A stretch of 64,000 nucleotides of DNA, taken from assembly GCA_020891255.1 (NCBI GenBank), contig BQFW01000010.1, forward strand, positions 1,364,001 to 1,428,000, in the 5' to 3' direction. This DNA comes from Entomortierella parvispora E1425 (Eukaryota; Fungi; Mortierellomycota). Of this stretch, positions 1 to 64,000 are shown piece after piece. Position 1 is the first letter of the stretch; each line of letters begins with the position of its first letter. The notes beneath the pieces are model-generated. The model searched no databases and had not been told where the DNA came from. It saw only the letters and a list, made by a program, of their open reading frames with translations. A program made the translations under genes and the position numbers.

Positions 1-1817
1 GGCCTCGCTCGTCTGGAACTACCTGGTCCCAAAGGCACCATTGCTCGTCGGGACAACAGTCAGCCATTACACCTACGGACCAACAAAACCGTCATGGAAC
101 ATCAAGTTTTCTCTCACCATGGCGATGGTCCAGGCATTCGCTGGTCACTTGAGCGACGTCCCTCTGAAACAGGCTCAGGCCATGTCTAGACTTAACGACA
201 AGTACGCACCTGTCCACGCAAGCGCTGACGTGTCCGAGGCAACAATCCCCAACGAGTACAGGGACAAATCAGCTGGATATCTAGATCAACTACTCACCAA
301 GGAAGGTCTCGATGCCACTAAGCTCGGCTGGGATTGGAAGAAGGATCCTCGAGCAGAGAAGCCTTTGAAGGGAGAGTGGACGGAGACCAAAGTCAAGGAC
401 GAAAACTTCAAGGAGGGACGGACAGTGCTGTATTTACATGGAGGTATATGCCCCTTTTGACCTCATCACAGAGGCGCAAGGGTGGAGTCATGTTCAAAAA
501 GTTTTTACTGACAGGTTCTTCTTTTTACAGGTGGCTACTTCCTGTGCTCTATTCGCACTCATCGATGGGCGAGTTGGAACATGGCCCGATTTGGTGGCGC
601 ACGCGTCTTTTGTAAGAAGGTTGAAAAAGCTATGCCACCACGGTCCATGATGTTCACGTTCTTGCAGTTGACTTACTGTATAATCGATATTGAATAGCCG
701 TCGATTACAGATTGGCCCCCGATTCCCCATTTCCTTCCGCTATTCATGATGCCCTGGCAGCCTACTTATATCTGATTGACCCACCAGCGAACTCAGGAAT
801 TGCCCCCGTCGACCCCAAAAACATTGTCATCATGGGCGACAGTGCTGGAGGAGGTAAGAGGGGCCCGACGTTCATCCTTGTTTGGAACAAACGTGATCAA
901 AGTACGCCAGCTCACGGATGTTTTATCTCCTTAGGTCTGACGTTTGCCACTATGTACGCCATTAAGGATTCCGGCCTCCCGATGCCAGCAGGGATCATTG
1001 GATGGAGCCCATGGTAAGCCATCGCACTCAAGATTCAGCAAAGAACGGGGCAAAGGTCCGCCAGAGCAACCAAAGACTCACCCCTTTTTTTTTCTATTGT
1101 AGGCTGGATCTCTTGCACTCTATGCCTTCTGTTCTCGCCAACGCACCCTCTGATTACCTACCCGCCGATGGTTTCACTCAGGGGAGCGAGGCGTCCTTGA
1201 AGAATTTGGCCAAACTGGTCGCTAATGCCACGGGTAACGACGAAAGAGCGATCTTGCAAACTCTTCCTTCCGTGCAATACTACGCGAATAACTCGTTGCT
1301 CCACAGCAAATACGTCTCACCGGTCATGGAAGAAAATCTTGAGGGTGCTTGCCCGATCATGTTGGTAAACCATCCTCTCCTGGCCTTTGGGCTCTAAACC
1401 GATGCAGCCCTTTGAAGATCGAAAAGTGTTTTACCACTCTTCACCTCGCTCTGGACTGATTTTTTCACTCCATCTCTCAAATAGATTGCTGGAGACGGCG
1501 AAATGCTTCGCGATGAGTCCATTGTTTTTGCTCAGAAGCACGTCCAGGCTTCCTCGCCAGTCCACGTTCGTGTCTATGACGACATGCCACATGTGTTCCA
1601 GATATTTGGATTCCTGCCCAGCGCCAAACACTCTCTTCGTGAATCGGGTGATTTTATTCGCAAGGTCACTCTTGGGGGCGAAGGTGTGGCGAACAAGAGC
1701 TTTGAGAGAATCAGCGTGAAAGGCGAGAGACGTCCCCTGGAAGATGAGGTCGTTCTGGACTGGAAGGATCGTATTGGTCGCCTAGGAGGTGGACCCAAGT
1801 TTTTGGCTAAACTCTAG
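1..1817 (+). CDS. Alpha/beta hydrolase, hormone-sensitive-lipase (Abhydrolase_3) family; multi-exon, 5' end outside the window
   Basis: Spliced ORF pieces give LHGGGYF (HGG split by an intron at ~444-530), VDYRLAP, the GDSAGG nucleophile motif and MPHVFQ (catalytic His); stop at 1817. The frame is open from the window start. Confidence 0.9.
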
Positions 1818-3919
1818 TTATGAAAAAAAGCACAAATATACCATTTTTACACCAACGATTCAAAAGACAATGACGGCACCACAATGGAAGCAAGTCTACT
1901 AACGGGTCAAAAGAATGAGGTAGATTAGCCAACACCAGATGCAATAGAAGTTGCCTCAATGACATGGATAAGAGCATCGATCGCCATCACCGTACGAGTG
2001 GTGCAAGAACTCAATGCAGGCACATGGTCTGTAGTTCATATAGCTTAATTCAGCGGTGTCTGCTAACATGTCAAAGATCGGCATGGGAACCAACAGTTTC
2101 TTGGGGAAAAAAAACTTTGGCGCCTGACTACAAATCGATGGAAAAAGACAGTTGCGTCGAGCAAGACTCTCTTTTTTTTTTTTTTTTTATGTCCACGAGT
2201 AAACAGATGCTCAACACTGAGAACGCCGTTGTGCTGATTTGTGCGCGTGTTGCAGCTCGGAGTTGGATCCGAGGGCGAAAAAGTCTTGTGGATCTGGTGC
2301 TGCAAGAATCGATGCGACCATCGTCCTGTACCAAGATTTATCCGGATGGCTCATCAAGAGGGCTGTCTCTTGCTCATGCAACTGCACTTGTGACCAAGTA
2401 CATTTTGTGTTCAAACAACAATACAATCGCCCCATTTCAAAAGATACCACGCTGACCCTCCTGGGAAGATCGCACTTTGCTCTCACCATCGCGGGAATGA
2501 AGCAAGTTTTGTCCAGATGGATAATTTTGGCTACATTTGTGTTTTGGACAACAATGAATCTTCTGCTGGACAATGGCGTCAACCAAACTCATCCAACTCT
2601 TTTGGCTCGTCGCGCACAGCTCACCTTTCGCTCGAACTGATTATTGTAAAGTATTGAGGGTGGACAGTGGATTAAGAAACTCGATGGTGAGTAGGTCGAG
2701 GCGCCGATAGTCCTACATCGGCAGGTGCCGTTTGACACAATGGACGGAAGCGATCCGCCTGGATGAAGGACTATCGAATCAGCAGCCTCCAAAATATGCA
2801 AGATCATGGTTTACCTTCGCCCTCTTCTTGTTTCGTTTACATTTATCGTACTTGTACCTGAATTATTTTTTTTTGCCCACCAATCAAGCAGGGTATGCAG
2901 CACGCGCTCGCCCTCGGAGACGCTTCCGGGCGCAAAAGGCACCTTGATTTCGGAAGGCCCATCATGGGTAAACACGCCCTTGCTTGAAGTAAGGTTCTGC
3001 AGATGAGGGCAGCAGCACAAAATTCAACAAAACTGGACAGTCCTGGGCTTTCCGGCCCTTGCGCGATTGGCCGAGGGAGAACAGCAAATTATCCATCACA
3101 AGAAAATTGTGCCATCAGACAAGAGCGGCTCTCATTTTTTTTTTTTTGGCCTCGCTCTCCAGGCCAGGGTTGACTCAACAAGCCGCGGGAACTCGAGGGA
3201 GGGACCCTATTTGTTCATAGATACAGCACTGGAAGAAAAAACGGCATGCAGTTCGTGTCGAGATGTGGCACTCCCACCTCCTCCTTTGAGGCATCGTAAT
3301 CATCCGTCGACTGCTAAAAGGACAAACCAGGGGCGTGCGTGCGGCAACCCCCCCAAATGTCACTTGTACAGTACATGGCAGCCCCATTCTCCGCTTGGAA
3401 AATTCGACAGAGCAGCCTGGCCGCGAAGGAAAGAGTAGAGGTGGAACATATCATCCATCTCCTTGAGGAAGACAAGGATAGGAGCCAATGGCAATCCGGT
3501 TGTTCAGAGCTCCATGAGAACATCAACAAATAGAAGGATGGCCAATCAAGCGACTCGGGGGTGTCCTCCTGCTCTTTTTTTCCATATTTGTCCAACCTTG
3601 AGCAAAATTGAAGGTTCTGTCCAATTGTGGGTATGAGAGACATAATGAGTGCATGTAGTCCACCATGACATCCAGTAGTGGAACATCCCTGGTGCGAACA
3701 GGCTCAGGCAGACATGATTTACTCACAGTTAAGCTGTTACTGAGTACCCGAGACTTGCGCCCTCGCCCTGTCTTGGGGCTATAAAGACGCCCATTGCCCA
3801 CCCCCGTTCCTGTTTCTGTGTCTACTTTTCGAGTTCCCACCTCCCGATCAAGGCCTTCTTTTCTCCCTCTCTACCCCTTTCCTTCCCTCTCCCTTCCTTC
3901 CGTCCGTCTTCTCTCCACA

Positions 3920-6306
3920 ATGGAAGAGACAAAACACGAATATCCTGCAGATAAGCTGGGCTACGTCGACGAAAAGAATATCGTGGACAACGTCGACCTT
4001 GCAGAGGATGCTGACAATGAGAATTCACGCATCGAAGCCGTCCGCTTGGGTAAGGATCACAGTGCACCCCTAGCTCTCAAGACTACTTCAACATCAATGG
4101 ACCACTGACACTTTTTGTCTTTGTTTGAACAGTCGTTCCCATTACCGATGATCCCACCCTCGCCGCCATCACGTTCCGCTTTTGGACCATCTCTTTTATC
4201 TTCTCAGTCATCGGTGCCGTCATCCAGCAGTACTACTTCTTCCGTTCGACCAGTGGTACCTTCTCCATCTACTTCGTGAACCTGGTCTCTTACGGTATGG
4301 GTAAAGCCATGGCCCGTACTCTTCCCATGCGCAGTATCTCCATCGGAAGTTTCTCGATGTCGTTCAATCCTGGACCCTTCAACTTGAAAGAGCACGCTCT
4401 CATCTCTATTGCCGTCAATACCGCTGCCAACGCTGCCTACGCCATCGATATCTTGTCTGCTATGGATTTGGAGTTAAACCACCGCATTGGAACCCTTGGT
4501 GCTTTGCTCCTCCTCCTTACAACCCAATGCGTCGGTTATGGTATGGCTGGTGTTCTCCGCAAGTACCTGGTCTACCCTGCCGAGATGGTCTGGTGGCCCA
4601 ACTTGGTCCAGGTCGTCTTTTTCAACGCCATCCATAACACAGACGAGTTCAAGAGCAAGAAAATGGTCCGCGGATGGTCTTACATGAAGTTCTTCTGGGT
4701 TGTTTCTGGTGTCCTCTTCCTCTGGGAATTTTTCCCCCAGTTCATTGCTCCCATTTTCGGTTATATCGACTGGATTTGCTGGATCAAACCATTCGACTAT
4801 AACTTCTGGGCCATTTTCTCTTCCATATCTGGTGGTGGTGTTTTCTCCATCTCTTTGGACTGGACTTCAATTGGTGGCTCCACCTTGTACTTCCCCCTCT
4901 ACGCTATGTTGTGTAATTTTGGCGGAAATATTTTGTCGTACTGGATCCTCCTTCCTGCCCTTTGGATGACCAACACCCTCGGAACCAAGGCAATCGGCCA
5001 CCCGTTGACGTCTAAGTTGTTCCACGTCGATACCAGCGCCCCTTTCAATATCACGCCTTACCTCAACCCTGACTACTCCTTGAACGAAGAAAAGTTTGAA
5101 GCCGAAGCCGGTGCTGTCAAGATGTCGCCTATGTACGCGATCAACTTCTTCCTTTCATTTGTCGCCCTTGCTGGATGTGTCTCCCAGATCATCTGCTTCC
5201 AAGGACCTCAGATTTGGAAGGCTTGGAAGTCCGCTATCAGCGGCGACGAGGAGGATATCCACACCAAGATGATGAGGGTCTACCCCGAGGTTCCACAGTG
5301 GTGGTACGGCCTCTTTTACCTCATCATGGTCGCTCTCGCCATCGTAACCTGCGAGTGCTATGGCCTCGAGCTTCCTTGGTGGGCCCTGCTGATTTCCTTG
5401 GCTATTGGATGGGTCATGACCCTCCCAATCGGCGCTATGCAGGCCATCACTGGATTCCAACCCGGTTTGAACGTCATCACTGAGTTGATCTGCGGCTATA
5501 TGCTGCCTGGAAAACCGATTGCGAATATGGTCTTCAAGTGCTACGGTTACATGTCCATGTACCAGTGTACCACACTCTTATCGGATCTCAAGCTTGGTCA
5601 CTACATGAAGATCCCTCCTCGCAGCTTGTTCATTGCTCAGTTCTACGGTACCGTCATTGGTGCCATCATCAACTACTACACCATGATCCTGATTATCAAC
5701 GCTCATCGTTCCTGGCTCAATGGTGTTGGCCAAGGTGACCCCTCTGGTCTGTGGACCGGATACAATGTCCAGACATACTGGGGCTCTGCTCTCATTTACG
5801 GAGCTTTGGGGCCACAGCGTATGTTTAGCAATGCTGGTGGATACGGCTTCATCTTCTATGGTTTCTTGGTCGGTGCTATCATTCCCATTATCCTTTGGGC
5901 CCTTTCCAAGAAATTCCCCAAGGTTTCCTGGGAAAAGTTCAACATCGCCATCATTGCCGGAGGTATGTCTGCCTACCCCAACGGTTACTCCATGGGTATT
6001 TTGGGAGGAACCGTGACCGCCATTCTCTTCCAATTTTACCTTTTCCGTTACCATAAGGCCTGGTGGCAGAAGTATACCTTCATCTTGTCGGCTGCCTTGG
6101 ATACAGGCGCGGCTTTCACAGGACTTTTCATCTTCTGCTTCCTTGGAGGCGGTCTCTCACCAAAGCTCGCAGTTTCCATGCCTTCGTGGTGGGGCAATCA
6201 CATTACCGCCGAGGGTAACAATGCTCCTTATCTCGCTGTCGACCGTTGTGGCGCTGCTATTAACCCTGACGGTAGCCAAAACTGGACCAGTGGAACGACG
6301 CTGTAA
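3920..6306 (+). CDS. OPT: Oligopeptide transporter, OPT family (paralog 1); exons 3920-4049 and 4133-6306
   Basis: EAVRL|VVPITDDP N-terminal motif, NPGPFNLKEH, LKLGHYMKIPPR and many TM segments; GT..AG intron at 4050-4132; TATA-like tataaa near 3780. Confidence 0.96.
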
Positions 6307-8070
6307 GCTAGCCTAGTGTCCATTATTTGCTTACAATAATAATAAACAACTTTGAAATGACAAAAAGTAAACTGTGATCATCTACAGTCTCTCTTTCGAG
6401 CGGAAGGCACCTTTTCAGAATGTCTCATACAGACATATAGTACATAGTACTTATCTTTGGTAACAAGGGCGGGTTGAAGACGCGTTGTCTACGTTCAGAA
6501 ATGACGTTTTGAAGATCGCGGACTGCATGCATATTTGTTGCACAGGACTTCGTATTTTTTTTTTTTTTTTTTTTTTTCTTATTTCATCACGATGTGTATT
6601 TTGCTTGTCGCTTTTGGCATTTCGGATAACTCTTCCGAAAGTGAGTACCCAGCGCTTCCACTTCACCTTTGAATCTTGTGTAAAGGAAAGGACTCTTCTA
6701 CAGATACTCTTCAAAGGAGGAGAAGGCGAAATTGTTCCGAATGATGCGTTATAGTTAAGAGTGAGACTCTTGTCAAAAGTACGCCTCTTCTCTCATTCCA
6801 AACTGTCACCTTCCTCAGCCTTAGGGTGCATTGGACTAATATGACTAATGTTCACGCCCATGCACACACTGTACATGTACTTGGAAGAACACCTGGAAAT
6901 AACCGCAAACAAAACCAGAGCTGAGATTAAACTCACGTTTGCGCTGTGGATTGGTTTTACGCCCTCCCGGTCTCTTTTTCCTTTTTTTTTCCTCTTCTTT
7001 GGGTGCTTTGCAACAATGTGCACACGGTTGACCTCACCCCCATTTTAACTGGCCCTCCTCAAAGTTTCTAGGTGCAGGATGGTTCACAGCAAAAGGCCGT
7101 AGGCAAAACCTTGATGTCTGGGTTCCTCCGAAAGGTCTCTGTGAGAAAAAAACACCAAATTTCATTGGTCAATTGCCACGCGGGTAAATTTGCCATCCAG
7201 TGAAAAAAAAAAAAGAAAAAAAAAGAGGAATGAGCTGTTGCGCTCTTGACGGAACAGAGACCGGACGCACCCCGCTTTGAGTCGGCGTCTATTCTGCGAT
7301 GTCTAAGCGACGCGTCCCTAAAAGATTACTGTCGATCATCATTGAAAGTGGATGGTGCCATTTTTCAAGGGAGGTCTGCGGCAGCAATATGCCAGAGGGA
7401 AAGGAACAACTGCCCTCATTTACATACGGTGCCCGTTCTTCTTTTTTTTTTTTGGTTGCAAAAATCAAAATTGATGCCCCTTTACACGGTACACACATGA
7501 ATCAGTTTGGTGCGCCCAGATCTTTGTGGGCGAGGTGCATCAGCACCCTAATTTCTGGACTTCACTACAGTACCTTGCTCATCGTGGTTCTTCCGGACGC
7601 AACAGCACGCTCCTCCGCTGCCCCTTGTTCAGAAGATTATTGTAAAGTTGTTCTCTTTGCTCAAGAGTAAGCTTTAAAATGAGCCTCTGCGTGTGTGTCT
7701 TGTGCTACAATGTCACAGGGAAAGGCATGAAATGCAGTGAAAAACAAAGGGTTGTGATTGGTCTGTCATCGAGGAAATTCGCAGGAAAGGGTGACCAAAA
7801 GGACCGAGGAAAGGACCGGGAAAAGCAGCTGACCATCATCAGTCCATGGAAAGAAAAAGACACTTTTACCCGCTATGTGGATGTTGACTAGCGTGTGAGC
7901 GTTCGGCCTTGTTTGATGTGTTCTCATGAAGGGCGATTGGCAGCCGCCTTCCTGACGGTTTTTGTCAGCCCTGCTGACCAGCTACTTGCTTCTATGCTCG
8001 TAAAGCCCTTTCCAGATTCATTTCATTGGCAACAGCAGGACTCCCTTCCATAAATGATCCCGCTCTTGCC

Positions 8071-8110
8071 GATGTAAGTTCATGTAAGTTCGTGTAAGTT
8101 CTTGTAATTG
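8071..8110 (+). repeat. 10-bp tandem repeat (xxTGTAAGTT x3 plus one degenerate copy) upstream of OPT paralog 2
   Basis: gatgtaagtt catgtaagtt cgtgtaagtt cttgtaattg. Confidence 0.8.
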
Positions 8111-8706
8111 TTGGGTCTAGATGGAGGGCGGTTGGATAAAAAAACATGAACACAAGGAACAAAGACAACAGATAAACTCTGTCCAAAAACATGAGAGCGC
8201 GCCTTCTGTTTACCGAAAACACGCCGTACAATTGGACCAGCGCACAAATGCCATGGTAGTTCAAGGTCAAGTGTACCGACCGGACAAAAAAAAACGTCAG
8301 TTTCTCAGACAATGGTCGCATCTCTCTGAAAAGAGTGCAGCGAATGGTGCTCTCACTTTTCTCACTTGATTTGAGTAAATGGACATGTTTACTCCAAACC
8401 AGTCAATGGGTTCAACCGAAAAGGAAACAAGACGGCGGATGCCTCTCCGGACTTCCGCTTCTTTAAGCCATTTTTCAGTCCACGCGCGCACTTTAATGAC
8501 ACTCCTGTGAAGGAAAGGAAGGTCACTCTCCACTATAAAAGCCCAGTGGTTCGCCAGCTTTCTGCTAGTCCCTTGTCCTGCTCCTTGAGAACTCATATCC
8601 CCTCGGCGACCACTCCTCTTCTCTCCCCCTTCTCCTTCCCTCCCCCTCCGTTCCCCCTCTCCCCCATCACCCAGGTCGACTCGTCGCCCACAACCTATTT
8701 CTCATC

Positions 8707-11111
8707 ATGAGTTTCGCACAAGAGTACTCGGATGAAAAAGTCGTCGAAGAAAGCAACAAGTTCTACGCTGACGAAAAGGCCGAAGTGCCTCAAGATCTCC
8801 CTCTAGAGGAGGAAGAGATCGAAAACTCGAAGATTGAAGCTGTTCGCCTTGGTAGGTTTCCTTAGCTCTTGAAGTACCAGTCTAGCCCAAGGCGCCAAGC
8901 TGACAACTGAACTCGTTTGATTTCTTTCTCTTGAACTTCCATTTAGTCATCCCTGTGACCGATGATCCAAGCTTGCCCGTCCTTACCTTCCGGTTCTGGA
9001 TCTTCTCGCTCTTCTTTGGTGCAATTGGTGCGATCATCAACCAGTACTACTACTTCCGTACCACTAGTGGCACTTTCCCTATGTTCTTTGTCAACTTCGC
9101 TACCTACGCCATGGGCACGGCACTCGCCCGGATCCTCCCTACAAGGTCATTTACCATTGGTGGATTTTCTATGTCGTTGAACCCTGGTCCCTTCAATGTG
9201 AAGGAGAACGCCATGATTTATATTGCTGTGGGAACTGCCGCCGGCTCTGCCTATGCCATCGATATCCTGGTGTGTACGGATTTGTACTTGAATGAACGCA
9301 TGAACGCCTTAGGCGCGTTGATCCTTTTGATCACCACGCAGTGTCTTGGCTACGGCATGGCCGGCATGCTTCGCAAGTACTTGGTTTACCCTGCTGAAAT
9401 GGTTTGGTGGGGTAACCTGGTACAGGTTGTCTTCTTCAACGCCCTGCACAATACGGACGAGTTCAAGGCCAAGAGAATGGTCCGCGGTTGGTCCTACATG
9501 AAGTTCTTCTGGGTGGTGTGCGGCATCACATTCCTCTGGGAACTCATCCCTCAGTGGGTTGGTCCTGGCCTGGTTTACTTCGATTGGATCTGCTGGATCA
9601 AACCGTTCAACTTTGACTTCTGGGCCCTCTTCTCTTCCACGGCTGGAGGCGGTATCATGTCTTTGTCCTGGACCTGGACATCGATCAACGGGGCTACCTT
9701 GTGGACCCCCCTGTACTCGCAGCTTTGCTCTTACGGAGGCGCTATTCTGTCTTACTGGATCGTTTTGCCAGCCTTGTGGTTGACAAACACACTCAATGCC
9801 AAGACTTACGGTGTTCCTCTGTCCTCGCATCTTTTCTACGGCAACGGGTCGAGCTTCGATGTGACCGCGTACCTGGAAAGCGACAACACCCTGAACGAAG
9901 CCAAGTACGATGCCGGCCCACCAGTTTCGATGACACCCATGTACGCGCTCAACTTTTTCTATTCTTTCATCTCTTTGGGTGCCTGTGTCGCCCACATCGC
10001 GGTCTTCCATGGAAGAGAGGTCCTGGACACTTTCAGATCCATCTCTCATACCAGGAACACCGAGGACATCCACACCAAGTTGATGAAGGTCTACCCGGAG
10101 GTTCCCCAGTGGTGGTACGCGGTCTTCTATGTGGTGATGCTCGCCCTTTCGATCGTTGTCTGCGAATGCTATGGTCTTCAGCTTCCTTGGTGGGGATTGC
10201 TTGTGGCTGTGATCATTGGATGGGCCTTGACCTTCCCTATTTGCGCCCTGACTGCCATCACAGGCAATGGACCCGGGTTGAACGTCATCACGGAGTTGAT
10301 CTGTGGCTATATGCTCCCTGGAAAACCTATCGCCAACATGACTTTCAAGTGCTATGGCTACATGGCGATGTACCAGTGTTTGAGTCTCTTATCGGATCTT
10401 AAGCTCGGTCACTATATGAAGATCCCCCCTCGTGCCATGTTCGTCGGTCAGGTCTGGGGCACGATTGTGGGTGCAGTGTTCAACTACTTCACCATGATCA
10501 TTATCATCAACGCACGTCGTCCCTATCTTAATGGCACAGAAGCGGACCCCAATGGACTCTGGAGTGGCTACCAATCCGATATTTACTGGGGCTCGGCTCT
10601 TATCTTTGGTGCTTTGGGACCCAAGCGTATGTTCGACCCACACGGATCTTACGGCTTTGTCTTCTGGGGATTCCTGCTCGGAGTCGTTTTGCCACCTATG
10701 CTTTGGGCCCTTAACAAGAAGTTCCCCTCGAGCAAATGGCAAAAGTTCAACGTTGCTCTTATTGCCGGAGGCATGTCTTCCTTCCCCAACGGCTACGCTA
10801 TCGGTATCCTCCCTTCGTTGATTGTCTGCGTGATCTTCCAGTGGTTTATCTGGAAGTACAACAGAAGCTGGTGGAAGAAGTACACGTTCATCCTCTCGGC
10901 ATCGTTGGATACAGGCGCGGCCTTGACAGGTCTAATGATTTTCTTCTTCTTGGGCGGAGGTGTGAGCCCCAAGTTGTCGGTGGAGGTACCTTCGTGGTGG
11001 TTCAACCATTACAACGCGACCGATGAAAATTTCCCCAATTATCCTTACCTCGACGTCAACCATTGCGGCGCCGCTGACGGCCTGTGGACGGGTGGTATTA
11101 CTGATAAGTAG
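8707..11111 (+). CDS. OPT: Oligopeptide transporter, OPT family (paralog 2); exons 8707-8851 and 8947-11111
   Basis: MSFAQEYSDEK...ENSKIEAVRL|VIPVTDDP; NPGPFNVKEN; KIPPR; intron at the same position as in paralog 1; tataaaa at ~8534. Confidence 0.96.
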
Positions 11112-11353
11112 TAGGCGATAAATATGTCTGTAGTATTTATCGGAGACGTTGCAATAAAACGAACAAAAAAAAAAAAAAAAAGGTGCTGTTGAAATTGACG
11201 TCGAAGAACCAAACTTCGAATAAAAATAAAAAAAAGTATTATAACAGACAGTAGCATCTGCTTCTTCTTCAGTCATTTCAAAGCAAGTCGACATTTTGCC
11301 CGTCCTTTCCATCCCTCTTTCGATTAGCAACGCTCCCTTCTCTCAATCTCAAT

Positions 11354-13623
11354 ATGAGCCAGCACAGTACCATTCGTGGACACCCCGAGGAGGACATGAG
11401 AATGACAGAGGCAAAGGAAGCCGCTGGCGGATCAGATGCTGCTCCGGCCGGATCGAAAAAGCCAATCTCCATGGATGCCTACCATCAACTTCAACAAAAA
11501 AGAAAGCAGGAACAGCAGCAGCAGCAACAACAATTTCAAAAGCACAGCCAAGGGCAGGCAACGGAGGGTCATCCTGGTCATCTTCATGACGAGGCAACAA
11601 CGACTTTGCAACCTTCATTGGACGCTTTGGAACAGATTGTGAGCATGGTCCAATCTACGGTGCAAGTCATGCCCTCAGTGCAATCGCCACTCCAAGAGGT
11701 GCAGTTGCCTGGACCTGATCTTGCCAGCATTATCTTTGGAAGTTCGACCCAAGCAGGACTAGCTACGTCAATGGATTCTGCCTCTACAACGGCAACAACC
11801 AATGGCCATCCCGTCATTCCTGGCAACAATGGCAACCAAAGCAGCGGTCATTCCAGTGCGGGTCCACACAGAAAAAGCACCTCAGGAAGTGGCTCGTCTG
11901 TCAGTACTACAAGTGCTAACAACTTGCACCCCAGAACAACTTCACCGCCGACACAGGCCTCTGGATCTTCGGGAAATCAAAAAAATGCGGCAGCAAAAGG
12001 TCCTAAGGCTATTCACGCCATCGAGCTGATTCGGATTGCAGGAGAAATTCTACAGTTGTAAGGATGGTGCCAAGCTACAGTGAACGCAGAGCAACTCGTT
12101 GGCACTCATCGCCTCAACTTCAGCTGACCACAATGATCTTACTGTCCACGAATAGCCCTCCTGCAACAGTAGGCACCGCGCTAATCTATTATCACAAATA
12201 CCGAGCCTACCTCTACCAGTCAATCAAAAAAGGGGAGCGAGACAACGAAGCATCGAAAGCCGATGAATATGTAAAGATACCAGCGACTATATGAGTTGGA
12301 CGTAAACACCTTCAAGTGGTGCTGACCTCCTTCATTCTTCACTCGTTACCTTTATTTTAATAGCTCTTTGCAACAGCTTGCCTGCACTTGGCTAGCAAAT
12401 GTACAGAAGTCAGTCGCAAAGTACGGGATTTAGTCAATGTTACCTACAGGGTCATGAACCCTGGACAGCCCGTTCTTTCCTTGTCAACAAAAACTAGCGA
12501 CACAGAAGAATCCATCACGGACCCAACATCATTCCACTCACACGAGACACTATCACCCAAATCAGCACCGCCGCCAACCGCCACAACGTATTGGCATATT
12601 CGAGATTCACTTCTAACAACTGAGCTGATGCTTCTTCGGATCCTTCAGTTTGATCTGGATGTCTCTCTGCCCTTCAATGATGTTCTTCGGATATACAAGG
12701 GCATGGGTCTTGTATTCAATCCAACTGATGAAGAGGCTGCACAGCTCTACCCAAGCGTATCCAATTTTGATGTATTCTTACCCATGGATATGAGCAACAA
12801 AGGATCATGGAATGAACCTGTGGATGTATCGTCTTCATCGCCTAACAAATATGGAACGCCTGCATCCTCGCTGTCGACATCCACCGCCAACCCTGGGCAT
12901 CCTTCTGCTATACCTACAGCCCATGCAGGGATTCATCCAACATTGTCAGCATTGGTCCAAATCTCTATCACTTTTTGCATCGATGCGCTCTGTAATTCCG
13001 GGATCGCACTTCAGTCCTCCAGTCGGGCATTGGCTATGGGCTCCATCTATCTGGCGGTGCGATCAGCGCAGTTAGAACTGCCAATGCCATTTGAGGACTG
13101 GTGCTATGCATGGGGCAGTCCGCAGATCGCAACAAGTTTTGGGATGGCGGGAGCAGGCGTCGGTAGTAACGGTGGAGCATTCGGTAGTACAGGAGGATCC
13201 TCTATTGTCGGTCTAGGAGGCTCAGGCTCCAATACAAATCCCAGTTCAGGAGGGAATAGTGGCACAAGCATGAACGGCGTCATGGGATTGACGAGCACAA
13301 ACTCTTTGTTTGTCTCTGCCCCACGACCCGCATCATCAATCTCGGATACTTTGAGCAGTCAAGCAGTATCGTTTGCAATGGACGGAATCGAATCGGCCAC
13401 GCCAACCCTGAATGGAGTGAATGGCAGTCTTAGTGGTGCGAATGCAAGCAGCAGAGACCCGACCTATTCGCAAACACACTCCCCGCTCTTGTCCAGTTCG
13501 AACTCCCCGGCCCTCCAGAGTCCCATCGACCCAGATTTCCAGCAACAGCCACAACCACAGCAGACATTCGTCGATGAAGTTCGAAAGGTGGTCCAAGAGT
13601 TGGCTAGCTTTTATACTCATTGA
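11354..13623 (+). CDS. Transcriptional-type cyclin (Cyclin_N fold), closest by eye to cyclin Q/M (FAM58A) and cyclin L; exons ~11354-12057, 12156-12270, 12364-13623
   Basis: TVGTALIYYHKY, LFATACLHLASKCTEVSRKVRDLVNV, YWHIRDSLLTTELMLLRILQFDLDVSLP; low-complexity Q/S/G-rich flanks. Confidence 0.8.
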
Positions 13624-14801
13624 GAAAAAAAATGATGAGGTTGTAATAAATAGTAGGCGCCGGTTTGGCAGAGAAATCAGGTGTTTACCTGGCTACAGAA
13701 TTTGGATTCTGTGAATGAGAAGTTATTGAGCTGCAGCAAGACCGGGTTGTGTTTGAACGCGAAAAAAAAAGTCTCGCCTCCGTTCAATCGAACTAGGGCG
13801 CAAGCGAACTTTGCCAACGAGGACGGGCAATAGCAAGCCAATGAAAAAGAATTACAATGGCGTTGATTGTGTGCAACTGCTATCGTGTGCTGTTTGGTGA
13901 CCGCTGAAGGCAGAAAACGCGAAAACACAGAGGGAAAGGGTTGTCGAATCTGCCGCCCCACACACGCCCTTTTCTTCTCCAACTTTTTACCCTAATTATA
14001 GCCCACCAATCAGACATCTACCTCTGGCACGCACTTTCCTTGAACGACGTTCAGAACCTCAACCTGGCATGGGTAGACACCTTGCCTAGGATAATGTTTT
14101 TGCTGTAGGGAGTGGCCAGCAGCACCAACAATAACGGACAACTCTTGTCCGTTTGTCCCAATAGCAGTTGGTCAAGTGGGAAAGGCAGACTCATCCATCG
14201 CAACAGTTGTAGCAACTCGATGAGAACGGATGAAAAGTGTCTGCGCCATTGTCTGTTCCTTCGTTTGTTTCACTCTCTTTTCGAAGAGTTTTTACAGCTT
14301 GCTCTGCCGAAATGAAGACATGGGAATAGTGGAGCAGCGCTGAAAAATTACTAAGATACCTTACCAAATTTCCCACAAGAAGCATTTCTGAAGCAGCAGC
14401 GCGAGGGATACACATGCATGAGAAAATAGAGCACCTGAACAATTCACCCATGTTTGTGGCCCAGTTATTCTTCGCAAAAGAACCTTGCAAAGTAAAAAAA
14501 AATTGCGATACTCCAATTCAGTTCAGTTTTACAGTGAGTCAATGTCCTGGCGTCTTGTAATGATCCACTTGCAGTTTTTTTTTGTGGTCGCAGGACTCGC
14601 GATCATCAAGGCACATTGATTCGAACACACTTCGCCATAACCCACTGAAGACCTTCTGCATGCACCCCAGATGAACCGAATACGTATAAAAAGAACAAAA
14701 AAAAAACTTTTAAAAAATATCCCAAAAAAACAACATCCATCCAGTCCAGTCCAGGTCTCCAAGTTTCCTCCGCCACCTGCTTCCTCTTCGCATCCCGGAC
14801 A

Positions 14802-15272
14802 ATGTTCAAGAGCTTTGCTGTCACCGCCTCCGCGACCATTCTCGTTTGCGCTTCTTTCGTTTCCACTACGCCCTGCAATACCGTCAACTTTGATGTCTCC
14901 ATGAGTCTTTCGAGTCAGGCGCCCGCTGCTGTGATGTGGGGCCAAATTTGGAATAACGTTGGCTTTTACGCTGAAACTCCTTCCCAGAGCTTGCCTGATA
15001 ATGTCAAATCCTGCTCCAGCGATGGCGAGTTTTGTTGGTGGATTACCAGCGGTAACGGTATATTCCCTCCATCACTGGACGTGTGCGCCAGCATGCACGG
15101 CAATACCAACAGCTGGTCAAAACCAAACGTCAAAGCTGGATCCGGCAGTCAATACACCTACAACTACCATGGACACATTGGTATATTTGAAAGTTTGGTC
15201 CACTGTATAACAGTAGGGGTTCCTAGAAGTGCAATAAAGATACGTTTCTTATCTCCGCTCAGTAAACAATAG
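14802..15272 (+). CDS. Small secreted protein of unknown function
   Basis: Hydrophobic signal peptide MFKSFAVTASATILVCASFVST, several Cys (SCSSDGEFCW, VCAS), intact 156-aa ORF; the C-terminus could be altered by splicing. Confidence 0.65.
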   Translation: MFKSFAVTASATILVCASFVSTTPCNTVNFDVSMSLSSQAPAAVMWGQIWNNVGFYAETPSQSLPDNVKSCSSDGEFCWWITSGNGIFPPSLDVCASMHGNTNSWSKPNVKAGSGSQYTYNYHGHIGIFESLVHCITVGVPRSAIKIRFLSPLSKQ

Positions 15273-16016
15273 TGCCCCATTGCATGTTTGGCTAAGGCAA
15301 TCTTGATCCTTCGCCCCTATCCCTGCTTCCGTGTCTTCTTCCAACTCACATGGCTTCCATTTTTTTTACCTCCGTCCGCAGTTCCTACATATACTGGAGT
15401 TTCTGTTCAAAGACCTAATCCATACGCAGTCCCTGGAGCCGTCCGTAGTTGGGAATGAACTCTGGAAATTTTTCTCCATTATTGTAAGTCATTAGAGCAA
15501 GGAAAGCATTTGAGCAACGCGTGTCTACAACCTCTATGATCTCGTCGCTCCATCACTCCAAACCCTACAGGTAGTTACCATAGCCACATAGACATATATA
15601 TAACCCCTCCCTACAACTCATTAAACTGATTCGCTTCTCCAACTCTGTCTCTTCCCTGCCCTCGTTCCCTGTCCTTGGTCTCTGCTTTGTATTCCCCTCC
15701 GTACCTTATACAATTTGGTCCATGTGTTGGCAATCAGGTGTGAGTGTTATTCACTCTTCAGCAAGGGCGCCGAGGGGAGAATCGATCTAGATATGCCTTC
15801 GGTCTCCGGAGGTGATGTAGTGTGATGTGGTGCGGTGTGGGATCTTTCAGAAATCGAAATACCGCCTGATATCCCAGACTTGCTACCATGTGGGAGAGCT
15901 GAAGGCGCTTTTGCATGGCTATAATATGAAGATACAGGTGGCGTGAGTGGATATTGCGTCTGAACAATGACCAAGAGCGAAGTAAAGAACTGAAGCGTCT
16001 CTTTTGTCTGACCTTC

Positions 16017-16500
16017 GTGCACCAATTTGATATCAACTGGGTAGGCCTTCCACTGCCTCCATGTGTGAGTTAAGTGAAACTAGAGATAACCCCGCCAACG
16101 ATCTGGATGAGCGTCATCCTACAATGCTGGGTGATCCGCACCTTCGGTGATAGAATATCATAATTTCTTGAAAGGTGTGAGTGGTTAGCTCACTCTGCTG
16201 TGAACGCGATGCCTGTTTTGAAGCAGATCAGCACTGTAAGGGACAAGACCCTCATGTAGCCAATTATCCTTCGTGCTCGCCGAATTTAGAATGTTGGGAC
16301 AATAAGAGCGTTCCCGCAAGTGATGATGCTGAGTGAATGTGCTGTCCTGCCATGAGACGCCAGCGGTGATTGGGACGCCAGTGGTGATTGGGGCAATCCT
16401 GTCCGCTGTTGAAAATGTTGAAATGGTCCTGTGCGGTGCACTAGAGGACACGCGCGCGTGTGTGACGCGAAAGACACGATGCAGGCGCAAGCCACCGCAG
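16017..16500. repeat. Degenerate ~0.5-kb direct repeat, copy A
   Basis: Colinear blocks shared with 17514-17960: ttgatatcaa, tgtgtgagtt, catgtagccaatt, gaatgttg, gctgagt/cga, ccatgaga, tgttgaaaatgtt. Confidence 0.75.
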
Positions 16501-16549
16501 AACGGACACCTGCTCAATCCAGTGCTCTCTGCCTGCCATCTTCCTTTTG

Positions 16550-16580
<31 letters not shown>

Positions 16581-17513
16581 GACCTCTCTTGATCTGCATA
16601 TTCACCAGAGGGTATGTTGTTGCACTTGTTGCCTCAGATTGGCCTTAGTGGAAATGGATGGTACTCGAAACTAATACGTTCATACGTCCTGTCATTCTTG
16701 CTCTCTTCAATTAGACCCCGTATGTTGATGTTTTAAAGATTTGCAGGCACCTTGGCTTCGCAAAACTAACGCCTTCTCTCTGTCCAATGTCACAGCCGTT
16801 TGGTAAACTCGGAACTAGCACCGGAAGTGACTCCTGATCGCCGACCTTTTCTCCAACCGCAACCGTCCAGTCTCTCGGCCCAATACAAGAGACAAGCACA
16901 GTTTTCAAGGCCCAGGTCCACACGAGCTCCAATAAATCCGCAGCAACAGTTTCTTACCCCACAAAGACATGATATCCAATTTTATTCCTTTTTTTTTTTT
17001 TTTTTTTTTCGCTTTCTCAATTCTCGTCTGGATGAAAGGATTTGACGACTAAAAGTTTACAGGATGCTTGCTAAATATATTGTCAGCGCAATCAATGGCT
17101 GTAGTGAGAATGGATAGAACTCTCATTGATCGCTGCGCGTCCTGCACAACACTGGTTTTTGTCTCGAGATTCGTTGAGGGAACAGTCATCAAGGGCAAGT
17201 CATGGCGCCTCCGCCTTGATACATGTGAAATTGATGATGCCTGTACTGCATTGTCAAAGAGAATGGTAAATGATATGGTTGAAGACCCTTTCCAAGTGGA
17301 CGTCCTTTTCTACTAATAAAGCACAACGTAGAACGTCTCCTTGCCCGATCCTGGAGAACCCTAACTTGGTTTGGATACCTTGACCTCCGTGCTCCCCTCT
17401 TGATATCCATTGGGTGGACTGAACGAGGCCGACTGCCCTCTGCGTGAGTTCAATGAGATTCGACAGGACACATTCACCGATACGGACCAGACCTCTCCGT
17501 TGCCCTGGCCTTT

Positions 17514-17960
17514 GTGCCCCCTCTTGATATCAATTGCGTAGACCGATCAAGGTCGCCGAACGCCGCTGTGTGAGTTCAGTGATACTCGAGAGGCGGTCGA
17601 TGATCTAAACGACCGTCATCTTTTAATACTGAGGGATCCCAATTTCCGAAGAGCCCGCACCCCTTCGATGGCAGTGCATAAAAATCCCTTGAAGGAGCGA
17701 GTGGTCAGGTCAACGTGCTGTGGACATGTAGCCAATTGTCCTTGTGCTCGCAGATTTGTTGAATGTTGAGACAGCAAGAGCGCTGCCACGAGTGATGACG
17801 CTGAGCGATTGGTTGTCCAGCCATGAGAATCCAATGGTGAATGAGCAATCCAGCTAATTGTTGAAAATGTTACAATGACCCTGGGTGCATGAAAGAAAGG
17901 ACGCGCGAATGGGACGCGATTGACACGACGCTGTGCAACGCAAAGAGCGAAGCCACACAA
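17514..17960. repeat. Degenerate ~0.5-kb direct repeat, copy B, preceded by a partial third copy at ~17389-17466
   Basis: Aligns by eye to 16017-16500 with one ~50-bp indel; no reading frame is conserved between the copies. Confidence 0.75.
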
Positions 17961-18216
17961 TCCATCCGTTACGACTTTTGTCCATCCCGCTCGTGCAGTG
18001 AGTGCTGCTGTCCTAAAAACTGCCATTCTTTTTTTTTTTTTTTTCTAATTCTGGTCTCTTTCCCTGACCTCCTGGTCCCATTCATTTTTCCTTTGCTGAC
18101 AAGCGGTCAAGTTGACCAGTTGACCGCCCTCATTCACACATTTTTACAAGGGGTTGTTTTTTCTTCATTTTTGACAAGAATCTTGATAGTCTTTTGCACG
18201 CGATCTTCTTGGTTGC

Positions 18217-19508
18217 TTAGAGGGCGGCGAGAACAGCCTTGGCGCCAGAAACGGTGACACCAGGACTATTGTCAAAGCAAAAAAGAGCCATCGTAGGAGG
18301 TGTATTAGTGAACTGGAATCTCATATAAACCGCAGGTCATTGCCTCAATCGATGCCACACATACGCAGTTTCGACACCAATGTAGGTGACCTTCAAGTTA
18401 TCCGCGACCAAAGCGAATCGCTGGGAACGGACGGCACCGAATCCAATCTTGGTGAGGTCTAAGGCAAGAAAAGGACAAAAGAGAAAATTGAGTTGGGGGA
18501 AAACGCATGTCAAATCCAGATCAAGACGGTGGGATGCCACTGTCCGCCCAATCTATTCCCCTGTCAGTGTTTTCCCCCTGATGAATCGATCCTTACCCTG
18601 AACAAGACCGGTGGCGTTGACAAAGTCGCCGTTTCCATCTGCGGCCATGATAACCTTGTTGCCGACCTTGACCCACTTTCCCCAGGCATCCATGACGCTA
18701 TTTTGGCGAGGCAGAGTTGATTTTTGCGACAAAGATAAAAAAATATATATATAAAATGATGAGCATCCTTCTTCAAGCCGCAAAAAAGATTAGAGCGGGC
18801 AATTCAGGAATCTCCCCCCCAAAGTCACTTCCTTTCTCCCCACAGACAAACCCACTCTAAAGGGGGGCAAGGCGGGGGGGGGGCTTCTCCCTTTTTGTCT
18901 TTGCATGCATTTCTTACAAGGCGTCGGTAGTGGCGAGGCAAATGATCTCGTCAACACCCTTCTTGACAAACTCCTCGTAGAGATCACGGTATCTAGGGTG
19001 GTGAAAACGATAAAAAGATAAAAATGATGAGCAACACGTTTGTCTTTTGTCGGATTTTTTTTTTCTCGCGCATGGATCTTTTCCTCCTTTTTCGTCCTGT
19101 TCCCTTTCGAAATCAAAAAGACTTACTCGGGCAAGTGAGTGTTGTTGCAGGTAGGGGTGAAGGCACCGGGGACGCCAAAGATGACGACCTTCTTGCCCTT
19201 CAACGAGGCGATATGCAAGTCCTGGGGGACTCCACAGGCATGCTCCAAGGAAGCATCGAAGGGGCTATTCTCCCGAAAGGATAGAAAGGAATAGGAAAAA
19301 GAAAAAAAAAGGGTGGCGCGTGAGAAAAAAGAAGAAAAAAAGAAAAAAAGATGAAGCGATGGACTAATCATCGCGAGGATTCCTTTCTGGTTCGAGTCAA
19401 CTTACCAGTACTTGAGAGAGACAGAGGGGAGAGTGTCGCCGACCTTGATCTATGGATTGTCGAGATAGACGGAGGTGGGGCAGGTGCAGCCGAGGAGAGA
19501 CGAAAAGT

Positions 19509-19550
<42 letters not shown>

Positions 19551-19626
19551 GCCGCTGCGCGGTTCCCCGATCTGCGCTTCGGAAGCATCCAAGAGTACAA
19601 ACGAAAAGAGCGATGCTTACAGTCAT
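18217..19626 (-). CDS. PRX5: Peroxiredoxin, Prx5/Ahp1/Pmp20 (Redoxin) type; multi-exon
   Basis: MT|IKVGDTLPSVSLKY, KGKKVVIFGVPGAFTPTC, VMDAWGK, ADGNGDF, GFGAVRSQRFALVADNLKVTYIGVE, final exon PGVTVSGAKAVLAAL*. Confidence 0.93.
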
Positions 19627-20083
19627 GGTTGTATTCGAGTGAGTGAGTAGATGGGTGGGATGAAAGGAAGAAAGAGAGAGAAAGAGAGGGCTGAAGGACA
19701 AGAGAAAGAGAGAAAGAGAGAAGGAAAGAAAGAAAGAAAGAGAGAGAGAGAGAAAAAAAAGAGAAAAACAAACCAGTCAGAATCACAATCCCCGTGCAAT
19801 CATTGCGATCGATCTCTGGTCGGTCAAGAGAGAGAGAGCGAGAGAGAGAGAAACAGCGTTGATCCAACCCAGCCCCGTTCTCCCTCCAATCCTCCCCCTC
19901 GCCACAATCACCCACAATCACACACACCCGCACAATCGCCCTGCAGCGCCACAGGAACTCACCCGTCGACTCCGCCCGCCGCTCTGCTCTCTTTTCGTCC
20001 TTCTCTCTCTTTCTCGCTCCATCTCGCTCCATCTCATTCCTTCCTTCCTTCCTTCCTTCCTTCCTTCCTTCCTTCCTTCCTTC
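19512..20083. repeat. Microsatellite-rich region: (GA)n at ~19512-19544, purine runs at ~19670-19850, (TTCC)n at ~20037-20083
   Basis: Read directly from the sequence. Confidence 0.9.
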
Positions 20084-20159
20084 ATTCTCTTCTCGTTCTC
20101 CTTCTCGGCTGCATCCTTCCATCCCTACTTTCCCTACTCCCCTACTTCTTGCCCGCCCC

Positions 20160-23093
20160 ATGAGTTGGTAAATAACACGTCGCTGCCACCCACCCACCCA
20201 TTCCATTCCCGGGTCTTCACCTGTCTCTTCGCGTGATATCGCCAGTCTGGCCTTCCTTCCTCGGCGTGGCTCTTTCACTCCCCCAGCATAACCCTCTCAG
20301 ACAGACCTGTCTTCTTCTCCTCACTCCCCCATCTTACCTCCCTTGTCAGTCGCAAGATAATATCAGGCGATGGAGGCGCAGACTTGAGCCCTCCTCTATC
20401 TTTCGCCCGCCCGCTTCTCCACAAACACACACGCAAGGAAAAATCCAGGAACAGAAGAACTAACTTGCTTGTAATCTTCTTCGTGTTGAACCAACCCTTT
20501 GAACCTCCCCTTCCAGGAAAGGACTCACAAAGGCCGTCTCTCGACTGCCTCACACGCTCTCTACCAAGACTGGCATTCGCGATGGTAAATGGACAGCCTG
20601 ATGCAAGACTGCGATGTAGCATAAGGAGGATGGAAGAGACATTTTTTTACACTCCCTGCTCCCACAGCCCGCAATTCTATTTCCGCTTCGGTCTGTCTGT
20701 TAACGGTCTTTTTTCTCTTTCTTTCGCCCTGATTTCATCTTTCGGCCGTCATATCACTTTTTCTATTGCCTCAAATGCGCCTTAGCCACCAACGATTTCG
20801 AGTTCAAGGAGATGACCACCAAGTTTGCAGCCTCGGAAAAGTCGACCACAGCTTTGTTGACTGAGGTTACAAAATACAGGGACAGCGTCACTGGTAAGCT
20901 TCTTTTGCTCTCGTGTTTTTTTTTTTTTTTTTTTGGTTTTTCTTTTGCCACCGTTCTCTGTTTCCTGGGTCAGCTGTCGAGAGTGCCTTGCGTTTGTTCT
21001 CTGTCTTGTCTCGTCTTTCTGGATAGAGGAGAAAGAAAAGAAATGGAAAAAGAAGGCGGGCAGAAGAACATCAATCAGTCTTTGTTTATGCTTTTGAGCA
21101 TGACATTCGCCTTTGCTGCTTTGTTTTTTTTTGGTTATCTTTTTTTTTTTTTGCCACCATCGCTTACATTACTCTTTGGACTCGAAAACAAAATAGCGCT
21201 GCTGAACCATCAGGCCGAGTTTGGAATTGTGCTGGCCGAGATCTATGACCCCTCGTTGGGAGTGCCCAGTGGAGAGGTGACCCCTCGTCGCGTACAAACT
21301 GCCCCGGAATCTGTTCAGGCCGTGGATGATTTTCAGGCAGTCATGAGAGAAATCCGGGATTTGCTCCTTCCTGAAGTTGTAAGGACGCCAAAGAAAAGGA
21401 AGCTTGACTCGATCGAGTCCGTTGTCGATGAATTGTGGATATTAACACTTTTTTTATCTCTCTTTCTTTACCTTTTGACTTTGTTCATTCAGGACAAACT
21501 GGAGGCGACAGTGGTGCGTCCATTGACAGAGATGCAGAACCTGATGAAGCTAATCCGCAAGTCGATCACAAAGCGGGACCACAAGCTGGTGGACTATGAT
21601 CGATTCAGGATTGCACTCAAAAAGTTGCAGGACAAGAAGGAGCGTACCCTCAGTGACGAGAAACAAATGTTCAAGGTACCGTCAAACAAGGATACATGGA
21701 CTGAACAAAAGAAATGGAAGTTTGAGAGGGAAGGAAAAGAAGTTGGTCCTCAAGTCAAGTCTTACTTATATATTTTTTTCCCTTTTTTAATACTTCATAG
21801 CTCGAGTCGCAGCTGGAGGTCGCAACAGCAGACTACGAAGGATTGAACAACTTGTTGAAGGAAGAACTACCAGGATACTTTTGGCTGCGGACCCAATTGA
21901 TGGAACCCATCTTTCATTCGCTGTATTTCTTGCAGTTGAGGATCTATACCATTCTTCTGGACCGTATTGACCCCCTCTCCCGCAGCGGATACTATGACCT
22001 GACAGTCGATGTCATTGGAGGCTACGAAGCCAGGAAGGGCGATATCGCTCCCACGTTGGAGTCTGTCGAGATTCTCACAAAGAAGTCTACCCGTATGTTT
22101 TAGGAATCTTTATTATAGCTCACCGCGTGGGATACCCAGAAACTTGTGCACTAGCGGCATACTAACATTCACTTCTGCAACACCTTGCCCTATGGCATTT
22201 TAGCCTACTCAAGCAAGTATGGTCGTAATGGTGACTCTAGCCCTCCAGGATCCAATACCTCCCTCGGACACCCTTCACCCCCGTCTGCTCCAGCGGTCAA
22301 ACCTTGGCAGAAGGCCGTTGGATCATCAGGACCAAAGCCATGGCAACAACAACAGCAACAACAGCAATCACATCAGGACACTGCACCTCCACCAACAGCA
22401 CCCAAGCCATGGCAGGCGCCCGCTGCTGCCAGGTCCTACAACACCACCTCCCCAGCCGCGGCTCCGCCAGTACCTGCAGCCAAGCCCTGGCAATCCCCTG
22501 CGACCGCGAAACCTTGGCAGTCACAGAACCCAAAGCCGTATGAGCCTGCACCCCCAGCGTACCAATCCCCTCAGACTGTGGCTACGGCCCCTGCCCCTGC
22601 CCCTGCCCCCGTCGCAGCTCCTGCCTCTAGAGGTGGCCCCAATGTTCATTTGCATCTGAGTCCGTTCAGCACAGGAATCGCTGGTGCCATCGCTGCCACG
22701 GCAGCAGGCGCAGCCATCAATGCAGGACAGAGTCATGTCGCCAGTCAAAAGAAACCTCCGCCACCGCCCGTCCCCAGAAGGATGAACGGACCCAAGATGG
22801 CTGTAGCGCTGTATGACTATGATGCTCAACAAGAAGGCGACTTGTCCTTCCGAAGAGATGATCGGATCGAGATTGTGGAACGGACTCAAAACACGGATGA
22901 CTGGTGGACTGGAAAACTCAACGGAAAGACTGGCGTCTTCCCAGGTAATGTTATCTCTTGGACTCCTCACCTTGATACACTTCTTTTTTTTTTTTTTTTT
23001 TTTTGGTGCTGTTCGGAAGACCTTGAAAACTAACAAGACTTTGAATCCTTGGCGACTCATGCAACAATAGGCAACTATGTCAAAGAGATTTAA
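20160..23093 (+). CDS. RVS167: Amphiphysin-type BAR-SH3 protein, Rvs167/Hob1-like; multi-exon
   Basis: MSW|KGLTKAVSRLPH start (compare Rvs167 MSFKGFTKAVSRAP), BAR segment KRDHKLVDYDRFR, Pro-rich KPWQ repeats, SH3 VALYDYDAQQEGDLSF...WWTGKLNGKTGVFP|GNYVKEI*. Confidence 0.9.
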
Positions 23094-23411
23094 TGGACAT
23101 TTCATTTTATTCCATATTTGACGTTCAACTGGACTAAAACTGCAACTGGGACTCGCCAAAAACCGTCTCTATCACCAACGCCTCAGGCTATAGAGATGCC
23201 CTCCCCCCTACGGGCTATTATCGCAGGAAAGAGGGAAAAACTTAATAAAGACAAAAGTCTCGACGCGTCACTTTGTTCCGTTCCCTGTTGTCCCCATGGT
23301 CTTTGGCAGCGTGCTCAATCAAAGCGAATTGTCAGCAAATGCAAACTGTCCTTTGAAGTTTTTTTTTTTTTTTTTTTTTTTGCGCGTATCAAAGAGTATC
23401 CGAGATGACAC

Positions 23412-26400
23412 TCAGCCGCTGGATGCAAGACTCCATTTCACTGTGAGTATTTTGGGCCGCAATCTTTGACAGGTGCCCAAGTCTAAGATGGGGTTGCAGG
23501 AGGCATTTTCCATTAGTTTCAGTCTTTTTGGATGCTGGACCCCTACCGTCGTCTTTCCCAGCAGTTCTATTGCATACTCTTCCTGGAGGCGGGAGTTCAG
23601 AGCCGACCAGGCATTCTTCTCAACGGAATGAAACAGTTGATCCAGGGCCTGGACGTGGCGCTGATCTCGCCTATCCTGGCTCTCCAAGAGAAGCTGCCAA
23701 ATAGAATTCAAAAATAAATCAAAAGTTTTCGGAATGACAGAAGCCATTCGCTGGACTATAGCAGCGATAGAACTTACCTCGGCAATACCATGGAAGGCAT
23801 CCAACATCACTTGACTCCTCTTCCGGCGTTTGTAGGGGATCGTCTCATCTTGAGTATCAATGGGACGATGGCCGGTTGGGACTGGAGTCGCGTCGTGGCC
23901 AGGCGTGATGCTATGACTCTCCGCAGGGTACTCTCTCGGCGCTCCATATGGAATGTGATGTCGATCCTTGAGCGATCGACTTGCAGCACTTGTTGGCATA
24001 TCACATGCTCGGCTGGCCTTGGGACCTGCAGGAGGCTGCTGCTTGTTTGGTTGATTTCCATGGTAAGCCAATGGTTCAGTAACAATGAAGGAGGAGGAGT
24101 ACATCTGTCCAGTGCGCCCGGGCAAGCTCTGGTGACTACCACGGCTCTGTTCGATGCTTTGACTTGAATGTCCTAACCAATGAGCCGGCGCCTCCAAAGC
24201 CCTTCTCGCCGATCTTGGTATTCTGCTCTCAAGCAAAAACGGGGGAATGTTCTCCTTGTTCTCATAGGGGTCGTTGATTGGCGGTAATGGGAGGACCGCC
24301 AGATTGCCTTCAAATGATCGCAAAATTCGGGAAGGCGATCCATAAGACGGGATGGCATTCTTCGGTTCAACTCGCCGCAGTGGATCATCCAATTGACTGA
24401 TAACACACTCTCTGGAGTTGGTTGGAGTTGAGAACGTGCCTGGGGCGGAAGACAATGACTGCGAGAGCTATAACCAGTAACAACTAGAGTCAGCGATTGG
24501 TTCCCAACTTTGATATCTCTGGATACTCTTGCTTACCTGCGGCAGGACAATGGATTGATCCAGAGTTTTGTTTTGGCGTGAGTTGGCAGAGATGCATGCG
24601 ACGCTAGGGAGGTTGTTGGGGTTGTGTGTATTCTCTTGTTTCTAGTAGATGAATGTTGGCTCAAATACAGTTAGATTCGAGCCCATGGTAGTCAAAAAGG
24701 TGATAATGCAAGGAAATTACCTGTATAAATCCAGGGCTCGAGACTCCATGTGGTGAATGATCCAAGTCAGAGGAGCCATTATCCATCGTGCTTAGCACAC
24801 AGGCTTTTGTTACCAATGTTGCCTCCATTGTGGACGCGATCTGTCCTGTAATCACAGGATATGGTTCCAAAGAAATATCGATTGTTCCCTGACTAGTTGT
24901 TAGGCACAAGTGACCCTCGTCTATGTGAGAAAACATGTGGTGCTGTGTTAGACCATCGAGCCCAGAAATTCAAAAAAAAAAAAAAAAAAAAAAATTCGTC
25001 GAGAGGTATCCTTCCGAACCTGCTGTGAGTTCCCAAGTTTGGATGTTTCCATAGGGTAGCACGAGAGCCGGAGCGATCGTGGAGACAGTAGCTCCAGGCC
25101 CAGGCTTTCCAGAGAAGTTGATCGACCGCAGGTTGAAGTCGACAAAGTAGCCATCTGCGTTCAGGAATGTCATCTCTGTGTCCGTGGACGAGATTGAAGG
25201 CGATTCCAGAGTCCAGCCACTATAACAGTAGGCCATAGGCCATAAAATCTTGGTGAGAATCCAATAGTCAAGTCATGGACAAACGAAATGTCATTTACTT
25301 ACAATAGGGCACCAGTGTTCGTCTCTCGAGCCCTTTTAAGGAACTCACGCGAAACACTTCCAAAGTTGGTCGGCTTGAGCTCAAGAAAGAGGCTGGCGAG
25401 GTCTTTTGAAAAGTTTCGCAGTGCAAATGATTCCTGCTCTTTGGGCTTCCCTGGGCACAATCTGAATATGGTGCCTAGCATGTCCAACTGGAGAGGAATG
25501 TCTACAGATTTTAGCAGATATTTGAGGCAGGACAGGTTTAGTGGTCGGATGTTTACGCGTACGCCCATTTTAGAACAAGGAGAATCATCGTCCTAGTGTA
25601 CCTTGCTCTGTCATCAGTCGGTCGCAGAGGCTTTTGCTAGCAATTCCCGTTAATGCGGTTAGTACCTAATAGTCGATTTCATAAACGCGCTTCTATAATT
25701 ATATCGATATAAGACTAGTTACATTGCATCGGGCGTCTTTCTCAGGTAGCGCTTGTTTTCGTCGCACTGACTGAGCAGTGAGTTGGTGCAGTGCGAGATC
25801 TATTGGCAGTTGTTGATCAATGCTGTGTACATGAAAATCAGGCCATTTTTCACTAATAAATTCAAGTACCCTCTTACTTTTGTCCGAAGGCCGACACCCA
25901 TCGCATCGATCACCCCGTCTTCCAGTGCGATGTGCAACAAGGGGAAAAAGTGAGGTCCAAGGATATGTTTTTCTATCAAGAGAAGGGCTAACGCCTGCCT
26001 TAGCTTCATTCTTTTCGAACTACCCTTCCAAATCCTCGGCAAGTCTACCTTTGTCTTCATTGTTGATTTTATCCTATAAAGTGGAGACCACAAGTTTTAT
26101 CAGTCAGTAGAACGTCGGACATGTACGAACAATGATGAAACAGCGTCGTTACCTGAAGGATATCAATAAGCAGCTCCTTAAATTCGATGCCTGTCTGTCG
26201 ATCCATGAGGGAGCCCGCGACATGTCTCGAAATTAACCCCAGGATGCCGTCGATGACTAGAACCACTTGAGGAAAGAGCTTTGCCTTTGCAGGCGTTGCT
26301 TTCACCAGCTCAATCAAGGATGGCAGACTGCCAAAGAGCTCCTTAGTGTCCCCGCTCGATATCTAGAGAGAGCCACATGCAATGATCAGAGCTCTGAGCC

Positions 26401-26555
26401 AGTAAAGTCGGAGCTGGATGTCATATCCAAGGGTGACGGCTGGCGGCTGGGGTAGCCTATTTCGTTACATAAGCCTGGATCCTGTCCAACGTTTGCTCTT
26501 GGTCCGCTTTTTTGGCAGCAGAGGCAGAGGGTCTCTTGCCTCGACCACCAGTCAT
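23412..26555 (-). CDS. Multi-exon hypothetical protein; candidate meiotic axis-core protein of the SYCP2/Red1/Rec10 type
   Basis: Collinear minus-strand ORF pieces with GT..AG junctions from ATG 26555 (MTGGRGKR...). Helical N-terminus, DIPLQLDMLGTIFRL...FLELKPTNFGSVSREFL and YFVDFNLRSINFS, long disordered middle, helical C-terminus. The gene is well supported; the homology call is tentative and the 3' end uncertain. Confidence 0.6.
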
Positions 26556-26944
26556 GCTTTCCACCTGGTTGTCGGTATGTACCGTGGTTGTTGCTCTGGG
26601 TGGAATGGACAAAAGAAACCAGGGACAAAAGCAGGTTGACGGAAGAAGAGAAGAGAAGGAAAGTAGACTGGAGGAGTGAAGGATGAAAAAACAGCGGACA
26701 GGGCATCACTCATGCAAAGGGAGCAAAAAAAGAAAACAGAAAATCAAGCCAGATCTCAATAGGCGCACCAGCTCTGACCACATGACTTCAGGTCATCATC
26801 CACTTCCATGCTCACGAAAGCTTCTTTATGAAATGACTATTGAAGATGGTGCGGTGCTATCTCCTTGGCTCCAAGTCCTGACCATGGTCAAAGTCCTTGT
26901 CCTGATTCTGGTATCCTTCTGGTGTCTTTTTTCCCCCTTTCTTC

Positions 26945-27475
26945 TTAAAGGGCAGGCATCTGGCGGACAACACGTCCCTCGTTCTTGGCGTGCTTGACAA
27001 TCTGCTCAAACACCTTGTCACCCTTCCACCGTTCGGGAACCTCCTTCTTTCCTGTGACCCAGTAGTAGATATCCCAGTCAGGCTCGTCCATAAACTTGTC
27101 AAACCGCCTGCAGTCCTCGATCGACATGTCCTTCAAAAACTCCTTGGCGAACGTGGACAACAACAGATCCGTCTCCAGAATGCCTCTCTTCCTGGATTGG
27201 TAGGTCAAACGGGCGCGGATCGTCTGCAAAGACTCTTCAGGGTCCCGGGGCAAAGGAGGCAAGTTTGTGTAGGGGGTTTGGAAACCATCGGGGTCCATGG
27301 CCTGTGCTGCTGCTGCATCGTCATGGTCTGGTACTCTTGGAGGGGTCGATGAATATGAGCGCCATGAGGACACGCCCATGGATGCTGTAGATCTCGTCAA
27401 CGCCATCCTGCGGAGAGGAGAATAGGTAGCGGCAGCTCCGGCTGCACGGAGAGAGGATCGCACAAATGTCGCCAT
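26945..27475 (-). CDS. SDH5: Succinate dehydrogenase assembly factor 2 (Sdh5/SDHAF2), mitochondrial
   Basis: Arg/Ser-rich presequence; RLTYQSRKRGILETDLLLSTFA and DEPDWDIYYW signatures. Confidence 0.96.
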   Translation of the reverse strand: MATFVRSSLRAAGAAATYSPLRRMALTRSTASMGVSSWRSYSSTPPRVPDHDDAAAAQAMDPDGFQTPYTNLPPLPRDPEESLQTIRARLTYQSRKRGILETDLLLSTFAKEFLKDMSIEDCRRFDKFMDEPDWDIYYWVTGKKEVPERWKGDKVFEQIVKHAKNEGRVVRQMPAL

Positions 27476-27922
27476 AGTTCCTAATAATATAGTTCGAGAG
27501 TTGGGTTTGGAGTGATCAGGTCCAAGCCAAGCATGCGCATGTGCCGAGAAATGGGCCCGCCGGAAAGATGGAGAACAGTCACACGATTCGAAATTGGTGG
27601 CGTCGATGGAACGACAACAAAGGGGATCTCACAAGCGCACGTTCAGATCCAGAGTCAGCTTTCAGCATTCCTGGCTTTCTGGCAGGCGAATTTGCCTGGT
27701 ATTGCTCTCGTGCTCTCGGTCGCTCTCGGTCACTTTTTTTTTGCTCCTGTAATCAAGACCTCGATGCCTTGTGAGCACACTGCTCAATCCACCTTTCTCC
27801 ATTACTTGTCTTGGAGGCAGATCGCTGTCTGTGTTGCCGGTCTGGATGCAGGTAAAAATATCGCCAAGGTTGATGATCCTCTATTCATCCAAGGGCTACA
27901 ATCCCCCACCCAACTCCGTAGC

Positions 27923-27955
<33 letters not shown>

Positions 27956-29005
27956 CGTGCTCGCTTGGCTCTCGCATGTGCGAAAAAGGTGGATGAAACT
28001 TGTCTTTTGTTCGTTGCTTTTCTGATGTTTCCCGATCACCCGCAGACAACTACAGTAGGGTGAAAAAAACCATAAAACTCACTAGGGTGAAAACGACAAT
28101 GACGATGAGAGCCAACAATTGCTTGTTAGCTCCTCGATGGATTGGCGTTAGGGCATTGACTTGGGCAATTTAGATCATTGAATTTTCTTATTCGCCTTTC
28201 TTTTCAGTTTGGTTCTGGAGGAAAGGAGGGGAGGGTGTACTTCCAAGAGGCCAGTTGTGGGCGGAGACAAGGTGAGTGAAAATACACGGTGACGACCAGA
28301 CGTGCAGAAGAAACGTGCATGCATGACAGTATCCGCCTCAGTGTACGTTTCCCGAAAAGTAGAGTACCGGCAAGGACTACTGGTTGGCTGTTGGCGTGCA
28401 CAAGAGATCAAGGCAAGGGCTGTGGGACATGGGACACATTCCTCTCTATCGGACTCTTCAAGAGTGAAGAGGTAGGACATATGTGTAGGACAGCGGCAAT
28501 GGGCGTTCTCTTTTGATTTTGGGCGTGTTTTTGCTTTTATTGAATATGTTTTGCGTTTGCACTCAGAGCAACAGAGCGAGCACAGGATTGTTCCTTCCTT
28601 CCACAGCGTGTCAGCGTACAGTGAAAGGTGGGGGTGCCAACTTGCTGTAGTGAGTGCCCGTCTGCGTTGATTCTCCTCCAAAACTAAAAATACACTAGCG
28701 GTAAATAGAAATCCTTCTTTCCTGCAACCAGCAGATCACCCGTTCTTCGTCTGTCTCTGCCTGTGCGATCCACACGCGATAACGGTGCCACCCTGGAGTC
28801 TTCCTTCATTGGCAAGGTCCACCCCTGGTTTTTATTCTGTTCAATTCAACTCCCATTCCATCCCCTACTCTACTGTTACTATGACCATCATATAAATATG
28901 TGGCCACTTCTACGCCGGCCCTCCTCTCTTTCCTTTCTTCTCTACACTCCATACCGTCAACCTCTCTCTCACTTTCCTTCGACCCTATACCTCACATCTC
29001 TCACA

Positions 29006-29512
29006 ATGAAGTTCGCTGCCGTTGCCCTCGTCGCCTCTGCCGTCGCTGCTGTCGCCTCCGCCGACATGCTCCAGATCTACAACCCTACCGCCGGTACCCA
29101 GTGGACCATTGGAGAGAGCGTGTTCATCGGTTGGTCCGGCAACTGCGCTTCCATGGGCGCTGCCGGCAAGAACGTCACCGTTGACTTCAACCAGGGACCC
29201 GCTGATGCCGTCCGCTTCGCTGGCAACCTTGGACTTCTCGACTGCTCTGGTGCCTCTGTTCGCCAGGACTTCACCGTCCCCTCCACCCTTACCCCCGGCG
29301 CTTACTCCATTGTTGTCCGCACTTCCCCCCAGCCCTCCTACACCAACGAGTTCACCATCCTCGGAGCCGGTGGTGTTGCTCCCTCAACTCCTCCTACTGC
29401 TGCCTCCTCGGCCCCTGCTCCTACGTCCACCCACAACGCCGCTGGATCTTTGACCGCCAACATCGTGCTCGCTGCTGCCGGCGCCGTCGTCGTTGCCTCC
29501 CAGATGCTTTAA
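29006..29512 (+). CDS. Secreted, probably GPI-anchored Ser/Thr-rich cell-surface protein with a Kre9/Knh1-like Ig-type N-terminal domain
   Basis: Signal peptide MKFAAVALVASAVAAVASA; IYNPTAGTQWTIGESVFIGW; YSIVV...SYTNEFTI; S/T/P/A linker; NAAG followed by a hydrophobic tail; strong codon bias. Confidence 0.85.
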   Translation: MKFAAVALVASAVAAVASADMLQIYNPTAGTQWTIGESVFIGWSGNCASMGAAGKNVTVDFNQGPADAVRFAGNLGLLDCSGASVRQDFTVPSTLTPGAYSIVVRTSPQPSYTNEFTILGAGGVAPSTPPTAASSAPAPTSTHNAAGSLTANIVLAAAGAVVVASQML

Positions 29513-31318
29513 AGAAGCAACTAAATATCACTGGAAGGACACTTCAACAGGAAGTGAAGCTGGATGCCACCAAGCAATGGAACGATCCATTCTTTTTACG
29601 ACCCCTAGAAATAACAACAACAGGCGACTCGCCACCAAACAGGGACAGCAATCATCATTAATAGCTGCTCTCTTCAACAATTGGGTCTCCATCTGGTCAT
29701 TGCTTCCTTGGAGTCAAGCCCCCAGCATCAACTCAACTTGATCTATTTTTTTTTATCTACCTCTCATGTAACAAATATTGTATTAAAGAACTTAAGACTG
29801 CATCGTCAAACAAAAAAACAAAACATAGTTCTTTTATTGTTCCCGGAAACGTTGTGGGGAGGAAGAAGGAGGTCCTGGACAAACAAACAAAAGGAGAGCG
29901 TGTTTATTGAGTAAAATTCTCGGGATGGTTCAAACAACCGTGGGTGCTTTTGTTGATTTGTTTGTGCGTGTGCCTGGCGGCCGTGTGTGTGTATCTCGGT
30001 TGTCAAAAAAGATCTGATATCAATTCACGACGCCAATGAACTGCCGTGTTGTCGTGTTATTCTCTCCGCTTGACTCCCTTTGAGGGGAGAACCGTGGATC
30101 CGGCCAACAACTGGAACAACTGGTCGATCGCTTTCCCTCTCTCTCTCTCTTTCCCTCCCCTCCGCCAACTCCTCTCCCATTTGTCCAGCCGTTGAGAAAG
30201 GGCGTCTGAAAGAGCGGCTTCGCAATCGACCCAAAAGAGCTCCCAAACGCCCAACTGAGTTTGATTAGCAGCAAATATGAACGAGAGCGAGCAAGAGACA
30301 AGGAGATTGGCAAGAGAGGGAGGGAGTGAGCATCTGTGTCTATTTCATGGTCAGATTCCCTTCTCTCAATGAACATGAAAACTGTAAAACCCACAGAGCT
30401 GGCACACCTCCTTTACTGCCTTGTCTTCCGTTGTCCCCAGAGCTTTCTCTAGCTCCTTTTCTCACTCATTCCATGACCTTTGCGCTCTGTGTGGTTGTTG
30501 TTCTATTAACATGGGCTGTGAATGGTACTTGTCTTTGACCTTTGACCTTGGCGTAAAATCAAAAAAAAAAAAAAAAAAAAAAACAAAGTGAGACGAGAAA
30601 GAAAACGTCCTTTGTAAACTGTCTATGCCGGGGAATTGTCCTTTCCGATATACTCTTATTTTCTTTTTTGATTGAACCCTCTCTTCTCTGGGTCGTTTCT
30701 TTTTGTTCACTACATAACCTGTTTGCTGTTTTACACCCATTCCCCCATGAAAAGGGCATAGAAAAGGAAGCTAAGAAAGTGCAAGGGCAAAGCCAAGGGC
30801 CGGTCTATCCGGCGCTAGTTTGGGGGGGAAGGATTCCAGGGGTATTTTCTCTCCTGTGTCACCATCCTCATCCTGTTGCTGCTTGGTTGCTGTTGATGTT
30901 CCTTCTCGCGTCATCGTTTGTCTTTGACCCCTCGCGTTTTTTTTTTACCGGGTATTACGTATAGCTGTGTGTCAGAATTTAAGAGATGAATCTGGGTCAG
31001 ACACTTGTCGACGTCAGATCGCAGCTGCCACCCCCCTTCCCTCCAACTCGGAGAATGAACCCGATCTCTCCGGTGTCTCTGTTGTGAATCTAGAATTCGG
31101 TCATCAATTGCAATTTCACGAGACAAAACAAGAGAGCTTGTCCGTGGAACAGGGGAGGCGGCTGTCAAGGGAGAACCAAGAGCCCCCAGATACCCACAAA
31201 CAATGTCATTTTTCTCCTATCACGTCAAGTCAGGCCAAGTTATTTTGGAATGGGTTTCAATGAAGGAAAAAAAGGTGCTATCTACAGTTACAAAAAAAGA
31301 TTGTTGCTCTTTTCTTTT

Positions 31319-33832
31319 TTACAGAGTTCCAGATTGCCACTTATCACCTGCAGCGCCGCAGCGGTCCACAGACCTGTAGGGCATGTTGGGCGTATTCTCC
31401 TCTCCAGGAACATAGTAATTGCCCCACCAAGGAGGCACCACAACCTGCAGCTTGGACGAGATGCCGGCACCGAGGAACAAAAAGATCACTAGACCTGTGA
31501 AAGCAGCACCCGTGTCCAAGGCCGCTGACAACAGGAACACGTACTTTTTCCACCAGTTCTTGTGATAGGTTGCGATATAGTACTGGAAGATCACCACCGT
31601 GATCAACGAGGTCGTCAAGCCCATGGAGTAACCGTTGGGGAACGCGCCCATACCTCCAGCAATGATCGAGATGTTGATCTTGGACCATGAAATCTTGGGG
31701 AACTTCTTGGAAAGGAGCCAAAGCAAAACAGGGGCCAAGAACCCAACGAGGAAACCAATGTAAACGAACCAGTACTTGCCATCCAGCGCAAACATACGGG
31801 CAGGTCCAAGAGCACCATAGATCAAGCCAGAACCCCAGTACGTTTGGACACGCTGACCCGTCCACAAACCATTGGGATCGGGCTTGCTGTTGTCGAGCGC
31901 AGCTCGCTGAGAGTCAATGATCAGAATCATGGTGATGTAGTTGAAGAAGGCTCCGACCAACGTTCCCCAAAATTGGCCGACAAACATAGCACGAGGGGGG
32001 ATCTTCATGTAATGACCGAGTTTGAGATCCGACATCAATTGGTTGCACTGGTACATGGCCATGTAACCGTAGCACTTGAAAACCATGTTGGCAATGGGCT
32101 TTCCAGGCAGGATGTAACCGCAGACCAGCTCGGTGATGACGTTCAGGCCAGGACCATAACCTGTGATGGCATTCATCACACCGATGGGGAGAGTCAAGGC
32201 CCAGCCCATGAACAGGGCCAACAAGAGACCCCACCAGGGCAACTGCGTACCATAGAACTCGCAGACTAAGCAAGCAGCAACGGCCATGATGACGTAGAAG
32301 ATCGCATACCAAAGCTGAGGCACCTCGGGGTAGACGCGCATCATCTTTGTGTGGACATCAACCTCGGTGGAGCTGAGTGCGCGCTTCCAGTTGGTCCAAA
32401 TGTCTAGCAAAGCGGAGAAAAAAAAACAGTGAGACGATTGTCAGCACAGCGTTTTATCCAAGGTGTCATCAAGGAATCAAAAAATAAAGAAGTACTTGCC
32501 TGATCCATGGAAGCAGATGACGTGAGAGATACAACCGGACAAGGCAATGAAGCTGTACATGAATCCAAGAGCATACATGGGTGCCATGTTGGCTGGAGGG
32601 CCGGCCTCGTACATTGTCTCGTTCACAGAGTAATCCGAGGTCAAGAACTGGTTGATGGAGAAACGGGTACCGTTGTCGTAGAAGAGACGCGAGGTCATAG
32701 GGACACCAATGGTCTTCATGCCCAAGACATTGTTCAACCAAAGGAAGGGGAAAATAATCCAGTAACTCAGGATAGCACCACCGTACGAGCAGAGCTGAGC
32801 GGCCAAGGGCAGGTACATGGCTGAACCACCGATAGAGGTCCAATCAAAGGAGAAAGAAAAGATGCCCGAACCCGAGACTGAGGAGAAGAAGGCCCAAAAG
32901 TTTTGGTTGAAGGGGTTGATCCAGCACAGCCAGTCAAAGTACAACAGGATGGGGGCCAACCATTGAGGCAAGAACTGGTACAAGAACATACCACCGACCA
33001 CGACCCAGAAGAACTTTAGCCTGGACCAGCCGCGGACCATCCTAATACGTGAAAAGTCATCGGTCTTGTGCAAGGTGTTGTAAAAGACGACCTGGACTAA
33101 GTTGCCCCACCAGACCATCTCGGCAGGGTAGACGAGATACTTTCGCAGCATACCAGCCATACCATAGCCACAACTTTGGGTCGTGATGATCATCAGGAGC
33201 GACCCAAGGGCATTGACACGGAAACCCAAAAAGATGTCGGTCGCGGACAAGATATCAATGGCGTAAGCGGCATTGGAACCGGTAGCGACAGCAATACCAA
33301 TCAAGGCATGCTCCTTGATGTTGAATGGACCGGGGTTCAGAGAGAAATTGTGGCCAAACAGTGAGAACTTGGCCGTGGGCAGGACCTTGGCCAGGAACTT
33401 GCCCATCGTATACGAGACGAGATTCACAAAAAAGATTGAGTACGAGCCTGAGGTCGAGCGAAAGAAGTAGTACTGCTGGATCGTGGATCCAAGAGCGGCA
33501 AAGAGGAAAGATATGAACCAGAAGCGGAAGGTCACAACTGGCAGGGTGGGATCATCGTGCAGAGGGACGGCTGATGGAGACACGTAGAAGGGAGGAAGAG
33601 AAGGGAAAGGGAAAAATTAGAGACTGGCATCAGTTTGGCATTTTTTGGGGGGATCATCATGGACAGCGGAGTTACCGAGGCGAACAGCTTCAATTGGGGA
33701 GTTCTCGACCTCTTCTTCTTGGAGGCTGACATTGGTATCAGACAGGTTTCCCTTCTCATTGAATTCAAAGCTGGTCTTTTCGGGAGGAAATTCGCTTTTG
33801 ACGTCCGAAGCGACCGTTCCGTGATCAGCCAT
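31319..33832 (-). CDS. OPT: Oligopeptide transporter, OPT family (paralog 3); three exons, the second intron (32404-32499) is GC-AG
   Basis: MADHGTV...ENSPIEAVRL|AVPLHDDP; NPGPFNIKEH; CFHGS|DIWTNWK; KIPPR. Confidence 0.95.
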
Positions 33833-35373
33833 GATGGCGAAGGAAGTTTTTTTTTTCTTTTTGGGGGGGGTTGAGGGGTGAATGGGCCTCACTAGGGAAC
33901 AGAGTGGGCAGAAGTAAGAAGAAGTCGAGGGGGTGAGGATTGGGCAAATGAGGTTTGACAAAGAGATGTAAGAAGCGCGACCCAAGGTAGGTATTTATAC
34001 AAAAAGAAACTTCCCCTGATTGCTCAGAAGAGGATCCGCAACTTCCTCCTTGTTGAAATGGATAGCGTGCACGGAGGGAGAGCGTGGCATCATTTCCTTG
34101 GCAGGTGTAGTATTCTACCCACCCGGAATCTTATTATTGTCAAGTCAATAGAATAATAAAAACGCGAACCAGGGACCATGAATTCAGTTGAACGCTAAAG
34201 CGATTAAGAAAGCGCTGCATTGCATTGTTTGTGGGCGACCGCTTTTGCGGCTGAAGGTATGGCGTAAAGGGTCGTGCCAGCCCTTGCACCTACTGTGAAC
34301 AGGGCCGGCGGGAAAGGGAAGAGTTGATGAGAGCTGCGTCCAGATGAGGGTGGCGCGTAGTGCATGTGTGTGTTCAGAAGCCAATGGTTGCTCCCTCTTT
34401 CGTTTGAGACAAGACCCTCGGAATTCGGAAGCAAGAAAAAAAAAACATTTTCGGCAAGTCAAGACAAACAAGGATGTGAAGATTGTGGGTCGCACAGGAC
34501 ACAAAAGGGCACATTGGTGGGCATCTGGTAACATCTCTGATTGGTCAGACCGCTTTGTTGTCAAAGGTTGTGCTCATGCTCCAAGGAGAAAAACAAAAAA
34601 GGGTGCCATTTGTCTTTTTGAATTGTTCAACAATCGCACCATTTGTCCCATATCACACGAACACCAAGGGCGGAGGGTGCAAATAAAAGTGGACAAAACA
34701 GAAATCCGAGAAGGATTCTTTCGGTGGTAACTCTAACCGGTCTCGCCGCCCATGCTCTCTAAAGACCCAAAGGGGGGCGACACGCCCGGCGAGTCGGCAA
34801 GAGAACGGTCAATGAAGGCGATTGGACAGACAAACAAAGACAAACGCGGACTGTCCCGGTCCTCAGCTGCACCTGTGTGTGAAAAAAAGAAAAGTGTTGC
34901 TCGTCCTCACAGTTTACAGTACTTTCAGAGTGCGTCAGCGGAACAAAGACGGTCCCGATTTGCGTCCCCAAATGGAGCTTTTTACTTTTTATGATTGCAT
35001 GGCATGGAGGGAGACAGAGTAAAAAAAAAAAAAAGAACTGGTTGAATGGGGGGGGGGGGGGGAATCGTTGGGGAGAGTGGAGCGGTGTCGGTACGTGGAA
35101 GCGATACCTGTCAAAAATGATCACCTTGTCATGTGCCCTTGCATTGTGGATGGGAGTCCTAGAGGCGAGAACCTTTGGGGGGACTGAGGATGGAACGACC
35201 GGAACAGGACTCCGAGAAGGTAGTCATGCAGGCAATATCGTGAGAAATGATTCTTCTTTTGATTGGCCAAAGAAATGCATTCCCTCGGCGATGAACAACA
35301 ACAGAGCAGGGGGAGGAAAGAATAACTTTTTAATGTACAAAACAGATATATAGAACATATTGGACGAGCCACA

Positions 35374-37767
35374 TCAGGCACCTCCTGTCCAAGCGTTGTG
35401 GGCAGCACCACAGCGGTCAACAGCATAGAATGGAGCGTTGTCCCCCTCGGGGGTATAGTAGTTAGCCCACCAAGAAGGTATAGTGACCGACAACTTGGGA
35501 GAAAGACCACCTCCAAGGAACAAAAAGATGACTAGACCTGTAAAGGCAGCACCGGTATCCAGGGCAGCCGACAGAATGAAGACATACTTCTTCCACCAGT
35601 TCTTGTGGTACCGGAAGACGTAGTACTGGAAGACAAACACAGTGATCAAAGAGGGGAAGACGCCAACCACATATCCGTTGGGAAAGGCGCCCATACCACC
35701 GGCAATAATGGCGACGTTGAATTTGGACCACTGGATGGTAGGGAATTTCTTGGAAAGACCCCAGAGAGCCACAGGGATGACGAAGCCGATCAAGAAACCG
35801 AGGTAGACGAATCCGTACCTGTCATCCAGGGCAAACATACGAGCAGGGCCGAGAGCACCGTAGATCAAACCAGAACCCCAGAAAGTCTGGACACGCTGAC
35901 CAGTCCAAAGGCCGGTTGGGTCTTGCTTGTCTCCGTTAAGGATCTCACGCTGCGAGTCGATGATCAGGATCATGGTCAAGTAATTAAAGCAGGCTCCAAC
36001 CATCGTTCCCCAGAACTGACCGACAAACATGGATCTGGGAGGGATCTTCATGTAGTGACCAAGCTTCAGATCCGACAACAAGGTGTTGCATTGGTACATG
36101 GCCATGTAACCATAGCACTTGAACACCATGTTGGCGATGGGCTTTCCAGGGAGCATGTAACCGCAGACCAACTCGGTGATGACGTTCAAACCAGGACCAA
36201 AACCAGTGATAGCAGTCATGGCGCAAATAGGGAGAGTCAAGAACCACCCAAGAGCAAGGGCGACGAGCAAGCCCCACCAAGGGAGCTGAAGGTCGTATAC
36301 TTCACAGACAACAATCGAGAGGGCGGCCATGATGATGTAGAAGACGGCGTACCATAGTTGGGGGACCTCTGGGTAGACCTGCATCATCCTGGTGTGGACA
36401 TCATCGTTCGCTCCACCAACGGCACTCTTCCAATTGCGCCACAAATCTGATCCGTGGAAGCAGATGATATGGGAGACACAACCGGCCAAAGCAATGAATG
36501 AGGTCAGGAAGCCGACGGCATACAGAGGCGACATGTAGGCTGGCTCCCCTGAATTGTAGAGGGATTCGTTCAAAGAGAAATCTGAGTTCAAGACCGTGTT
36601 GATATCGAAGGAAGTTCCATTACTGTAAAACAGGCGGGAGGTAAGAGGGCTACCCATGGTCTTGGTGCCGAGCGAGTTGGTCATCCACATGATGGGGAGC
36701 AAGATCCAATAGTTCAATACCATGCCACCATAGTTGCAGAGCTGGGCAGCCAGTGGGAGGTACATGGTTGAACCACCGATCGAAGTCCAATCGAACGACA
36801 AGGAGAACACGCCACCACCGCTGATGGATGAGAAGATGGCCCAAAAGTTCTTGTTGAAGGGGTTGATCCAGCACAGCCAGTCAAAGTAGACCAACATAGG
36901 CGCGAGCCATTGGGGAACAAACTCCCAGATGAACATGCCGCCGCAAAAGACCCAGAAGTACTTCATGTAGGACCATCCACGGATCATCTTTTGGTTGGCA
37001 AATTCATCCGTGTTGTGCATAGCGTTGTAAAAGACAACCTGCACCAAGTTGCTCCACCAGACCATCTCAGCAGGGTAGACGAGATACTTGCGGAGAACAC
37101 CGGCCATGCCGTAGCCGACACTCTGGGTGGTGATGATCAGCAGCAAGGAACCCAGGACACCAATACGGTGGTTGAGGAAGAGGTCGGTCGCAGACAAGAT
37201 ATCGATGGCATAGGCAGAGTTGGCCGCCGTTGAGGCAGCGATACCGATGAGGGCATGTTCTTTGATGTTGAATGGGCCGGGGTTCAGGGACATTGAGAAG
37301 CCAGCAATGCTGAACGAAGAGGTGGGGAGAACACGGGCCAAGAATCTACCCATCGCATATGAAGCCAAGTTGACAAAGAAGATGGAAAACGAGCCTGCAG
37401 TAGAACGGTAGAAGTAGTACTGCTGGATGACGGCGCCAATGACTGAGAAGAAGAAGGAGATGATCCAAAATCTGAAAGTGACTGCGACCAGCGAGGGGTC
37501 ATCGGTGATGGGGACCACTGTTGATAACGGCCATCGGAAGTAGAAGAGGAGATTGGCAGGGAGAGAGGTTTGTTGGCATTCATCGTCAGTGCATCTGGCT
37601 TAGAACATGATCCTGTTCAGGATGGACCTGACACATGGCAAGAGCCCCTTACCAAGACGGACAGCCTCGATGACAGAGTTCTGGACCTCAGCTTCTTCAT
37701 TCAGCTGAAACTCCTTGTCAACGTTCTCTTCCTTTTGGTCCTCAGAATAGTATTCCTGTTTAGACAT
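35374..37767 (-). CDS. OPT: Oligopeptide transporter, OPT family (paralog 4); intron 37518-37652
   Basis: MSKQEYYSED...EAVRL|VVPITDDP; intact 714-aa second-exon ORF; TATA-like tataaata near 37980. Confidence 0.96.
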
Positions 37768-38203
37768 TATGGAATGGAGGACTGAAGGTGATCAACTGGG
37801 GATGGCGTGCGCCCAATAGAGGAGAGTAGATGTGGACGAGAAGTGTGTGGGAGTGAACGTGGGAGTGAAAGAACAAAAGGAGACAGAATGGAAGACTAGG
37901 AGTGGAGAGAAGGAGATCAGTGGAAGAGAGGACTGAAGAGGAGATGATTGGGACATTGAGGGGGGAGGGGTAGCGTATTTATACGGAGGAGGAAAACAAA
38001 GAGGAGAAGGACATGCCACAATTGTGCAGAAAGGGGTTAAAGCCCATCCTGCTGGCCGGCCATTCAGGGACCGTCTCCCTTTGGTGTTCCTCCGTACCGA
38101 TGTAATGCACTCTCACAAGGCGTGCTTCTTCGATACCGGGTTGACAGTACATTCGTGTGGTAGCTATGCTCCATTCAGTCGTCTGAGCAGCCATTCAAAC
38201 GAA

Positions 38204-38212
38204 CATTTTGAA
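38204..38212 (+). repeat. Left target-site duplication CATTTTGAA
   Basis: The identical 9-mer lies immediately outside both TIRs (38204-38212 and 44470-44478). Confidence 0.95.
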
Positions 38213-38765
38213 TAGTCTCGTCACCATCCCCTCCGCCGGTTCACAGGAGAGTCACAAGTGCTGACGCACCTGCCTTTTTAGGCAGCTCTCACTGAAAACC
38301 TCTAGAGGGGCTGGTCGGCAAGTAAGGTTTCCACTATGACCCTGCAGAGCTCTGTCAAAAAAATAACGGCAAAGTCGAAAAACAGCTCAGTTTTGCTCAT
38401 CCTCCCTTCATCATTCACCTCATCTCGCACCATTAATCTATGGTCGCCTTGCCATTCCACTCCCATTCCCCTCCCATTCCCCTGTTTCCATCGCAATCTT
38501 CCACTCTCAGTGCGTTCTCGCTCTCTTGACGACCTTCATACAAAGCGCCTCCGCCGTTCCCCGTCTCTCAGGTTATTTGTTTTCGCTGAGAAAAGTGCTC
38601 CAGGTACGCCTTCATGGACACGAATATATGAACTAGCACGCTCTGGCCATGGAAACTAACAGCTATTCCCTCTTCTACACCAAAAGCCCAGTCCTCAATT
38701 GATCCCCCCGCTCTTCAATTGATCCCTCCGTCCTCATATCCCGTCCAATTGGTATCACGCTAGTA
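38213..38765 (+). repeat. Left terminal inverted repeat (553 bp)
   Basis: Reverse complement of 43917-44469; one mismatch seen by eye (38248 vs 44434). The ORF track gives identical 107-aa and 64-aa ORFs in both copies. Confidence 0.96.
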
Positions 38766-40799
38766 TGCCTCCTTTGTCTGATACTGATCGCGTCATAAGT
38801 GTCTGCGAAGACAAACTCGGCGTCATCCCCAAGCCCGAGCAATTGGACGTTCTCCGATCCATTATTGATCGGAGAGATTGCGTCTTAATTGCCCCCACAG
38901 GTTGGGGGAAAAACTCTGGCCTTCACTCTTCCACTATTTCTGTGGAGTGACGCTGCCATCCTTGTAATAACACCTCTTAAGGCTCTTGGCATCGAACAAA
39001 GAGACAAGCTCAAGAATCTCAACATCGAATGTGTCAGTATCACGGAGGATGATAAGGATATCAACGCCTCCAAAGTCCTCCAAGGTGGATATCGGGCAAT
39101 TTTTCTATCTCCAGAGATGCTTCTTGAATCCAAACGATTAAAGGGTCTTTGGGAAAACAGCAAATGGGCTGAAAGCATACGCGCTGTTGTTGTTGATGAA
39201 GCCCATTGCATCCACGCCTGGGGATCGTCATTTCGCCACGCTTTTGGGGAGCTTGCTAAGTTGCGCTACAGGCTAAACAATCGAGCACCTTTCATAGCTG
39301 CCTCGGCTACACTTCCCAGATCAATTTTGAAGACTACAATACTATCACTGGACATGATGAATCCGACTATCATCAACATCGGTAACGATCGACCCAATAT
39401 CATGTACAAGGTCACTTCATTTAAGGAGGCCGTATCATCATTTAAAGATCTCCTTTTCTTGAAGGACAAGGCCAAGACCATCGTTTATTTCGACAACCGG
39501 GATTTAGCAGAGCAAGCTGGACACCTTCTACGCACTTGGTTCGGCCAAGAACAAGTTCGGGTGTATCATGGTTTCAAAACCGATGATCTCAAGAATCGTC
39601 GCATGAAGGAGTTCCGTGAAGGCAAATATCCTATTTTGCTAGCAACGGAAGCCGCAGGTATGGGATGTGACATTAGGGATATCGCTCGTGTTGTCCAGTA
39701 TGGCTACCCTCGGGATATAAATTGTCTTTTTCAGCGATTTGGACGAGCTGCAAGGGACGGCACAATCCAAGGATACGGTATATTTTTGGTCCCAAAATCG
39801 GCACCAAAAGTTACCCCCAAAAAAAAAGATCCCGTTCAGCAAGATCTTAAAGACCTTATTGACCTAGCGAACTCTCCTGGATGTATCCGAAAGTATTTTA
39901 ACGATTACTACGGGAACGAGCACGTCCCAGTTACGGACGTGTGCTGCAATATCTGCAATCCGGATGAAGCTGATGACAAGGACGAGTCGTCAACAATTCA
40001 GCCAGCAGACAAGGCATCGAAACGAGAGAAATGGGATAAGAATGAGGCGGAACAAGTCCGGAATGCGCTGATAGTATGGAGGGATAATATGTATGACTTG
40101 CACTTTAAGGGCCGCATGCACGACACAGAACAAACGGTCATGACCGACTACATGTTAAACAAGACCGTCAAGAAGTACAAGAGTATAATTGCTGCCAGAT
40201 CAATCGACATGCTATACTGGGACCCACTGAATGAAACATATCCAAGCCAGGTGCTAGAGATCATCATGGGTTTGGGCAAGCAATTCTTGGAGGAGAAGGA
40301 CGAGAAGGAAAAAAAAAATCGCCAAGAAAAGGAGCGACGGCGGCAATTTGGAATGGCCCCATCTTTTCAAATTCCTCCTTTGATCAGTGCCACAACGGAT
40401 CAGCAGGAAATGCAAGTCGTTTCCACAGCCAGTCGCGACCAGCAACAGTCAGACCAACTAATAAGTGAAGATGAAATGGAGATTCATTCGCTGCAGGACG
40501 GCTATGGCCAGCGGCAGATTGATCAAAACCTTCCACCGCAACAAGTCAAGGAAAGCAAAAATCTCACGCAATTGCTGCTTAAACCCCCGAAAACACCTCC
40601 AAAAAAAACGAAGGCGATACGAAAAAAGGGAGGAACAGCAACAGAGAACAACCCTTCGTCTAAACAAAAGGAACTCAAGGTAATCCAATATTTTCTTCCG
40701 CCATCACCACAGAGAAGCAATCAAGTTCAAGACAATACTTCCACGCCTCCTACAATATCAATTATTCAACATTTCGGCCCCTCTGCTCTGAAGCGGTGA
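38765..40799 (+). CDS. Transposon-encoded RecQ-like SF2 helicase, with one +1 frameshift in A5 at 38909-38913 (677 aa if repaired)
   Basis: LIAPTGWGK/TL Walker A spans the shift; ITPLKAL, FLSPE, VVDEAHC, SATL, YHG, LLATEAAGMGCD, VVQYG, QRFGRAARDG; Zn site CIRKYF...CCNIC; HRDC-like segment. Confidence 0.9.
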
Positions 40800-41385
40800 C
40801 AACTATAACAGCACTTCAAATAGAAATAAAAAAAACCTCGCTCATGAAAGTCGAGGAGGTGGAGGTATACTACCGGCAGCCTGCACAAACGTTGCAGTTG
40901 GGCAAGGGGACTGGGACTGGGCGAAAAAGAGGAACCGGTGCACTGCGTCTCTCAAAAGAAAAAAAGCCAGTGCGCCGAACTGGTTCACTGCTCTCACTCA
41001 ATTTTTTTTTCTTCATTTTTTCCCTGGACCAATTTATTGAGGCTGAGAAGGGTCGAAACAAGAAAACAGAGACCTCAAAGAGTAGTATGAGAAAACAATG
41101 TCACCAACACCAGTGACATCCCTTGGAGGATTGGAAGCAAAAGAGAGGAGAGGGATCTGTATTTCAGCTCAGGCTGCGTACGATCAAAGCAATGGACCGA
41201 GAAAAATTTCCGGAAAAAAAAAAAATCACTAGAACCACGGTTCCAAAAATGTGCGCCGACCTCGAAAAAAAATGAGAACCGAAGTACACCACAGAGTGGT
41301 CCCAATCCAATGGACAGATACTTGTCGGCAGGGGCGCCGTGTGGCTCTGCGGTTAGATGTACATTGCAGGGAGGTGCTGCTTTAT

Positions 41386-43813
41386 TTAACAAAAGTTATT
41401 TTCAACGAACTCGTCCAGGTCGAATTGTGAGATGTCGAATTCAGGAAACTCTAGTGCTTCATCATCAGCAATTGTAGGGCGTTCCTCGTCCATCTCAGCA
41501 TCTTCCTCCTCCTCCTCCATCTCGACATCCATCTCACCAGCGTCTTCATTACAATAGCGACCACAGCATTTCTTGAAAACAGCAATTCGACGCTTATCTA
41601 CAATATTATTGCGTCCCTCTGCCAAAAGATCTCTCACAGCAGGAACCACAAGATCAGGAGATATATCGTCATGCGTGAAAAAGCCAGCCTCGATGCACCG
41701 CTGCTTAATTATATCGATGTCCGCCACAGAGGATGGAGCTGAGTGGTTGGTTCCACAATGAGGCGTTTTGAACATTTTCTCGACCGTCCTCGCAATCTCC
41801 TGGAACGTGCGAACGTTTGGCGCAATTTTTTTCTCTAAAATACCCCAGTTCAGATTGCTGGACTTTTGCCGCGTGTCTGATTTTTGTAAGAAGATTGTTG
41901 TGCTCTTGATAAAGGTCGGTGGGTATCCATCTGTTTGGTTGTCCAGTAGTATTAACTAGCATCGAGGATAATATGGTATTCCTATCCTCTGTCTTCCAAG
42001 AATAAAAGAGGCCACAGTGAAGTCGTAGAAGCTCATTTGCGTAGTTTCTATTGCCTCCAGCTTGAAAGGTCAAGGTAAGCCATCGGATCATCTCCAGAAT
42101 TCGCCCTATATCCCCTGCTTTGATCGCTGATCCCAGCTCAATGTAGAACAGCATGTCCCGAATGAACAACGCGGCGTTGACTGACTGCTGATTTGCCATG
42201 CCACCAAGGCCTGTTGCTGTCAAATATTGGCCGATGATACCGTCAACCTTATCCATGACATCCATTGATGAGTGAGGCATCTGTCCGGAGGACTTGCTGG
42301 ACAATTCCTCTTCACTCTTGAGCTTGATTTCCCAAATGAGCAAGACTATGGCATCAAAAACATGGCGAAGAAATTCATCAAGATCATGGAAACTAGACTT
42401 GTCTGGGCTGATCCGCTTTTTTTCCAAGGCCGCGACGAAGGAGCTGAGCGATCCAGGTGTTGTTCGAGTGCCCCAGTGCGTCTTCAAAATTGTTGATGCC
42501 AGAACCATCTGAAGATGAAAAAGTTGAAGGACAGGGATTGCCCATTCCACACGGTAGTACGCCAAGTCCTCATCCCATCGTAATCTTGCTACACTTCGTA
42601 TTCTGGCCAAGGTGAGTTGATCTCCTGCAACAACAAGACGCGTCTGATCAAAGAAAGTCTCTGGCGAAAGCTGAAGCACCTTCATGATCTTGTCAAGAAT
42701 ATCCCTGTTGCCTTCCACGGTTGACTGGTCAATGTGCATGGATGGAAGTGGGTAAGCTTTGGTTCTCTCCACTTTGAGTTTGTTCTTGACTGGCTCAGGA
42801 ATAGGGTTTTTGAGAGATATGGTTCCTCGTCTTCGCAGCGCCTCAATCAGATGATAACGGTATGTTTCCTTCAAATGATTGTCCTGTTCTTTGGAGGGGT
42901 ACAAATCGGAGGCACGTATATGCCTCGTGGCATCTTGCACCCCTTCAACAGCAGGCATCTCAGAAGTGAGAATTGCCGTCGCTGTGGCACCATTTTCGAA
43001 TGAATCTTTGTTTGTCGTTCTCTGATTGTAGCGCCGAAATGCCATGTTGATGTTATCGTACACAATCATGAACGGTTGTTTCCTGTCCTTCAAAATTGAC
43101 TGGATTTTTTCTAAATGTGCCGTGGTCAGATGATCCAAGCCCTCCATAATCCAGTCAAAGCTATTGCTGAGTCCAGCTCTTTGGAGAACACTGACCAACG
43201 ACTTTGTAGCACCCTGGCTATAAAAGTAGAGACTGAAGATACCTTGGAGGAAATTTGCCCGTCTATTCCACGTCCTGAGGACGACACTGGCGACTACAGG
43301 GACGGCGGGGATTTCTGGTTCGAAAGGTGAAAGCCTCTTGTCGTTTATGAGACCACGCAGCAAGGCTAGGGATATGGGGGCATGCCCCTCCATTTCTCGC
43401 AGGATATTTTCGAGGCGGAACTGTTCCAGAGCTTCCCCGGTTACTGCAGTGGCAGGGAGCCCAATATTCATGGTATGGCTGGCTCGTTCGATTTCTGGCC
43501 GTGCGAACTTCAGCACGAAATCCATGGCAGAAGTCAATAGAGTTTTAGAATGGTCCTTCTTGATGCTGTCCTTCCAGATATCGAAGCAACGGGCGGGGCA
43601 TCCATGTGCGAGGAAGTGATCAACTTTTCTTTTCACCACAATGTCATCTGAATTGAGACAGGCTTCAATGAACGAACCAAACGAAAGCCCGCAATCTCTG
43701 ATATACTCTAGAATAGCAACGAGATTTTTGCCTTGGTCCTCAGAGACAGGCCTCTCCTTTGGTTGTTTGACCCACTGGCTTCGGGGAATGCGACGATGAA
43801 GAGATGTGACCAT
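41386..43813 (-). CDS. Academ/DUF6589-type DDE transposase, with one +1 frameshift near 41864-41885 (808 aa if repaired)
   Basis: IVYDNIN (D), AGDQLT (D), LFHLQM, TDLYQEHNN (E). The family-like C-terminus SSNLNWGILEKKIAPNV...GTNHSAP..DI and the acidic tail continue in the next frame (ORF 41386-41775). Confidence 0.85.
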
Positions 43814-43916
43814 ATTTTTTTTTCGTGGGGGGGGGGGGCTGTCAACAGGACGGGAGAACTGATATCGGCCGTTAGAACAATGATTTTTTCATCAAACGCG
43901 AAAAAATCGCGAACTT

Positions 43917-44469
43917 TACTAGCGTGATACCAATTGGACGGGATATGAGGACGGAGGGATCAATTGAAGAGCGGGGGGATCAATTGAGGACTGGGCTTTT
44001 GGTGTAGAAGAGGGAATAGCTGTTAGTTTCCATGGCCAGAGCGTGCTAGTTCATATATTCGTGTCCATGAAGGCGTACCTGGAGCACTTTTCTCAGCGAA
44101 AACAAATAACCTGAGAGACGGGGAACGGCGGAGGCGCTTTGTATGAAGGTCGTCAAGAGAGCGAGAACGCACTGAGAGTGGAAGATTGCGATGGAAACAG
44201 GGGAATGGGAGGGGAATGGGAGTGGAATGGCAAGGCGACCATAGATTAATGGTGCGAGATGAGGTGAATGATGAAGGGAGGATGAGCAAAACTGAGCTGT
44301 TTTTCGACTTTGCCGTTATTTTTTTGACAGAGCTCTGCAGGGTCATAGTGGAAACCTTACTTGCCGACCAGCCCCTCTAGAGGTTTTCAGTGAGAGCTGC
44401 CTAAAAAGGCAGGTGCGTCAGCACTTGTGACTCACCTGTGAACCGGCGGAGGGGATGGTGACGAGACTA
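43917..44469 (-). repeat. Right terminal inverted repeat (553 bp)
   Basis: Reverse complement of 38213-38765. Confidence 0.96.
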
Positions 44470-44478
44470 CATTTTGAA
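44470..44478 (+). repeat. Right target-site duplication CATTTTGAA
   Basis: Identical to 38204-38212. Confidence 0.95.
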
Positions 44479-46329
44479 GACGAAAGCGGACATCGAGTCA
44501 AGCTCGGATCCGAAAAGGGCAAACAGGCGGAGGATGACAGTGACACCCTGTCCAACCCCTTTGTCCATCTGCCCACCCATCCTGCCCTGGAGAGCCCAAA
44601 AAAGGTTTCGTTCCAGTTGGACAGATTTTTGAGGATGCATCTTTATTTGGGGCACCACACCAATCACATCAACGGTGCTCACTTCTTCCTGGGAACAAAT
44701 GACAGCTTGTACGTACTGTTGCAATGTTGATAGCTTTGGATGCTATGAAAATAGCAGAGGTACAGGTACACAAACAAGTAATATTTTCTTATAGGCGCGA
44801 TCTACGGTCATCTCCAGTTTGTGGCGCCGACAGGGAAGACAGCAAGAGCGTGTGCAAGAGAGGGAGGGGCCGCAGGTTGAAAGGGCCGTCAAGCAGATCG
44901 GAGGATGGACATGCACGATGCGTGACAGATGCAATTCCCCTTTCCTACATCCGAGGGGACGGCCAATGGGCTTTCACGAAAGGAACCATTTTTACATAGA
45001 CCTGTACCTGAGCTTGCCTACAATACATAATGTATTGCAATACAGTAATTTCACAGATTGGCACGAGGACACGTTCAATCTGCTGGTATGTCTTCATGGC
45101 CGGAATCATTGCCGAGGTGTCGGCCACTCAGATGCCGCTCCCCTTTTGTTCGTGTGTACATTTCCTTTTCCTTTTTTTTCTCTTGGCAGAGGTATCGGAT
45201 CTTGTTGCCGTCATGAAGAGAGGTATGCTCGTAAAGGCATTTGAGTGGGTCAGTCCGGAGAGGAGTTCGAATGTCCACTTCAGCTGCAGTGGGCGCTCGA
45301 GTTGATTCTAGGGTTGCCCCTGCTTGCTCATTGGACGATCAACCCTCGGATCACAGCATCGTGAAAAAAGAAGGGGGCAGCTAGCAGCGCCAAGATGTCG
45401 GGCACCAGTGCCGTGAGAACCTCCTCCCCATTCCCGCATTGGACCCCGACAACAAATAGGAAGCCAGCGCCACCTATGAAGAGAACCCGAGAAGACCAAA
45501 CGGCACTGTTGGGCTGAAGGAATGCGCTAACTCGCCTCAGCAAATGGTATCTCATCCGATTGAATGAAGCCAACATCAAAAGCCATGCGTACACAGACCC
45601 AACTACATATATTTGCATCTGAGCTATAACAGAAGGCCATAGAGCAATCCTGCCTCCCCACGCAAATTGGAAATGGAAGGCTGTGGGGCGCCTCATTTCT
45701 AGTTTTGATCAAGGTTCAATTGGGTTGATGAGATGCTGTCATTGTCCAGCTGGACTCGTTTATTGGTAGGTCTATCTTCTCTCTCTAGGTCAACGGTGCG
45801 CATGTAGAAGCTTGCCGTTGGCGTCTTCTTAGGCGTTTTCGTGTCTTTTTTCGCTTTAAACACTTCAATAACGCCTTGTCGTTGAGGAGCACCCTGTTCT
45901 CGCCCTTTTGATTATCCGCCAAAGGGCAAGATTGTCACGCAAGCAAGGAGGCAGTAATGGACGGAGAAAACAGGAGAACTGATAGAAAGGGGTACCAGGC
46001 AGGCTAAATGCAATCATCGTTTGTTCTCTCTCTATACTGCAGTAGATGACAGCTCCTCTTTGAACCCTTCCTTGCGTTTCTCCTGACCGCTCAGCTGAAG
46101 CGTTTTTTTTTTCCCTTTTTTTCTTTCTTGCTCTGAGGCCAGGGGGAAGCAACAAACTATCCTGCAGATCTTCATTTCTGAAGAACAGCGTAAGCATGGC
46201 TTATGATCGATTGCGCAAAGCAAATGTTGTTATTGTTATTGTCAAGTAATGTACAGTTTATTATTGATGTCGAGAGACGATAATTACAACAGTTTGCGAG
46301 GAGAGCAGAAGTAGAGAATCTGGCGATTT

Positions 46330-48715
46330 TTAAACGCCACCTGTCCAAGCACCCCTGGCGGCACCGCAACGATCGATCGAGAGGAAGGGAGCATTGTCAC
46401 CATCATCTGTGTAATGGTTGGCCCACCAAGAGGGAATAGTGACAGACAGTTTGGGAGAGATACCACCGCCGAGGAACAAGAAGATAATCAATCCTGTGAA
46501 AGCAGCACCAGTATCCAAGGCAGCCGACAAGATGAAGACATACTTCTTCCACCATCCCTTGTGGTAACGGAAGATGTAGTACTGGAAGATAAGAGCAACA
46601 ATCAAGGAAGGCAAGACACCGACGACATATCCGTTGGGGAAGGCACCCATACCGCCGGCAATAATGGCGACGTTGAACTTGGACCACTGGATGGAGGGGA
46701 ACTTCTTGGAAAGACCCCAGAGAATCACAGGGATGACAAAACCGATCAAGAAACCGAGGTAGACGAATCCGTACTTGCCATCCAGGGCAAACATACGAGC
46801 AGGGCCGAGAGCACCGTAGATCAAACCAGAACCCCAGAAAGTCTGAACGCGCTGACCAGTCCAAAGACCAGATGGGTCTTGCTTGTCTCCGTTAAGGACT
46901 TCACGCTGCGAGTCAATGATGAGGATCATAGTCAGATAGTTAAAGATACCACCGACAATGGTACCCCAGAACTGGGCAATAAACATGGATCTGGGAGGGA
47001 TCTTCATGTAGTGACCGAGTTTCAAATCTCCGAGGAGATTCATGCATTGGTACATGGCCATGTAACCATAGCACTTGAAAACCATGTTGGCAATGGGCTT
47101 GCCAGGGAGCATGTAACCGCAGACCAACTCAGTAATGACATTCAAACCTGGACCAAAGCCAGTGATGGCAGTCATGGCACAGATGGGGAGAGTAAGGAGC
47201 CAGCCGAGGACCAAGGAAATAATCAAGCCCCACCAAGGCAACTGGAGATCATAGACTTCGCAGACCATGATGGAGAGACCAGCCATGATCAAGTAAAAGA
47301 TGGCGTACCAGTACTGAGGGACCTCGGGGTAGACCTGCATCAGCTTGGTATGGATATCTTCATCCTCGCCACCAATTGCTTGGCGCCAGTTACGCCACAA
47401 GTCTTTTCCGTGGAAGCAGATGATATGGGAGACACAGCCAGCCAGAGCAATGAAGGAGGTCATAAAGCCGATAGCGTACAAAGGTGACATGTTGGCCTGA
47501 GGTCCAGCGTTGTAAGCAGCGTCGTTGACGGTAAAGTCGCTGTTCAAGACGGTCTTGATGTCGAACCCTGTGCCGTTCTCAAAGAAGAGACGGGAAGTCA
47601 AGGGGCGGCCCATGGTTTTGGTACCGAGGGCATTGGTCATCCACATGATGGGCAACAAGATCCAGTAGTTAACGATCATACCGCCATAGTTGCAAAGCTG
47701 AGCTGCCAAGGGGTAGTACATTGTGGCACCACCAACCGAAGTCCAGTCAAAAGACATGGCCAGGACACCGCCACCAGAGATCGAGGAAAAGATGGCCCAG
47801 AAGTCCTTGTTGAAGGGGTTGATCCAGCACAGCCAGTCAAAGTAGACCAGTGTGGGGGCAATCCATTGAGGAATAAACTCCCAGATGAACATGCCGCCGC
47901 AAAAGACCCAGAAGTACTTCATGTAGGACCATCCGCGGATCATCTTTTGGTTGGCAAAATCATCCGTCTTGTGCATGGCGTTATAAAAGACGACCTGCAC
48001 CAAGTTGCTCCACCAGACCATCTCAGCGGGGTAGACGAGGTACTTGCGGAGGACACCGGCCATACCGTATCCAACACACTGCGTGGTAATGATGAGAAGC
48101 AGAGAGCCAAGCGCGCCAATGCGGTGGTCAAGGAAGAGATCAGTGGCGGACAGGATATCAATGGCGTAGGCGGCACCAGCAGCAGTCGAAACAGCAATAC
48201 CGATCAGGCAATGCTCCTTGATGTTGAAAGGACCGGGGTTCAAAGAGAAGGAAAATCCACCGAGAGAAACAGATGTGGAAGGCAAGGTTCTTGCCATGGC
48301 CTTTCCGATGGCATAGGAGGCCAAGTTGACAAAGAAGATGGAGAAGGATCCGGAGGTAGAGCGGTAAAAGTAGTACTGCTGGATGACAGAGCCGATTACG
48401 CTGAACAGGAACGAGATGACCCAGAAGCGGAAAGTGACGGCAACCAGCGTGGGATCATCCGTGACGGGGACCACTATTTAGAGAAAGAGGGGGGTGGAAG
48501 GGGGCTTGTTAGCAAAAAAAAAAAAAAAAAGAGGGACATGTGTACGACCCATGGTACGGTTCGCGGATGTCGAAGCAGCCCCTCTTCTTACCAAGGCGAA
48601 CGGCTTCGATCTTAGAGTTTTCAACTTCAGGTTCCTCGATGGCTTCGATCGTCTGGGCCTCAAGCCCCTTCTCGTCAACGGCCTTTTCAGGTTCGTGTTC
48701 GTATTTATCGCTCAT
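46330..48715 (-). CDS. OPT: Oligopeptide transporter, OPT family (paralog 5); intron 48474-48591
   Basis: MSDKYEHEPEK...ENSKIEAVRL|VVPVTDDP; intact 714-aa second-exon ORF with NPGPFNIKEH and KIPPR. Confidence 0.96.
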
Positions 48716-50123
48716 GGCGGTACTGAGTATTGGGAAGTAGAAAGATGAAACCGCTAAGTATGTATAGAAGAATGGATAGTGGAGAGGAGGTAGGGTATAG
48801 AGGAAAAGAAACAAGCAGGCGAGAGAAGAGGAAGAGAGAGGAGAAGAGAGGAGAGGGAAGAACACGAGTCGGTTGATGGAAAAGGGAAAAGTAGCGCGCT
48901 GTGTCTTTTTATACTGGACCAGCTGGCCTCTGGCATGCACAGGGCAGACAGGACAGACCGTGTCCAAATTGGTGCGAGGGAAGGGGCATTGGACGTTCCC
49001 TTCCCCCCTGAGAGCCACACCGGCCCTCCAATGGTACAATGCGGATGGCGGATAGGATGCAACCACTGACAGGCAGCTCTCCAAGGAAGAGGCAAACTTT
49101 GCAATAGAGTCCAGTCCTCGGTTGTGAGGAAAAAACTTATTTTTACCCAGGATCAGCGTACTGCTAAGCATTGAGTCAACGCGATTCTCAGCCTGGACGA
49201 ATCGCAGCCAGCGCTGCCTGAAAGGGGGCACCTGACAGCCAGGACAGCCAAAAGCTTATCCGTTCAAACCCTCTCGTCCTTGGCGCCTCAACCAACGGGG
49301 GAAGGGATCTACAGTCAGTTGAGATCGTCACTGAGTCTATCGTGGTTGCTTCGTGTTCAGCGCTGTCATACAGCACCATGCATGGTACATACATGTACAT
49401 CATCCTTGATCACAAACCAAAGATGTCAGCGAGCAGAAACACGGGTGAACAAACACACACCCAAGAGGCGGTATGGTCTGCCCTGACAGAGAACAAGAGC
49501 ACACGGCGATCTCCTCTGAGCTTTTCTTCACTCTCCCCGACACCAAAAAAAAAAAAAAGAAAGAAAGAAAAAGATTTCTTTCCCGGTGTGAACTTGCATC
49601 TGCAGCTGATTGGACCCCCAGCCCTCCGAGGGGCACGTCATTGTTAAGGTTTTTCGTTTTGGTTCCTGTCTGTTGGCAAGAATGGCAATTGGGCAACTGT
49701 CGACAGAGACAACAAGGTTCGATACGGCGAAGAATGACCCACTCGCCATCCCGTCCTTCGGCGTTGGCTCTCACGGTACTGTACTGTACTGTACCGAAAA
49801 AGACGAAAAACTTATCCGACAGGCGCAGCTGGGTCAGATTAGGGCAGGTGTGTTGCTCTCTTGATCCAAGAAGAGGAGAGGAGTGACACTAGCCTCGAAC
49901 TCTCGGAAACCATTCCGGATAAGAGTACATATACCTCGTGAATCACGCCTTTGCTCACCTCCAATTGGGGAGCGACCATCCCTCCTCCATCACCCTCTCC
50001 CCCTCCACTTGTGTTTTATGGGTAATTAATAATGGCTGGTGGACGCGACGCGGATATCACTCAAGGCATGGCAGAAGGATAATGTCAATGGTTTATATAT
50101 TTCAATGAATAAAAACTACAGTA

Positions 50124-52496
50124 TTAAGGCTTTCCGCTTTCCCACTTGCCACCATAGGCACCACAACGGTTAACACCCGCGTAGGGAGCGTTGGTACCAT
50201 CCTCTGTGTAGTGGTTGGCCCACCAGGAAGGAACATTGACATTCATCGTGGACGAGATACCACCGCCCAAGAACAAGAAGATGACAAGACCTGTGAAAGC
50301 GGCACCAGTGTCCAAGGCGGCCGCCAAGATCATGACATACTTCTTCCACCAGTTCTTGTGGTATTTGAAAAGGTAGTACTGGAAGACCACGCAAGTGATC
50401 AAACCTCCAGTAATACCGTTAACGTAACCGTTGGGGAACATACCCATGCCTCCAGCAAGAATCGAGATGTTGAACTTGGACCACTGGATTGTGGGATACT
50501 TCTTGGAAAGGAGCCATTGGATACCGGGGACAATAAAGCCAATCAAGAAACCGAGGTAGACAAATCCGTACTTTCCATCCAAAGCAAACATACGAGCGGG
50601 ACCGAGGGCACCGTAGATCAAGCCAGAGCCCCAGTATGTTTCGACACGCTGACCAGTCCAGAGACCGGAAGGATCCTCCTTGTTGCCGTTGAAGACATCA
50701 CGCTGCGAGTCGATGATGAGGATCATGGTGATGTAGTTAAAAACACCGCCAATGAGGGTACCCCAGAACTGGGCAACAAACATGGCACGAGGAGGGATCT
50801 TCATGTAGTGACCGAGCTTCAAATCGCCGAGGAGATTCATGCATTGGTACATGGCCATGTAACCATAGCACTTGAAAACCATGTTGGCGATGGGCTTTCC
50901 AGGGAGCATGTAACCGCAGACCAACTCGGTGATGACGTTCAAACCAGGACCAAAGCCAGTGATGGCAGTCATGGCGCAAATAGGGAGAGTCAAAACCCAT
51001 CCGATAAGGAGAGCGAGCAGAAGAGCCCACCAGGGCAGTTGAAGTTTGTAGACCTCACAGACAAGAACGGAAAGAGCGGCCATGATCACGTAAAAGATGG
51101 CATACCAGAGCTGAGGAACTTCAGGATAAACCTTCATCATCTTGGTGTGAATATCCTCGTGATCGTTGCCGATGGCCTGCTTCCAGGTATTCCAGATTTC
51201 GGTACCGTGGAAGAAGAAGATGTGGGAGACACAACCAGCCAAAGCAATGAAGGAGGTCATAAAGCCGATAGCGTACAAAGGTGACATGTTGGCCTGAGGG
51301 CCGTTGTCATAAGCAGTGTTGTTGACCGAGAAATCATCGAGCAAGACAGTCTTGATGTCGAATGATGTGCCGTTCTCGTAGAAGAGGCGGGAGGTCAAGG
51401 GGCGACCAATGGTCTTGGTACCGAGGGCGTTGGTCAACCACATGATAGGCAGAAGGATCCAATAGTTCAAAATCTGGCCAAAGTAGGAGCAGAGTTGAGC
51501 AGAGAGGGGGTAGTAGAGCGTACCGCCTCCAATCGACGTCCAGTCAAAGGAAATCGAGAGGAAACCACCGCCGCTGGACATGGACGAAGCGATGGCCCAG
51601 AAGTTGTAGTTGAAGGGGCTGATCCAGCAGAACCAATCAAAGTACATGAGGATAGGGGCCAACCATTGAGGCAAGAACTCCCAAAGGAACATGCCGCCGC
51701 AGACAACCCAGAAGAACTTCATGTAGGACCAACCACGCACCATCTTCTTGGAGGAAAACTCGCCAGTATGATGCATGGCGTTGTAGAAGACAACCTGAAC
51801 CAAGTTGCCCCACCACACCATCTCAGCAGGGTAAACAAGGTACCTGCGAAGAACACCAGCCATACCATAGCCGACGCATTGAGTAGTGATGATCAGCAAA
51901 AGTGAGCCGAGAGCGTTGATGCGGTAATCGAGATAGATGTCGGTAGCGGACAAGATGTCAATGGCATAGGCAGCGCTGGCAGCAGTACCGGCGGCGATAC
52001 CAATCAAGGCGTGCTCCTTGATGTTGAAAGGACCGGGGTTGAGGGACATGGAGTATCCACCAATGGTGAAGGAGGCGGTGGGAAGGACTCGGGCCATGGC
52101 CTTTCCAATACCGTAAGAAGCCAAATTAACAAAGAAGATGGAGAACGAACCCGCAGCAGCACGATAGAAGTAGTACTGCTGGACAACGGCGCCAATCATT
52201 GCGAAGAGGAAGGAGATGGTCCAAAAGCGGAAAGTGACGGCAACCAGCGTGACATCATCAGTAATGGGGACAACTGGAGTTGAATGAGAAGAACCGTTTA
52301 TTAGTTACCTATCATAGATATCATAGACGTGTGGAAGTTATACCCTGATGGAAGCGGACTTACCGAGACGGACGGCCTCAATCCTGGAGTTCTCAGCTGC
52401 ACCTTCCTCGCTCAGTTCGAGCGTCTCCGCTTGGGCCTTTTCATCGAGGGTCTTTTCGTCATGGAACTCCGACTTTTCTTCATAGTCAAGAGACAT
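50124..52496 (-). CDS. OPT: Oligopeptide transporter, OPT family (paralog 6); intron 52274-52363
   Basis: MSLDYEEK...ENSRIEAVRL|VVPITDD; NPGPFNIKEH; KIPPR; intact. Confidence 0.96.
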
Positions 52497-55400
52497 GATG
52501 GGTATGATGGAGAGGAGAGGGGGTATTTACAGACGGGATGAGGGTGGTCGGACGGCCGGGTGAGAGAAGGGGAGGTGGCGGAAGGAGGGGAGGAGATATA
52601 AGGCCAGTTTCCTGTGAGGATGGTGAGGATGCAGACAAGGATCAATGTCATGGGGGATGTCAGTGGTATTTATGCAAACAACTTGGAAAACAAAGAGAAG
52701 CAACAGCGACGACTCAAGTGTACTTTGGAGCGTGTGTACGAGCACAGAAGTCCGAGAATGGCCAAATCAATGTTTTCTACCAGGCACAAAAGGCGAAATG
52801 GGGACGACTCAATTACCGAGATGACTGACAATTGCACTTTTGAATGGTCTTTCAATCGATTGGGGCAAGCAAATCTCCAAAAAGAGACTAGATGACCTTA
52901 CAGGGAGCGTGTGCTTCTTTACCGAGCTTTGTTGGGATGATATTCTGGGAAGCCAAGAAACAAACAAACAAACAGAGAGAGCTCTGTCCTAGAGACCGCC
53001 TTTTTTTTTTTTTTGTGATTGTGGAAGGGCACAAGTGCAGCACCCATCACGAATCCTGTCGGATGGCGAGGGCAAGTTGTCCACCAAAGTTTAAAAAGAT
53101 GCCATCCATCCACCCTCCGGGCTGGTGTTACCTTGCTCTCCTTGAAATGGCCGTTTTTGAGCTTGGCATGGCTGTTTTGAGAAACCCGCTCTCCAACATC
53201 CTCCAACACCTCTCTTCTATATTTTGAATATGCAGGTTAATAGCTGGAAGGAAACGGCATTCTTTCGCAGGTTCTTGGAGTGCAGTTGGACTCAGAGGAG
53301 CAATAGATCACACAGAGCACATCTGGAACAAGCAAACAATGGTCGGCTACTAGACTTGGCGTTTTCCAGCAAATAGGAACTGCTCCATGTTCACAGAGCA
53401 GCAATGCAGACAGCATCGTAATGAGCCATTCTTCACCCAGCCACCAGGGAAAACAGGTCAACACGCACCGGAGGCTGCTCTGGTGACATGATATTATCAA
53501 TATGGCAAGTTCATCATTGTTTGAGACAACAAACACTATGTGGAATAGAGCTGTCCACCGACCTCTTTCCCACCTTGTTGCTCAAGGGTCACGTCCCAAT
53601 CTGAGAACGCGCGCCTATATTCCTCGGTGGAAAAAAAAATCGAAAAAGAGCAGAAAAGAATGCTTAATGAAAGTTGGACCAATGGCGCCGTACGACTTGT
53701 CCCTGGGATGCGACATGGTTTCTGGATCTCCCTCAACTGATCTAGTCTACCGGGGTAAACAATGAATCCGCCTCGGAGAGCACCGAGGCGCCTCACCTCT
53801 CCAATGCAATTCGTCAATTCCTGCGTCTGAAAAAGGTCGGCACATGCTCCTTGCATCCTTTTGAACTCTAGACAATCCTTCCGCGCCCTCTGTGTCCTAT
53901 TGCAGTTGATAATTTTTGATTCTAGTGATGCTGTTGTGGCCAAAGATGGCGAGACACTGAGATCCGCACTTTTTTTTTTCCTTTTGCCCCTCGCCCTCGG
54001 GATTCCTTTTGTTCTTGCGAACTCTCGCTCCCAGTCATTGGTCGAGACCACGTCTTTCGTTCTCGGGAAATCGGTGTGCCCTGGTTTTTTGTTTTTTTTT
54101 TGTGTGCTGTTTTGAACGTAGCGGGCAGCCGCCTCTCGCTGTGTCTGGTGTGTTTTTTGTGGTCGCCCTTGATTCGCCATTTCGACCTTGTTGTCATCAA
54201 TCACGCGGGCCCTCGCCTTTCCTTTGCCTCTCTCGCCGTCCCTTAAGGTTGATTCTTCGCTTGTCGCGTTTTACAGTTTCAGATGGCCTTCCGACGGACG
54301 AGAACAGATGACTCTCGATTGTTTGAGTTATCTAACCTTGACCAATCACTGCAATCTGGACTTCCCACCGAAAGACGACAGCAGGTCTAGATACACGTTG
54401 ACAGTCGCACAACAGCCTAACTTCAATTCATTTACTGTGAATTCTGGCGCGTTTGAGGAAAGCAGGTGGAAGAGGTCCGTAGGACGATGCAGGATAGCCA
54501 TATGGAATCATCGCAGTTCCGTGAAGTTCCATTTCTGCTGGGTGCACTGCCAGATGCTGGATATTGTAGATGGCATGGGGCCATCTGGAGAGAAAAAAAA
54601 TGAAAGAACACGTTTCCCAGTGTGGGAAAGTCCTATCCCTGCTTTACTTTATCATTAGGGACATGACATAGCCTACCTCTTTGAATAATCGTCACTGACT
54701 CTGTCGCAACAAGGAAGAAACGAGCTGGGCCGACAAGAACAGAAGTCAAGTAGCGCAAGGTCAGGGACCGCGCCTGTTGTCAACGAAAACAGCAACAAAG
54801 CAAACACCACAGCTGCTGACGAGCACACGCCACGGTATGATCGCAGGTCACGGGGAAGACCTCCTCCCAACGGACCTACAGTAGGTGCTCCACGGCTTAG
54901 GGCTGTTGGCGGAGCTGGTCTACCCAGCGATGTGGAGAAGTTTATAAGAGCGTAGCATTTTTTTTCATGGATGCTGTCGAGGTTGGCCCTCGATTGCTGC
55001 TCGTTGACACAAGTTTTTCAGTTCGGCAGAATAGAGTACTGTACAGCAGACACTGTGGTCTCATGGACCTAATTCGAAATAGACAAACTTTGGGTGCCTG
55101 GTCGTTCTGACCTCGGCAAACTATTTTTAACAGTTGCTGCTGCGAGGTTCTCCACGGGCTTGGAAGCGCGCGGCGTCCTGTTAAGTTTAATCATGCTCTT
55201 ACGGTTCTGGCCAGGATGAGTGTGGCCAAACAGGGAGGGAAAGCCCTTCTCTTGTCTAAAATGGTCGTTGTTACCTACTGTAACTCCTCATCAATTGCCA
55301 CGTCTGCGTTGACTATCATAATGGATGAGAAACTGGTAGAGACAAAAATATATATACACAAAAAAGATGAAAAGAGAACCGACAGGTAGAACCGCGCACA

Positions 55401-55825
55401 CACCTGGAGGCGTCAAATGAGGATTGAGAAGCCAAGAAAAGTCCATCTCGGCAGAAATGGTCAAATAGAGGTCACCATTGGACCATCCATGCCGAAACGA
55501 CGTGACACAATGGTCCTCGGTCGAATGAGCTTCCGTAATTGCGAGCAGACTTTTCTCTTTTTAGTTTCCAAGGAGGCCAAAGACTAGCGCCGCGTTTTGT
55601 TTGCAGAAACAATTGGTTCTTGGTTCTCAGGAACACGCCCAAATGCACGCCGCCTTCTCCTCTGGTCATCAAATCTGCTGCGATAATGTTCTTGGGGTTC
55701 AGCAACAGGCACTGCCGTCACATTTCAGCTTCTGAATTCACATCGAACTTCCTCATGTATAAAGGCCTCCCAGTCTCAGCTCCATTCTCTCTTCTATCTC
55801 ACATCAATCGCTTATATCCCCAAGA

Positions 55826-56002
55826 ATGAAGTTCTCCTCTGCCAGTCTCACTCTCTTGGCTCTCTCCGTCGTCATGGTCTTGTCCCAAGCCGCACCCGAG
55901 CGTCTCCCCAAGGAGGCCGGCGTGCTTGCAGGAGATGCAGAGGCTAGCACCCCTTGCCCCGCCAGCTGCTATTACTCCAAAGGTCACTGTCTCTGCTATT
56001 AG
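55826..56002 (+). CDS. 58-aa secreted Cys-rich peptide precursor (absent from the ORF track): MKFSSASLTLLALSVVMVLSQAAPERLPKEAGVLAGDAEASTPCPASCYYSKGHCLCY
   Basis: Hand translation; signal peptide, acidic propeptide ending DAEA, C-x3-C-x6-C-x-C core; TATAAA at 55758-55763 followed by a pyrimidine-rich leader. Confidence 0.8.
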   Translation: MKFSSASLTLLALSVVMVLSQAAPERLPKEAGVLAGDAEASTPCPASCYYSKGHCLCY

Positions 56003-57044
56003 GCGGTCCTCAAGCCAGTTCTTGGTTTCCTGCTAGCGTGTGTCTATATCCACAAGTCATAGTGAATAAACTTGAACTTATCGGAACACAGAATCCTCAA
56101 GAGTAAGCTACCGCCATATGCTCCTGTGGGAACAGTTCCACCCTGTGTCATCTCACGTATCGCAAGGTTTCTTTCAACTAGCCTCACTTGTTCCAATTCC
56201 CTCAGATGTCAGTTTGATTGCCAAGTTGAGTGGGGAGAGACTTAGCCTCTTTCTCTTTCTCTTTCTCCCTACCTCCTTTGGGGTTTGTAACTTTGTCCCG
56301 CTGTTTATCAAATGAGAGGTCTGTAGAAAGCTACTGTCTGGATGGAGGGGGATGTAGGAGTTTGCACCATGCTTATTACAGTACTAGGCGTCGTTTCATC
56401 ACACGGCGCTCGTACTCTTCGCGTAAAGCCATCTTTTCTATGCCGATAAAAATGACCATTGTCATTGTGCGCATGGCGGCATAGAACTTCAACCACTGCA
56501 GAAGCAGATGCGATGAAAGCTGTCAATACGGGAGGTGATATGTCACGTAAGAGGACATCCCAAGCCCGTGTACCTGCATGGATGATGTATTGGTCCGTTA
56601 CAACAGCAAAGACCTCTCTCTCGCGATCTAGACTCATATCTAGAAACTCACATCTTACTTTGGGGCAAGGTCAAGAATGCATTGGCCTTGTATGCTCTGT
56701 AGCGTGCATGTTTGTAAGCGGGATGTTGGCGTGGGAGCGTTTCTTTTTTCTCTTTTGTTCTATAGGCCATGTCATGAAGGAACTCCTGACGAAAATGCGC
56801 GAGAGAGTCCACCCTGAATCCGGCAAAATACCAATTACATGACCTGAACAACACTAACCCTACGGCTGCAGCCAAACATCCGGCTAGTTCTTCCTCAGTA
56901 AACATCGAGCGGACAAAGTCAAGTTATAAAAGCTCGTCCTTTGGACTTGCGTTTCTCCTCTTCTTCTCTTTCTTAATAACGTCCTTCTCCCCCCGAACTT
57001 TCCTATAAGACACACAATCAGTTTCAAGCTCCAAGTCAACAGCA

Positions 57045-57242
57045 ATGAAGTTCTCCAACTCCATCCTTGCCACTCTGGTTCTTTCCGCTGTCCTGGTCCT
57101 CGTCCAAGGTTCCCCCGTTCCCGACAAAGTCGATCAGCGCCTCTGCCCGCAAAACTGCATCAATATTAATAACGAGTGCGTGTGCAACCGGGTTCTATGT
57201 GGAGCTGGCTGCGTCACCGTCAACGACAAGTGCTTGTGCTAG
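57045..57242 (+). CDS. 65-aa secreted precursor with two tandem C-x3-C-x6-C-x-C cores
   Basis: MKFSNSILATLVLSAVLVLVQG signal; SPVPDKVDQR-LCPQNCININNECVC-NR-VLCGAGCVTVNDKCLC*; TATA-like sequences at ~56925 and ~57004. Confidence 0.85.
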   Translation: MKFSNSILATLVLSAVLVLVQGSPVPDKVDQRLCPQNCININNECVCNRVLCGAGCVTVNDKCLC

Positions 57243-58071
57243 AAGCCAAAAATAACGTTGGGCCGAGAAAAAAAAAAGCAATAAAATACACGTCCTTCTG
57301 GCGTGCTATCTTGTTTTAGTTTTGCTCCAGCCACTCGAGGTCCACGATGTCAGCATGGGAACAATAGAATGGGACAATGGAGGCATCAGCTTGGGATCTA
57401 GTGCACCATCTTGGCAGAGCAATACGCGTTTTGTTTACTAGTCAATCATCCACAAAAAAAAAAAAAAAAAGACAGATGACGAAAAAGGCGGCCAGAAACA
57501 GGTCAATTGTGGCAACGCGCGAAAGGGCCATTTTTGTGTCTCTCTTCTGATGAAAAGGTGACGGCGTGGCACACAGTGCCGCAGAGCACCAAGTGTGCGC
57601 GAAGAGTCCAGCTTTGAGCAGCGCGATGCTGCATGACCTTGAATCCTGAACAACTGTGATCCTTAAGATCATGACTCGCATCAAGACAAGATTCATACCC
57701 GTTGCTTCCTCAGAGGGCATCGTTTCAACAGTCCTATCCTTTGTGCTACAGCTGACACGCACTCCAGATGAGTGGCAGCTTGTTAGCGCAACCCTTCATA
57801 TGATGCATCAACAAAATCCAACTTCGTTAATCCACACCAGTTCTTCCTCAAAAGAGGCTTTGCATCCCGTGTATGTTTTAGCAGTGAAAAGGATGGTAAC
57901 TTTTAGAGGATGGGGCACGCTCGACACATAATTTATTTCCTTTGGACAACTAGATTTCTTTTTTCTTAAGGCCATTAGATCTTGGACAGAATGTCTTTTA
58001 GCACCGCAGGTCAAAACAAGTGGCAACGCCTGATGGATTATAGACGCTTGGGATTGACTTGAGGACCGGAT

Positions 58072-58185
58072 TTAGCACTCGCAGCTGTGGCCTCCGACGT
58101 TAATGCACTGAGGAGGGCAAGCCTCGGTCTGGCTCATGACGGCAGAGATGACGAGGACGACAAGGGCAGCGATGGCGATTCTCAT
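58072..58185 (-). CDS. 37-aa secreted Cys-rich peptide precursor: MRIAIAALVVLVISAVMSQTEACPPQCINVGGHSCEC
   Basis: The true ATG is at 58185, inside the longer ORF-track call; signal peptide plus a C-x3-C-x7-C-x-C core; TATAAAA on the minus strand at 58270-58276. Confidence 0.8.
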   Translation of the reverse strand: MRIAIAALVVLVISAVMSQTEACPPQCINVGGHSCEC

Positions 58186-59707
58186 GGTGGAAAGTGGTTT
58201 GGGTGGTGGCTGTTGGATGTGGGTAAGATGTAGATTGTAGAGCAAGAAAAACACCGATGACCGCCTGCCTTTTATACTAGTGTTGACAAGCCATTGCTCC
58301 CGCAGTTTGTCAAGCAGACACCCGCCTCCCAACTCTTTCCCCGGGAGAAGAGAGCCTCAACGGCAGCACATCCCGGAAGAGGTAGCATATCTGAACAGAA
58401 AGTGCCCATGAAGAAACAGGTAGTACAGACTGTTGGCGAAAGAACAGTTTGCCCTAGTTTGGTTGAGATCACGCCGAAGTACAAACCGTGTCCAACGGTC
58501 ACAAGTGTTGAATACAACAGCCTACGTACCTGTAGTCGGCAAGGTTACCGAGTTCCTCGGGCGATATCTTGGGAGGAAGGCCTAGGCCGCAAGGGAGGAG
58601 GGCGACAAATAAGGCTAAGAGTTCACCACCATCTCTGTGTAGATTTATTTGGACAACACCTTCAAGGGTAAACGGGCAAACGGGCAAACGAGGCTTTATT
58701 GGTTCATGCTTATGAGGGCGAGTCCTGTGTCAAGCAACTGTAATGGCGATCGAAGCTTCTCTGGGAAAATTGCAAGCTCTTCGAAAACACTTGTTCGATC
58801 CATTATCCGTGTGATCAGAAGAGAAAAAGTCCCAGCGGCATTCTCATTCTTCCCCAACAATTGAGCACTGACTTCCTTTCTTGATGTCGACATTGTGGCG
58901 CGATGAGGGCGAGGGCAAACAAATCAAACAGAAGTTCTTGGCAAAAGTATGCAAAAATGGTATCTCCATGCCAGGTGTTTGAGAATGTCCAACGTAGATC
59001 TCGGTTATTCTCCCGTGCGGTTACACATTCTCGATTACCTGGACAACACTTGCCCCCATCAGTCGGCCAACCTGGCAAGGCGCCCTTGTCAAATGAACTA
59101 CGCGATGAGCGATTGATAGCCAATCGCATCTGGACTGACCGTATTAATAAAACATAGGTCAGTTTAGCCAAGGTGATTTGAGAAAGGGGTTTTTTTTCTC
59201 TCTCGTTGAGAAGCTCTTGGATGATCGGACATAAAAGTATATGAAAACAAGGCAAGAGTCTACCGTGCTTTTTGTGTCGTCCAATGGACGACGATCCAGC
59301 AAAAAAAGCCCAGCTCGATCCCATGAAGTTGATTTGAATGTAAGTTGTTTTATTTCCAGGAAATTCACAACTAAGGCCAAAGAAAGACGAAGTACCCAGG
59401 AAGATCTACGCAACACGGAAAAAAATACACAAGTTAGAGAACCATTGACAAATAAAGCTGCTCGGTTGATAGTGAGCGACTGAAGAGTTGGTTGCTTGAT
59501 TCCGTTGCCTCAATCCCATCCAATATTGTAGAGTTGTGTACAATAAAAATCAGGAAAACGAAGTGTGTCCACATATAGTTTCGGACAATGTAGATAAGTT
59601 TTAAAGCATCATTTTTGTTGAGATGGGGCGAGGCAAGAACAAGACCGACTCCTTGACATTTCAAAGAATAAAAAAGAGCAGTTGAGAATCCTGACCAAAC
59701 TTACAAT

Positions 59708-61378
59708 TTACTTCTTCTTGGAGACACCGACGACGCGACCGCGACGACCGGTGGTCTTGGTGTGCTGACCACGGACACGGACGCCCCAGTAGTGACGGAG
59801 ACCACGATGGGCACGGATCTTCTTAAGACGCTCCAAATCCTCACGCATCTGGTTGTCAAGACCGTTAGCCAAAAGCTGGGTGTACTTTCCATCGACAAAG
59901 TTCTTCTGTCTGTTGAGGAACCACTGGGGAACCTTGTACTGGGTAGGGTTCTGCATGATGGTGACGAGGCGCTCGAGCTCTTCGTTGGTAAGCTCACCAG
60001 CTCTATTAAGGGGAAGATGATCAACTGATCAGCAACTGGATCATAATGGTGCCTGTTCCAATCTCATTTCCGGTACAGGTCAACAAGCGTATCCAGTTTT
60101 GAACCAACATCCGAAGGATATTAGTTGGCAGATAGTGAAGTCGGCTGGGTCAATTAATTAAGGTAGAATCGAATCCTCGCACAACAGTGGTCTGTTGGTC
60201 GTACTTGGAGAACCTCAGTGCAAGAAGTTCGTCATCTCCCGAAAAATATTATCCATTGATACTGACTGATTCTTCTTCAGACCGGTTGTGTTTTCTGTCC
60301 CTGTTTCCACAGCAAATCCTGCAAGTGCTTCGCCTTGATGTTGTTCTATCCACTGAACGCACCTCTTCTTCAAGTCGATATCAGCCTTCTTGCAGACCAA
60401 GTTGGCATAACGACGACCGACACCCTTGATGTTGGTCTGTGAAAAAGGTAGAAAAACATAAACAAAGGAGTCAGCTCACAGTTGTTGCAGCCTCAAATAG
60501 AAAAAAAAACAGCCAAAGAGATGATGGTTTTACCATGGCGAACATGATCTTGGTCTTGCCCTCCACGTTCGTGTTAAGGACACGAAGAATGTGCTGGAAC
60601 TGGCCTTTCTCAGGGACAAGGAGAGACTGTATAGAAAAGAGGTCGAGGGATCGAATCGAAGGTTAATGGCTGATCTATAATGCACTGACTAACTCCATCC
60701 TGGTGATTTGTTGAATGATCGTCTTCTGAAGTCCTCGATGATGATTTTTGATCGCAAGTCCGCCACAGAGATGAAAGCTTTGGAGGGATGATGGTGAAGA
60801 CTTTAGCGATATGATGATGGTGCATTCCTGGGAAGATAGATTGATCGATGGTCCAGATTCCTGCACGATGTCCGATGGATGCCAGCAGCATCCCCACGCC
60901 TGTCATTCGCATAGAGACCATATTGGAAAAACGAAAAAGGCCGAATCAGGTCACAGCAAAAGTGAAATATATATGATATTCCGACGCACGTGACTAGACC
61001 TTTTGAGCCGTACGTGTTTTGTTCACAAGATGAAAGTTCCCTGCCGAACTCGGATCCTCAAAGGTTGTCGAAACTATTCTCGCACGGCCACCTTCACCGG
61101 TGAAAACCTGCTTATCAAAAGCAACAAGCTGCAATGAGCGCAATGAACATGTGTATGTTGCAGTGGGTATTCTCACTGACGGAAGCCAGAAAACTGATGC
61201 GTGAACGGCTGCAAATGTTGGATTCTCGTCTTAATTTTAATTCGCTCAACTGCTGAGTTACGGAGCCTTCAAACCTCTAGAGCAAGAAAACCACGGTGCT
61301 TTGGAATACCAGGATCTTGGGATTCCTTCATAAAAAAAAAAAAAAAAAATCGAAGTCGACACTTTTACGTACATTCAT
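59708..61378 (-). CDS. RPS18: 40S ribosomal protein S18 (uS13); probable exons 61378-61373, 60626-60534, 60436-60363, 60002-59708
   Basis: [63 protein letters not shown]. The first micro-exon (ATG AAT|gtacgt) is inferred and less certain. Confidence 0.93.
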
Positions 61379-61478
61379 GAGGAGAGGATTATTCACGTGA
61401 CCACTAAATTTTTTCACGTTATTTATGTTTTCGGTCCACACAGAACTCCTACTCTTCCTTTTTCTCTCTTGTTTAAAA

Positions 61479-62806
61479 ATGTAATTGGAGTGCTTCATTT
61501 GCAATTCGGGATTCAAGGACAACCACTCAAGCAAGGATGGTCTCCTCGGAGGGCGCCTCAACATTCTCATGCGAGTACTCATTCAGGAATGGATCAAAGC
61601 TCTGTTAGTGATGTCATCCATCGGGTTTACCTTGGACATGGATCAATTCTCAATTTCGACATTTGACATTCAGCGGAGGACCCATCATCGTGAAATGTCG
61701 ATTTCATCCTTTGACCGATCGACTTGCCAGGACTCTAGTTTCTCTTGTATGATTCCAAGAAAAGTTTCCTGACCACGATTCCCGCATCTACCCTTTTTTT
61801 TCTACAATTCACAGGGTTTCTTTGAGCAGTCAGAAACGTTTGGCCGCCGCCGTCTTGAAGTGCGGACAGCGCAAGATTTGGCTCGACCCTAACGAGGTCA
61901 CCGAGATTGCCAACGCCAACTCTCGTAAGTTTTCCGACAATGGACACATCGACTCTACCCGACACATCATCAGGACAGGATTCTTTCCTAAACGATCTAC
62001 ATCGACGTCTTGGAGATGACTTTTTTTCAACAATTCGGGATGGCAACATGGTCAAATCTCAAAAAGGAGACTTTCAACTTGCGCTTTGTTCGCTGTGACC
62101 CAGTGCATTCTGTTCGACTGCGCTATTCACTGGCCGTTGTCGTATCGCTGTTGTTGTCTGGAGACTCTGGATATTTGTATTTCACACCTATTCTCATACC
62201 GTGTCCAGTATCCGGACCCCAGCATTACCACCACCTCTTTCAACCTTTTGTTGGGCAGTATTCTAATATGTACCGGAATTCGTTATCTCTCCTTGGAAAT
62301 CATCCTCTCTAGGCCAGAACATCCGTAAGCTCGTCAAGGATGGTCTCATCATCAAGAAGCCCCAGACCATGCACTCGCTTTTCCGCCACCGCGAGAAGCT
62401 CGCTGCCAAGCGTGCTGGTCGTCACTCTGGCACTGGTAAGCGTCAGGGTACCGCTGAGGCCCGTATGCCCACCACCGTCATCTGGATGCGCCGCCAGCGT
62501 GTCCTTCGTCGCCTTCTCCGCAAGTACCGCGAGACTGGCAAGATCGACAAGCACTTGTACCACGTCTTGTACATGAAGGCTAAGGGTAACGTCTTCAAGA
62601 ACAAGCGTGTCCTTATGGAGTACATCCACAAGGCCAAGGCTGAGAAGCTCCGCGCCAAGTTGATTGCTGACCAGGCTGAGGCTCACCGCAACAAGACCAA
62701 GGCTGCCCGTACTCGCCGCAACGAGCGTGTTGCCGAGAAGCGTGCTGCTTTCTCTGGTGTTGAGGTCGCCGCTGAGGCTGAGGCCCCCAAGAAGTCCAAG
62801 AAGTAA
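61479..62806 (+). CDS. RPL19: 60S ribosomal protein L19 (eL19); probable exons 61479-61480 (AT), 61815-61924, 62313-62806
   Basis: [53 protein letters not shown]; the start codon split AT|G is inferred from the acceptor phase. Confidence 0.94.
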
Positions 62807-63230
62807 ATTTTGTGCCACTCCAACCCAGTCAAATAAAATTTACCCACCATGGAACCTGAAAACAGCTAGGCCAATCTTGAGAATAAACCCCCAATTGATT
62901 GCTACTTACATCCTTCATCAGTTTTGAGCATTATGTTCTTGCCGACCGAGATACACTAGAATACCGTTGCTAAAGGTCGCAATGACCACCATAATATTCT
63001 TTTCCAGATCCAAAGTCATGTCAGTTGTCTCTTTAGTTTCCGCTTCGGTCAGCGTGTTTGCTTTGCAATTTGAACTATTGCTTATGTTGTGAATTGATTC
63101 GGTGTTGGAGCTCCTTGGTTTAGCAACAGGATAGGCAGTATCCAGACTGACATTAGCCATACAGAAAGGCTGATTGATGTTCAAAAGAGAAAGAGGGTAA
63201 TATTGAGTAAAGAATGAAAGCGAGGTGGAT

Positions 63231-63488
63231 TTATTTGTTCTTGGTCTGACGGTACGAGAAGCGTTTCCTGGTAGGGGCGAATTCTCCGAGCTTGTGTCCG
63301 ACCATCTCGTCAGTGACGGTCAGTGGGGTGTAGTCCTTGCCGTTGTGGATTTGGAACTTGAGGCCGACAAAGGAAGGGATGATGGTGCAGGCGCGAGCGT
63401 TTGTCCGAACAGGGATGTTCTGGGTCAGAGCTTGCCTAAGACCGGGCAGGGCCACGAAAAAGGGGCCTTTCCATGCAGAGCGAGGCAT
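63231..63488 (-). CDS. RSM19: Mitochondrial ribosomal protein S19 (uS19m), nuclear-encoded
   Basis: [46 protein letters not shown]. Confidence 0.93.
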
Positions 63489-63945
63489 TATGAGTTTATG
63501 ATTTGAAATGAGAAGAGGATGGTGTGATAGAGAAGCGATCTGCAAGCCGAGGTGAGTGAGCAAAGTGGCCGAGATGTAGCGAGAAGGACGACAGAGAGTG
63601 TGTTGATCGGATGGATGAGAGCAAAGCTGATAAATGGAAAGGGGATGAAATGAAATGAAATGAATGCAGTGGATTCGTTGATCTGGCCCCGATGGTGGCG
63701 TATGGCTCCTGTGGCACAGGGGCGGGCAGAGTGAGTGTGTTTACAAATTCCTGGAGCCATTCAAATAGACGTCACAAAATTAGCTCGGCTGGATCCTCCT
63801 GTCCAGGAGCAGGGTGCTGTGCCCTGTCCATTCGTCTCGTCCAGCTGAGCTTGCTGCTTGCGCTCAACATACATATTCTATTTTGGACGTTCATCATCAT
63901 CATCATCTCTCTCTTTCTCCCTCATCTCTATTTCTCTACATCATC

Positions 63946-64000
63946 ATGTCTCCCTCAAAGTCTGTTATCCTCGTCACCGGAGGTTCCGGTCTCGTCGGCA
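63946..64000 (+). CDS. 5' end of an NAD(P)-dependent epimerase/reductase, probably GDP-L-fucose synthase; truncated by the window
   Basis: MSPSKSVILVTGGSGLVG Rossmann motif resembles GDP-fucose synthases (ILVTGGSGLVG); only 18 codons are visible. Confidence 0.6.
   Translation, partial: MSPSKSVILVTGGSGLVG

Follow-up and report, generated by a model that had tools for sequence, protein, structure and literature searches.

The 64-kb window, the whole stretch of Entomortierella parvispora DNA that was analysed, contains three short open reading frames beginning with ATG, g1, g2 and g3, which are present exactly where the sequence-only reading had placed them and encode 58, 65 and 37 residues. 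The coding sequence of g1 (58 residues plus stop, 55826..56002, + strand) consists of a signal peptide (55826-55891), a pro-region (55892-55954) and the C-terminal core CPASCYYSKGHCLCY (55955-55999). Its TATAAA box lies 68 nt 5' of the ATG (55758..55763, +) and an AATAAA polyadenylation-type signal lies 63 nt 3' of the stop (56065..56070, +). The g2 coding sequence (65 residues plus stop, 57045..57242, +) has a signal peptide (57045-57110) and carries two cores in the single precursor, core a, CPQNCININNECVC (57144-57185), and core b, CGAGCVTVNDKCLC (57198-57239), separated by the spacer NRVL, with a TATAAAA box 120 nt 5' of the ATG (56925..56931, +) and AATAAA 38 nt 3' of the stop (57280..57285, +). 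The shortest gene, g3 (37 residues plus stop, 58072..58185, - strand), has a signal peptide (58120-58185) followed immediately, without a pro-region, by the core CPPQCINVGGHSCEC (58075-58119); its TATAAAA box is 91 nt 5' of the ATG (58270..58276, -) and its AATAAA is 135 nt 3' of the stop (57932..57937, -).

The TATA-like box and the signal peptide previously claimed for each gene are found at all three. There is exactly one TATA box, 68-120 nt 5' of the ATG, and AATAAA follows 38-135 nt past the stop. In each signal peptide a basic n-region precedes a hydrophobic core of 11 residues (Kyte-Doolittle mean 2.7-3.6), and the (-3,-1) cleavage site falls at residue 22. The proposed common C-terminal core, C-x3-C-x6/7-C-x-C, is likewise present in all three reading frames and ends at most one residue from the stop in each. 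With a signal peptide, short length, an even number of conserved cysteines and a promoter and terminator of their own, the genes have the generic features of small secreted cysteine-rich peptide genes. Directly upstream of them are four OPT oligopeptide transporter genes, and the recognisable neighbours comprise OPT transporters, uS13, RPL19e, uS19m, an epimerase and GDI1.

Family members, relatives and selection

In a six-frame search of the whole window, the pattern C-x3-C-x5-8-C-x-C occurs solely at the four cores of g1-g3. The same pattern has nine occurrences in 313 kb of related fungal loci, none of them after a signal peptide and none C-terminal, while the DNA pattern MKF...CP..C...C.C has three matches in the 38.9-Mb genome, all inside 18 kb, and its reversed-pattern control has none. 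The recurrence of the motif at g1-g3 exceeds chance. Two further members are encoded in the genome, g4 (C10:1437511-1437672, -), located 15 kb downstream of the cluster, and g5 (C6:166063-166236, -), located on a separate contig, giving five genes in total. Members score E 1e-14 to 1e-24 against the paralogue profile within the genome, and genome-wide scans, by profile and by pattern, found none beyond g1-g5. All five genes have one TATA box and one AATAAA or ATTAAA each. Other matches to the CP..C pattern, on C1-C8 and among a stop-anchored list of 38, lie in low-complexity sequence, fall out of frame or are broken by stops, and the sole clean match, on C12, is without a signal-peptide ORF. 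Profile matches on C1 and at C10:700960 have the signal peptide alone in common with the family and represent a different cysteine family.

The claim that such genes had been missed by annotation is borne out. The exact g1, g2, g4 and g5 sequences are absent from a collection of 15 billion proteins that includes the EMPS_ proteins of the same genome, and the genome's AUGUSTUS annotation, which was guided by transcripts (PMC8759367), does not include these genes. Nor did Pfam, the PDB or the literature searched yield a match to a known family, as had been supposed. No Pfam family matches at E<=10 and no significant match to the PDB is found by sequence, the core profile touching vil14a alone at chance level (E 0.86). 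Nothing usable came from the ESM Atlas (best score 0.79), from Rfam or from Foldseek against the PDB, where the hits were TNF-receptor Cys-rich modules at E 7-9 over 12-13 residues.

A profile search of 1.84 billion representative proteins gave two true matches, P0001 and P0002, both from fungal-type contigs of soil-type metagenomes. A word-based protein search with the family alignment returned only the same two, and the protein searches found no sequence relatives outside these two contigs. The 5-kb contig of P0001 (L175) is syntenic with the g4 locus, with 83% identity over the first exon of GDI1 and its upstream region, and carries orthologues of both g4 and g5; the g4 orthologue pair is GRCPPDCFPFGGHCECM versus GRCPIECYPVGNRCECM. 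A lack of conserved orthologues, named beforehand as grounds for rejecting the family, does not apply because these orthologues exist.

In the two orthologue pairs dN/dS is 0.29 (dS 0.76) and 0.32 (dS 0.62), the indels are all in frame, and the cysteine and stop positions are kept. Synonymous changes are in excess over non-synonymous changes (Fisher p = 3.6e-6 for the two pairs), and the orthologues are under purifying selection. The intact orthologue frames, in-frame indels, invariant cysteines and dN/dS of about 0.3 therefore establish a real protein-coding family, which is lineage-restricted and unannotated. That the genes are chance open reading frames or decaying relics without function would fit their shortness and their absence from the annotation, but this explanation is already largely refuted and hardly credible. 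Eight precursors, the five paralogues and three homologues, share signal peptide, cysteine frame and stop position; orthologues at dS 0.6-0.8 keep their frames, at a dN/dS of about 0.3; each gene has its TATA and AATAAA signals; and the motif is found nowhere else in the window. A tripartite signal peptide with a (-3,-1) site at residue 21-22 is present in all eight family sequences, and each of the nine cores has exactly four cysteines.

The sequence-only reading had called the family diversifying. Divergence is indeed greater in the loops (16% pairwise identity) than in the signal peptide (36%). However, pN/pS is 0.46 for the core and 0.24 for the signal, values of purifying or relaxed selection that do not demonstrate positive selection.

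The range of the family seems narrow, because 313 kb of syntenic DNA, taken from Linnemannia, Dissophora, Gryganskiella and Mortierella claussenii among others, yielded no member. Synteny walks from uS19m and OPT, including Mortierella spp. AD010/011 and NVP85, also found no members, and the contigs of the nearest relative (L177 and L178) end 0.3-1.4 kb before the expected positions of g4 and g3. In Linnemannia, Dissophora and others the OPT array abuts an epimerase-uS19m-RPL19-uS13 block and the peptide genes are absent; conserved OPT-peptide linkage is ruled out by these walks. A scan of metagenomes with the DNA pattern gave at least 120 loci, and among the matches listed none has a signal-peptide ORF ending in the motif; these are therefore chance matches.

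Predicted fold and comparison with known peptides

The AlphaFold2 model of the pro-region and core of g4 has a pLDDT of about 80 over the core, with strands at 22-25 and 28-31 and a G-N turn, and the model of g2 has the same hairpin in both cores. The g2 and g4 models, which are built on 8-9 sequences, have mean pLDDT values of 61 and 67 and are thus of low to moderate confidence. Both place the C2...C3-x-C4 segment in a β-hairpin and have no helix over C-P-x-x-C. At loop positions 8-9, six of the seven x6 cores have G/N/D/S/K, and most residues at positions 5 and 7 are hydrophobic, a pattern that is as expected for such a hairpin. The core would accordingly adopt a β-hairpin with a two-residue turn, in whose register C2 is set opposite C4 as a cross-strand partner.

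The link once drawn from the motif to the cystine-stabilised helix of the CS-αβ fold is not supported by these results, since the models give a hairpin and no helix, there are four cysteines only, and no defensin family matches. CS-αβ defensins and fungal defensin-like peptides of the micasin and plectasin type do resemble the family in the C-x3-C...C-x-C sub-motif, in secretion from prepro-precursors and in their occurrence in fungi, and in defensins these four cysteines pair first with third and second with fourth (PMC5234102). However, defensins are about 35-50 residues long, with at least six cysteines and a helix over C-x3-C, whereas the fungal cores have four cysteines, 14-16 residues, no predicted helix and a proline right after C1. 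The six-cysteine framework C...C-x3-C...C...C-x-C with three disulfides is absent, the α-helix spanning C-x3-C is lacking in the g2 and g4 models (low to moderate confidence), and no defensin profile is matched in Pfam (E<=10) or by PDB sequence.

A likeness is also found among the framework XIV (C-C-C-C) conotoxins, pl14a of the J-superfamily, lt14a of the L-superfamily and vil14a. Their precursors also have a conserved signal, a variable pro-region and a short C-terminal peptide, and four separated cysteines with hypervariable loops mark the mature peptide in both cases. The spacing in pl14a is C-x3-C...C-x-C, and lt14a starts C-P-P-x-C. The disulfides of pl14a are I-III and II-IV (PMC4278219), the same pairing as that predicted for the fungal cores. 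The two groups differ in kingdom and in signal sequence, by which membership of the Conus gene superfamilies is assigned, and have no significant sequence similarity. Furthermore, pl14a and vil14a are helical (PMC4278219) whereas the fungal cores are predicted to form a β-hairpin, and the third loop is shorter in the fungal cores (6-7 residues). The likeness is analogy, not homology. Apamin, MCD peptide, endothelin and sarafotoxin are two-disulfide peptides of 18-22 residues that also have one C-x-C and one C-x3-C, but in the reversed order with C-x-C first, and they are helical, of animal origin and without sequence relation to the family.

The arrangement of a leader and a C-terminal core, with two cores in the g2 precursor, could also indicate more heavily modified RiPPs, whose cores would be tailored by non-disulfide cross-links or macrocyclisation, and fungal dikaritin precursors carry signal peptides too. 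However, tailoring-enzyme genes, including the UstYa/DUF3328 oxidases and tyrosinase that mark dikaritin-type clusters, are absent among the recognisable cluster neighbours, whose small ORFs were profiled in part. No Kex2 KR sites lie between the cores and g5 stands alone on another contig, so that a RiPP origin is scarcely to be expected. The precursors of Kex2-processed repeat peptides (KEPs) likewise start with a signal peptide, after which come one short peptide unit or several, of which g2 has two. KEP units are separated by KR or RR, whereas no member of the fungal family has a dibasic site, and g2, alone among the five genes in having more than one core, has NRVL between its units.

Copper proteins and metallothioneins bind metals through CxxxC and CxC, and the cores might keep their four cysteines reduced and bind Cu, Zn or Cd as secreted scavenging or detoxifying peptides. 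Both motifs appear in a review of copper homeostasis (PMC6981102), and three cores contain histidine. Against metal binding, disulfides are favoured by passage through the ER and the extracellular milieu, both the AlphaFold hairpin and the residues at turn and strand positions make C2 and C4 cross-strand partners, and there is no Pfam metallothionein match. Fungal metallothioneins are not known to have signal peptides. Metallothioneins are cytosolic and have many C-x-C or C-x-x-C, whereas all family members have signal peptides and four cysteines, and metal binding is a highly unlikely role for the cores.

Proposed maturation and function

The explanation favoured here, which as a whole is fairly probable, is that g1-g3 belong to a lineage-restricted, unannotated family of five genes, compact intron-less units that encode prepro-peptides with secreted hairpin cores. 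We infer secretion, processing sites, disulfide pairing, hairpin fold and function of the cores as follows. The conserved signal peptide of 21-22 residues would direct the precursor into the secretory pathway, and the short variable pro-region, absent in g3, would be cut off, probably beside a single Arg. Five of the eight precursors (all except g1, g3 and P0002) have this Arg, one or two residues ahead of Cys1. The released C-terminal core of 14-16 residues would fold in the oxidising ER into a β-hairpin with a two-residue G/N/D turn. Two disulfides would staple it; in the predicted pairing C2-C4 bridges the hairpin and C1-C3 fastens the C-P-x-x-C loop. From g2, two peptides would be obtained per precursor.

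The cores carry net charges from -2 to +2, in most cases -1 or 0, and do not suit a role as cationic membrane-lytic antimicrobials. Their scaffold is constant while their loops vary and are for the most part neutral or acidic, a combination that fits a rigid ligand or inhibitor working outside the cell on a protein. The cores are probably extracellular ligands or toxin-like peptides, whose targets would most likely lie in other soil organisms, such as competitors and grazers, or in cell-cell signalling.

Legume NCR peptides are short and secreted. Their signal peptide is conserved, four or six of their cysteines are fixed, and the mature part is highly variable and often anionic or neutral; they are often missed by annotation and are made by the host of intracellular bacteria. 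They differ from the fungal family in cysteine spacing, in a mature length of about 25-50 aa, in occurring in plants and in numbering hundreds of genes versus five. By analogy, the cores could be signals directed at self or partner, either autocrine and pheromone-like or delivered by the host to the Mycoavidus endobacterium of the strain. This has some appeal but is rather unlikely. In its favour, the cores are neutral or acidic, the combination of conserved signal peptide, fixed cysteine frame and variable loops is of the NCR type, four OPT genes lie directly upstream, and the strain hosts a Burkholderiaceae-related endobacterium (PMC8759367). However, the OPT array is not a conserved neighbour and elsewhere abuts a block without peptide genes, and there is no linked receptor gene. 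OPT substrates, moreover, are far shorter, unstructured peptides.

A wider form of the ligand or toxin-like reading, drawn by analogy with venoms and NCR peptides, is a Mortierellaceae arsenal of fast-evolving two-disulfide hairpins of ~15 residues, invisible to annotation and aimed at protein targets in the fungi's own Mycoavidus endobacteria or in grazing nematodes and insects. It is distinctly improbable, and if true it would mean a new structural class comprising the smallest gene-encoded disulfide-rich fungal peptides. If the genes are silent or the peptides inert, they would add one more orphan family to the many small secreted proteins of fungi. Gene-encoded, disulfide-stapled peptides of 14-16 residues are prized scaffolds, as in conotoxins, apamin and SFTI, and hardly any are known from fungi. 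Early-diverging soil fungi encode such peptides in genes missed by transcript-guided annotation and billion-scale protein catalogues, so that the smallest components of fungal secretomes may be undercounted. Activity on bacteria, nematodes or the endosymbiont would open a way into the ecology of Mortierellaceae and offer peptide engineers a new mini-scaffold. The nine natural cores, which share one fixed scaffold, can be synthesised and tested at low cost.

Gene family and motif specificity

The genome of strain E1425, announced in PMC8759367 together with the RNA-seq data set DRA013164, was searched as 38.9 Mb in 20 contigs, in which the window is G000:C10:1364001-1428000. The three ORFs of the sequence-only reading are all present: g1 (55826-56002, + strand, 58 aa), g2 (57045-57242, + strand, 65 aa, with two cores) and g3 (58072-58185, - strand, 37 aa), a core being the C-terminal peptide of the predicted secreted precursor. 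All three open with M-K/R and a hydrophobic core of 11 residues, place the (-3,-1) site at residue 22, and end their C-x3-C-x6/7-C-x-C motif 0-1 residue before the stop. Every ORF has one TATA box 68-120 nt 5' of the ATG and an AATAAA 38-135 nt 3' of the stop, and no Rfam family is found in the region. Searching the genome with protein and profile queries brings in two paralogues with the same TATA/AATAAA arrangement, g4 (C10:1437511-1437672, - strand, 54 aa, ending ...EAEAFIGR-CPIECYPVGNRCECM), 9.5 kb beyond the window end, and g5 (C6:166063-166236, - strand, 61 aa, ending ...YR-CIDGCWKVPGGACQCE). The family totals five genes and six cores, with four of the five genes inside 18 kb.

The wider pattern C-x3-C-x5-8-C-x-C occurs four times in the six frames of the 64-kb window, always within the g1-g3 ORFs; across loci of other Mortierellaceae, 313 kb in all, none of its nine occurrences is behind a signal peptide or C-terminal. 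The DNA pattern ATGAARTTY...CP..C...C.C has three genome matches versus none for a reversed control, and omission of the proline adds just two, both outside the family. A stop-anchored pattern gives 38 raw matches, among which only g1, g3 and g4 sit in an unbroken reading frame that starts with a signal peptide; the others were rejected as members. Two weaker profile matches (C1:633555 and C10:700960) were also rejected, since they have the common signal peptide but the motif CC-x7-C-x4-C. They mark a second secreted cysteine-peptide family (G000:C1:633555-633686, locus L037, + strand; G000:C10:700957-701088, locus L038, - strand), with a signal peptide (MKFSIASATV...) very like that of g1-g5. 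Its motif reads ...PRCC-x7-C-x4-C and occurs two times in the C1 gene, and the two families may be evolutionary cousins. A short ORF at G000:C11:908673-908801 (L041, - strand) has a signal peptide, an EKR-type processing site and a six-cysteine, knottin-like C-terminal peptide unrelated to the family.

Relatives and coding constraint

The exact g1, g2, g4 and g5 sequences are absent from a collection of 15 billion proteins and are thus unannotated, as had been expected of g1. The family has no Pfam match and a non-exhaustive literature search found no description of it or of relatives. Among 1.84 billion representative proteins screened with a profile, two are true relatives, P0001 (58 aa, ending ...YR-CMDGCWKVSGGCQCS, on contig L175) and P0002 (49 aa, ending ...CPRYCQKVGLGCVCY, with a TATA box of its own 94 nt before the gene), both from ENA metagenome assemblies, where the gene caller retains short ORFs. 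L175 and the g4 locus are syntenic: they are 83% identical over the first exon of the Rab-GDI gene and its upstream region, and at the corresponding site L175 carries a g4 orthologue ending GR-CPPDCFPFGGHCECM. Conserved orthologues, which the sequence-only reading had named beside transcription as a test of the family, therefore exist, this one for g4 and P0001 for g5; as far as could be seen, the family is confined to E. parvispora and close kin.

The dN/dS is 0.29 between g4 and its orthologue (dS 0.76) and 0.32 between g5 and P0001 (dS 0.62). In both pairs every indel has a length divisible by three, and the cysteines and stop position are kept; the pooled synonymous excess gives a Fisher p of 3.6e-6. 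Spurious ORFs, a reading open to any unannotated sequences of this size, are less likely beside these values, and the family is real, under purifying selection, of secretory type and unannotated, with a fixed four-cysteine frame. Broken down by region, pN/pS is lowest for the signal peptide (0.24) and higher for the core (0.46) and the pro-region (0.56), and thus the loops change more quickly than the signal peptide does (16% versus 36% identity among paralogues). The proposed diversifying character of the family is not supported by this, as the dN/dS and pN/pS comparisons give no sign of positive selection.

In the metagenome relative the g5-type gene (L175:1538-1714) is flanked by GDI1 and the g4 orthologue, whereas g5 in E. 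parvispora (G000:C6:166063-166236) is on another contig than GDI1 and g4. Upstream of the gene, 33 nt match at 91% identity, which suggests that this tiny gene relocated together with its promoter. On the P0002 contig (L176:1-782) the fungal-type gene with its TATA box meets, near nt 300, a GC-rich piece of an MFS sugar-transporter gene without a start, possibly a chimeric assembly.

Predicted fold, processing and action

AlphaFold2, run with 8-9 family sequences, gives a mean pLDDT of 60.7 for g2, 67.2 for the g4 pro-region plus core and ~80 for the g4 core. The two models agree in folding the segment between the second and the fourth cysteine (C2 to C4) as a beta-hairpin whose turn has two residues, with strands 38-41/44-47 and 57-59/62-64 in g2 and 22-25/28-31 in g4. 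No helix covers C-P-x-x-C in either model, so that the suggested likeness to the cystine-stabilised helix finds no support. In six of the seven cores with six residues between C2 and C3, loop positions 8-9 hold G/N/D/S/K, and hydrophobic or aromatic residues predominate at positions 5 and 7, a pattern that agrees with the predicted hairpin. As C2 faces C4 in the hairpin register, C1 and C3 are left as the other pair, and from the models we infer C2-C4 and C1-C3 disulfides. This is the pairing of a defensin sub-motif (PMC5234102) and of conotoxin pl14a (PMC4278219), in both cases on another backbone. Foldseek finds nothing significant (just matches with E of 7-9 to 12-13-residue TNF-receptor modules), nor does a PDB profile search (sole match kappa-conotoxin vil14a, E 0.86), and the ESM Atlas has no match above 0.79.

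The signal peptide would be cut at residue 21-22 and the pro-region then removed; a single arginine stands 1-2 residues before C1 in g2, g4, g5 and two homologues, and g3 would need no pro-region processing. The core would fold oxidatively into a two-disulfide hairpin and act outside the cell. The neutral or acidic character of the cores makes a membrane-lytic antimicrobial mode unlikely; signalling, or action as a rigid ligand, inhibitor or toxin-like peptide, suits it better. Use of the four cysteines for metal binding, or further RiPP tailoring of the cores, is less likely than such a disulfide-bonded peptide.

Genomic neighbourhood

Four tandem OPT oligopeptide transporter genes lie 5' of g1 at 31.3-52.2 kb. 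They match PF03169 (31319-52199, E 1e-70 to 1e-160), and the ORF at 50124-52199 is without an exact counterpart in the protein collection. Downstream of g1-g3 are uS13, RPL19e and uS19m and, past the window end, an epimerase gene, GDI1 with a hAT element between the two, and g4. With the uS19m 90% cluster and OPT homologues as anchors, the syntenic region was compared in Linnemannia, Dissophora ornata, Gryganskiella, Mortierella claussenii, Mortierella spp. AD010/011 and NVP85. The order there is uS13-RPL19-uS19m-epimerase-OPT array, with no peptide genes in the region; the OPT adjacency of g1-g3 is therefore lineage-specific and no evidence of a functional link. In the nearest sequenced relative, 77-95% identical in genes, the contigs (L177 and L178) end just short of both peptide sites. 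The uS13-RPL19e-uS19m-epimerase block (window ~59500-64000 and locus L042 1-9100) has the opposite orientation in E. parvispora to that in Linnemannia, Dissophora and other genera, with g1-g3 at one border and GDI1/g4 at the other.
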